DNA of 64,000 nucleotides, taken from the NCBI GenBank assembly GCA_964270895.1, contig OZ185440.1; one strand, given 5' to 3'. The translations under genes were made by a program, and so were the position numbers. Below are positions 1-64,000 of the stretch, piece after piece (the stretch's first letter is position 1; each line of letters starts with the position of its first letter). The notes below the pieces were generated by a model. That model was not told where the DNA came from, made no database searches, and worked only from the letters and a program-made list of their open reading frames with translations. Origin of the DNA: Podarcis filfolensis. Taxonomy: Eukaryota.

Positions 1-257
1 CTAACAGCTCTCCGCATCCTTAATAAACTACAGTTCCCAGGATCCTTTGGGGGATAGCACGACTGTTTAAAGCCAGGGGTGTCCAAACTTTTCCCAAAGA
101 GGGCCAGATTTGATGCAGTGAACATGCATGAGGGCCGACCAATGTTGTTGACCTTTTTTTAACTGACACACGGACCGGATTATGCCCCCGAAACGGACTT
201 TGGACATGCCTGGTTTAAAGTGGTACAATACTGCTTTAATTGTATAGTGCAGATGGG
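1..257. mobile_element. Partial short DNA-transposon-like repeat (end ...gtatagtgcagatggg), interrupted by a MITE at 73-212
   Basis: Related sequence at about 3250-3330 (ccatgacagtttaaa...ctttaaatgcacagtgcagatggggcc). Superfamily (possibly PIF/Harbinger) not established. Confidence 0.5.
73..212. mobile_element. hAT-type MITE
   Basis: TIRs caggggtgtccaaact / actttggacatgcctg; 8-bp duplication gtttaaag at 65-72 and 213-220. Confidence 0.8.
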
Positions 258-784
258 TTCTCAGTCTCTTGTTGCACTTTCACCCCTCTTTGAAAAACCA
301 AGAGATTTAAGCTGCTGTACCAAATGTTTCTAGCCAGAAGCCAAGCTTGACAGCTGCATCCTTCAGTCTGTTAAGTGACGGACATTTGGAACTGCAGAAG
401 AAATAAGAGCAATTTCTAGCTAGCTATTAGCTTGAATTGGCAATTGCTTTCCCTCAGGAAGATCATCGTACTTGCATCATTGCACTGCGGAGGGGAGAGC
501 TGCATTTCTATTATTTGCAAGAAACCTTCCTAATCCTCAAAAGATGCAATATGTCAGGCACTAAGTAGACAAACTAACACTAGCTCTTACAGTAATTTGT
601 TGAAAATGTTGGAATAGATTGGGAGTCTCTTTAAAGACAAGGGCTGATGGTCATGTTTTTCTTTGCCTTGTTTTAAAAAGATAAGAACACAGGCACAAGG
701 CTATGCCCATGTCTGAAGTTGTAATGAGAGAAGTATCTTGTCTCTCATTACAGAGTGATGGGGCTACACAAGTTCTTATCAGTT

Positions 785-1010
785 ATTTATTACATTTATA
801 TCTCACCTTTCCTCCAAGGAGCTCAAGGTGGCATACATAGTTCTGCCTTCCCCTCCATTTTATTCTCCCAACAACCCTGTAAGGCAGATGTTAGGCTGAG
901 AGACTGTGATTGGGCCAAGGTCATCAAGTGTGCTTCATGGTTTAGTGAGGACCACAACCCTGGTCTCCCAGGCCCTAGTCTGACACTCTAACCACTAAAC
1001 CAGACTGGAT
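785..1010 (-). mobile_element. Old MIR/Ther1-related (Squam3-like) SINE
   Basis: The reverse complement starts with a tRNA-like head (ccagtctggtttagtggttagagtgtcag), followed by a CORE-like body and L2-type tail; resembles the copy at 43439-43688. Confidence 0.6.
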
Positions 1011-2200
1011 CTAGACATGGCAGAGCACACATTTTGGGGCATAAGGTCCCTGTTTGAACTCTGGGATCTCCAATTAAATCACATCAAACTGCAGGGATAG
1101 GAAATATTTTAGAAAGCTAGGCAGAATACACAGCACTGGTTTAGAATAAATCTTTAGTCTGAATGCAAAGGCTGCAGGAGGGGAGAGATCAGAAAGAAGA
1201 GGATGTATTCATACATTTTTCTGCCCCCTCTTGGGGTAGCATTTATGCTGATTACATTATAGGGATGTTACTCTCTAAACATTTTTAACAGAAACACAAG
1301 GTGGGTTTCCTCATTTTTGCATGATAATATTGAATGTGTCTCTGCTATTTCTAAGCACGATACAACCTTCCTTTTCATTTTCCATGGCTGATTACTTCTA
1401 TTTTCAAAATGGCTGTCATTGATTTTCTAACACTGGGCATATTGGTCAATACTGTTCAGAAATCACTACGACAATGATTGAGATCAAAAGCCCTTCCATG
1501 GACCAGGGGAAACCCTTAGGTGCATCCCTTTTACAAAAATACACTCAACGAATTGGTAAACCACCATGCACAAAACAGTGAGAAAAGCTATAATGTAGCA
1601 CTATTTCAAAGGAATTTCTGTATAGCAGCAACAATTTCTCTTGGCAGGAAGGAGCTACCAGTCTCTGCCTTTGAAGGCGAAACTGTCTGCAGACTCTGAC
1701 CTGGAGATGATGGGAAAGTGTGTGTGTGTGGGCGGGGATATACTGTCAATACTATCCATCTTCATTTGCTGCATTTGCTTAAAAAGAAAACAGATCAATT
1801 AACACAGTGAAGAGGCTTAGCACCTGGTCTCATTCTACGAAACATTTCAAGAGACCAGCAGCATCCATTGCCTCTAAACATTTTACAGCTGACCAAGCGG
1901 CACTCACTCAAAAGCTGACAGCTGTCCAGTTACTGCTTCCCCTTGATACCTCTGATCACACTGCTACCCTTTGTTAAAAAGAATGCAGACAGCACACAAT
2001 TTAGAAGAGGCAGATTCTCTGGGGCTGGAACCTACAACCTGGTCAGGCGAGTCTGCCTGAGATATTATGCAAAGTCTGGCTAAGGGTCTGCAGCCTCCCA
2101 GTTTTGTTAAGGCATCAAGAGTTGCTAGTGTCTAGGAATGCAAATTCAAGTGGAGTTTCCCGTGTGTGCCAGTATATATGCAGCTGTCAAAACCACTCAC

Positions 2201-2297
2201 CTCATGGTCTATATGAAGCTTATGGTCCTTCCAAGCTTGCAGCGATTTGTACAGATCTGTGTCACACTGAACGGTGTCATTCTCTAAGATGTAACAT
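2201..2297 (-). CDS. SULF2: SULF2 exon: CYILENDTVQCDTDLYKSLQAWKDHKLHIDHE
   Basis: cttcccag| ... |gtgagt; 97 nt; read manually. Confidence 0.95.
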
Positions 2298-2361
2298 CTG
2301 GGAAGAGGAAAAAAAGGTCACTGGACTGGCCAGCAGAGCAAGGACTGGAAAAGGCAACATA

Positions 2362-2539
2362 CATAGCTGTCAACTTTCAGATTTGAAAATAAGGGATCAG
2401 CAGCCTCGAAAATAAGGGGTCAGCAGCCTCACCTGTCCCGGGGACAGTCTACGGGATATCTAACAGTCCGGGATAGCAGCGGGAAGCGGTGATGGAATAA
2501 GGGAATTTCCCGCAAAAAAAGGGAAGGTTGACAGCTATG
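2362..2539. mobile_element. MITE with TIR catagctgtcaac...gttgacagctatg
   Basis: 13-bp perfect TIR; flanking duplication caacata; internal 23-bp tandem duplication at 2385-2430. Confidence 0.8.
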
Positions 2540-3396
2540 CAACATACTTACTCTAGAAGAAAGCATCAAGTTCATGAGCAGGGGTGCAAAATGGCTCCCC
2601 AAAGGTGACATACAGCATTTGACCACTGTCAAATGTGTTAAGAAGCATCGCAATCTATTTTATAATCCCTTCCCCTACTTTGGAAACAGGAGCTGCGATC
2701 AAGCCATTCTTTTAGCCCTTGGAATTCACAATGTTGTCCTTAATGTGCATACATTGTAGTATTTCAGTGCTCGTGATAGAGCTTCCACTACATAGTAGCT
2801 TATATTTTCCAATCATCTTGAAAACTGATTTGAGAGTTAAATTGGACAGATGTGGTCCTCAACATGCCCATAAACTCTCTTGGATTAGAGCAGTGGGTAG
2901 AATTTAACACCCTGTTCTTTCATTTGTTCCATCAGCACAAACACTGCAGCTTGCCAGATGGAACCATCCCCCCTCTCCTCCTGCATTCTGTTCTGGGGAC
3001 TCTCCCATAGCTATTTTTTTTTGGGGGGGGAAGCCCCATTGTGCAAGCAGAAGACCTTGTTCAGGGCCTGGTTAGACGAATTCTGCCCACTGTCTTGTAT
3101 TTTGCATTTCACTTTTTAAAATAAAATAAAATGTATAAACAACTTGATCAAAATGTTCTCCATTCCAAGCAGCGTACTAATAAAAAGAAAACAGGTGAAA
3201 TCCCCAAAATAATTAAAAACAAATCTCAGCACTCTTAACAAACTACACTTCACAGGATGCTTTAGGAGAAGCCATGACAGTTTAAACAGGTTTAAGAGTG
3301 CTTTAAATGCACAGTGCAGATGGGGCCTTGCCACTCTGCAAAGTGGCACATATACTGCTGTAATGGTAATTTCAACTATGCTTCAGTAGGACTTAC

Positions 3397-3640
3397 CTAT
3401 GTGTCACTTTTATTAAGTTAGGGGCTGCATTCTCCGAAATGCTGCCTGTTCCACTGTATTCCTCCACATCCTTATCATCGTCTTCTCCTTCAGCATCTTT
3501 ATCATATTTGTTCTTAGCCGTGATATTTCTGGGTAAGACGGGCTGGTAGCCATCCTCCAAATCCAAGTTGTACACCTCTCCATCAAGCTCAACAGCCACC
3601 GAACGAATTGAGCGACTCCGAATATAGCTTGCCTTGTATT
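3397..3640 (-). CDS. SULF2: SULF2 exon (hydrophilic domain, furin site): YKASYIRSRSIRSVAVELDGEVYNLDLEDGYQPVLPRNITAKNKYDKDAEGEDDDKDVEEYSGTGSISENAAPNLIKVTH(R)
   Basis: tccacag| ... |gtaagt; 244 nt. Confidence 0.95.
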
Positions 3641-4080
3641 CTGTGGAAAGGAGGACAAAACAGAGCTTGCCTTTCTCTGTCTTAATACAGCATATGTGGG
3701 TTTGACATGCAGGAAAGTGCTTGGAAAACTGACTCAGAGGTTAAGTCAGAAATGGCCAAGTTCTCTGACCCTGGGGAACACACTAATTCTTCAGATTGCG
3801 GTCTGGTTCCAGAGGTAAGAGACCAGCCCCTACAGATGTGGTCAGGTTTTATAATAAAATCAGCATTGCTGTGGAAGTCTTTGAGGTTATGGGGCACATG
3901 CCATTCAGTATGCTCAGGACATCACATGAAAATCAACATGGAAATATGGAAACATCTCTCTTATCCTACAACTCCAGCAAACAACTTTGTCTTCCTTACA
4001 AGTAAAACTCATCTATCTCCTACCACAATAACATTTGACAGGGTTGATAGAAGCCAGACAATTGCTTTAGTGGGCGAGAG

Positions 4081-4216
4081 CAGGGTTTCTCAAACTTGGG
4101 TCTCCAGCTGTTTTTGGACTACAACTCCCATCACCCCTAGCTAACAGGACCAGTGATCGGGGATGATGGGAATTTTAGTCCAAAAACAGCTGGAGACCCA
4201 AATTTAGGAAACCCTG
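4081..4216. mobile_element. 136-bp palindromic hAT-type MITE
   Basis: Long TIRs cagggtttc...gaaaccctg; degenerate TSD ggcgagag/ggctagat; shared core ctacaactcccat...gatgatgggaa. Confidence 0.8.
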
Positions 4217-5288
4217 GGCTAGATGCCCACAAGATGCCTGTTGGACCTCCCAGGCTGAGATTATCTTTCTGCTGGTGTGGGATTAGACAAACCTCTAGGT
4301 TGCATTTTTATACACAACCAGTATCAGTCCATTAGTTAAAGTATTGGAATCAGTTAAGTCCCACCTTTGCTATGGAATCATCTTGAGGAACTGAGCAAAC
4401 CTCTTGCCTGCTAAATTTCCCACCTGCAATTTGAGAATAATAAACCCTAAGTAGGTTCCCATGAGAAAGCAAAAATAAAGATGGGCAAGAGCTTTGTAAA
4501 ATTGTGTTATATACATGACTATCAGCAGCAGGAAGAGCAGCAGCCGCATAAGCAGTAGTATACTGGGTGTGTGTGGATTTTTAAAAGCAGAATGTTTCTA
4601 TGCATCTTCTTCTTTGGCAATCCATCATGGCCGAGTAAGATTGTCTTGCATGAACATGGTCTTAACAGTGTGCCCATAAGTGACTGTGGAGGCCAATTCT
4701 GGATCCACACGTCCTTCCACAGTGGGGACATAGGTTTCCATGTTGATCATGGTGAGGATTTGCAAACATGCCTTCGTTTCTCTGCATGCAATAATGCTGT
4801 AAAGAATTTCTGTCTAATAATTTACTTACAGCCACGAGGTGGCAGTAGACACCCAGAATACCGAAAGGAAGATATGAGAATTATGTCCGTTGCCAACTTC
4901 CCAAGAATGCCAAATAACAACTCTTTAAGAACCCTTTTGGGAGTTGCTGGTGGCCTTTCCTTAAAATTTCCTCAGATACAGAATCCTTAACTTTCCCCAT
5001 GGAGACAAATCAGAGACACACCTGAGTTAAAGAACATGGTTTTCTCATTTATCCTCTCTACCTGGTCTCTCTTGATTTCAACTCCATTCTAAAAGTCAAG
5101 CAGGTTTTAAACTTCATATCTTTAAGCTCCAGGTCCAGGGCCATGATTCAATATTTCTCTGCTGCTTGTATTTCCTCTCCCATTCAGACAAGCAAACTTC
5201 CTAAGTGAAGCTCTGCATAGTCTGGGCTGCAAAAGCTCTTTCCTCTGGGCACAGAAAGCCCAATCAACTTAGCAGGCTTGAATACTGC

Positions 5289-5636
5289 TGGGTGGCACTG
5301 TGGGTTAAACCACAGAGCCTAGGATTTGCTGATCAGAAGGTCGGTGGTTCGAATCCCCATGATGGGGTGAGCTCCCGTTGCTCGGTCCCTGCTCCTGCCA
5401 ACCTAGCAGTTCGAAAGCACGTCAAAGTGCAAGTAGATAAAGAGGTACCACTCCAGTGGGAAGGTAAACGGCGTTTCCATGCGCTGCTCTGGTTCGCCAA
5501 AAGTGGCTTAGTCATGCTGGCCACATGTCCCGGAAGCTGTACACTGGCTCCCTTGGCCAATAAAGCGAGATGAGCGCTGCAACCCCAGAGTTGGCCACGA
5601 CTGGACCTAATGGTCAGGGGTCCCTTTACCTTTACC
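5289..5636 (+). mobile_element. Sauria SINE
   Basis: tRNA-like head with B box ggttcgaatcc, conserved body and (acctt t)n-type tail; close similarity to the copies at 7079 and 36126. Confidence 0.9.
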
Positions 5637-5896
5637 CTTGCAAGCTGTGTCTGCTTTCACCTCTCTTAACAAAAGAGTTGTGTGGTTCAATAGCAGAGCC
5701 ATCTGCTTTGCATGCAGAAGATACCAGGTTCAGTCCCTGTGGCACCTCCAGGCAGGGCTGGGAGAAACCAGTTTGAAATTCTGGAGAGCTGCTGCCAATC
5801 AGTATAAAGAAGATGAACCAGTGGGTTGCGTCAGTATGATGAAGTTTACTGTGGTCACACTCCTGATCAATAGCTGTTGCTGGCATTGTTTTAGGG

Positions 5897-6153
5897 CAGG
5901 GGTCAGCAACCTTTTCCAGCAGGGGGCTGGTCCACAGTCCCTCAGACCATGTGCTGGGCTGGGCTATATATTTTTTTTTGGGGGGGGGGGATGAACAAAT
6001 TCCTGTGCCCCACAAATAACCTAGAGATGCATTTTAAATAAAAGGACACATTCTACTCATGTAAAACACGCTGATTCCCGGACTGTCCACAGACCAGATT
6101 GAGAAGGCGATTGGGCTGCATCTGGCCCCCAGGCCTTAAGTTGCCTACCCCTG
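5897..6153. mobile_element. Non-autonomous hAT element (about 250 bp)
   Basis: Termini caggggtcagcaac...gttgcctacccctg; TSD ttttaggg/ttttatgg; second copy at 14942. Confidence 0.85.
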
Positions 6154-7033
6154 TTTTATGGGGAAAGGCAAAGCAAAATGACATCAGAGTGGCTGGAGTA
6201 ACCCAGTATATTGGACATTACGAAGGTGGAGGGAAAAGTTTGACATACCTTTTCAGTGTTGGCCCCTCTCATTTTTAGTAATGTTTAATTTTACTCTCGC
6301 CAGATGGCTTTACACAAGCTACTCTTTCCCAGTCTCCGTCACCCTCCCTTTATCAGCAGCACTGAGATACTAGTACTACTACTACTAATAATAATAATAA
6401 TACTGACCTACCTTTAAGGATTATGCCAAGGCCTACTAAAGGGAGTATATGAGAAATGCTACATAAATACAAATTTATATCTGAAGTACTTATTATCGCA
6501 ATTATTTCAACCCCTGTCCTAATTACTCCTCACACTGAATCATCATTTCACACTGTTTTCAGCACACTGAGCTGATGAGTTCACTTGAGCTTTTTCACCA
6601 CCTGGGACTTAGGCTTTCCACCTGAGGTTCAGCCAGGTGAATCATAGCTCAAGGGGAAGAAATAGGTTCTAATTTATGGAACATTTGACTAAAATGTGGG
6701 AACTCCCTTCCTTTTCAATACATAGAGGAAGTCCCAAGGAGCTACACCCAAATAGTTATAAGAAACAAAGGGAGGCTTTCTTAGCAAGAACCAACTTCCT
6801 TTTGTTGTTGACCTTCTTCTCTGTATGCATGAGCTGCCAACTTTTCTTTTCTTCCAAATATGTCAATACTGAACAAAATGTTATTTTAAAAAAATCCAAC
6901 AACCAATGGGAGATACACGTGTAAATATTTGTACAAGTTGAATGGAGGAGAGGGTATTTGAATATATATATATATATTTAAATGATGGCTTCATTTTCAG
7001 CTTCAAACTGCTATGAATGCCTATATCTAAGCT

Positions 7034-7631
7034 AGAAGAAGAGTTTGGATTTGATATCCTGCTTTATCACTACCCTAAGGGACACGGGTGGAGCTGTGGT
7101 CTAAACCACAGAACCTAGGGCTTGGCGATCAGAAGGTCGGCAGTTCAAATCCCCGCGACGGGGTGAGCTCCCGTTGCTCAGTCCCAGCTCCTGCCCACCT
7201 AGGAGTTCGAAAGCACGTCAAAGTGCAAGTAGATAAATAGGTACTGCTCCGGTGGGAAGGTAAACGGCGTTTCCGTGCGCTGCTCTGGTTCGCCAGAAGT
7301 GGCTTAAGTCATACTGGCCACATGACCCGGAAGCTGTACGCCGGCTCCCTCAGTCTATAAAGTGAGATGAGCGCCGCAACCCCAGAGTCGGCCACGACTG
7401 GACCTAATGGTCAGGGGTACCTTTACCTTTACCTTTAAGGAGTCTCAAAGCGGCTAACATTCTCCTTTCCCTTCCTCCCCCACAACACTCTATGAGGTGA
7501 GTGGGGCTGAGAGACTTCAAAGAAGTGTGACTAGCCCAAGGTCACCCAGCAGCTGCATGTGGAGGAGCAGGGAAGCGAACCCGGTTCACCAGATTACGAG
7601 ACTACTGCTCTTAACCACTACACCACACTGG
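7034..7631 (-). mobile_element. Squam3-like tRNA/CORE SINE split by a Sauria SINE (pieces 7034-7080 and 7441-7631)
   Basis: The joined pieces are collinear with the intact copy at 43439-43688. The family name is from recall. Confidence 0.75.
7079..7436 (+). mobile_element. Sauria SINE inserted into a Squam3-like SINE
   Basis: Full-length body and acc ttt tail; duplication taagg at 7076-7080 and 7436-7440. Confidence 0.9.
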
Positions 7632-8686
7632 TTAGTTGGTAAATCCAACTGGCTTTTGGGTCCCTTTTTAGATCCAGGAGCCAATGTATTTCTTTCTTTC
7701 TCTGTCTTTTACACACACACACTGTCATCTGGTCATATGTGGGGAACCTCTGGTTCTCCAGATGTTGCTGAACTGTAACATCCATCAGCTCTAGAAAGCA
7801 TGGCAAGTGGCATGGGATGATGGGCGTTGATGTTCCAGGAACACCTGGAGGGCCAAAGGTTCCCCACAACTAGCCAATAGTGTAGTAGCAAAACAGGGAG
7901 ATGAGCTGTTGTTTCTGTGTTGTGTGATGAGATTCCAGCAACAACACCTGGAATAATTACAATAATTGCAGTGGAAAAGGAGGCAATGCTTTATAAGGAA
8001 AAGATAAACTTTGCATCTGGCACAAGCATGATCAGCATTCAGGTTGCTATTAACTGTTCTTTAAGTACTCATCATTCACACCTGATTACTAGAATGCACC
8101 TGCCAAGCCAATTGCTTGTATCTCAAAACATGGGTAAATGATGGTTCTCTCAGGAAAAAGCAGAGGGACTGAAATAAATCCCCCAGTTTCCTTATCCTAG
8201 GATTTCCCCCGCAACATTCTTTCTGCATAAAGCAGAAAGGTTTGAATTTCTGATGAACAATGGAAGAGCTGTCCCATTTCTTACCACTGAATGACTAGGT
8301 TGGATCAAGCAGTGGACACTTCAGAACTATTATAATTTATTTTTTAAACTAAATTAAAAAACCTCTTCCACACACCGCAAAAATTAACATATTAGCATAA
8401 GTCAGCCATACCTCATGCCTGCAACATAACTTATTCTCAGTAAATATTGAAACATCATAGTTCCCTCCAAAGAGGAAAAATTACTTCCATATGTTATTAT
8501 TCCAAATCACATTAATTTGACTAAGCATTAGTCAATAATTAATTAACCACCCAATCAAATAGTCAGCAGTGCTGACTGTTCTCCGGAAGCTAGTTTAAGC
8601 TTTCTCCCGGTGCTGATGAAAATCCCAACATTCCTGGAACAAGAAAAAGTTTGTGGCCCACAAAACCTCTGCCCCCCAAAAAACAC

Positions 8687-8716
8687 AACAACAAACAACA
8701 ACAACAACAACAACAA
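8687..8716. repeat. (AAC)n microsatellite, imperfect
   Basis: Direct reading. Confidence 0.85.
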
Positions 8717-11382
8717 TTTGCTGTTGGCAGTAGTTTGCTTTTTTTAAAAAAAAAAAATCTGGCCACTATTATTCTTGTTATTAAATTTCTATCCTGCCCT
8801 CCTTAAGCAGCCACAACCAGGTAGCAGAAACAATCCAATTAAAAATAAGATAAAAACATGTCCCATGGTGCTCTGCTGTCCTGCTGCTGTGTTTCTGCAG
8901 GTATGACTATGTGGTGTGCATATCTGACAAATGTGTGTGTGCTAAACGAGCAGCAACGGGCCGTTAACATGTCGCCCTCCAAGAGTTGGCCAATCTCGAA
9001 TGAGGCTTTCGGGGCTGAAAATATCAACCCTCCTTGTTGTACGACAAACCAATGAACTACTGTGCATTTACTGCATGAACGAAATATTGTTTGGAAAGGC
9101 ACTTGGGTTTCTGACACCTGTAAACTGAGATAAGCACACCGTTAACTGGGGTGTTGTGAGGATTTGGAAAGGTTCCAATAAATTATTTGCCTATGCTTGA
9201 TCTGTGTAAAGTACCATAAGTGATGATATTCTGCCACACTTAAGGATAACTTTTTCGGTATAGTCTGCCCCCCACTTTGAGCGTAACTTTGTCAAATTAA
9301 GTGCCTCCTGATTCTCCAGAAGTCACTAGTGAGTCGATGCAACTGTGCTCACTGTTCCAGGGCGTCTTCGTTCAAGAACAAGTTAATTGAACTACAGCTC
9401 AAGCATTATTTAAAGATTATCTGTAGTGCCACAAATTCCAAGCAGCAGGAGTAGCTGGCGATTTCACCTGAGAACCAATGATTTTATTCACCTAAAAATT
9501 AGCTTAGCAGTTACTAATCAGCTTGCAAGGCAAATATAAAGGAAGAAAATCAATTTAAACTCCCTGTTTGAAGCTTGTGCCAGGTCATTACCGAGAAAGC
9601 CTAATCTGCTGAATAATTAAGGCTCTGCATTTGTGGAGCGAGGCGAAGGAAACTTTACAGACGAATAATAATTCTGAGCTGCTGTTTTGGCTCTTTTAAT
9701 CTATAATTAGACTATGCACTTCAAATATAGATATTAACCTGACTCAAGTTTAAAAGGAGAGCCTGTGGAATAGGCTATGTCAAAAAAGCACCTGGGCTTT
9801 GACAAGGAAAGTCAATCTGTTTGGGAGGCAACTCTGGTTCAATGTCAACAGCGGCACCTGTAGTTCAACCCAAGAAGAGAATATTACAAGCAAGCAGTTT
9901 TGAGAACAAGCAAGTCCACCCAACGTAATTAATGATGCTGTAACACCCAAGCTCTGCTTGCTTGTTCTCCCATCAGCACACAGAGGGGAAAGTGGGGACA
10001 AGTTCCCTGGCATCATGTCCCTTCTGCACATTAGTTGAAGAGATCTGAAAGAGGGAACTGCTCTAAGGCTCTTGATCATGCACAATTCTAAATAGTGCAG
10101 TGAGCCCATTCACAAAGAACAGGCTCTGTGCTACAGACCTTCCTGAATGAGAGTTGGGCCATGTCAGGCACAGCTAGGATGATCTCCATGTTGGTGGAAG
10201 CAGGACCAGAGGAATAAACCATTTCTACACATGTAGCTTTGGGTTACCTCTTTGATATGCAGCTGCACTTGGAAGGCTATTATTCTGTTGCTCAAAAGGA
10301 ACTTGACCTCACAGGACTAGAATGACCTGTGCAGCCTGCAAAGTAGATCCCCAAGTCAGCTTTTGTGCAGCCTGCCAGCTGCTGTACTGCTACTTTTGAA
10401 GCAGGCACAACAAGCATTTGGGTGTGACCTCAGTTGTGCTCGTCATAGCCCAGAAGTAACGTTGGGCTTCTAATTAACTCCGGGGTTTTCTTTAATTTTA
10501 TTTAAAGCTCGGGAAATGCTTGGAAATTATCCCACGCTCTTTCATACTTATCTGATCATACTTTTCTTTCCTATTGGATTTTAACTTTAGTTTGTTTTGA
10601 ATTTCATACTGTGTTTTGGTTACTGTAAGGTGTCTTGAATTTGATGGGAAGTTTGAGTAACGCCTTTCAAATAAACACACAGTATATACATAACAGGCAT
10701 GTAAATTTGAAATATGGTTTTAAAAGTTGAGCAAGGTTCACACAGGTATTTGAAGTGCATGAACAATTCTGGGCCAGGATACCTAAAGGACTTTCTCCTT
10801 CCATGCAAGCCTGACTACCAAATAGGTTCTCCTTGGCAGCACAGGTGCAGCTGGTAAAGACATTGGAGCCTTCTCAGTGGCTGCACTTTGTTGTGCAACT
10901 CCCTGTTCAATGAGGCTCATCTTGCCACCCCTTCCAGTTTTGATGGCCTTCGGCAATTTTGCAAAGACCTTCCCTTTCTGGGCAGGGTCTTGGCCAGTTA
11001 AGTTTAAGTTCCATTGCACTTGTATTCTTCCATTTTAACTTGTAATATTTCTTATTGTTGAGATGTCATTTCTGATTTTTCAATGTGTCATAAGCTACCT
11101 TAAGCACTTTATTTAAAAATATGGGATTTGAATGCATACACCCACCCACACCCAGTTGGGTGTTGAACGTAATCCATTCTGGAAGTCCATTCGACTTCCA
11201 AAACGTTCAGAAACCAAAGTGTGGCTTGTGATTGGCTGCAGGAAGCCACAGAACTTGCAGAAACCCCATCGGATGTTTGGCTTCCAAAAATAGTTCGCAA
11301 ACCAGAACAGTCACTTCTGGGTTTGTGGCATTTGGGAGCCAAAACGTTTGAGAACTAAGCTGTTTGAAAACCAAGGTACGAC

Positions 11383-11408
11383 TGTGTGTGTGTGTGTGTG
11401 TGTGTGTG
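11383..11408. repeat. (TG)13 microsatellite
   Basis: Direct reading; about 70 nt downstream of an exon donor on the minus strand. Confidence 0.95.
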
Positions 11409-11477
11409 TAGTTTAATTATTCAGGTCAGGTTTTTCTCCATCATGCAAAGAGACAAGAAGCTTGACCGTTTACTTAC

Positions 11478-11685
11478 TCTTCTTGGAGAAGAGCTTCTTT
11501 CGCCGCCCGATGGGGCTCAGCTTGTATTCATTCTCCTCGCAGTTGCAGTCCTCACTGTTCCTGCTGTAGTACTTGGGCATGAGGTTAGAGACACCTTTGC
11601 TGCTTCCTGGAGCTGTAAGGCTGGCCATCCCTTTGCATTTGTGCAGCTTGAGCCTCCCGCTGGCATCTTCCATGCACTGCCATTT
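11478..11685 (-). CDS. SULF2: SULF2 exon (hydrophilic domain): KWQCMEDASGRLKLHKCKGMASLTAPGSSKGVSNLMPKYYSRNSEDCNCEENEYKLSPIGRRKKLFSKK
   Basis: tttcag| ... |gtaagt; 208 nt, 4 codons longer than the human exon as recalled. Confidence 0.95.
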
Positions 11686-12023
11686 CTGAAACGGAAGGGA
11701 AATGTTCCCAAAATGGCATGATAGAGGCAAATGTTCTTCTACGTACTTTGGACATTCAAAGTTGGTTGGTAGTATTCTCAGAAGATCAAATCACAATTAT
11801 CTGTCCCATAGCAGATGTTGTTAATTTGACAGAAACATGATAGTGGTGTAGAAGAGCTATGGGGTGTGTGTGTGTCACATTTGGCAACCAATGCGCCCCC
11901 TTGGCTTTCAGATAGTACATGGATAGATGAGTCTAAAAAGCCAGGGACACAAATTTTCACGGCCCTCCAGTGACTACGGTGGCTCATTTACCAGAGGCTT
12001 AGTTGGGTTAGAATCAAGTATAT

Positions 12024-12159
12024 CAGGCATAGGCAACCTTCGGCCCTCCAGATGTTTTGGCCTACAACTCCCATGATCCCTAGCTAACAGGACCAGTGGT
12101 CAGGGATGATGGGCATTGTAGTCCAAAACATCTGGAGGGCTGAAGGTTGCCTATGCCTG
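12024..12159. mobile_element. 136-bp palindromic hAT-type MITE
   Basis: TIRs caggcataggcaacctt / aaggttgcctatgcctg; TSD aagtatat/aagtatac. Confidence 0.88.
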
Positions 12160-14941
12160 AAGTATACATTTCCAGACTTTTATACATAAATAAAAGGACA
12201 TTTTATCAATTTTCCAAAGACTAAAAATAATGTTGCATGTCCAGGTTTAACCAACTCATCAAAATGCAACACTGAATATTGTCTTGTGCAATATTATGCA
12301 TGTTTACTCAAAAGCAACATCCACTGTATTTACGGGCCTGACTTCCTAGTAAGCGTGTTCTGGTTTGATGCCTTAGTGTGAAACTCTGTATCTACTTTTC
12401 TGAGAGTAAAGTCTACTGAACTCGGTAGGAAATACTTTTCAGTAGACATTATTATTTTGTTGAAGTCCCCCTTCCTCAATCAAGACAGTTGTTGATAGCT
12501 CATATTCCTATGCCTTGGTGATATGAAGGGGAAGTGAAAATCTCCCCATTTCAGCTGCTATGAAAACTTGGGATATGCTTAAAAGATACTTAAATCCATC
12601 AATATCTGCAATGGGTTTTTTAGTTAAAATGAAATGTTAAACATAGCAAAATAATCTGAAATTTTAGGTATGAAGTGGTTAAGACTTCTAAGGTGCTTTA
12701 AAACATTGACGCTGTATGAGATTTAATGAATTTAAGAGGGACTTCCATGGTCAGAATTTGCAACATCCAATATTTTCAACTGAGAAGTTACATGAACAGT
12801 GAAATCACAAACTTTAATGAGTATCTCTGCCTGAAATTGATTATTATCAGTACAAGTTCAAAAGGATTGTTAACAACTATTCCAGCTAATTGTGACGGAG
12901 GCAATACAGAGTGGAAATAAATTTAAAGCATGATGTGAAATGAAGCCAGGTTCAACAAGTATGGAAACAGATTGAATTGTGGTGGTAGTGTTGTTTTTAA
13001 GTAGAGCAACAAATTCTATTTGTAATATTAAAAGCTTTTAAGATAATGCTGCTACTGAACATTAAACAAGACGAACAAGATAAATAAGGCCAATATTGTT
13101 TTCAAATATAAGACAAGGAGATGGAGGTTGTTTCTAAAGTACCTAGCTTCTATATAATCTAGGTTTTTATAGACAAGACCAGCTCCTTAGTTTGTGGCCA
13201 AGAAGCTACAATGAACCACTATGAACTCGCACTCTAAACTGGCGCCTGATGGTCCATCTCTTTAAAACAAGCTAGTGTCTTCATTCTGCATCAGTAGCAG
13301 TCTGTGAACTGTCTTCAAGGGCAAAGAAGTAACAGAAGTAAAGTCTTACACTCACAAAGGCAACATGGAGCTAGCACTGAAGGCACAGATACAAAAACAG
13401 AATTCACATAAGTATCAGTGGATGCGGAATGCTGATTGGTTCGTGTGTATGTGTTGGAGGCGGGGCAGGGAGAAAATTGGGTGGGTGTGGGGAATGGAAT
13501 ATCATGGTGGATGAAGGAGGGCAAAACCAACTGACTGAAACACAGGCGCTCTCTTAACTGCAACTTTTTGTTGCAGATCCATCTTGCTTCCTGAAGAAAA
13601 GATTGTCTGTAGGTGATACACATCAAATGTACAACTACTGAGTAGAATCAGGGAAAAATCTTGATGTGAAGGGCAATAATGAGCATGTCTGTGCTTTTTT
13701 CTTTCATCCAAGTCTGTTGCTATTTAACCTCTGAAGATGATTTGTTGGGGGGGGAGGCGCAAAGATCTTGTGATTGGATTCAATAAACTAAATATGCAAT
13801 AAAACAGACATATTTCAGTTTTAAATATTAAAGGCTGTCTCTGTTGGTGTCCCAAGTTATGCTGTAGTCTAAAAATATTACCCTCTCGATCCCAATTATT
13901 CTGTTACAAATTTCTGGATTTATGACTCTGTACCATTGGGAAGGATTTTCCAAACTTCTTGTTCTTGTTTTCCGAAGACAGGGACACAGCTCTTACTTGA
14001 AGCAACTGTTTACAGCTGGTCATAGCTTTGAGCTAAAGTGAGACTGCATACGATTTCTTTAATTAAAGCAAAACATTTTTTATTTTATTTTTTGGCAACA
14101 GCTTTCCCCTGCTACCTTTTAGTTGCGAAGAATAAATATATTTTTTCTGCTGCCAGTTCTTGCTGAAACCGGTTACCTCCAGTCACTACTGGCTGCAAAA
14201 TGGTTGTGTTACTGGCTCAAACACCTGCTTGGGTAGTTCTTGTTATACCACTGAGGGCAAATCCTTCCTAATGCTCTACACTTACACTAATGTAAGCATT
14301 TTAAAACTGAGTTATTTAAAACTAACTTGTTCTGCTTTTCTTTTCTTTTCTCTTTTTTTAAAAAAAGATCTTCTGGAGTGCTTTTCTGCAGCAATGTCTG
14401 AGTGTTCGTGCAACTAATGCAATTTTTAGGCGGCATTAACTGAACCACAGTTTCCAGTTCACAAGAAGAGTTAAGTTTCACTTTGTTCTGCACTAGTTCA
14501 GCCACATATGGAACACTGTGTCCTTGGGTCTGGGCAAACCATACTTGAAGAAGACAAGTGAAGCCACTGTCATTTGGAATGGACTCAAAGGAGAATAAGA
14601 AAAGACAGTCAAGGGTATGGAGAATAGGCCCTTTGAGCAGAGCCAGCCCTACCATTAGGCAGAGTGAGGCAAACGCCTCAGGCAGCAGACACAGTTGGAT
14701 GGTAGCATTACTTCCCTGGCCATTCCCCTCCACTGAAAGGCAGAGCTGTTCCTCCTACATGGCCTGTCCTACACTCCCTACACTAGCCATCTGCCTCAGC
14801 TGCAGTGAGGATGTTGTCTCATCACTAGTGCTGAGGCAAAATTAAGCAGCCTGTCCGGTCAGCTTCTGTACACAAAACGGGGGACATCATCTTTGCTGTT
14901 GCCTCAGACAGCAAAATGTATTAGGCTGGCACTCCCTATTA

Positions 14942-15180
14942 CAGGGGTCAGCAAACTTTTTCAGCAGGGGGCCGGTCCACTGTCCCTCAGACCTTGGGGG
15001 GGGGGCAGACTATATTTTGAAAGAAAAAAGAATGAATTCCTATGCCCCACAAATAACCCAGAGATGCATTTTAAATAAAAGCACACATTCTACGCATGTA
15101 AAAACACGCTGATTCGCGGGCCGGATTTAGAAGGCGATTGGGCTGGATCCGGCCCCCGGGCCTTAGTTTGCCTGCCTATG
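14942..15180. mobile_element. Non-autonomous hAT element (same family as 5897-6153)
   Basis: Shared interior (gccccacaaataacccagagatgcattttaaataaaag); perfect TSD ccctatta. Confidence 0.88.
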
Positions 15181-17132
15181 CCCTATTATAATCAATATGC
15201 CACCAATTCAAATTGCTGGTTTTGACCTATAAAGCCTTTTAAACAGCTTATGAACCCCCATATGAACCAACCCAGAAAAATCGATCAGAATCAAGGAAGA
15301 AAGTCTAAATCGTTTCTGCAATCATAGAGATTTTTCAAACGGCTCCTAGTGTGATGGTATCAATTTCTGAATAGGAACAGTGCAGTACTGAACATGTGCC
15401 ACATGCCTCTCCCCAAAGTGCCAATTAATACATGCAAAATAGCTATGGCCCTTCTTAAAGTATTTTACACACTGTGTCAGTTTTGTCACCTGCGTGAGAG
15501 CCCCAGTAAATTCCTACTTTATTACCCTATAAAGTATGCAAGTCAAAGGTCTCAGTCATTTCTGCTGTGTCATGCATGAAGAATTCCTATATAGTAGAGG
15601 AAAATCACAAAACTAGTATATTACTTTGGTGACATCAAACAGGCCCTATATTCGCACTCTGACACCTTCAGCAGTCAGGAGGGCATAACTTAAGAAGGAA
15701 GCAGTCAATCAGGTCCTGGCAAGGGTAAAGGGATAGGCCTGGAGGCTGCAGATAATACACTGGGATATGTCAGTCAGTTTCTTCCACTGATTAAACCAAT
15801 TCCTTTGCTCAGCTCTGCTAAATTCTTAATGCAAGTAAGGTCTATTTAAATGCAATTAAAAGGGAATTTGGCCTTTTGTAGTAATGCCTCACTGTTATTA
15901 GCTGTAAGCAACTATGTTCCTCTGTAAGTGCATGTAAGCTTCTAACTCCTCCACTTCATTCCAATAACACATTCATTTAAGCAACTCAACAGATGCAGCA
16001 TGATAATATTAATAGCTGAAGAGAGTCGAGCGAACTGCAGGAAATTGCAACTGTTGCTAACACCCCCCAATAAAACTATTTCTAAGAAAGTGTTATTAAT
16101 GTCATCCCTCACATCACTGACTTATACAGATGAGTATATGGAAGTTTGTGGTCTAAAATCCCAAATAGCAGTCAGTCTTTATTCTAGTAACGGCAGCCAG
16201 AATTTGCCCCAAAATGGGAGGAAGCAACAGCTGGCTACTAGGCAAACATATTTAGCCAGAGTTTGCATGCTATTTTAACTCTTCTTTTAAAAACCAATAC
16301 TGTTTCAGACTTCAATGGCATATGGTATTAATTTTGTTTTCTTTCTGGAAAGAATGTGGCACTGGCCGTAATATTATGACAAAAGGTCAAGAGAACTTAA
16401 AGAGGACCAAAATTCGATTTTGACAATATGAACAGTTAGGCTTGACTTAAGCGATCCTGGTTTACATGTCTGAAGAATATTATGTGTATTTTGCCAAAAC
16501 ATTTCTACAAATATCTGAAAACTGTCTTGCGTAGGAAGATACTAGTTTTGTGATTTAATATTGCAATTCATACCTTCCATTTAAGTGTGGATGTCCATGT
16601 TTAGATAAAGTTTGCATAAACTACCAATGTCAGAGTATCGTAGGAAGAAATCCTCCTTTTCCCATAAGCTCGCATGCCATTACGTCACCTAATTTCCTTA
16701 GCGAGTCCTGGTCCTATAACATTTGCATAGCCCCCATTGCCAGACACACACCAGATTTTGTATTTCTGTTGAGAAGCCTTGACCTCCTTCCAAATCCCCT
16801 GCCTCCACACCAAGTGGCTTTGCATCGCTGCCCTTCACAGCTTTCCTGCAACTGCAGCAATTACAGATGTTAACTCAAACTCATTACTCGGGGCTCCAAT
16901 CAGGGATAAATAGCTGTGACCTTCCTGGAAGGATTTTTCTATTACTGGATGCAGTTTGCTTGTTTCGGTAACTCGACACACAGTCTTAATCTTAGAACAC
17001 TGTTACATCAATAAAAAGGCACAGGAACAAAGAATACAATCCTAAACACATTTATCCAGAAGTAAGTCCCACTGAACTCAGTAGGGCTTTTTCGTGAGCA
17101 TACATGCACAGGATTGTGCTGTTAATCAGTAT

Positions 17133-17649
17133 GCTTTTGCTTAGTCATTTAGTCGTGTCCGACTCTTCATGACCCCATGGACCAGAGCACGCCAGGCACT
17201 CCTGTCTTCCACTGCCTTCCGCAGTTTGGTCAAACTCATGCTGGTAGCTTCAAGAACACTATCCAACCATCTCGTCCTCTGTCGTCCCCTTCTCCTTGTG
17301 CCATCAATCTTTCCCAACATCAGGGTCTTTTCCAGGGAGTCTTCTCTTCTCATGAGGTGGCCAAAGTATTGGAGCCTCAGCTTCAGGATCTGTCCTTCCA
17401 GTGAGCACTCAGGGCTGATTTCCTTAAGAATGGAGAGGTTTGATCTTCTTGGAGTCCATGGGACTCTCAAGAGTCTCCTCCAGCACCATCATTCAAAAGC
17501 ATCAATTCTTTGGTGATCAGGCTTCTTTATGGTCCAGCTCTCACTTCCATACATCACTACTGGGAAAACCATAGCTTTAACTATACAGACCTTTGTTGGA
17601 AAGGTGATGTCTCTCCTTTTTAAGATGCTATCAAGGTTTGTCATTGCTT
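17133..17649 (-). mobile_element. Bov-B (RTE) LINE 3' fragment
   Basis: Encodes the RT C-terminus (...LQYFGHLMRREDSLEKTLMLGKIDG...); 3' end cggacacgactaaa; TSD tgttaatcag(t/c)at at 17120-17132 and 17650-17662. Confidence 0.93.
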
Positions 17650-19484
17650 TGTTAATCAGCATAGCCAGCCTAAATTTAAACACATGGAACACCACATGGA
17701 CTGGGTCCAAAGGAGGACTTTGCTCTGGTCCCCTCCCCAGAAATAAAAAGTACAGCTTGCCCATTTACTGGCACCACAGTTATTTTCTGTTTCTCCCATT
17801 CTCTCCCTCCCCGCCACCGTGGGTTCAGCTTGTGCCTACCCGTTCTGGGGGTAGTCGCTTGGTATGGATGATCTCGGCCACCATATTCAGGGCCCTGGGA
17901 GAATTTTCCCATCAGCCTAATTGGCTTCATCTGAAGGTTTTGTCTTCCTCATAGCAATCGTCACAACTTTGGTGGGTTAGGCATTGGGTAAAGCCTTTAG
18001 TCATGGTAGGAGGAGAGGTTGCAAGTTTCTGCCTGTCCCTCTGGGGAAACGGGGTATCCCATTAAAGGGATCAAGGAAGAAGTGCTTCTGTTCAGATGCC
18101 CAGGCAGAGACTAAAGCCATAGCACTCAAGGCAGGCAAGAAGACACCTAACTTGATGTATGTTATAGGGCTTCCCCAACTCTGGATTGACCCCTAGAAAA
18201 CATCTAGCAAGCGGGCTGGTTGATATAGGATATGTCCAATGCCTAAGCCTCATCCCCTTACATCTGTAATCAATAAAGTTGGGGTCAAATTCAGTGCAAA
18301 AGAATGTTGTCATGTGTGGTCCTTTGATCTCAGGTGGAGGGGCAGTTTCATGCCACTTTGGCATGCAACAGGCCGCTGGTCCAGATGGGTCATTGGTCTG
18401 ATCCAGTACCCCTTCTTATGTTCTTAACACAGCAAAGGCCTGGAGTTGTACGCTATTCAGCATAAAAATGTCACATATTTAACCTCTTGCACCTCAGATT
18501 TACAATTCTCCTTCTCTGTGCTTGAATGCACTTATGAGTACGAACGTGTCCTTTATCACGTATGTAAGCCTTGCAGCTGAAGACAGCACTTAATTTGTTT
18601 CACAAAATGGACTCTAAGCTTCTGCCACAATGAACTTGTTGGCTTTAAGTTGCCACTATTCTTTTTTTCCCTTTTCAAAAGTGTTTTGAAAAACTAACCC
18701 AAAAGACAAACCTCCAAAGTGCAGTGAATAATTTATTTGAGGAACAGGGGCAGTGGGGAATCACTTAAGAAATAACCAGAGTGTTTCGTGTAAGCCACTC
18801 ATCCTCAAGGGCAATTTTGATCCTACTCTCTCCCTCCGGGGGGGGGGGGGGGAGAGACGCTGCTCTCTTTATACTACTCTGAATATGCTTAGCACCTTGT
18901 AAAAAAACACTTTGTGGTGGAGGAAGTGAGTTGCTGCCTGAATCTATCCACAGCTGCAAGCAAGTTTCAGGGAAGCATAAGGCGAGCTTCAGGGATTCTT
19001 CAACGGTATATCAAGGGGCAGCTTCAAATATTAGCTTCAATCAGTCACAGGAACAATCAGGAACAGTTAAGAAGTATACTCTGGAAATGTGATCCCCAGT
19101 CTCATACCAGACTTTAAAATCAGATCGTTAATTAGTTGTTTAAAATGAAGAGTCTTGCAGGTGGAGTTCAGAAGTTTTCAAGGATGGAACTCTGTTGGTT
19201 ATCTGCCACTTATCACCAGCAGGTACTTATCTCATTGGAAAGTGTTCTCTAGTGCTTGACAGACAATGGAAGATGTAGAACAGTTATGGAAGCTTTCACA
19301 AAGTTTGCAGAATGCCAAAGACAGAGAGGTATCAAAGACTGGAGTATGGACCTAAAACAACTGTTCATCTGACACAGTGAAACTGTTCTTGAGATCTTAT
19401 ACAGGAGTTACACATCTTCAAGTCATCTCATCCTTCCTATGCAGTGCCTACCTGATTTATTAAAATGACAATAAGTATAAAGCT

Positions 19485-19720
19485 CACTTCAAAGTGCTGG
19501 TTTTGACCCAGAAAGTCCCATGACCCCAATATGAGCTTACTCAGACCCTTTGGTCTTTACCAGAGGCCCTGTCCCCAGGTGCCCCTTCTGAGGGAAAAAG
19601 TTGGAGGGTGGAAATGAGGGAGAGCGTGTTCTCAGACTGTGAGGTCCGCCTGGTGCCATCATTAACATCCTTTTGGCACCAAGTAGAAACCTATCTTATC
19701 TCCCAGGCATTTGATAGATT
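19485..19720 (+). mobile_element. Degenerate L2 LINE 3' fragment
   Basis: ttcaaagtgctggttttgacc (FKVLVLT) and a downstream remnant resembling the L2 C-terminus. Confidence 0.5.
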
Positions 19721-21873
19721 ATGATTACTTTGCTGTTTATTGGTTATATGCTTTTGCTGCTCTTTTATAAGTTTTATGGGCTTATTGCATGGTAATGTGT
19801 TTTTAAAAATCTATTCTATGCTTTATGCTCTTAAAATTGTGTAGGTTGCTTAGAGACCCCTTAAGCGTCAAGTGGCCAATAAACTGACCATCATCCAAAT
19901 TCAATACAGGAATGAACTCACCCTGAAAGCCTTTCAGTCAAGTGGATGAAACCACAGGAACAAAATCTGTACAAACTTTGCAAAATTATTGGAACAGAGT
20001 TTTCACTCAACTGTTATGATGATGTTACACTACAGCTTCTGGGAATATTGTACAGATGAGAGATGTTACCGTAACTGGCTCTTAAAAGAGCTTACTAAGC
20101 AGACAGAAGTGTGTGTTTCAGGATGCAGGGCTGAGAAAGATCTTGTTCCTAAGGCTTTAGAGCGCTGTTGCCAGTCAGGATAAAGCTAGACAAGACAATT
20201 GCATGTACATTACACCTCAAGGTTTGCTTGTCTAGGGGTGGGTGGGTGTTGTTGTTATTTTAAATCAAAAGCAGTCACAGGAGACTGCAATTCTGAGCAA
20301 AACACCTGCATGGTGAAGTAAGAGAGAACTGCTCTTTTTTTCCTCTGCTGATTTTTCTGCTCAGCACCAGCTGTTTTTCAGGTAACTCTGTTTCTTCCCT
20401 CCTCCAACCTACCCCTTAACATGGGAAAAGCTGTGGGGTCATGGTGGTTATGATTAGAATAACTGCTGAAGGAGAAAAGGATTTAAGAGCTTTTCCACCT
20501 AGCACTGGCCTTCCCCCCTAGATTATAGCCTCCTGCAGCTACATTTGGATTTAAGTAGTGGTGGGAATCCCTGGAGGAAAATGCATAGGCAACAGCTTCC
20601 CAGATGTACAGTATCCATGGGTATGGAATGCAGGTGGGTCTGGCATGGCAAGTTCTACCTCCAGCTGATATGCATTCATCCAGATGTCTATAAAGAGTCC
20701 TTGCATGGATGGCTCTATGCACGTACAACTGGGAACCACACAATCAAGAAACAGCTTTATGCATGGGTGCCCTTTACAGATGTCTGATGCCCATGAATTG
20801 GGAGTGCTGCTACGCCTGATCTATATGGGCTTACTGAACGGGCAGATAGAGTTAGTCAAGACCAAATATCTTATTCCGTATAAAGGAAGCTCCCTACATT
20901 CTGATGCATAGCTACACAGATCATATAGATATGCATATCTTTGTGAAACTAAGCAATGTGAAAAAATAATAATGATTTTTTGGGTGAGCTACAGTATATA
21001 AAAAACCCACCATAAAAGGTTAGCTATACAGAGAGGTAAGAGCAGTTTTATCTTTCAGACACATTCTCCACACCCCACAAAGAGACTTGTTTTTTTGCCT
21101 AGATAGAGCTACAGGGGTAGAAGAGGGGCTTGATATATGATGGGGAGGGGTGACTATTTGAAAATCAGCCCTAACTCTAATCAACTTGATTGCTGCAGGT
21201 TCTGTTGATGTCTATGTTGTTCAATTCCATCCCAGGCTGAACTGCCCAAATCAATTCACACTGAAAAACCTTAAAACAATCCTTCCATTCCTTGACGACT
21301 AATACATAGATGACAGCGTTTTTTATCATTTCCCTCTTTGCCAGCAGTAAGGCTATTTTTACTCACTATCCACAGACACCACATAAACATTTTATTATCC
21401 TTAAAAGAAATAGAAAGGGAACAGGCAAGGTGACATGTGCAATGCTTGGATGGAAGGCTGTTTACCGTAAGTAATCCTGAATAGCCTGAATAGTAAACTT
21501 GAAGAGTTTGTACCAAAACCATACAGCAGTAACTTCATTTACTGACCCTTTTCTGTACATCTGGACTTTTAAAAAAGGAAATGAATATTAATATGAAAAA
21601 GGAAGAGAACATGAAGGTCCGCTAAGCTGAATTTGAGAAGGAACTGAAATAGAGACGTAATTCAGCTCTGAAATATTTCTCCTTGTTTGACTAAGATTCC
21701 AGGGGAAATCTTGGCCTCTTGCCCTGCAGATACATTTTCTTCTACTGCTGGAAGAGCAACAGAAAGGAAAGCTAGCTCTAAAATATTCAGTCCATCTGTT
21801 GTAAGATGGATAACAAAGTAAAGGAACCTCCTAAATCCTTGCTATGCTTTAGACTTGTGGTGCAGATACTCAC

Positions 21874-22003
21874 CTGCCCAAGCTGTTCACAAGCACTTTG
21901 ATACTCAGCTCGCTGGCAGAGGTCTTTCACCCGTTGGTACTTGGGCAGGAAATTTTCTTCTTGAGCATCCATTTTCTCATTCTCTCTCTTGTGTAACAGT
22001 TTC
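21874..22003 (-). CDS. SULF2: SULF2 exon (start of hydrophilic domain): KLLHKRENEKMDAQEENFLPKYQRVKDLCQRAEYQSACEQLGQ
   Basis: ttttcag| ... |gtgagt; 130 nt. Confidence 0.96.
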
Positions 22004-22759
22004 CTGAAAAGGGAAGAACATGGACAGCTCTGTAAAGGCTGCATCCTCTTCCAAGAAGTTCACATAATCTTTGCTCATGAAGAGTGAGACCATCTCTACC
22101 ATTTTCCATTGAATAACGAGTGAGGAGCGATTGAGCACTAGCCGCATGGCAATTCAGTGAGGAGGGCCAAGGACATGGCAGCAAGGCCAGGGCCCAGAGA
22201 CCCCAGGCAGCGCAGGATGGGGAGCCAGGAGTCGGGCCCGCCATGGAAGCTGATGCCTGTTTGGGGGTGCCTAGTTCACACCCCCTCAAAATTGTGTTCC
22301 TGGGACCATGGCCCCCCGTTCCCCCACAGTATGCCTGTGCACAGGACAGTATAGGATACGATCCAAAGAAGCTTACTGGGTGACCAGTCACACTCTCTGA
22401 AGCTTTACCAATCACACAGGGTATTTGCAAGATTAAAATGGATAGTTGGGACATCATGTTCTCTGCTTTAAGCTCCTTGGAAAAAAGGCAGGATATATAG
22501 GCAAGAAATAATTTAAAAAAGCATTTTCATTAAGTAGGAAAGTAGACTGCCTATTTCATGTGTCTCTCATAGATTTTACAGCAGTTCCAATGAAAATGAA
22601 AAATGCCAACAACAAAACATTGAAACTACTAATACGACTTTGCCTTTTTGATGAATTAAGTAATTTCACAAATGCCAAATGGAAAAGACTAATTAATGAT
22701 CTCGCCAAGGAAAGTTGTACAGGTACAACTCTTCTTTTGCTGCAACGATTCCTTTAAGA

Positions 22760-22895
22760 CAGGCTTCCTCAACCTCGGCCCTCCAGATGTTTTTGGCCTA
22801 CAACTCCCATGATCCCTAGCTAGCAGGACCAGTGGTCAGGGATGATGGGAACTGTAGTCTCAAAACATCTGGGGGGCTGAAGTTGAGGAAGCCTA
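22760..22895. mobile_element. 136-bp palindromic hAT-type MITE
   Basis: TIR caggcttcctcaac...gttgaggaagcct(a); TSD ctttaaga/ctttagga. Confidence 0.88.
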
Positions 22896-22949
22896 CTTTA
22901 GGAGGTCAGAACTCTCCAGAACAAAACACAATCACCACCCATCACTTAC

Positions 22950-23006
22950 CCTCTTTCCACCAAGAAGGAGTCCCTCCAGACCTTCATCTTCTTTTTCAAA
23001 TGGAAC
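22950..23006 (-). CDS. SULF2: SULF2 57-nt exon: FHLKKKMKVWRDSFLVER(G)
   Basis: tttttttccag| ... |gtaagt; read manually; in phase with its neighbours. Confidence 0.95.
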
Positions 23007-23310
23007 CTGGAAAAAAACAAACTTAATTTGAAAGTCAAACTAGATCTGGGGACAGGATTTGGCTTCTCCCTTGAAGATGTGTGATTAGAAAGCAAATGGC
23101 AAACATGCATTTTCAACCTCAGCTATGAGATGATATGGCAACTTTTTTTGTTCACTACGACAAGGCCTTTATAAGTTCCACAGAATGGGATAGAAAAGTA
23201 CCACTGACTCACAGACCTGCTGCAGACATATTGTTTAATCACAACTGCTTAAAGTACTTGGCAATCTGCAGGAAATCTTGGGCTCTGTTTAATGCATTTC
23301 CCATCCTTAC

Positions 23311-23439
23311 CTATTGACCGGTCTTTCAGAATCCAGCAGCTTTAGAATAGATTTCCCATCCATGTCAGGTGGAATGTCCAGGCCAGCAATGTCTAGAATT
23401 GTAGGAGCAAGATCGATGTTCAATACAATGTGAGGATTC
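23311..23439 (-). CDS. SULF2: SULF2 exon: [42 protein letters not shown](R)
   Basis: ttttcag| ... |gtaagg; 129 nt. Confidence 0.96.
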
Positions 23440-23624
23440 CTGAAAAGAAACATATTCACAAAACCTTTATCAAACATCTGCAACGGTAACCCCAACGCAA
23501 GACCACAGAAGACACAGAATACCTGAAAAGCACCTATGGGTTAACCTCAAATAGATGGAAATCAAGCACAATTACACGTCAAAGCTGAATATGAGAAGCC
23601 ATTTACAAGCTAAAGAAAGGTCAG

Positions 23625-23783
23625 GGGAGACTACCTCGGAAAGTGGTGGACTCTCCCTCACTGGAGATTTTTAAGCAGAGCTTGGATGGCCATCGGTCAA
23701 GGATTCCTTAGCTGTGATCCCTGCACTGCAGGGGGTTAGACTGGATGACCCTTGGGGTCACTTCCAACTCTACAATTCTATGA
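23625..23783 (+). mobile_element. CR1 LINE 3' end
   Basis: gtggtggactctccctcactggagatttttaagcagag...cttccaactctacaattctatga, a typical CR1 terminus. Confidence 0.8.
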
Positions 23784-26063
23784 AAAAGAAGGAAGTGAAA
23801 AAGCTTGTGACCTAAACTTCTTCACCATTTTGAGAATCAATCCTTGTCTTGTAGTTCAGGCTTTACTGAAGAGGGAATCTTGCTCTGGCAGTTTTAGGAA
23901 ACAGTGGATTGTTCTAAGTTAATGGACATTAATAACTTGGCTTTATTAATTTCCAACGTGTCTCCTTTGAGTAGGAGTAGCACTGGATAACCCAGTGTAA
24001 AAGATAATATTGGCACTCACTGAAGTGGGGTTGTGTAAGCAACAGCAGATACTGTACTACACTAGACTATTGGTCCTTCTACGTTAGTGCAATATTGTCT
24101 GTTCCCACTGCTTGTGGTTCTCCAGGGTCTCAGGCAGAGGCAGAGAGAGAGGCCATTCCCATCATCTGCCACCTGATCCTTTCAACTGGAGATGCCAAAG
24201 ATTGAACCCAAGAGTTATGCATGCAAACAAAACATGTATCTCACCACTGAGCTATGGCACCATCACTTGGAACAGGGAATCTTTGGCTGTCCAGATGTGG
24301 CTGGGAGGCCAGCTCCCATCACATACAACCAGCATGACCAATGGTGAGGGATTATGGGAGTTGTAGTCCAACATCTGGAGGGTCAAAGGTTCAAATGGCC
24401 CATCCCACTACCCACTGGGGATAGATTTAGAAGACAGTTGAAGGGTAGATGGCAGCAGGGGGATGGTAACAGACACCAGGCAAGCAAAGGTGAAAAAACA
24501 AAAACAGAACTAATAGTAAAGGAAGCTCATTTTGCAATAATGCTTAATACTCAGTATCCAGGAAATCAGATTTGCATAAATTTTAAAAGGAAATCCCCCT
24601 AGGGTGCAAATGAATAGAAGAGTCACACCCTGGAAAATTTCCCTTCTAGCACCAAACATCTGCAAGGTGGGATTGGTGGTTGTGTTTATTCAGTTCTTAA
24701 CAAATCACTAAGTTTGAGCATTCCTTAACATTCAGATAAGGCCATAGCTTCCTCACCAGTTTCTCCAAACCTGTGAGATCCACACTTTATCTCCTTGTCA
24801 TTAAGGGTGGGGATTTAAGTGGATATTCCAATGGTATGCTTACTTAGTCATGGCATTCTGCACATTTTTCATTATTAGGTTTATCTACCGCCTTTCTTCT
24901 AAGGAGCTCAAGGCAGTATAAATTGTCTTCTTTCGGCCCTTGTTTGTTTTGGGGGTTGTTTGTTTGTTTGCATTTTTAGCCAGCAGACTTATTTGTCAAA
25001 AACCACTGGTTGGCCATCACAAAAATAATACATTTTGGCATTTATTTTTTTTCATCTGAGAGTGCTACCCTTTACATACATTATCCTATATTCCTCAAAT
25101 CCATCCTGTAGGGCAGCTCAGTGTTATCATATCCATACTGCAAATTGGGGGAGGCAGAGGGCTTGGGGTTGAAAGAACATGGGTGCCTTGTATTAGGCCA
25201 CCTAGCTGAGTTCACAACAGAATCAAAGTTCAAAACCAGGGCCTGATTCATAAACCAGTCCTTAAATCAATAACTGATACTAGCTCCAATTAAGGTACTT
25301 ACAAAAACAATACAAGCAGAAGAACAAATAAAGAAACTAAGCATTAAAATAAAAAAACAAAAATTATACGGATCTTTGAGGACAAGAACACACTTGCCAT
25401 AATTTACAAGGAGAAATTACAGTTCAAAGATGGAGCCATATGGATAGTTTTCTGCTTCTGTGCAGATTTCCAGCTCAGAAACACAGCACAGCAAGGCAGC
25501 AGCATTCTAATTTGCAGCAATGAATGAGACCGCTTGTGAATTACTGGATTTGAAAGCAAACAAACAATGACAAGAACTGAAGATAATACATTTGTTCATC
25601 TGCTTGACAAGTGCAGCTTAATTTTAATTACTAGTTAATGCAGTGTAGCGCATCAGGGTAAAAGTAATGAACCTATGGTAATGAGACCTCACTACAGCAA
25701 CTGCTATTAAATCAGGGTTGATAAGCGGGGACAGCCAATGATTAGTTTATATGAAAAATAGAAGGTGCAGCTCACATTAGCAAAGCTGATACTGAAGTGG
25801 GCGTTTCCCTCCTTATGGAAACAGAAATGCCATGTTTGTACCAATTTTACAGTTCATACATCACCTTTTGGAGTGTGTGTGAACCAGTTTCTCTACGGGG
25901 ATAAGCTCTGACTTACTGAGTCTTTAGAAATCGGTTTTGACACTCAGAAGGCCCTGAACGAGGAGGCTCCCGCAGAACATAATTTGCTGGCAATTTAAAA
26001 TGATGGGGTGCTTCAGGATCTAAAAAGAAGCTATGAAGAACAGGTTGCTTTCAGGGCTAGGGG

Positions 26064-26213
26064 CAGTGTTTTTTTTCTGGGGGGATACAGGGGTACGCAT
26101 ACCCCTAAACATTTTGTGAATCTAAGTTTGGCCTCATTGAGGGGCAGTATTTCAATATGGGTAGGAAAATGAGAGTACCCCTAAACATATATTTTTTTAG
26201 GAAAAAAGCACTG
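26064..26213. mobile_element. hAT-type MITE (cagtg termini)
   Basis: TIR cagtgttttttttct / aggaaaaaagcactg; TSD gctagggg/gctatggg. Confidence 0.8.
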
Positions 26214-26329
26214 GCTATGGGCATGCCAAGATAGCAACTCCCTGCGTTTTTGCCTGGTGCTTGTGCACTAAACAGAAATGGAAGAGTTACAAGAAACTGA
26301 GCGACTACAAAAAGTGGGTGCAACTCTAG

Positions 26330-26525
26330 CCAGGAGGGGCTCAGTGGAAGAGCGCTTGCTTTGTGTACAAAAGGACCCAGTTATCCATCCCCAATGTCTC
26401 TAGGTAGGGCTGGGAAAGACTTTTGCCCGAAACCCTAGACAGCTACTGCCACTTGGTGTCAACCATACAGAGACAGGTCAAACAATGATCTGACTTGATA
26501 TAAGGCAGTTTCCTATGTTCCTATG
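26330..26525 (+). mobile_element. Old tRNA-derived SINE with CR1-like tail (ctatgttcctatg)
   Basis: Head gctcagtggaagagcgcttgct; tail gatctgacttgatataaggcagtttcctatgttcc. Related decayed copies near 1020-1160, 5685-5850, 24100-24260 and 57140-57330. Confidence 0.55.
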
Positions 26526-28480
26526 CATAGCTCATTGTGGACAGGGAAGGGTGTGAAACCATAGGGAAGGATGAGTTGTGGGAGACAAGAGCTGCTTGGA
26601 TATATATGCACATCCTTCAAACCTACTGTGTGCTTTGCAAAAGATGACAAAATTGTCCTGGGAAGCCTACAGGCAGTGGCTGATTTATGGCAGTGCAACT
26701 GGTTCTGCCACACTGGGTGCCAAGCCCAGGGGGCGCTGCAGGGTGTCGCAATTATGGCACAGTGAATTGAGCAAAATGCAAGGCGAGAGGTTCAGGGTGC
26801 TGAATTTTTGCCTTGTAGAGGGCGTTGTTGAAATTTGAAAGAGCAAAGTCTGTCCCTGATATAGGTAGGAATATCTCAGCTCTCACTGCAATAATCACAT
26901 AATCATTGAAATATGTCATTGCAGACCACTTCTGATAATCTCCTTATAGCACAGAGTTTATAACATCACCTGATTCTTCAGGTTGCCCATGTTTGTTTTG
27001 TAGGGTTTTCTTTTAGCTGTCCTGCTGCACTGGAAATACCAGTGGTGTTTTTTTCAGAACGAAAGCATTCTTCCCTTTTTCTGCTTCGATGGTTGAAATT
27101 CATTTAAATTCAAAACCCAGTGAATATTCTTTTTTATTATTTTAAAATGGGATTGTTGCTGCTTTGCTATGTTCGCAATATTGTTGTTGGCTTGCATTAC
27201 TTTTTCTATATTAAAAGGAGGAAAGTATTATGGGTGGAAAAGTACAAGAACTAATTATGCTAATATATACATAGTGGTATACATTAAAGCACGCATATTG
27301 TGGCACTGTGTCCAAAATAATTGCTTTGGTGCAAATATTTGCTATTAAAATAATTACTTAGAAGGTATATTTACATAATTTCTTAGCTGATCAAAGTTAC
27401 AATTTGTAATTAACAGTCACACTCTGTACTCTTGTCTGTCACTAACAAAGGGTAAACCAAGGAGATGAGTCATCTTTTCTTTTCTTTTCTTTTTTTGCAA
27501 GGGAAGAGGAACATATAGAAAATATTGCATTCATTTTCTTAACAGTGATTCCATTGTATTATTTAATTAACCTCTAATGACAGCTATGCACTTAGGCTGT
27601 GAACATTACGCAATGTTATTATTTGGAAGCCTCACAGACTACACCGTCAAACTTAAACAAAAGGAAATGACTTTGCATTTCTTCAGAAGATCATACAGAA
27701 TTTCACACGAGTCTAAATTCCCCCTTTCTCAGTGCAAGAGGTAGCATGTATGTGAGCTGTCTAGTGCTAGGAAGACATTGGGAATGGATCTGGGATTGGG
27801 GGTGTTTTGGCTGCACCTTTAGCCTTGATACAGATAATACCACTGAAATGCAAATACTTTGGGTGATATGCATCCATGAGTGGAACAGACTTCCACTCCT
27901 ACAACAGGACTTCCCCTTCCTTTCCTCTCTCCTGTCCCCTCCACCCTAAAACTGCTCTGAATTTGGAGCAGGGGAGTTGCAGAGGAAGGGAAGGCCTTAC
28001 TGCATGATTGAGGACTGCTTGGGCAATGTTAGACATCACACCTTAACAGCACATAATTGTATGCAGGAATAAAAATTGACACTGAAAATTTGCTCTTCAT
28101 CCTGCACTAAAGAGTGTGATGGAGAGAGGAACACAACTGGTTATGAGAAATCAAGTCCTTTTCCCCAAAGAGATGAGCAAAACCTTAGAGAAACATACTT
28201 TGCTCCATAAATGTTTTGGAGAAAGATGATCCCTGTCTCTTCGCTCTTTTTTTTTTTTTTTTTTGCTTTTTTCCTTATCATTAAAAAAAAAGACATTTAA
28301 GAGTTTGCATTTAAAATTATCTGTAAACAGATGTGCAGAGGGTGGCGAGGAGAAAAAAGATTGATGAGATTTACTGCTGAAACTAAGCCAACTCCAGAGC
28401 ATCTTACAAAAGGCCATACAGAACCAACCAGAGCAGGATTCTCTTAATTACTCCAATGCCACAAAGCCCCATGAACTTAC

Positions 28481-28656
28481 AAGGATCCAGCCTCCACATT
28501 TGGACCGCGGATATAGAAGGGGACTCTGATGTCAAATTCATACGGCATGGATTTTCCTTTCACCAGCCCAAATTGCCCTATATGATAGCCGTGGTCTGCC
28601 GTATATATTACATATGTATTATCCAGTTCACCTGTTTCAACCAATGCATTGTAAAT
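28481..28656 (-). CDS. SULF2: SULF2 exon: [58 protein letters not shown](L)
   Basis: tttcag| ... |gtaagt; 176 nt; contains the sulfatase DHG metal-binding motif. Confidence 0.97.
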
Positions 28657-31652
28657 CTGAAATGAAACAGAAGCATAACGTTTTGGATTGAACAAAACAG
28701 TATTGTATTACACAATAATCTTGTATATAGACATAAGGGCAGTGAAAAGCTTGGTGAATGTATATATTGGCTTTTTGTGCAAGCTGCTCCCTTTCAGCTA
28801 AAGAGAAGTGGGGAGGGAATAAAAATAAATAAAAACAAACATGAAATTATTGGGGTCCTATTGAGACAGAGACTGCATTTGTTTTTTAAAAAGGCAACAT
28901 GAATGATCTGAAATCAAATTTTGGAACTGCAATGAGTCAGAAATCATGACATATAGTTTGGCCATATTTGCAAGTTACATTAAGTCACAAACCATTGTTT
29001 ACTGGGCATGAACAGCTGCTTGGTTCCTCCCCACTCCCCCTGGCTTGCATTGGGAGAAAACAAACCACAATAGATGGGCTTTGCTTTACATCAAAACCAG
29101 GCACCATGATTTGTTTTGCTCTCAGCAAACCATGAGCAGTTAAGGCAATAACCACAGTAGAAGTACTGCAGGGGAAGTAAAGGGTTAAAGCCACTCCATC
29201 TACGGTCCCGAATTTTATGGAGTTTTGTGTGCCCTGTGTTAACACATCTTCCTCCAAAGTTGCTTTCCTTCGAGCACTGTCTGTCTATGGGAAATAGAGA
29301 GGGGAAACCGAGACGTATTATGATGACCCAGATACCTCCTTGTTTGTTTTAGAAAAGCAGGTCAAGCCACAACTATTTTTGGAATGCACTTGTGACAAAG
29401 CATAAGGTTAGGCTTGACTAGCTGAATGCATTTTAAAATTCATTGAGCCTCTTTATAATTACAATTTCAATCCCAGCTTGCTGACTTGAAGTTAAAAATA
29501 AAGCAAGCCATCAATTTGAGCAAGCTGCAACACTGATGGCAAGCCTCTCCAAGCGTATGTAGTAGCACTTGAGAGAGATTATATCTTCCCAGAGCAAACC
29601 ACCAATCAGCAGTAATAGTAATCACCATAATCACAAACAGGCTGATGCAGGGCCTACCTATAATCTTAACCTTGTCTTCTCAGGGTGCCTGCATTATACT
29701 TAAATCACAAACAAAATGCAGGAATGCTGGGAGATAAGCAGCAATAAACTGTTTTGCCTCCATGTTAGACTGGCAGCTTTGCAGGCTTGAAAACAAGACC
29801 ATCAATTTTCACAGAAGGTGCCAGTCAGGATGAATATTGCCAGAGCACAGAAGCACAATTAGCTGGCCCACCCTTGAGGCAAAGTGAGACGATCACCTCA
29901 GGTGGCAGGATCCACAGGGGCAGCAGATCCCAATGTTGGTTTTTATTCCCTCCTTTGTTCCTGATGTAGATCTTCCCTCACTCCTTATTCCCTGGTGTGG
30001 AGAAGGGCGCCATTTTGGGGTCTGCCTGAGGTGCCAAAATGTCTTGACCCGGCCTTGATGGAACAGTTCATTTTACTTCGTTCTAATATCACAGGCTTAA
30101 GGGCAAACAAGATGCCAATAAGAGGTGTGTTATAGAAGATAACTGGACCTATGAAGCAACCTGATGGTGGATCATAGCAGGCTTTGTTATGACAAGCCAG
30201 ACCATTGGTCAACCAAGCTCAGTACTATCTACAATACTATCTCCTGAAAATAGTGCTGTCTACAGGAACCCTCTAGTGTTTCCAAACAGGGGTCTTTCCC
30301 ATGGCAATGACAGGGAATAAATCTGGGACCTTTCTCACACAAAGCTTCGGATCCTCCTCCAAATCTGCAGCAGGCAGAGTCCTTCCTAGAAATCCAACCC
30401 ATGCTCTTTTTAACTGCACATACCAGTGACTGAACCTGAGACCACATGAGGTCTATCACAGAGCTATTTACAAAAGTTTGCCCCATAAAAAGTGTGCCAA
30501 GTTTGCCATATATTCTTGCAGACTATGGATATTGCTGGGCTCAGTTGTCATAATTGGACCATCACCCACAAAAAGGGGGATTTGAGTCCATTTATTTTAC
30601 ATTTATCTCCTACTCAAGAAACTTATAGCTGACATGGGCATCTAGCCTAAGCATTGTCTGCACATTTCTGGCTCATCCCACTGACCAGGAAAAACGGTGG
30701 TATGTTAAGTACATATTACTTAACAGAGAACTATTGAAGACAGAAAGCAAGGCTTTTGGTACAATTTTCCCTTTATGCACTGTTTGCAACTATAGCAGGC
30801 AACTTAGGATGTTTTGCTATTTGGAATATTTTATAGCGCTATCATTATTATAAAATGGATTTCTTACCTGCCCTGAACCACAAGACCACCTCTTTCCCTG
30901 CAGACCCTCTTGGGTGTCACATCAGCAGGGGGCCCCCTCTTGGTAGTTCTGCTACCCTCAGTGTCTTGGCATGACCCAGGAGACGGTATTCTCGGAGGCA
31001 GCCCCCAAATTATGGAATTCCTTCCACACAAAGGTGCACCCAGCACCTTCACTGCACAGCTGAAGATGCACCTTTGAAATTTGAGATACATTGGAATCCA
31101 CTCTACTTGTGATTCCAATTTGTTCTAAACCAGTGCCAAAAAAGCAGCATATAAACACATTTTTAAAAACCTAGATAAATAATGTTAAAATAACTTATTA
31201 CAATTTACAGTCAGAAGAATAGGGTGAGTCCTAAGGTATAAAAAGAGGCTAAAGAGATGCATCTTCAACACATGATGAAAGCCATGCAATGAAAATGCCA
31301 GACACACCTTTGTGGGGAGGGAATTTCACAGCTAAGGCAATGTCAGAGTATGCCCTCTCTTGAGTTTGCACTCCTGAACTTTCAAGGGAGACAAAACTAC
31401 CTACCAAATCGGCTCTCTCTTAACACCCAAGAAGAGAAGTTGGGAAGGAGACTTGGTGCTACCATTCTGCCCAGAGCAATTCAAATCTTAGAAACCAAAT
31501 GGGGAAGTTGAGGCCCTGTGATGAAGTGCATCTGTGCTTATACTGGCAACACTTAAACTCGTGTTTTGGATAGGATAGAAAAGTAGGGCGCGTATGCAGG
31601 ACTTGGGGAACTTGGGAGGGCCGAGGTTGAGGAAGCCTGCAATAAATCTTAC

Positions 31653-31803
31653 CGCCTCCATAGAGTCATCCACAGACATGAGAGTCTGAAGGCGCTTCTG
31701 CTGTAGCATATTGGTGAATTCCATGTGAATAGGTTTCATGGGGCCAGTATACCTCATTATCCAGTGCTTGTCTGGGTTTGGAGCATAATTATAACTGGGT
31801 GTG
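31653..31803 (-). CDS. SULF2: SULF2 exon: [50 protein letters not shown]
   Basis: (tc)n-tag| ... |gtaaga; 151 nt. Confidence 0.96.
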
Positions 31804-34290
31804 CTAGAGAGAGAGAGAGAGAAACAATTAACTGTCAGTAAAATAAACATGGCATGCCACCCATCCTAAAATGTGTATTCTGGGTTTCTACACAAGTTCC
31901 ACACAAACATAGGGCAGGATTCATCTAACCAGTCCCACTAGCAGAAGACCCATACAAGGACTTCCATTTGTGCAATAGGATTCCCCCTGTCTCCCCCCTT
32001 GCACCCCCCAAAATTGGCTCTGGGGGTTGGGAGAACCCCCAGAATGGCGCATGAGGGAGAGGAGAAGGGTATCGTGCCATCTGGTAAACTGGAATGCTTG
32101 CACAGATGGGACTGGAAGAACATGATGTTGAATTCTATCCATTGCATTGAGCGTTCTGTCCCGACAATTTCAGCATCCTGAGAACAACAGCTTCCACTTT
32201 CAAAAGTAGGTTTGGGGGCTTCTGTTTACTTAGCGCTGAGTACAGGAAAGTTTTAGAAGCCAGGAGGCAAATCTTAAAAGATGCTCCCTCTCCATCCACA
32301 GCTTTTTACACCGTATGCCATACTGTTCCTAAGGGTGCCCCCAACCTTTAAGGAGCCCAAGTGACTGCAGAGTGAAGGCAATAAGGCCTCGTTTTGTGAA
32401 TGGAATTCTGAATGGAAGAAGTCAGGGTCCAAGCTAAGGAGCCCAGCTGCTATCTTGCCACACCCAAGTTAATGCAAATACAGTTAATTCCCTGAAAACG
32501 GATGTGCAATTGAACCTTACTACTGTGGCTTCTACTATCTTTAAGCATGTTTGAGGCACACAGGGGTGGCAATTTTCCCTGTTGGGAATAACCCTCCATG
32601 GTAGGATTACATTCTCCGTGGTAGACAGCGAAACATTATAAATCTCTTTTATGATTTATCTAAAAGCCGGGAACGGGAAAATTGCTCTGCTCAAACTGAA
32701 GCCTATTGAAATAGCAAGTATCATTCAGAGTAAATGAGAATATATTTCAACTGTAGCAGCTTAGCATTAGGCAGCTAACATTCTAACTGGGGAGCATGAG
32801 AATGACATAGCTATTCCAATTTCATTCTGCACGGATGATTGTGGCTCACGCAGGTTCCTTAACAATAACTATCCAGATTGCTGGAGAGTCTCTACTATGT
32901 TATTTAGCATCTGTGGTGAATTTAAGCTTGACTACCTGAGCATTTAGCAGGAAACTATGGGCATTAAAATGCTTATTATAACTTCAGTCCAATAGCCGGC
33001 TTTTAAAATGATGTTCTACTCTATACTAGTCTTTAAAAAGAAAAAGAAAAAGCTGGATGGTGCTATTACAATTTCCTTTGCTTGAACAAGTAGCCTTGAG
33101 ATAGGGATCTTCCCACCCCGGGAGCTGTAAAAGGGAATTCCCATCCCACTTGACAACAGCAAAAAGCTAGGGCATCTGAAACAGCAAACTAGCTCCAGAG
33201 TCCGGTTCTGCAGAATCTTGGAGATTGGTCTGGTCAGATAGGCAAGGGCTTTGGGCTTCAAACTGGGGGTCCCTTGACCAGAGAATGGGTCCTACATCTT
33301 AGTGAGCTACACAACTCCTACTGTAACTCAGACATCAAAGCCTTCTTTAGGTGCAAAGGGGGAATAGGGATGTGCATCATTGGCACCAGTCACTGGCAAC
33401 CAGACTTCAGCCTCTGGATTGGCAGGGTATAGTGTAAATACCTGGCCTTCTGCCCTTGCCTAGTCAACAGAGCAAGGGCTTCTGTAGTTCAGGCTCCAGT
33501 TTCCCCGGGGTTTTTTTTTAATTAATCAGCAGAGTTTTGCCGTGGTGCTGTATTTATGGCCTTCGGAAGTTAGCTTGAGCTGTATCATCCATAATTACGC
33601 ACGCATATTTAGCATCTACTTGTGGGTCTGTGCAGAATGAAGCTGGCAGGTGAGGCTGTTGTGAACATGCTGCGAGAGGGGAGCACAACTCCTATTGTAA
33701 CACTGCGCTCTTACCGTAACATTACTCATATTCAGGGTTGCCCCATGTGCTGAGTGTGTGTGTGTGCGAAAGACATGCTAAAGTGAATTGCATTGTGTTT
33801 TAACAAGTGGGATGCTTTGATATCAAGGCTGCAGTCCAAAAAGTGCTTTGTGATGGGGAAGAGAGTATTTTTCTTTCAGGGAGGAGAGGTTGCTTATTAT
33901 TCTCTCCACATTGTTAATGTTCTCTCTGATTTCAGAATGTTATTGTGGCAGGATAATGACATTGCGGCTTTGAAAATGCTGATGGTTATGGAAACTGTTG
34001 CTATGTAATGCCCTGAACGAATCTAAAATGCTTGGCAAATTCCTTTTCCAGTATGCTTTGTGATTTCCTGGCTCATCTGAAACCTCCTGCTGCTTAATCC
34101 ACTCGACGTCCACGATCTTCTTTGATTACTACAAACGTAACCCTCTTATACTTAACAGATTTGTCCGTCTTATGGCCAAATACACAAAGCACAACAATTC
34201 TGGAAACTGAACAAAAATAACCACTTCAAATTCATTCAGAAGTTGGAGGTGGGGGCTGCACTACAAATCCTGATTGTATTTGACCTTGGG

Positions 34291-34295
<5 letters not shown>

Positions 34296-34360
<65 letters not shown>
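34296..34360. repeat. (GA)n microsatellite, about 32 units with one interruption
   Basis: Direct reading. Confidence 0.95.
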
Positions 34361-35697
34361 ATAAAATGCTTACAGAGACAACAGTTGTGGTTGTCTCTGG
34401 AAAAAAAAACCCACTATCCAACAATCATGGATAAATGCCTATTAAGCAGCCGAAGCAAAGAATGATACATGTTGGCGATATGAACCTGCAGGTATAAAAT
34501 AAAATGCGAGCCTATTTTTTATACCCAAAAGTGATTGTTTTGCATATGCTGGAGCAGACTCAGGACTACTTACTGAAAACTATTTCCTCTCTCCTACCGA
34601 AGTCAAATTTTTCAGTGACTGCTATTGGGTCTATATTGGCATTTCTCTTTTTGGCATTTACAGAGCATTTATTACCTGCCTTTTGGCTTAAAATCCTCCA
34701 CACAGAGAGAGAGACAACCCAGGGAGGGGATTCCACAGTTTGAGTGCCACTGCAAAGAAGGCTCTGTCCCATATCCCTGCTCCCTTGATTTCTTCACACA
34801 GCAGAGGCACACAGAGCAGTGCATTAAAAGAAGCTCTTAACATACAAGCTAAGTTTGTGTTGCATATCATCAACATACAACTAAGTTTAAAGGAGAAGAA
34901 AGACCTTGTGGAGGGCAAGATTAGATAACAAGAGGGACATGTGGCTGCCACTGCAAGGGAGAACTCCATGTCTGCTCTCCCTCTTCTCCCTGGTACAACA
35001 TGTAGAGAAATGAAATGTTCAGAGGAGGTCATAACTTGACCACACCCTCTTACACACCTTCAGTAAGGGGCATCCAATGAAGTCAAGTGAAGGAAAGGGG
35101 TGATATTATTTCACACCACTCATTTTGGTTTTTCTGTGTTAGCAGGAGGAGGAGAGGAGGAGGGATTGCATCAAGAAACCTAGATTAAAAGGGTGCAATA
35201 TTGTGCAACCACATGTCCCTAGTTTTCAAGGTTCTGGAGAAAAGCTTAAACATGTGAAGGTAAAGCACCTGATGGACAAATCTTATGTGTGTCTGCTCAA
35301 AAATAAGTCCCACTGAGTTCACATGAACCCAGGTAATTGTGCATAGGATCTGAATATGTGCCTCATTCCTATCCTACCACCTGATCTTAAACTCAGACCT
35401 CATCATATTTATTTACCCAAGTCCCAGTCTCTCTTTCCCCCTTACTCTCTTTACAAAGCCTTTCCCAAAAAGGAATAAATTTGCATAAATTTGCAAATGG
35501 AAAATGACAGGATTGTTCATTTTATTGTGTAGATTTCTACAAGTTATAAATTGAAAAGCGCCAAGCTGTTCCATTTCTGCTACCTGCGATAAACTTATGC
35601 CAAAGCACAAATGATCCAGAAATGATTTCCCAGGAATGCTATGCCTTTGCTTGGAAATGCAGATAATTGGTTTGGTGCTTTGTTGCCTTTTCCTTAC

Positions 35698-35867
35698 ATG
35701 TGCTGAGAAGCATTGGGAAAGAGATGAGAATACTGAGGGGCTGAGTCTTCAGGACCGTGAGGAGCTGCATGGCTGAGAACCATCAAAACTGGCCTGTGAG
35801 GATACATCTTCTTTGAGATTCGGAAGAAGCTAATACTGTCATTGGTGATCAAGTCAGTCAGATAATC
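35698..35867 (-). CDS. SULF2: SULF2 exon: [56 protein letters not shown](I)
   Basis: ttttcag| ... |gtaagg; 170 nt. Absent from the ORF track; read manually. Confidence 0.96.
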
Positions 35868-36125
35868 CTGAAAAGAGTGAGGAAGAGAAGAAAAATCAGC
35901 AAAATGACATCAAAAGTAATGGACGAGCCTAGAGGGGACACTGCAATCATTTTAGAAGTGGGAGGAGAAATTCTGATTTATTCACTTTTGTAATAATTGC
36001 AAATGTAAAGGGCTGGTATGGTTTTAAATATGCTTTTTTTATTTGTTTTTTACAATCCCCTATAATGTTACCAAGCTCACATCCACACCTCCATTTAAAG
36101 CATTTCAATTCCACTATAAGAGTCA

Positions 36126-36486
36126 GGTAAAGGTAAAGGTAAAGGGACCCCTAACCATTAGGTCCAGTTGCGGACGACTCTGGGGTTGCAGAACTCATCT
36201 CGCTTTATTGGCCGAGGGAGCCGGCGTACAGCTTCCGGGTCATGTGGCCAGCATGACTAAGCTGCTTCTGGCGAAACCAGAGCAGCTCACGGAAATGCCG
36301 TTTACCTTCCCGCCGGAGTGGTACCTATTTATCTACTTGCACTTTGACGTGCTTTTGAACTGCTAGGTTGGCAGGAGCAGGGACCGAAGAACAGGGGCTC
36401 ACCCCGTTGTGGGGATTCGAACCGCCGACCTTCTGATCGGCAAGCCCTAGGCTCTGTGGTTTAACCCGCAGTGCCACCCGCATCCC
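36126..36486 (-). mobile_element. Sauria SINE
   Basis: The reverse complement starts gggatgcgggtggcactgcgggttaaaccacagagcc; TSD ataagagtca/ataagaatca at 36116-36125 and 36487-36496. Confidence 0.92.
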
Positions 36487-36567
36487 ATAAGAATCAAGAC
36501 TTCCCCCTAAAAAAGAATCAGACAGCTCTGTCCTTCCAGAAATTTGCTGCTCCCCAACTTCCAGCAC

Positions 36568-37002
36568 CAGTGCTGGATTTACGTATAAGCTAAACAAGCT
36601 ATAGCTTAGGGCCCCACTCTCTTGGTCCCCCCCCCAAAAAAAAATTATGAGTCTTTGTAAATTGTGTTTCTAAAGGAACTTTTGTTATTGCCAAATGCCA
36701 GTGTGTTTGCATTATTAAGTTTGTTATGAATAAAAAATCATTTTAAGTTAGAGCTTAATAATTATTTCACTATTAATATACTTCTTCTTAATTGTATTTC
36801 AGTTCAACAATTACTTTGATAAAATACATATTTTGTTATGTGCAAATGACTTTAGATACCCATTAGATCTATAAATTATGATATAGCATATATTCAACAC
36901 AAAAAACAGCAGCAATTTGTTGTTGACAAATGACAGCTGGACATATAAAGGGCCCTATTACCTTTAGTAGCTTAGGGCCTCATCAAACTAAATTTGGCCT
37001 TG
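36568..37002. mobile_element. 435-bp non-autonomous hAT element
   Basis: Termini cagtgctggattt / aaatttggccttg; subterminal agcttagggcc near both ends; TSD tccagcac/cccagcac. Confidence 0.75.
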
Positions 37003-37096
37003 CCCAGCACCCAGCTGAGGTGGCCACCTCACTCTGCCTAAACAGTCTTACTGTTATTTGTTGAGCCCTGAATTGAATCAAACTAATCTGAGACAT

Positions 37097-37098
<2 letters not shown>

Positions 37099-37128
<30 letters not shown>
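37099..37128. repeat. (GT)15 microsatellite
   Basis: Direct reading. Confidence 0.95.
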
Positions 37129-37130
<2 letters not shown>

Positions 37131-38624
37131 TATATGGAACAAGTATTCTTAAATGTAATGGTAATAAAATGCTGGAGAGACTTGCTTGACAAGAGACGGT
37201 CAGTGAACACGAATGTTGCGTTATATTTTGATTACACGTCACTTGGCACTCAGACACCTGAGATTACAAAAAGGGCAACCAATGGGTTGCTAATTCTACT
37301 GCCAGCGGGGAAGATATTTTTGGAAACAGAAATATACTTGCTGCTACCAAAATGAAGGTTCATTAAACTAATCTCTCAAAAGTCATGTTATTGCACTGGT
37401 AGTAGGAAATACACTTAATGAAAAGACGTATTTGGAGAAGATAGCAAGGGGTTCCACTTTTGGACACTTAGTCACATCAAGCATGTTGCTGATACAGATA
37501 CTTCTTGTTATTATGCACAGCAATTTAACCACACAGCTGCTGAAAGCCCAATTAGATGCACAAAACATCTTGGTCTGAGTATGTGCCTCATTCCTATCTT
37601 ACCACCTAATCTCAAACTCAGACATCATCATATTTATTTACCTGCAGTGAAAACAATTTTTGGAAAGATTTCCATTTCACAGATGGACAACACAAGGCTC
37701 AGAGATAGTTGTGAGTAATTCATTTAAAACATATACTGTGCCTTTGTGAGAAGGAACATGGGAAGAAGAAATGCTAGATCCTGAATTCTGTCTCTTTGTC
37801 ACACTCTGCTGCGATGTGACTGAAAAATCTTTGAAATGAATTATGCATTAAAAGGCTGTTGCCTTGCCCTTAATCAGATATTTTAGATTCAGAAGCATAC
37901 CTTTTAACAACCCTGATTTAAATTCAAGTTTATTAACTGCTTTAGTTCTGACTAGTTGGATAAAAAGCAGGTGTCAAATATCTTTATTCTGCTATATCCT
38001 TTTCTGTAAATAATGGAAGGTAACCCTATAGGAATATTTTAAAAAATCAGGTGTTTTTAAAGTTACTCGTTTGCTTCCCCCAACCCACCCACCCAACAGA
38101 TTTCTAATTAGAATAACAGAACCTGAACCTCTGATCTCTGTTTCATAACACTGCAGACAAACACTAACTGATTTTGTGGACTACTGACAGATTTAGGACT
38201 CCCTCAAAATCTGCATACCACCACCATGGAAACAGCAATTTTGCAATAAAGAGAATTAATCACATGCATGCAGCAGATCAAGAGTATGTCTCTCTGTGTT
38301 AATTAAAGCAGGGAACACCAGTCAATAGAACATGAGTCAAACTACGATCAAATCCATTTCCCAGCTGGTAGGACATACTGAAGTGCTTACCGGCTTAAGA
38401 ACTGCTTGCTGTCACTAAATAAATTTTAAATTATACATCCCTCCAGAAGTAAAACGATAATGTGCAGTCTAAGGGAGCAGGTTTATGGATTGCAGTTTAT
38501 ATTACCAGCAGTAGCTTTCAAATATGAAACAAATACTTTAATTAGACTGAAATCATAAAGCATCCGTATTGTTCCCACAGTTGTGGCCAGGGGAGGGAAA
38601 TGAAAATAAATCAGTAAGGCCTAC

Positions 38625-38776
38625 CCTAGAGTAGTCAAATCCGTGCTTTTCCTTCACTCCATTTCTACAGAGCGTGTAGTTGTAAAAACGAGAATTCTTG
38701 AGCAATCCAACCCATTCCTTCCAGCCAGGAGGCACATAGGAACCATTATATTCATTCAGGTATTTCCCAAAGAAAG
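38625..38776 (-). CDS. SULF2: SULF2 exon: [51 protein letters not shown]
   Basis: ttccag| ... |gtaggc; 152 nt; translation matches SULF2. Confidence 0.96.
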
Positions 38777-41544
38777 CTGGAAGCAAAAGAGAGAGAAGAG
38801 ACATTGTGAGGAGAAAGCAATACATATAAATGTATAAGAGATAATCATGCTACAGTATAGATCTCTTTAGTTTTCAGCTCTTGCAGACAAAGTGTTAATA
38901 TTTTCCCTATCCAATCATATTTTATTTTAATATCTTATTTTAAAGCAGATGCTTTAACACTTACTTAGCGCTAACAGTGCATTAAGCATGAAACAGAATA
39001 GGGAAGGGACTCAGAGCTTGCCCAGAAAATTTACAGCAAGGGCTGCAAATGGCCATTGGCTTGCTCACCTATAACAAGTGATTAAGGATCCCTTCCTAAC
39101 AACTGGGAAGGAATACTTTACCAAAAGGAAAGTTACATTTTTCGCCTTTCAGGTGATGATGGGCATGTAAATTGCATTCATTCTGTACAATCCTGTCTGC
39201 CACACAGCAAATGACTCATGACACCTTTTCAATGACCAGAGCCTCTTAGGAGGCATATTCTGTCTAGTCTGCCTGTCCTTCCTGGGACTTGGTGTTTACA
39301 GAGTAATTCAACACCCACTGACTCCAGACTTGAGTCAGTGGGGGAGTTGGATTAGGTGGAGGGGTCTCTGAGCCCAGACAAGGCAGCTCCTGTTGGTGTG
39401 GCACTCTCCCTTCCAGCTACAGGATGTAGACTGTTATGTACTGAAGTTCTCACCCTGGGCCAGCAGGGGGATACTGTAGATAGTTATGCAAATAAGGGAT
39501 CGAAAGTGACATTCAGTGATTGGATAGTTTTAGAAAATTGTTACAGTTACGTTGTACTGGAGCTCTATATAAGCAGACTGGCAGAACCCTGCAGTTCAGT
39601 TCTGTTCTGGCCTGTGAATAAACAAGAGCTGTTTGAAGAATCACTGTGTCGTCTGATATGTTCACCCACAACTTAACATAGACCCTGAAGAAAGGTGCTC
39701 CAGAAGTGGGGAGGGAGAGGGGCTGAGTCAGCCCAGGCCCAGACATTTCAGCAATTTCCACCAGACACTTAAGGCTGAAACCCTAAGCAACAGCATCTGG
39801 CCTGATCATCCTGCCTCCCAACCTACTGATACTGCCAGAGAAGGTGGGTTAGGGCTGCTCCCTTAAATGTGAATGGACTCCTGGCAGTTATCTCATTCAT
39901 GACTTGCCCAACTCTGTTTGGCCAGATGCAGATCTAGTCTGGTTACTACAATTGTACAAAAGAGGTGGGATCAGAAAACCACTCTTGGTCCTCTTTGTGT
40001 ATTCTTAGAGAGAAATGGGCTGCTCCAGACAATTATGGGCAAGAGGTCATGAAATCAACACCAACAAATCAGAAATTGTTGAAGAGACTTTTGAAACCTG
40101 TTTTTTTATGAGCTGCTTAATAAATCTATCTTAGCCAAGAGTGAGCAAGGAATGCACTAGCCTTTGCTCCACTATGTTTTATATGTTACTATTTTATTGC
40201 TATAGTCTCTATAAAGATGCATACAGGTGTAGCTAAAAACAAGGGCCTGCTAGACAGATAGCTTGCCAAGCCTAGCTTCCCTTCATCTTCATGCCACATA
40301 TTCTTGCCTCCAGATATCCAAGCACCATTTTTTCCCAAAGAGAAGGGTGTGTGTGCTCTGTGATGTCACAAGTGCATCACCAAACAGTACTCTGCACCAT
40401 TCTTGGTGCTTCAAAGCAGCAAAACTGGTTTCCTTCCACCTCAGTCCTAAAGAGATAGTAGATATACAAAACAATGTGCTGTTTACGCACATTGTTTTTA
40501 ATGTATGATTAAATCTCCCTAATAAAATACTTTGGTTTTGTAACTGTATGTGTTCAGTGTCCCAGAGTGACTGCAGCAGCTATCAGCTCTGACAGCTGCT
40601 ACTGCAGAGAGCTTCCTTCCAACCCCCTCAGTGCTGGTCATAGGTGCCAACTCCCTGGGGCCCTGGGGCCCAAACACCCATCAAATTTTGATGCCGGAGC
40701 CATGCATGCTTCATGGCACCCATGGCCCCAGGCACCCACAGTTGTGGGGTCAAGTTGGCACTCCTAGTGCTGCTGCAGAGCTCCTCATCCACTCCATGAC
40801 AATGCTCAACTTCTTTTCCCAGCAGCAAAGAGGAAGAAGGAAGCCAGCCAGCCGGCAAAGAGCTAATATACATTAAAATACCATGCAAGAATTCCAGTCA
40901 CCTTGCACAGGCAGGCATAGGAATTTTGCACAGGTACCTAACAGCTAGTTTGTATCCAAGTTCATGCAAAGCCAGAACAGTGCTAACAAATTCCAGTTCA
41001 TCACTCTGACCGTTAGTCACACGGCCTTTGCCTTAAATTAGGTCATCTGCATCAACCAGACTAAAACAACAGCAACATGCAAAGTAAATGCCAAGGTGTC
41101 AAGCAGCGTTCACCTACCTGGTGCCCTACAGATGTTTAAGATGACAACACTCATCAGTCTCAGCCGGGGCTGATGGAAATTGCAGCCTAAAACATCTGGA
41201 GGGCATCAGGTGGGTGAATACTGGAGCAAAACAATAAATGGACAGCCATGCTTCCCCAAGAAAGGACTGTGGAATCAAACACTTTCTCGGGTTACTCTGC
41301 TTCCTGAGGCACTTCCAATATTTAGAGAGTTAAGTGCAATCCACAGTAATGTGTGGGTAATTGAATAGTGGAGTAGATTTCTTCTCCTTGCCTCAGTATC
41401 TAGGGATGATGGATTGGGATATTGATCCTTGTCCACAGTGAAAGGTTGGAACACAGCCATCTGAAGCTTTCCGTGCCTCGCCATTATATCACAACTAAAC
41501 ACAGCTGCATTTAGCACTATTCCTACTCCTCTCCTTGCCATTCA

Positions 41545-41870
41545 TTTATTTATTTAACAAATGTATAAACCACTTCACAGCCTGAAGCCATCAAAGCAGC
41601 ACGCAACAAGATAAAAAAAGAGATAAAATACAAAACTAAAGTAACCATTCTAAAACTAATTAAAACCTTTCCTACCAAAACCCAAAACCCAATAAAACCA
41701 TTTTTTACAGATGGAGAATTGATATTCCATAAATGACTGAGCCGCAACTCTAAGCTTCTGGCCGGAACAGCTGTTGGGCACAGGAGAACAGAACATCTCC
41801 AAATGGCAAAACAAAGCAATTCTTTTCAGCAGCATTTTAGCCCAAGTTAGCATGATGTCCCGTATACTGC
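41545..41870 (-). mobile_element. Degenerate L2-like LINE 3' end
   Basis: tttatttatttaacaaatgtataaaccacttcacagc...aagcagcacgcaacaag is an L2-type tail in reverse. Confidence 0.5.
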
Positions 41871-43438
41871 CATTGCTTGTACATGGTGGGTTTTTGTTTT
41901 TGTTTTTTAAGTTTCAAAATACTAAGCAGATTTTGCACCTGGTGCCATGATACTATCCAAAACATCCTTACACTTTTCACCTCTTGATAGGCTAGTCATG
42001 TAAAATTACATTTGGCTCTGCACGGAGGTCCACTAACATGCTTTTCAGCTGACTACTGGCAGACGCCTTTTTAAATCTGGCAAAACACCCTCCCTATCTC
42101 TAGAGCCTGCAGAAGGGAAGAGGCTCTCAGCACAATGCAATATGAATGCCTCACTGGTTTCCAAATGGCTCCAGGGCTCAGCAGGACAGGGACAAGCCTG
42201 CTAACCCCAGCTTAGTGCTCAGGATGGAGGTTGTAGGCTCACATTGCCCACAAGGCTCAGTAAGATGGCACAGACCTGAGCACTTCCCCCAGCAGCAGAG
42301 AAGGAATGTTGGCAAGTACAAATTGTCGTTGGCTACCAAGGCCAGTTCAAGCTTTGTGGATCCCCAGTGCTGTGAATTATTTCTGCAGAGTGCTGTGCCT
42401 TGGGCTGCATGTTTCATTCATTTAATATGCTTGATACTGCCATTCTAAATTTGTTAGCTCTGTCCAATGTAACAGTGGGATAAAAATCCACAATTTATAA
42501 TTTATCTGAGTCCTGGAAATGTAATCCATTTACGCAGACTCTTACCTACAGTGAGCAGAGAAACCTTTACATTATGTTCTGTGTCTGCTGATAAGATTTT
42601 TCACAAACTTACAGTGCCACATTCAGACCTCAGGGCTATTTTTTAAAAATAAAATAATAAATGTATGTATGTATAATTTTGCCCACAATATTTATTTATT
42701 TTACAAGATTGCTTAACTCTGGAAAGGTCCCAGCTTATGTTATGTAAAAAGTACCTTTATAAACAGAATTGGTTTTGTTCCATTTAGCAATAAAGTTGGA
42801 AGACGCACTAGGAAAAACATGGGTTTATAAATAAATAGACAAAGGAGACAGTATAGTCTTAATGAACTCAATTAAGAGAAACCTCCCACCCATTAAGAGT
42901 TTGACTGGTTCTTCTGACCACAAACATTCCACCCTCCCAGAAGTCGCTTTCAGACACAAGGAACTGTAAGATACCATGACATTTTAAAGTAGCTTCTTTC
43001 TGGAGAAACTTTGGCAAGAAGCACAGACGTCTATGTTTTTATAAATGTTGGTTGATGTTTCTCTGTGAGTTAAGGTATGAAAACCTAACACTGCTCCAAG
43101 TTTCCCTTTCCTTTCCATAAATGTATGCTAAAGGGTATTTACTGATTACGGGATTCATGAGGAACAGGATTTAGTTGAAATTTCATTCCAGTTTCAAACC
43201 CTGGAGCTTAGAGTAGCATCTGAAGCAAGGGCAACAGGGATGAAACAAAATTTGAGGACTAAAACAAAGCAAAATGTAACTAGGGAGTGCCTGGGGGTGT
43301 ATTACTCAAGGAAAGTTGTTCCTGCAAAGAAATTAAGAGGTTTGGAGAAGCCAAACAGGATATGTAGAGCCAGTTCCATGTTAGTTCCCAGAACGCGCTT
43401 GTCTCCAGATTGGAAACAGCAGTACGCATAGTTCATTG

Positions 43439-43688
43439 AAGAAGAAGAAGAGGAGTTTGGACTTGATATCCTGCCTTTCACTCCCCTTAAGGAGTCTCAG
43501 AGCGGCTAACAATCTCCTTTCCCTTCCTCCCCCACAACAAACACTCTGTGAGGTGAGTGAGGCTGAGAGACTTCAGAGAAATGTGACTAGCCCAAGGTCA
43601 CCCAGCAGCTGCATGTGGAGGAGCGGGGAAGCGAACCCGGTTCACCAGATTACGAGACTACCGCTCTTAACCACTACACCACGCTGGC
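43439..43688 (-). mobile_element. Squam3-like tRNA/CORE SINE
   Basis: Reverse complement gccagcgtggtgtagtggttaagagcggtagtctcgtaatctggtgaaccgggttcgcttcc (A and B boxes); (ttc)n tail. Confidence 0.78.
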
Positions 43689-45954
43689 TTGAGAAGGCTG
43701 AGTATGCTTAACCAGGGTTTTGTTCAAGTTCTTGCATTTATTTATTTATAAATAAAAAAACATTTATTCAATAGAGCTTTGTCCACAGCCATAGTATCAC
43801 AGGATGATCACTCCAGTCCTCAATTCCACATCACTGTCATGTTGGCTCACCAAATATCCTCAATAGGAATCCAACTACCAATCTGGTTGGCTAAACATTT
43901 TCAATCAATATATCCCTTCCACAGACACCTCTGTGGTGATGATGGCATTAAAATACCCTGATTTTCTTCAATAAAACAGAGTAAGCTGCTATATAGCTAC
44001 ACTTTCTATAAGGAAGCCTTGCAACTTGCCAGCTTTGCCTCCAAACGTGACACAACCAAGGTCGTGCTAACACAGCACCACGCTTATTAATACATCATCA
44101 GCAAACAATAAATTTTCAAATACAACTAATGAATCACAATAAGCCAAGGGCACAACCAATAAGCGAAGGGCACAACCAAAAAGGCCCTTCTCCTTGTTGT
44201 CCCACTGGGTCTTGCTGAGTTCACTGAGTTACTCCTGGCTCAGTTCATACATAATACCAAGCTTAGTGTGGATGCATTAGTGTGGAGGTTACTGGAAAGG
44301 AGATCACGGCAGCAGTTGCACTCCTTCCTTGGTCGCCCAGCTGCCAAGCTGCCTGCAGCTAAGCCATGGTTTGGCTTGTCTGAACCTGGGGCTCCTGGTT
44401 TGTCTGATTCAGACAAACTGTGAGCAGTAAATTGAAGAATAATCCTTGGTTACAGCTCCTGATGTGTCTTGAGCAAGACAAACCAGGAGCTCAGGTTCAA
44501 ATGACATGCTACACTAAACCATTGCCTAGTCCTGGGTAGCATAACAAGAGGACTGGGGAAGGAGCACAGCAGCCATGACCTCACAGGTTCATGCTAAGCC
44601 ACAGTTTAGCTTAGCATTACATGCAAAGTGGGTCATTGTGAGCGCGTGTGGGTCATTGTGAGCGCGTGTGTCCAATGTAGTTCCCATGATTCTTAATTTT
44701 GTGTTACAAAAATCGAATTTGAAGGGGAAGAGGAATGCTAGAGGAGAGGGGTTTCCTATTTTTCCAATGGCTTTTCACCACTCAAAATAGCTCTCAAACT
44801 GTGGGGTGGAGAAAAGGAACCATGAGGAACTGCAGCTTTCCCCTGACGAGGTAAAATCAGAAGGATGGCAGTGATTATTTTGTGGGGGAAATGACAGCTC
44901 TCATCGTATGACAGCTTCCCTCTTCAAACTGTATCTTCAACAGCTGCATTTCGCAACAGCCGCAAGAAGAAACTCCGGCAAAAACACACACCACAGAATG
45001 ACATGGAACGTGTAGCTCCACCTTCCAAATTTTCAACAGCAGTTCCGCATGTTAATGGCAGAACAAGATCAAAGCTGGGAATGTGGCATATACACCAGGG
45101 CCAGAGTATATTCTTAGGCTTCTATAAATTGCTCGTATTCTCAAGGGAATTATATCACCTTTCCGAAAAAGTCATGGGTTCAATAATGCAACAAAGCCTT
45201 TTCTGTTTCTTTATTTTAGTAATGCAGTCTCCATAAGATCTAAATCTAACATGGATTGCAGAAAGCCTTTGACAAACGGGCAAATACCCTGCTTAGGTTT
45301 TTACTGTTCTGACGGCTTCAAGATAAGAATCCCATTTCTTTGCAAATACCAAACTAAATATTACTTCTTGGCTGAAATGATAAATCAATATGAGAAAGCA
45401 TTATTCTTTAAAGGCAGGTGCTGGCATCCCTTCAGAACAATACATTAGCAATGGAGGAAAAATGAAAGGAGAAGCCTCTTAAGACAATTTAAAAATACAC
45501 TGAGCAAAGATATATTCAGGTAAAAATAAAGGGAGAAGGGGGGAAGAGAAAGAAAATAGACTTATAATGGTTTGCAGTGTGGCAAGGGAGCATTAAATGT
45601 TTGTATTGATTCTTTAGCTTCATTTTTATAGATATGGATACATCCAGGCTGTCTCCCTTTTTTTCAGGATACATCATCAAATATACTGAGGCACGTGAGG
45701 GACCAACCATGTTAATTCCTCACAAGAATCTGATCATTAATGGGGTACCTGAAGGTGTGGAGGGCTAGCAGCTGGCTTCTTACAGTGAAGAATGGTTGAC
45801 ATCTTTACAATTATTAAAGACAGAAACCAAACTAGATCTAAAAAGGCTTTTAGATTAAGTTTTCATGCAGTTCTATGATTTTAACGAAAGTGTTTCAATA
45901 CACATCAGTGGTAAAAATCAAGTTTAGCAATAAATCAATCAGCTGTATAGCTTT

Positions 45955-46361
45955 TTTTAAAAAAGATATTTATTGGGATTTTACAAAAAACAAAAATTTA
46001 CAAAATGAAAAAACCAACAGAGAAAAGTAAAAAATAGGAAAGGAATACAAAAAATACAAAAATTCATAGAAGAATAAACAAGAAAAAGAAAAATACAAAA
46101 TACAGAAAACAAGTAGATAGGAAAAAATTAAAAAGCAAATCCATTTTTTGATATCTTTAAGTTCATTTGCTTGTTTCCTTGACCTCCTCGCACCTCCCCC
46201 TTTTGTATTCCCATTTACATAATCAATTCAGCAAATCCTTACCCTTTTTCATTTATCTTAACTCTATATCATAGCATATTATAACTCAATATTTTCGTCC
46301 ATTTGTCAGTTCATTTTTTACATATTCTTATTAACTTTTGTTGCTAATTACCACTTATTGC
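45955..46361 (-). mobile_element. 5'-truncated L1-type LINE (3' UTR with polyA signal and A tail)
   Basis: Perfect 19-bp TSD caatcagctgtatagcttt at 45936-45954 and 46362-46380; minus strand AATAAA (45969-45974) followed by an A run; T-rich UTR. Confidence 0.75.
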
Positions 46362-47594
46362 CAATCAGCTGTATAGCTTTTAGTGGATCTCTCCCCAAGG
46401 ATTCTGAGTCAGTGGAGGATACTTAAATCTATTGTTGCTACTTTTCGGTAGGAAGATATAGGCTATTAGTTGAGAATTCCCATTCTGATCAATTGTTTTC
46501 TACAAAAGGTCAAACCATTTATCTTAACACACACTGGGTAAGGGTCAGGCTTTAATGAAGCAATTTACTGCTGTTGGGTAAGGAATGATAATATATTCCA
46601 CATATCCCCCTTTTCTTGAATGGGTTTCCCATCGGATATTGTTATTGATTTCTTTTCCATGGATTTTGGAAACCTGCTTTCTGAACAATTTATTTGATGG
46701 GACTCCCCGCCCCCCATGCAGAGAGGGTATCTCTAGCATGTTTTGTTAGTTATTATAAAACGCTGGAAAAATAGAAATTAACATGGGGTGTGGGGGAAGA
46801 GAATGTAAAGGAAGAAACACATGCATGGAAAATATGTCAATATTAGTTATGAGGCAATGAACAAGAATGACAAGATTTTTGGTCTGGATGCATAGCAAGT
46901 CTGGATTAAAGGCTAGCATTCTACTATGGCTTCCCATCAGTGCAAGGATTTCTGCAACAGACTTTCCCATTCCCCTCCCCCATGTGCACCTCACATCCTC
47001 CCAAAATCTCCAGAGGGTTGTAGGATCCCCTAGATCAGATTTAGGGGGCATGAAGGACACGTGGGGAAATCTTATTCTGCAAATACAAATCCTTCTGCTG
47101 ACGGAACATTTCCCTTAGAACTATGTTGAATTCCACCCTGTAGGTTCCACTTTTTGCAAGTATACACATGAAATGAGCTGTACAGGTTAGATTCTTGCCA
47201 TTAGGACCTCCTCAGCACAATTCTGATGTTGCATGCTTCAGAAGCTACCTTCCAGGTATCATTTATAATCATTCTAGGACTATTTGCTGCAGAATAAAAC
47301 ACCCCTTTCTTGGTTCAATGTTGAATTCAGGCCTTCTTTTTTTACCTCGGCTGTAATGCATACAGCATAAACAGAGACGTCCCAGTGGGATTAGATCTGG
47401 TTTCAGTGGTTAGGAGTCAGCACAGAGAACTGTGACTCAGAAACCAGAGTCCCTATTCCTGGCTCTGACTTATTCTGCAACCTTCAATAATATACTTCCG
47501 TTATTTGCCCTTTTGTCTCTTTGAGCAATTTTCTTCCCTTTACAATCAACCACTTATTTGCAAAAGGTTACCATTCAGTTATTATTCTAGCAAT

Positions 47595-47806
47595 TACAGA
47601 TAGGTAGCCGTGTTGGTCTGCCATAGTCAAAACAAAATTTTTTTTTCCTTCCAGTAGCACCTTAAAGACCAACTAAGTTAGTTCTTGGTATGAGCTTTCG
47701 TGTGCATGCATGGTACCTGAAGAAGTGTGCATGCACACGAAAGCTCATACCAAGAACTAACTTAGTTGGTCTTTAAGGTGCTACTGGAAGGAAAAAAATT
47801 TTTTGT
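47595..47806. mobile_element. Penelope-like element terminal fragment with inverted (foldback) pseudo-LTR
   Basis: 13-bp TSD ttattctagcaat at 47582-47594 and 47807-47819; 71-bp perfect inverted repeat; hammerhead motif inside; terminus ggtagccgtgttggtctg. Confidence 0.85.
47711..47752 (+). ncRNA. Minimal type I hammerhead ribozyme motif
   Basis: UGGUAC-CUGAAGA-A-GUGUGCAUGCACAC-GAA-AGCU-C/AUACCA: stem I UGGUA/UACCA, core CUGANGA and GAAA, stem II GUGUG/CACAC, palindromic stem III AGCU, predicted cleavage after C47746. Confidence 0.8.
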
Positions 47807-48121
47807 TTATTCTAGCAATATTATCCGCTGTTAGATGCATTAGCAGTGGCTGGTGAACTTAAAAAAAACCCATGGTTCTATAGAAAGTATTTCACAGGAA
47901 CAACACATTGTGTTTAATTGATTGCATTTTGTGCTTAATTGATTTTATAGTAAACTTATGCATGCTTGCATCTGTGACATATAGCAGTAAGGAAAATAAA
48001 ACCTACAGTTGGTATGTGGGGCAAAAACTATTTGCATCCCTCTTCCTAAAATGCCCCCCATTGTGCTGAAGCCAGGATGGGGTGGGGGGTTCAGTCATGC
48101 CCTGACAAAAATGAATACAGA

Positions 48122-48946
48122 TGTCAGGGAATCAGGAGCAGGAGCACTGGGGAGAAAGGAATTGGAGAGCGAAGGGGAAGAATCCGAGGGAAGCGTAGGG
48201 GACTATGACAGTGGCCCGAGATATTCCATGAGCTTCTCCAGCGAATCAGAAGATTCCCAGAAGGGGGCTCCGATGGTCAGGGCAAGGGGGGTCCCAGGGG
48301 GGACGCACCAGAAACAAGGAGCCAGAGGGGAACCCCAAAGCAGCAGTGGAGGATCGGGACCAGTTTCCCCACCAGAGCGTAGTGGGGGGGAAGAGTCACA
48401 TGTGTCAGGGCTAGCGTCTCCTCCGGAGGGGAGGGAGAGTAAGTCAGGGCTGACCACGCCTCCATCGGAGAGTGGGGGAATGGAGGGGAGGTCAGTTGCA
48501 GCTAGCCCACCCGAAGGGGGAAGCAGTGACAGCAGCAGTGAAACGGTTAGGAGGAAAACGGCTGGCTGGGCGCGCGCGCCAAGTTCAAATGTACAGGCGC
48601 GCGGGACAGCAGGAGACCCGGATGGGGAACCAGCTCCTAAAGCCCGCCGGAGGGAGGGAGAAGGCTCAGGGGAATCAGCGTCAGAGGAGGCTAGGAAGGG
48701 CGAGACCCCGGCGGGCAGGCGGACCCAGAGGAGGAAGGAGCAGCGGAAAAGGTGGAGCAAGGCTAGGGTCTTAAATTGGTGTACAGGGGGAGGAGATTCA
48801 GAAGGGTCATCAGCGGTCTGACAGTTGAGACGTGGGGCTGCGCGCTGCGGCTCTGGAAGTGAAACTGAACTTCAATAAAGACTTTTGTATTTAATTAGAA
48901 AGCAGCGTTGGTCCTTTGTGAGCTGGGACCTTGGGCAGCCTTGACA
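48122..48946 (+). mobile_element. Solo LTR A (825 bp), probably Gypsy-type
   Basis: Starts tgtcagg and ends ccttgaca; perfect 5-bp TSD acaga (48117-48121, 48947-48951); AATAAA at 48874-48879; CpG-rich, so probably young. Confidence 0.9.
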
Positions 48947-49186
48947 ACAGATAACAACTTTTTCTAAAAAGGTTAAAAATATGCGCTCCATCTTGCTGTT
49001 CTAGCTTCAGGCTTTGCTGCACAAAGCCTCCGGAGGGCACGGGGATGAAGACTCCCTGTGCCCTGAGGAGGCTTCGCGCAAAGCTAGACCAGCTTGAGGG
49101 AACGCTGTGCAGCTGTTTTTGTTTCCCCATGCATTTGGAGAACACCAATGATTTATGTTGTTGAATTCTAAGTGTGTTAACATGCC

Positions 49187-49595
49187 TGTGATGGGATGAT
49201 GAGCTGCTTGTGTGTAAAGTTTCTAGTCCCTCAGGGTTTGGCTAAGTCCACAAACCCCTGTCTGTAACGGAGCTCCATCAGCATGGCTCCGTCAGTCGCT
49301 GGCAGAATCAGACAGTGGGCGTTTACGGAATTTCTTCCAGCATAAAAGCTCCTTAACGGAAACACGCCTTCTGGACTCTCTGCGTGACAGTTTCCGGCGA
49401 GGAGTGGGTGTCCCTATAGGAGGTCCTGAAACCTCCCCACTGTTCTCGCTGGAATTGTCTCTGAGCCATCCTTCCGACTCACTTTCCCTTGGAGCTCTTT
49501 CTCTCCCCCTGCTGGTTCCCTCCTCAGCTGATAAGTCTCTCCCAACCTCTGGGAGCCCTTGCACCTCCGGTTCTTCCGATGACAGTTCCCTGACA
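49187..49595 (-). mobile_element. Solo LTR B (409 bp), related architecture
   Basis: Minus strand starts tgtcagggaac and ends cccatcaca; perfect 5-bp TSD atgcc (49182-49186, 49596-49600). The first 10 nt match LTR A (tgtcagggaa). Confidence 0.85.
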
Positions 49596-50574
49596 ATGCC
49601 TATGCAATTTTTATTACTGAATCTTTTTGTTGGCTGTTAAGGCTTTTTGCTTTGGGAATGGATATATAATGCACCTAAACCACTTTGTGGTTCTTTACAA
49701 TCAAAAGGTGTACAAATTTTATGAATAAAATAAAGTAATAAAATAAAATAAGCCAGTTGGAAATTCTGAAGAAGCTGAGTTAACCTGTCCCATGAACATC
49801 TTGCTAGCCCCCTAATGACCTGACCTCTTTCCCTTCATGCCAAGATCCTGCTTCCTTATCAGCTATGCCCTTGCTCCCACTTGAACGCCATGTTACTCTT
49901 GACTCCAGGAACAAGGAACAGACCTATCTTCCCAAGTCACATTCTTTCTCTTAAATGCTATCTCCTGGAAGGAGATACAGCCAACAAGAAAGAAAGAAAA
50001 ACGCAAGCAGATCATTCCTTTTGTAAATGTTTACATAAGGAGACTTTAGCAGAAACAGTTTTTTGACACCAATAAATCCTCACTGCAATGAGTCCTTTGT
50101 TTCCTCCTTCAATCTTCTTTTGCCACACCCTGTTCAAGAGTGGCCATGCTTTAATGCACCGATGACTCAGCCTGCAAGTGGTAGATCTTCCATAGACTAA
50201 ACCTTCAACTTTTAACTTGAAATGTTTACTTAAGTTGCTTTCCTGCCCAACTTCCAGAAGCACACAAGAAAATACAGGGACCTCTCTATATGGGTAGGGT
50301 CCTTTGGCACACAAGAACAACTCCTCACTGTCTGTATATATCAAATATGGAGATATGACCTTACAGCCTTAATATTTGGCTGCCTCTTATCACACAGGCA
50401 TTTTTCTAAAAGACAGCAGTCAATATTCATGCAGAAAGGGTCCTGGCAAAGTATCCTCTAGTCTTCAACAAAACCTGTTTTTCCCAATCATGTCCAGCAC
50501 GTTGCCAGTTGCAATTTTTTAATTTTTTAATTTTTATGAATGCAACAAGTGGGTACATATTTGTATACTAATTT

Positions 50575-50760
50575 GGTGTAGTGGTTGGACCAGGGCCAGT
50601 GGCCAACATTTTACTCAGCCTCACAGGGTGACCTTGGGACAGTCATTGTCTCTCAGCCTAACTTATCTCACAGGGTTGTGAGAATAACATGGGGAGGTGG
50701 GGAACCACATGCACCATTTTGAGCTCCGTGGAGGAAAGGTGGGATATAAATGTAATCACA
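50575..50760 (+). mobile_element. Old MIR/Squam3-like SINE
   Basis: tggtgtagtggtt head, gtgaccttggg...ctctcagcctaac core, gagctcc...ggaggaaaggtgggatataaat tail. Confidence 0.6.
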
Positions 50761-51989
50761 CACACAGCTTTGCTCTCTCAAACACCCATCCACCCACAGG
50801 TCTAAAAAATGAAATGCTGTCCACATGCTGTGCTTGCTTACTCCCATTCTCCAAAGTATGGGCGAATCCCAATTTCTGCTGATTTACCTGACCGCACAAA
50901 GTAGCATTTCTCCACTGCTGGTAGCAGTAGCAATATTAAACCTGGCTACATCTGCATCTGCCTGGATTTTATTCCTCTTTCGAAACCTCTGCTGCTATTG
51001 CTATGGGGAAAAGAAATGCCACAGTGCAAATAAAGGAACAGGTTAAAAGATGATCACTGTGGACAAAATTCATCTGCAGTCATCCACTCGGGTGGAGCTA
51101 GGGATAGCAAATGGAAAGCAGAATTGGAAAACCTGCAAGACAACTTATGATGGAAGAAGCGCTTCCTTGTTAGTATCTGGCTGCGATGCTGACCACAGAA
51201 AAGTAAAAATAAATACAGTGTTCAAAGCTAGGAGAAGTGGCTAAAGACAATAGTCCATGCAGAAGTTCATTCAAAGATTTTTTAAGCATTATGAATCTAA
51301 GTTGAGGGTTGAACTGAATTTTTGAAAAACAATTCAGCACAGAAGGATTATGACAAGACAGTGTGGGGCAGGGAACAGAATATCAGATTCCAGGATCTCT
51401 GACCAGGGCTGTACCAAGGAGGAGAGCTACAGAACAGTTTGTTTACTGGAAACTCAAGGCCCACCGACTGGAACCAAATGCAAAATGGTGGCTGTGGGAT
51501 GAAAGAGCCAGATGCAAAAGGTGTCGTGTGCCCCTCTGTTAGAATCTGGTATGGTTTAGTCAGGATCTGGCAAGGATTTGGCATGGATCTGGCATGGTTT
51601 AGCATTCTTGAGTGGAGGTTGATGAAGGAGATGAAGCAGAGGGGGTGGTTGAAGGCTAGCACTCAGGGATGGAGGACAGAGCTCCCCACCTTTCAATCCC
51701 TGAGTGTGAGAGAGGGAGAAGGTAGTCTGGCAGCTCTTTCCACTACCCTTCCTGCAGAGCCACCGTGGAGGGAGATGGACCTCAACCAGCTGGTGATAGT
51801 AGTGGAGCAGGAAGTGACGGCAATGGAGTCTGAGTCAGGGGGCAAGAAACAGTCACAATGTCTTTCCCCGCAACTCTCCCCATTTCCAAGTGACTACAAA
51901 ACTTGCTGCAGTGGAAACCCAAGTGAGATGAGCAGTGTTAGAAACTGAGATATGAAAGCTAGGAGCTAAATGGCACCTTAAACCTAGGT

Positions 51990-52125
51990 CAGGCTTCCTC
52001 AACCTCGGCCCTCCATGTGTTTTTGGCCTACAACTCCCACGATCCCTAGCTAGCAGGACCAGTGGTCAGGGATGATGGGAATCATAGTCTCAAAACATCT
52101 GGAGGGCCGAGGTTGAGGAAGCCTG
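51990..52125. mobile_element. 136-bp palindromic hAT-type MITE
   Basis: TIRs caggcttcctcaacctcggccctcca / tggagggccgaggttgaggaagcctg; perfect TSD acctaggt. Confidence 0.92.
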
Positions 52126-53325
52126 ACCTAGGTTATGGGTGCAACAACAGAATGTCTAGGTGCACTTTTTTAATAAGAAGAATTCAAAGCTGAAAATGAA
52201 TGAACTGCAGCTAGAATCTTATGTTCATTTTTCACATGGCCTAGTCCTCATCTGGAGACTGCAAAAAACAAAGCCATGCTTCCCCTGCCTGCCCCCCCAA
52301 TATTCTTAAGAGGGTCTCCTCTCCAGTCTTCAGAGAGTCGCTGGAAGTGAGGAGGCAGAAAAAGGTCCTCCTTTCCTTCCACTCTGCAGTTTTAATCTGA
52401 AATGTTAGGCGCAGCAATGCACCCAGAGCTCAGAAACTGCTTGCGCTAATGATATTCCTTGTTGCAAAACGTGCCTAGAACAATGGGAGTTTCAAACGCT
52501 GGAGATGAGTAAAAGAAGTGGTGAAGGCCCGCTCTGAAAGAATGCAAAACATGCATTCAGAGAGTGCTTTCTGATCCTCTGGCTAAGTGCAACACAGCAG
52601 TCCAATGACATCATCCATTGATTTTTGGTGGCTGTGCAGATGTTTTTTAAGCTGGTGGTGACAGAATGATTGCCCATTGCTGAGAATGAGTCTGCCTGCG
52701 TGAGAATTCCCTGATGAAACCCTAAATGCACTCTGTGCTCTACAGGGACCACAGAGAAAAAGAAATCAGAAAAGCTTACAGTGAACTTTATTTACTCTAC
52801 AGTGATCGAAGGAGAAAGAAGAAATGAAACAGATATCTCATAACCTTTTAAACAACAATAACAAAATATCCTCTATTTGGAGCATTTCGACATGGTACAG
52901 TCATGTTATTGTTCTGCTTTAACTGATAAGATATAAGGTTTCTTTGCATTATTGTACTATTGGATGCTCAGTTTGTGTATTATGTTATGGATTATGATAG
53001 ATATTGTGTTTTTAATCAGGTGTTTGGTACGTCTCAATTTTGTTTTTTATTAGTTTGGAATTAGCCTGAGGTTTGTGATAGATTTTGTTTATATGTTCCA
53101 AAATCTAGGTGTGGAACCACCAGTTTGCAGACCTAACTTGGCCCACCATGCCAAGTTTGATATAGTGTGCATCATCATAATCAACAACCCACTCTTTACC
53201 CAGGACGAGTTACAACAAGTGAAACACAACATTGATATTAAAATATTACACAATATTAAAAACAGCTTAAAACAACTTAAAATAAATAATAATAATAATA
53301 CATGGCACCAGGTATGGGGTGGATA

Positions 53326-53822
53326 GCAATGACAAACCTAGACAGCATCTTAAAAAGCAGAGACATCACCTTGCCAACAAAGGTCCGTATAGTTAAAGCT
53401 ATGGTTTTCCCAGTAGTGATGTATGGAAGTGAGAGCTGGACCATAAAGAAGGCTGATCGCCGAAGAATTGATGTTTTTGAATTATGGTGTTGGAGGAGAC
53501 TCTTGAGAGTTCCATGGACTGCAAATCTCTCCATTCTGAAGGAAATCAGCCCTGAGTGCTCACTGGAAGGACAGATCGTGAAGCTGAGGTTCCAGTACTT
53601 TGACCACCTCATGAGAAGAGAAGACTCCCTGGAAAAGACCCTGATGTTGGGAAAGATTGAGGGCACAAGGAGAAGGGGAAGACAGAGGACGAGTTGGTTG
53701 GACAGTGTTCTCGAAGCTACCAGCATGAATTTGACCAAACTGTGGGAGGCAGTGGAAGACAGGAGTGCCTGGCATGCTCTGGTCCATGGGGTCACGAAGA
53801 GTCGGACACGACTAACAGCAAC
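53326..53822 (+). mobile_element. Bov-B (RTE) LINE 3' fragment
   Basis: Same RT tail (AMTNLDSILKSRDITLPTKVRIVKAMVFPVVMYGSESW...); perfect 12-bp TSD atggggtggata at 53314-53325 and 53823-53834. Confidence 0.93.
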
Positions 53823-55218
53823 ATGGGGTGGATAAGGGTAGGGCTTTAAAGGTACAACCAGGAGCTGAGGGTGGTCTCCCAATTGTTTCTTTGCCGGAGC
53901 AAGGTGTGTTTCAAACGCCCCATCATCTGATGGATGGTAGGAACACACCTTGCTCATGGAGCAGAAAGCAGTTTTCATTCAATGGAAACCGCTTCCCCCA
54001 CCCAGTCAGTGCTGTTCCTATCTCTCTCAATCTCCAAAAGCAGCACAGGAAGGTTTGCAAAAAGCCACTTTGCGCAGCTCATTTGCACCTCTGACATAAA
54101 CAAAGGGATAAAAGCATATTCAAATTAAAACAATGGTTTGCAAGGTGCACTCACTAGGTGCAGCTCAATATCCAGTGAGTTTTCACTGCATATTCAACAT
54201 AACTTGTACCTGAACTTATTCACCTAGAATCAATGCTAGGAATTCAGAGCTGCGAGTGAGCATGACACAGTTTTTCACAATTTGGCTCCACAACGCTCAG
54301 ACAGCTGGGATTGATCAAACAACAACAAATCCAGTACGGACAGAAAGGACAAAAGCAGGTGTTAACTTTTGTCTGTGGCACATTTTGTAGGCCCCAAAAC
54401 ATTAATGCCCTTATTAATAAAACAAAAGGAAACAGCTACAGAGTAATAGGGTGTCCACACTTCCCTCAATTTATTCCATCACAGACTAATTCAGGGTCTT
54501 TATCTGAGCAGAACAAAGCAAGGAAATTATCTAATTTCTTCAAAGACACGTTCCTAGCCTGGCTGCTGAATAGAAGCAACATGAGAAGCTAGAAAGTAAT
54601 GTTACTATGTTTACTAGTCAACTTTTAAATTGCAGTAACACCTCAAGGCTTCCGTCTAGACAGGCAACTCTATTGTTCCATAGAGCATAAGTATTAATTA
54701 TTGCTCTTCACCTCCCAAAATAGCATTCAGACACAAGAATGGTATGAAAACACACCCGCTTGACTTGCCATAAGATGGCAATGATTACACTACGTTAATC
54801 ACAAGGTCTCCTGCCAGCCTGCAAGACAGAAATGTGGATCCAGAGTTTGCTCCAAAGTAGCTGTGGGCATTAGCTCAAGCCTTGAATGTTGTAATTCTCA
54901 ATGCTGCAGAAGTGCAACAATGGCTCTGAGACCACTAGACTGGAGGCTCAGCTACATTAGTTAAAAAACAGTGTTCTGAATGTGCTATAAACATGCAACA
55001 CCAGATAGCGCTGGAGAGCAAAAAAAAATTCTATGCGATTTTCCATAGTGTTTTTCTTAGGGGCTTAGATGATAGGGATTTTGGATTTGCAAGGATAGCG
55101 TTCAGGCCCAGGGGAGGGGAAGCTGGTGATTAGAGATGTGCTGTTTGAGCAGGCAAGATGAGGCAGTATGGAATTGGATTATATATTTATATATAATCCA
55201 ATGAACAAACAAACAAAC

Positions 55219-55320
55219 ATGACTCTGACCAAGCTGCGGGAGGCGGTGGAAGACCGGAGTGCCTGGCGTGCTCTGGTCCATGGGGTCATGAAGAGTCGGA
55301 CACGACTAAACGACTAAACA
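55219..55320 (+). mobile_element. Bov-B extreme 3' end (about 100 bp)
   Basis: ggagtgcctggcgtgctctggtccatggggtcatgaagagtcggacacgactaaacgactaaac matches the ends of the two longer copies. Confidence 0.88.
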
Positions 55321-56296
55321 TGTGTTCCTCCACCATCAAAATGAGTGAATAAAGAATGGATGAGAGACAGGTGCTGGGTAAACAATATGAGCCTCTAGCC
55401 CATCTGAGGTAGCACCTCTGTTTTAAAGTAATCAAGACTGGGCCAAGATAGTTTGAATCCCAAGACAGAAGTCCAAATGCTGTCACTTTTCACACACAAC
55501 TGCCCAAGTGGCGTTGAAAGGAACAGGAGTTGCGTAACAACATTCGTTTGATCTTGTGCAATTCTCACTCCTTCAAACAGGACTTGAGCAGAAGCACTTC
55601 CTGGTAGTAATGATGGATGAATCTGTCCATTTTGGTTTCTTTCAGTTCCTCTCATCCCCCCCCCCAATCTTATTTTCATCTAATCACATTCCACATCTGT
55701 TTGCAAATTTTGATAGCATTTACGTAAGTACTCATTTCTCCAAATAGACACATTTCTTACAAGCAATTTCCCCTTTCGTATGTTACTTTCACTAATTTTT
55801 GCACCTGCTCCCCTAATATATGCATTTTGTACACACCTGGAGAATGCATAAGAAAATTCAGAGAAGTGCGAATTTCAAATGAAAGTTATGTTTTGGCTCA
55901 CATATAGTTTCAGGAAGTGTCTGTTAGGTAGGTTGGCATTAAAATGCTAACCAGACCAAATTCCTCTGCCATCCGTCTGGCTGGTGGACTGTTGCATGGG
56001 TCACACCTGTCACACAGCTCCCTTGATCATGTGCCCAGTACCTATTTCACCTTATTTCATAGTAAGACACATAAAATATCTTCTGTCATATTCCTCATCC
56101 CAATGCCAGCAATATCCAATGAGTTTAATGGAGATCTGTCTCTGCATAAATGAAATCTGGGTTTGTCGGGCAGATGACAAGAGACTAGGAGAAGTTATGC
56201 ATTGTATTCCTTCAAGTGCCAAAGTTGATAGCCTCAGGAGTGAGCCATAGGGCTGAAAAACCTACCAGGGAAGCAGCTCACCTATTTCGGTCTTAC

Positions 56297-56536
56297 CTGT
56301 TCTATAGCCTGTGTTATTGAGGTACACTGCAAACGTGCGAATTTCATGCTGGGCCTGCCAAGACGGAGAGGAGCAGTTTTCATTGTTGGTGTAGGTGTTG
56401 TGATTGTGGACGTACTTCCCTGTGAGAATTGAGGAGCGGGACGGGCAGCACATAGGTGTCGTCACAAAGGCATTGATGAAGTGAGCACCTCCCTGTTCCA
56501 TGATCCTCCTTGTCTTATTCATCACTTGCATTGAAC
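56297..56536 (-). CDS. SULF2: SULF2 exon (catalytic N-terminus): [79 protein letters not shown]
   Basis: Acceptor ttcctcag|, donor |gtaaga; 240 nt. Contains the sulfatase CxPSR signature (Cys converted to formylglycine). Confidence 0.97.
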
Positions 56537-57891
56537 CTGAGGAAAGAAAAAGCACCACCGTGTCATAAAAAAGAGATAGAGAGCTGAAAGCTCATTGCTC
56601 TGCTTTGTCAGAAAGTTTCATTGCACGTAAGACAAAAGAAGCCACTTTATGATAAAACGAGCATAGTTGTTTTAACCAGCGAGGGCGGAGAAGGCTGTGC
56701 CAAATATCTCCTGCTGGTTCCATCTTCACAGTAGTGTAAGTAGCTTTGGAATTAAATCCCTCAACTTTTTTTAAAAGATCTTTTTAACCTTTCAGTTTTA
56801 GGACTTAATTGCCTCATACTGTGTATATATAGAATCCAAGGTCTGCTGAGGGAATCTGCTATTGCTCAGTATGGCTCTCAGGCTACCCCTGCGGCAGATT
56901 GTTAGCTACATTTTGTGTGTGTGTTTGTTTGTTTTTAAGCCGAACAATTTTCGGTGGTTTTTTAAAAAATAACGATGAAAACAAATTCTGTATCACAGTG
57001 AACCAGCAAAGAAAACAATTTGGGGCAAAGGAACTTCAAAACTATCACTTTGTTCTGATAATCATTGCTCTGTGAGTGGATTAAGGAAAGACTCAAGAGA
57101 TGTACTGTTCTAATCCTCTTCTAATGCAAACAGGGAAAGGGCCAAAACTCAGCTGTAATGCTTTGCATGCTGAAGGCACCACTTTCAATCCACTTTTACT
57201 TGGGGAAGGTTCAAGTAGCTGGTGATGGGGAAAATCTGTGCCCAAGACTCTGGAGAACTCAGCCAGTCAAAAAACACAAACTGGGTTAGAGGGACCAACA
57301 GCCTGACCTGATATACGGCAGCTTCCTAGGTTTTTAAATCACACAACTTTATTGACTTTTAGCACATAAGAGAAAATGCATAAGGTGGGTCCACAAGCGA
57401 AGGCGATCACAATGAACATACAGGTCTTGCTCATGCAACCTGAAAGGAGAGGGAGGGCGAGTCTTATGCTTCCATGCGCCCCATCCCCATGGAGGGAAGA
57501 ATATAGGAATCAGTGCAATAGAGTGTTTATCCATACCCTAAGTGAGATACTGCCTCCTCTTGGAGTATAAGTCCTTGCGTCCTCTCCCTACTTAACCCAG
57601 CCATTCCATTCACTTTATTTAATTATTCATCATCTCAGCCATTTTCATTGTTATTGAACTACTTTTAGTTATTAGGATCTGTTTTGCTTCCAATGGGAGC
57701 GACTCCTCTGCTGCTTGTCACTTCTGTGTTTTCCATCCAACAGGCATGAAATTGCCAGGGATTCTATGTATTTTCTATCTATCCAACAGATTAAGACCTG
57801 CTAAACTTTAGATGGGGGGGGGGGAGTCCTCGTTTTGTAGGCTGCTTTAAAAATACTCACAGGCTGATCCACAGATCACTCCATATACTAG

Positions 57892-57919
<28 letters not shown>
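57892..57919. repeat. (TC)14 microsatellite
   Basis: Direct reading. Confidence 0.95.
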
Positions 57920-57923
<4 letters not shown>

Positions 57924-58143
57924 TAAACTAAAAATAAGTTCAGTACAAGGAAATGGGGAAGGTGGGGAGACAGTGTGGACTGGATTAAAAATGCTTTTCT
58001 GGGCCCAATTCAAGTTTCTTAAGTTAGTGTTTAAAACGACTTAGCCCCCAAATATCTGAAAGATGGCTGACTTCCCACCTAACTCTCCCAAATGTTAAGA
58101 GGGTCCCTACTCCTGATCTTAATAGTTCCACCTCACTCACAAG

Positions 58144-58263
58144 CAGGACTTTTTTTTTCTAGAAAAAGAGGTGCCAGAACTTGCCGTGCTGACCACAGCC
58201 TTTGGTGCAAAGAGAGGTGCCGGAACTCAGTTCCGGTGAATTCCAGCTGGAAAATAAGCTCTG
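58144..58263. mobile_element. hAT-type MITE inside the old L2
   Basis: Termini caggacttttttt / aaaataagctctg; TSD ctcacaag/ctcacatg. Confidence 0.75.
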
Positions 58264-58370
58264 CTCACATGTTCACAAGAGAGAGCATTCTTTGTGGCAG
58301 CCCCCATGTTGTGGAATTCCTTCTCCACAGAGCTTCATCTGGCTTCTTCACCATGAAGCCTTCTGTGAAT

Positions 58371-58715
58371 AATAATAATAATAATTTATTATTTGTACCC
58401 TGCCCATCTGGCTGGCTTTCCCAAGCCACTCTGGGCGGCTTCCACAAAGACCAAAAATACACTAAAATGTCATACATTAAAAACTTCCCTGAACAGGGCT
58501 GCCTTAAGATGTCTTCTGAATGTCAGGTAGTTGTTTATATCTTTGACATCTGATGGGAGGGCGTTCCACAGGGCTGGTGCCACTACTGAGAAGGCCCTCT
58601 GCCTGGTTCCCTGTAGCCTCACTTCTCGCAGTGAGGGAACTGCCAGAAGGCCCTTGGTGATGGACCTCAGCGTCCGGGCAGAACGATGGGGGTGGAGACG
58701 CTCCTTCAGGTATAC
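58371..58715 (-). mobile_element. Younger L2 LINE 3' fragment with (TTA)n tail
   Basis: ORF YLKERL...RAFSVVAPALWNALPSDV...FRRHLKAALFREVF; duplication tgaat at 58366-58370 and 58716-58720. Confidence 0.85.
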
Positions 58716-59934
58716 TGAATGATGAAGATGCATCTCTTTACCCTTGCCTTTGACACCTGAGGTGTCTTTTTTTCAGGGCCCACCCTATTTCTGTGATTGT
58801 AACCTGTTTCAACCATTTTAAATTTTAAATTGTTGCAGCCTGCCCTGGGACCTGCTGGTGAAGGGTGAGTAGCACAATTTATGATAGTCGTGAACAGAAC
58901 AAATGGGCTCCATATGTTTCAATACTTCATTATGAAAGGAATGTGTACTCTTAGTAGGAAGTGATCAGACATTAACAGGAACACCCTATAAGAATTCTGA
59001 CCGGTTGCCATTGTTACTCTTTCCACTTGGGAATGCCACCCCCTTGGGAATTTATCCCACAAGCAGATTTCAATTTGTCCTTCAAAGGCTTTTCACAAAT
59101 CTATGCACCCCATAATGGTTTCTATCGTTAGAATAGCATGCAAAATTTCATAAAGAATGGGCAGACTGGGGGAGGGAGGGAGAGAGAGACTTAAGCTTTT
59201 ACAGGATATGGGAAGATTCTAAAGAGATGGACATGTTTGCATTTGAGTGGGGCTCTCCTAAGCCATTTTGGAACAGACAAAAATGACTCTGTATCATATC
59301 TGCAGCAATTATAAGATTTGTTATGCAAGACTGAAGCAGAACAGGCCTCTCTTGATGAAGAGTTCTCTCTAGTAGCCACAAGGTCAAGTTGCCATCAACC
59401 TTCTCCTGCCATTGAAGAGATGCCTTCATGTTTGGGGGGATGCCAGTCCCACACCTGTCTGCCCTTAAGCCCCTGAACACAAAGGTGTCCAGTGAGAGCA
59501 GCCGCAGGCTATAGCATGCTGAGTTTTAACTTGACTAAAGCCTGCACCAATGTATTTTCAAGACAAGAGGCTCACGTTAGAGAATATTTAGCTGGCTCAC
59601 GGCACTGGGATTTCCTTTTATCTCTCCATCAGCCATTCAGAGTTAGCAAAGGTCAGGTGTGCTCAATTACCTAAGTGGCTCTAGGCCAGTCTGTGGTAAA
59701 ATGGCATCACAACCTAGTCCCTAAGAGAGAGATGACAGCCCAAAGATGCTTTAAAGTCTGCACTCTGAAGGCCAACCCCCTCAAAAGTAGATGAAACTAA
59801 AAGGATAATAAAAAGTGGATCGAGAGAGCTAGCTTTTCCAACTATGTAGGGATATTTGGCTAACCACCCTATGGCAGAAAGAAGAGAGATATTATACATG
59901 TGATGAACAAATTAAGTGGGTAGGAAGACACACA

Positions 59935-60350
59935 TGGCATGGAACAATGTGATAGAGAAAAACCTTTCTCCATCTCCCATAATGCTAGAATTCATGGGCA
60001 TCCAATGGGAATGAATGTTGGAAGATTCAGGACAGATAAAAAAAAGTATTTCTTCATGTAGCACATAGTTATCTACGGAACTCACTTGCGCACGAGGCAG
60101 TGATGGCCACCAAACTGGAAGGCTTTAAAAGATGACTACTAGCCACGATGGCTGTGCTCTGCCTGCATGGACGAAAGCAGTAATGCTTCTCAGCACCAGC
60201 TGCCTTGAAACCACCAGGCATGGGGAAGAGTGCTCTTGTGCTCAGATCCTGCCTGAGAGTTTTCCCACAGGCACCTGATTGGCCACTGTGATAACAGGAT
60301 GCTGGATGAGATGGACCATGGGCCTAATCCAGCAGGGTCTTCTTATGTTC
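59935..60350 (+). mobile_element. CR1 LINE 3' fragment
   Basis: RT C-terminal remnant (ggaagattcaggacagataaaaaaaagtatttcttc) and 3' UTR ending ctaatccagcagggtcttcttatgttc. Confidence 0.75.
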
Positions 60351-61959
60351 ACCCCTGCACTAGATCAAGCTGTTTTGATGCAGACTGAATGAAAAAGGGG
60401 TGTTTTCTTTTGCCCACACTCCATAACTGCATCTCCATCCTCCCTGATAACTATAAAATGCTCAGATTTGGGCATCCAGCCCTCTAATGCTGTATCTCAC
60501 AACATGGGAAGTCATTATAGAAGATGACACTTCACCCCCCCCCAAAAAAAATGAGTCCAGAAGAGCATGACAAAGCTCTCTGGAGCCCCAAGCAGGTGCA
60601 CTCCTTTTAGGGTGTGGGGATACACTGCAACATTTTGTTGCACATCCTACTTCCTCTAATGTTAACGCTCTTCACCACCCATTTTTTTTAAAAAAAATGC
60701 ATGGCCATTTGTGGACCAAATGTAACTCTGAACACAGTTTGGAAGACACAGATACCAGCTTTTTCCTCTCCATCTTGTGAAGCGAACCCTCTCTCCCTTC
60801 CCTCAAAACCCAGGCTGAATCACTGTTTTGTCATTCTGCTATTAAAACACAATTTTAAACAACCCCTTTAAATAGCAGAGGCATCTGTGCAGAAATAACA
60901 CTACATGTTAACTCCCCCCTTGGGGACACTAACCTCCTTTAATAAAACCACTGTAATGACAAGTCCCTATATATCAACAGTCTTTAATACAGAAACATAT
61001 GATCTAATCTACTTCCACAGCTTGAGAGCTGATGTGAAGTGACAGATCAGTGGAAGGTAAAAATCCAGGGTACCCCTTCCGTGCAATCTTAAATAGGCCA
61101 GCTTTAAATATTTTACAACAGCGCCAAGCCATCCAACAAAAATTCACTTCGTACTGCCTCCCAACACAAACTTTGGAGAGGCGGAAGAAATCGGATTCCT
61201 TCCTTTTGTAGGACATTGGTTGGGTGTTAATCGGTTGCTGTAATCTAAGCAAAACAGCTGCCTCTGGAGTAGGAAAAGCTTCCAGGTTGTCACCAATTCG
61301 GTTCTGATGTTACTTAGTAATGCTGCTGCTTTGAAAATGTGAGCATCCTCTTCAGAAGGTGGTCTCCATTGCAAATAACTAAGCCCTGTTTATGTTTGCA
61401 AACTCATGTTGAAAGGGCATGGCATAAGATCAGACATTTTTAGTTGACCCAGAGATAAAGTCTTTCTAAGAATTCGGAACTCTTGGAATTTTTTTGTTTG
61501 ACATATACAGAGGAGACCAGTGTATCTTGGCTCCTTATGGGTGAATCAACACTGGATATTTGCTTCCTTTCAGTTCTTCTGAAAAGAGAAAGCACCATAC
61601 GTTCCTGCCCACAAAGAGGTTAATTTTGTAGTTTTCTGCACCAACAATACATCCGGGTTTATGTATGTTTGGTGCCTACTTGAAAATAAACATGCTGCGC
61701 TGTATCCTGCAACTGGAATTCTACATGATGCACATTACACAGATCTGTATAGCTTATTCTGCAATTGCAAGTCCCAGAAAAAGGCAAGAGTTAAGGCACT
61801 GAAGCCTCCAGCCAGTATCCACAGCAAAATTCTGCTGAGCACCACTTCTGCGGGCAAGGAACTTGGGTTTGGTTTTGCTGTAAAAAGAAAGTTAAGAATC
61901 CCAAGATGATAAACCCTACAATAAGCCAACACCTATTTCTATGGTATGGCATGGCCACA

Positions 61960-62055
61960 GAAAACGTTCAGCACATTTGGTTGAGATTCCTTCATAGCAT
62001 GGGGTTGGATTAGACGAACCTTGCAGTCCCTTCCAACTCTACAATTCTATAGTTA
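61960..62055 (+). mobile_element. CR1-type 3' tail fragment
   Basis: ttcagcacatttggttgagattcc...cccttccaactctacaattcta matches the SINE tail at 62547-62650. Confidence 0.65.
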
Positions 62056-62546
62056 TATGATTCAGCTGCTATGTTTCCACACAATGATGCCACATGCTGT
62101 CAGTATCAAAGACATGCTTTGCAACAGCACCAACCAATCAGTATGATAATTCAACACAGGAGCTCTTTATTCTCCTGGACTAATATACAAGGAGCTTGTC
62201 CGTTTTCTCATCAAGTATGGTCCAATAGACAGTACTGCCTGGATTTGGGCCTGGGAGACTAAAGTTCAATTTGAGTTCAGCAAGAGACTCCTAGGACAGC
62301 CTTGGGCAAATCAAGTTCTCTCAGTCTCTCCCTCTCCAAAAATGTAACATGAGAACATTAATGGCCTGCTTCATCAGGCTGGACTTATGAGGACACTAAA
62401 GCATTTCACACATTACAAGGGATCTGCAGAAATGACTGGGGGAAACACAAACATCAAATAAAGGAAAACTGCTCCATAACATTGCAAAATATATTGCCAT
62501 GCAGTGTTCCTGCACAATCACTTACTAAAATAATGTTTTAATATTT

Positions 62547-62730
62547 CATAGAATCATAGATAAATAATAGAATGGTAGAGTTGGAAGGGATTCTGAGGGT
62601 CTTCTCGTCCAACCCCCTGCAATGCAGGAATCTCAACTGAATGTGTTGAATCTTTTTGCCCAATGTGGGGCTCGAACCCTTCACCCTGAGATGAAGAGTC
62701 TCATGCTCTACCAACTGAGCTAAAGTGGGG
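62547..62730 (-). mobile_element. tRNA-Lys(CTT)-headed SINE with CR1 3' tail
   Basis: Reverse complement tagctcagttggtagagcatgagactcttcatctcagggtgaagggttcgagccccacattgggc (tRNA-Lys-like; A and B boxes intact), then gttgagattcctgcattgcagggggttggac...cccttccaactctaccattct tail. Confidence 0.8.
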
Positions 62731-63853
62731 GGGGGGGAGAAGCAAAATGTGAAGTTGTCCAGCACTGTAAGAAAAAAATAATGGTTGTGTGTTACAACTC
62801 TCAACAGAGATGGGCTCCTTTACAAAAAGTTGCAATGCTAATTTAGCAACCCTTTGCAGAAGCAATATTGAAATTTTCACCAGCTAGTATCACATTGTCA
62901 GAAATCACACCATTAATGCCAAGTCTGACAACTTCAATTACCGAAGAGCTAGAATTAAATCCAAATGCTCCGAGTGAGTAAAATTTGGGGAGTGGTAACT
63001 GCGGGTGGCAAAGTCAGCTCAGCCTCTGAAACTTTAATTAAAAATCTTGTCATAAATACTTTCTAATTGAAACTTTTCTGTAAATATATTGTCATCCAGG
63101 TTTTTAAAAAATTGCCATTTCTTGCTGCACATTAAGACTAAACATTAATCTTCCATGCCACATATTGAGCTGCTGAATAAGATTATAGACAACTTGCTCC
63201 AGTGTTAACTTGTCCTTTTTTAACATCAACTGGTAACTCCTAAGCCAGAAGGCAAATGAACCTATGGAGGTTATGGTGGCTCTGGCTTTGGAACTTTTCA
63301 GCTGTCCATGGTGGGTGGCTGTGCAGGTCTGGCTCATCTTTCATTGAAAATATCCCACCAGCAGAACGAGTTACTGATCAGGGATCTACAGGATAAAGAA
63401 CACTCTAGCACCCAGTAGCCAAAGCTATTAAGAGAAGTAATCACGCAAGCTAACACCAGTCCAGCTTTCATTGGTACAGTAAATATGTGACTGGGCTGTA
63501 CAGCTTCAGAATACAGGATCAACCATAGAAAATATTCCCTCTAGTTCAAAAATTAGCATGTCACCATAGTATTCTCCCTGATATGCTACTGCTTTGTGTG
63601 GAATGAATGTTTTGTAGGAAGGAGCATGCAATTAAACTCATGTGAACTTAATTCTCAAGTGAATTAAGTAGTACAACCACTTGTACCACTCATTCTCAAG
63701 CAGTACAACCCAGAATTACCACTGAGAACTAGATCTTCATTAATTTACTTCATACTAAAGCAGCAACAACCCTGTATCTGATCCATACAAAGGCCTAGTT
63801 TGCATGTCACGGTAAGCCAACTATGCCGCACGAACCTGCTTAGCCTCCCTGTT

Positions 63854-64000
63854 CATAGAATAATAGAACTGTAGAGTTTGAAGGGATCCCAAGGGTCATC
63901 TAGTCTAACCATCTGTAATGCAAGAATCTCAACAAAACCTCTGCTTAAAAACCTCCAAGGAAGGAGTGTCCACCACCTTCCAAGAGAGTTCGTTCTACTA
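63854..64000 (-). mobile_element. CR1 LINE 3' end (continues beyond the window)
   Basis: catagaataatagaactgtagagtttgaagggatcccaagggtcatctagtctaacc...ttaaaaacctccaaggaaggagtgtccaccacc. Confidence 0.75.

Follow-up and report, generated by a model that had tools for sequence, protein, structure and literature searches.

In the stretch of Podarcis filfolensis DNA analysed here (64,000 nucleotides of contig OZ185440.1, hereafter the window), two solo LTRs carry open frames that are the last 232 (LTR A) and 100 (LTR B) Pol codons of two related lizard chromoviruses, and this LTR-coded Pol end is under protein-level purifying selection. The layout, in which Pol runs into the LTR, is a vertebrate parallel, new in the literature searched, to a design known from plants (CRM).

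The 825-bp solo LTR A (48122..48946, +) has TG..CA ends, is assigned to chromovirus family A1 through the two-LTR element L061, and is flanked by the TSD ACAGA, at 48117..48121 (+) and again at 48947..48951 (+). The 409-bp solo LTR B (49187..49595, -) is assigned to family B1 through the two-LTR elements L062-L066, and its TSD copies, ATGCC when read on the + strand, lie at 49182..49186 and 49596..49600 (-). Both perfect 5-bp TSDs, as well as frames open from LTR nucleotide 2, are exactly as the earlier note had claimed. In LTR A the coded Pol C-terminus comprises 232 codons and a stop at 48819-48821 (48123..48821, +), an assignment based on the open upstream frame of copy L028 and on dN/dS; the coded stretch is acidic and Ser/Gly-rich, and the solo copy in the window is not connected to pol. 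In LTR B, 100 codons and a stop at 49294-49292 (49292..49594, -) form the place where a 1374-codon frame ends. The Arg-rich motif is found at 48705..48779 (+) in its family A version, which has L-x-W at the end and a last-40-codon dN/dS of 0.15, and at 49337..49411 (-) in its family B version, which ends in L-L-C-W. Recounting of the 25-residue motif gave the previously reported values, i.e., 11/25 residues and 29/75 bases identical between A and B, with 7 of the 11 identical residues recoded.

Among dinucleotide shuffles, no stop interrupted the frame in 6/3000 for LTR A and in 116/3000 for LTR B; chance is thus an unlikely source of the open frame of A, and the open frame of B is by itself weak evidence. 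The BLOSUM62 score of the motif (51) was matched in 3/1000 whole-protein and 5/1000 local shuffles, and at least 11 identities by themselves were reached in 32/1000 and 45/1000, respectively. Among the copies fetched, which were the best-scoring and therefore young ones, the position of the first stop codon is constant in 26/30 (A) and 30/30 (B). A Pfam search with the two window peptides matched no family.

The nature of these frames becomes apparent in full-length elements. Genome searches with the two LTRs yielded 2828 (A) and 1800 (B) candidates, of which the best 40 were scored, with 98-100% identity, and the pairing of LTR matches produced six two-LTR elements. Full-length A and B elements are of the Ty3/Gypsy type, with the order PR-RT-RH-IN between two LTRs and a 5-bp TSD. 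The B copy L064 contains gag and an overlapping pol of 1374 codons, which extends from the protease to LTR nucleotide 301 and includes the Pfam domains RVP, RVT_1, RNase H, H2C2, rve, SH3 and Chromo; past the chromodomain follow an acidic tail, the PPT and finally a stop identical to that of LTR B in the window. An intact long pol frame was counted by hand in 45 of the best 150 B matches. Within family A, the frame of the A1 element L061 is broken in the chromodomain region, the A1 copy L028 has 500/500 codons open upstream of the LTR, and the younger A-type subfamily A2 has one gag-pol frame of 1868 codons that enters the LTR in 116 of its best 150 matches (hand count). The register of pol across the PPT-LTR junction is t/GTC in families A and B, and the suggestion that the pol frame would continue in-frame over PPT-TGTCA is thus borne out for both by full-length copies. 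Because pol runs into the 3' LTR, the solo-LTR frames represent the end of Pol and no separate gene. Stops and frameshifts accumulating at the neutral rate, an internal frame ending before the LTR, and equally good alignments of shuffled sequences, which the earlier note had named as contrary outcomes, were none of them borne out. Among named proteins, Gypsy polyproteins of Podarcis muralis come closest, and in these the tail and the motif are kept. The single gag-pol frame of A2 (L260:578-6181) differs from the overlapping gag and pol frames of B (L064); gag-pol expression therefore differs inside one clade. A Podarcis vomeronasal receptor model (P0005) is fused to the RNase H-integrase region of such an element, which is likely an annotation artefact.

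Selection on the peptide, proposed earlier from the recoded motif, was confirmed by pairwise Nei-Gojobori estimates on frame-blind DNA alignments of natural copies; the pairs share branches and are therefore not independent. In the LTR-coded part, dN/dS is 0.27-0.29 between A1 and A2 (p about 1e-11) and 0.28-0.47 in five B-type pairs, among them 0.28, 0.36 and 0.36 with the window copy and 0.39 with a truncated copy. Constraint is strongest at the terminal motif: the last 40 codons give 0.11-0.21 in most pairs, and 0 in the pair with the truncated copy. By comparison, dN/dS is 0.74-2.2 in the remaining two sense frames, 1.3-1.8 in the sequence past the stop, 0.04-0.10 in the integrase core and, as expected, 0.43-0.60 in the antisense frame that shares third positions. 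In all pairs compared, insertions and deletions within the LTR-coded part add up to a multiple of three. The 232-codon stretch of A is selected throughout, low-complexity parts included (0.31-0.33). In B, the stretch before the motif evolves almost neutrally in most pairs, with non-significant values of 0.58-0.77, and one pair gives 0.41.

The same LTRs appear to prime their own reverse transcription. In 10/10 full-length copies, the sequence that follows the 5' LTR pairs over 10-11 nt with a site in the LTR, which lies 18-22 nt before the stop codon and shows compensatory changes between A1 and A2; this complementarity was equalled in 2-6 of 2000 shuffles. A tRNA-Met PBS was not found at this place, where the sequence has no initial TGG and pairs with the element's own LTR. 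In Tf1/sushi elements, the LTR site used for self-priming is the 5' end of the transcript (10.1101/2022.12.06.519325, in excerpt). The complementarity in A and B fits self-priming of the Tf1/sushi type, and transcription is accordingly predicted to start about 20 nt before the stop. In the window, both the self-primer and the start of transcription, at the U3/R boundary, are predicted at 48800..48810 (+) in LTR A, from LTR nucleotide 679, where 11 nt can pair with the PBS found in full-length A elements, and at 49306..49316 (-) in LTR B, from LTR nucleotide 280, with 1 mismatch to the PBS in the window copy. In A1 and B1, a TATA-like run precedes the predicted start by 24-31 nt. Since the self-priming site corresponds to the transcript 5' end, the frame would span all of the predicted U3 and end in R, and since transcription of a solo or 5' LTR would set in past the motif, the peptide would arise solely as the Pol end. 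An accessory ORF of the LTR is the less favoured alternative, given that the motif precedes the predicted start of transcription. A candidate polyadenylation signal AATAAA is present in LTR A at 48874..48879 (+); in contrast to A, LTR B is without AATAAA or ATTAAA past its stop (49187-49291, -).

Upstream of the PPT, B elements carry a chromodomain and A elements what is left of one, from which a tail of about 190 to 380 residues, depending on the family, extends to the terminal motif. In the AlphaFold model of B, the chromodomain is folded, and the tail has low confidence (pLDDT under 60) and three helices; the tail is thus predicted to be disordered with short helices. The aromatic cage, at three positions, is Y-W-Y in a further family, D, is reduced to W in B and is missing in A. 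Similarly, Pfam Chromo E values are 2.6e-14 for D, 2.7e-9 and 2.9e-10 for B and 0.024 for A, whose degenerate chromodomain fails the Pfam cut-off yet can be aligned to those of B and D. As of 2013, loss of two cage residues had been seen in plants only, according to excerpts of PMC3605345.

Between chromodomain and PPT, both A and B contain one or two segments that consist of F, an 8-9-residue linker rich in D/E/S/T, and FxGF; the segments are upstream of the LTR and hence outside the window. The first segment of B1 deviates in having L for the first F, and the linker of A is Ser/Thr-rich rather than acidic. This layout was present in 8/56 post-SH3 tails, all of them squamate-named or from the A/B clade, was not found in family D, and occurred in 5-42 of 20000 shuffles. 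The A/B segments agree with the layout of TND-interacting motifs (TIMs), namely, a helix, an 8-16-residue acidic linker and FxGF within a disordered region, and the FxGF of TIMs is described as essential for the known LEDGF/HRP2 partners in the part of PMC9987994 available. The likeness to TIMs is a lead, because the pattern was defined after the sequences were seen. Exons of the LEDGF domain occur at two loci in the host genome, and when this domain from the lizard was modelled in complex with a single FxGF segment, the score, 0.16 against a mark of 0.34, gave no verdict. The FxGF region had 0 matches among PDB sequences up to E 10, and two queries of the ESM Atlas gave no usable match. A phmmer search with the B3 tail against 1.84 billion representatives returned 3 matches, namely, two proteins of lizard-type elements and a low-complexity match from an oomycete; therefore, no wider distribution of the tail was found in that search.

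In an integrase tree of 64 IN-SH3 rows, built without named references, A, B and the protein P0004 form one clade (100/98) and the squamate rows group at 92/85, with deep nodes lacking resolution. The C-terminus of P0004 bears a similar basic L-L-C-W motif, so that the hydrophobic L-x-W end is common to all three. Family D (L157-L176, 568-bp LTR) shows read-through in the same register over about 120 codons, with a different Arg-rich end; for the two pairs that diverge most, by about 11%, its dN/dS is 0.8-0.9. The end of D, R-R-S-A-R-L, accompanies a chromodomain with the full cage and presumably recalls nucleosome arginine-anchor motifs. An Anolis Gypsy family (P0048, P0055, P0182-P0209) is without a chromodomain and has one FxGF segment in an acidic tail, as well as what looks like a similar LTR junction, seen as protein sequence alone. 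This family groups with D; therefore, the FxGF motif may be ancestral in squamate elements, or convergent. A query of the Podarcis filfolensis genome with the Anolis tail gave no match.

The genomic distribution of young copies is skewed. In lists of the best 150 matches, which favour young full-length copies, a contig end is at most 500 kb away for 30/136 A2 elements on the 20 largest contigs and for 18/149 B1 elements, compared with about 2 expected (1.8 for A2) and with 3/143 elements of a Copia control that was chosen by Pfam score and is not age-matched (p 1e-7 for A2 and 1e-3 for B1); a BEL/Pao control search gave 1 match. On the other hand, about 80% of young A2 copies, 88% of B1 copies and both window LTRs are interstitial. 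The near-end insertions are largely separate events, with 24 distinct junctions among 26 readable ones (four others were unreadable). Segmental duplication was considered as the cause of near-end A2 pairs and rejected, as it accounts for 1, at most 2. On C9 and C12, two copies with identical LTRs occupy one shared satellite site; the elements are 99.6% alike and the flanks 89-93%, and identical LTRs within flanks that differ by 7-11% imply separate recent insertions.

By BLAST, 7 near-end junctions lie in A-/B-type elements or satellite, compared to 0/20 interstitial ones; tandem repeats are rare in the immediate flanks. An AT-rich satellite of about 500 bp was present in 7/20 samples from element-rich ends (beside A2 matches) and in 0/20 from the opposite ends, and A-type DNA in 11/20 and 2/20, respectively. 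The satellite has shorter subunits and HindIII sites (L210:103-9999, i.e., G000 C6 230-240 kb, and L201, L204, L206, L209, L215 and L216); on C6 its block spans only about 10 kb in the assembly, and A and B elements are found no more than 70 kb away. Lying near one end of several chromosomes, it is a candidate centromeric repeat. Lacertid chromosomes are mostly acrocentric (PMC10654178, in excerpt), and therefore the element-rich ends may be centromeric. In general, the skewed distribution of young copies speaks for biased targeting by the elements, without assigning that bias to the LTR motif. The peak density of young A2 copies, 3.5 per 10 Mb compared to 0.2-1.7 elsewhere, is on C19, likely the W chromosome, which also has many B and Copia matches.

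Based on the results presented above, we lean, with modest confidence, towards a model in which the selected Pol-end frames complete a tail likely to tether integrase to chromatin and so to bias insertion. U3 would double as promoter and coding sequence, with translation predicted from the 3' LTR copy only. The tail would remain on integrase and act as its tether, and the FxGF segments together with the LTR-encoded Arg-rich L-x-W helix may supplement or replace the cage-less chromodomain. The FxGF segments might bind a reader of the TFIIS-N type, e.g., LEDGF/HRP2, and the basic terminal motif might engage nucleosomes or a factor close to the centromere, perhaps serving as an NLS as well; an NLS or chromatin-targeting function of the LTR motif is also what the earlier note proposed, and what we infer. 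The expected outcome would be a mixed pattern: about 80% of insertions would be dispersed, and about 20% would lie at chromosome ends that bear satellite and are probably centromeric, to which the tail likely helps to steer new insertions. LEDGF tethering predicts gene bodies as targets and fits awkwardly with a chromosome-end bias. In addition, the recognisable chromodomain of B could by itself cause a bias towards heterochromatin, and full-length elements may survive longer where recombination is low, mimicking an end bias. The main rival builds on these points and takes the motif as an integrase-terminal NLS only, with the end bias due to the chromodomain, to open target DNA or to low-recombination survival. 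We regard it as rather unlikely. The motif is indeed an Arg/Lys cluster past a proline at the integrase C-terminus, the majority of insertions are dispersed, and Ty1 has a C-terminal integrase NLS, to judge from reference titles in PMC3605345. Nevertheless, family A, which has lost all three cage residues, shows the strongest end bias, and Copia elements of the same genome are without such a bias. Moreover, the hydrophobic L-x-W end is kept in A, B and P0004, and a classical NLS has no need of it.

A tail that is translated and selected for a role outside integration, for example as an acidic protein released by the protease and acting in assembly, reverse transcription or anti-silencing, would agree with selection over the entire A stretch, low-complexity parts included, and with a range in tail length between families that suggests a spacer. 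Such a role seems improbable to us, given that the position past the chromodomain is the site of targeting determinants in CRM and Tal1 (excerpts of PMC3059260 and PMC11735389) and that the FxGF layout resembles ligands of chromatin readers. Least credible of all, and in our judgement very improbable, is that frames and motif are a by-product of T-poor composition or of a promoter element acting at the DNA level. T makes up 12-17% of the coded stretch, shuffles of B do remain open at the frequency given above, and T/A-rich codons are found at TATA distance from the predicted start; yet the third-position excess and a dN/dS far below 1 are confined to the pol frame. Subfamilies differ by synonymous changes where the L-x-W end is encoded, with TTG AAC in A2 and CTT CTT in B4, which argues against promoter-level constraint. 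A reading of these codons as a TATA box was rejected, because those of A2 and B4 encode the L-x-W residues without a T/A run.

The elements considered here, for which an integrase tether is the preferred explanation, share with V-clade chromoviruses of the Tf1/sushi type (vertebrates, fungi) Gag, the order PR-RT-RH-IN-SH3-chromodomain, a 5-bp TSD, TG..CA ends and the self-priming site, and the gag/pol overlap of B is as in frameshifting members. They differ in that most of the 56 homologue tails stop shortly past the chromodomain, whereas the lizard tail passes the PPT and takes up U3 entirely, and in the eroded cage of A and B. In plant CRM elements, pol likewise extends into the 3' LTR (PMC3059260, in excerpt). 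Group A of CRM further resembles the lizard elements in its conserved terminal motif, in a canonical chromodomain that is missing or altered, and in the collection of elements at satellite (passages of PMC3059260 and PMC3605345). Unlike CRM, the lizard elements have an animal host, self-priming instead of tRNA-Met, a chromodomain fold upstream of the PPT and mostly dispersed copies; they parallel CRM, and no membership is claimed. With the TIMs of IWS1, KMT2A, JPO2 and JIL-1, the FxGF segments share a short helix, an 8-9-residue D/E/S/T-rich linker, FxGF and, at times, a tandem arrangement. Lentiviral use of LEDGF relies on folded integrase and not on a linear mimic; the lizard candidate differs in consisting of linear FxGF segments upstream of the LTR. 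The hijacking of LEDGF by lentiviruses is described in the accessible part of PMC9987994. In the centrophilic Copia elements Tal1/ALE4, the same place, integrase's C-terminal region, sets the insertion bias, and in Tal1 centromere targeting (PMC11735389, in excerpt); there the bias was proven experimentally, the elements belong to the Copia superfamily and have a plant host, and their likeness to the lizard elements is one of position.

In the full-text literature searched (including excerpts of PMC3601003, PMC2774666, PMC4657000, PMC5559828, 10.1101/624023 and 10.64898/2026.09.17.752431), the read-through, the motif and the end bias are undescribed for squamates; older papers or Repbase may mention an overlap of ORF and LTR. 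A bolder and doubtful proposition is that squamate chromoviruses independently evolved the CRM design, with an LTR-coded tail directed to centromere-proximal satellite and an upstream mimic of LEDGF/HRP2 ligands gained as the cage decayed, and that they are still active. If true, this would be a centromere-seeking vertebrate retrotransposon with a motif-based tether, and its linear FxGF mimic would add another way of LEDGF tethering to the one used by lentiviral integrase. The choice of centromeric chromatin by retroelements is understood for very few, chiefly plant, elements. The lizard families, being young, abundant, varied in chromodomain and tail, and biased towards chromosome ends, offer a natural series for finding a targeting determinant in vertebrates. 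For annotation, this implies that many solo LTRs in such genomes hold orphan frames that are Pol ends and no genes.

Two further features of the window concern the surroundings of the LTRs. Exon-sized frames of sulfatase type match Pfam Sulfatase at 56265-56591 (-; E 2e-12) and DUF3740 at 3396-3740 (-; E 2e-16); therefore, both solo LTRs are likely intronic in a minus-strand SULF-type gene. At 47630-47808 there is a MITE-like palindrome, whose 81-nt arms are 98% complementary and separated by a 17-nt spacer.
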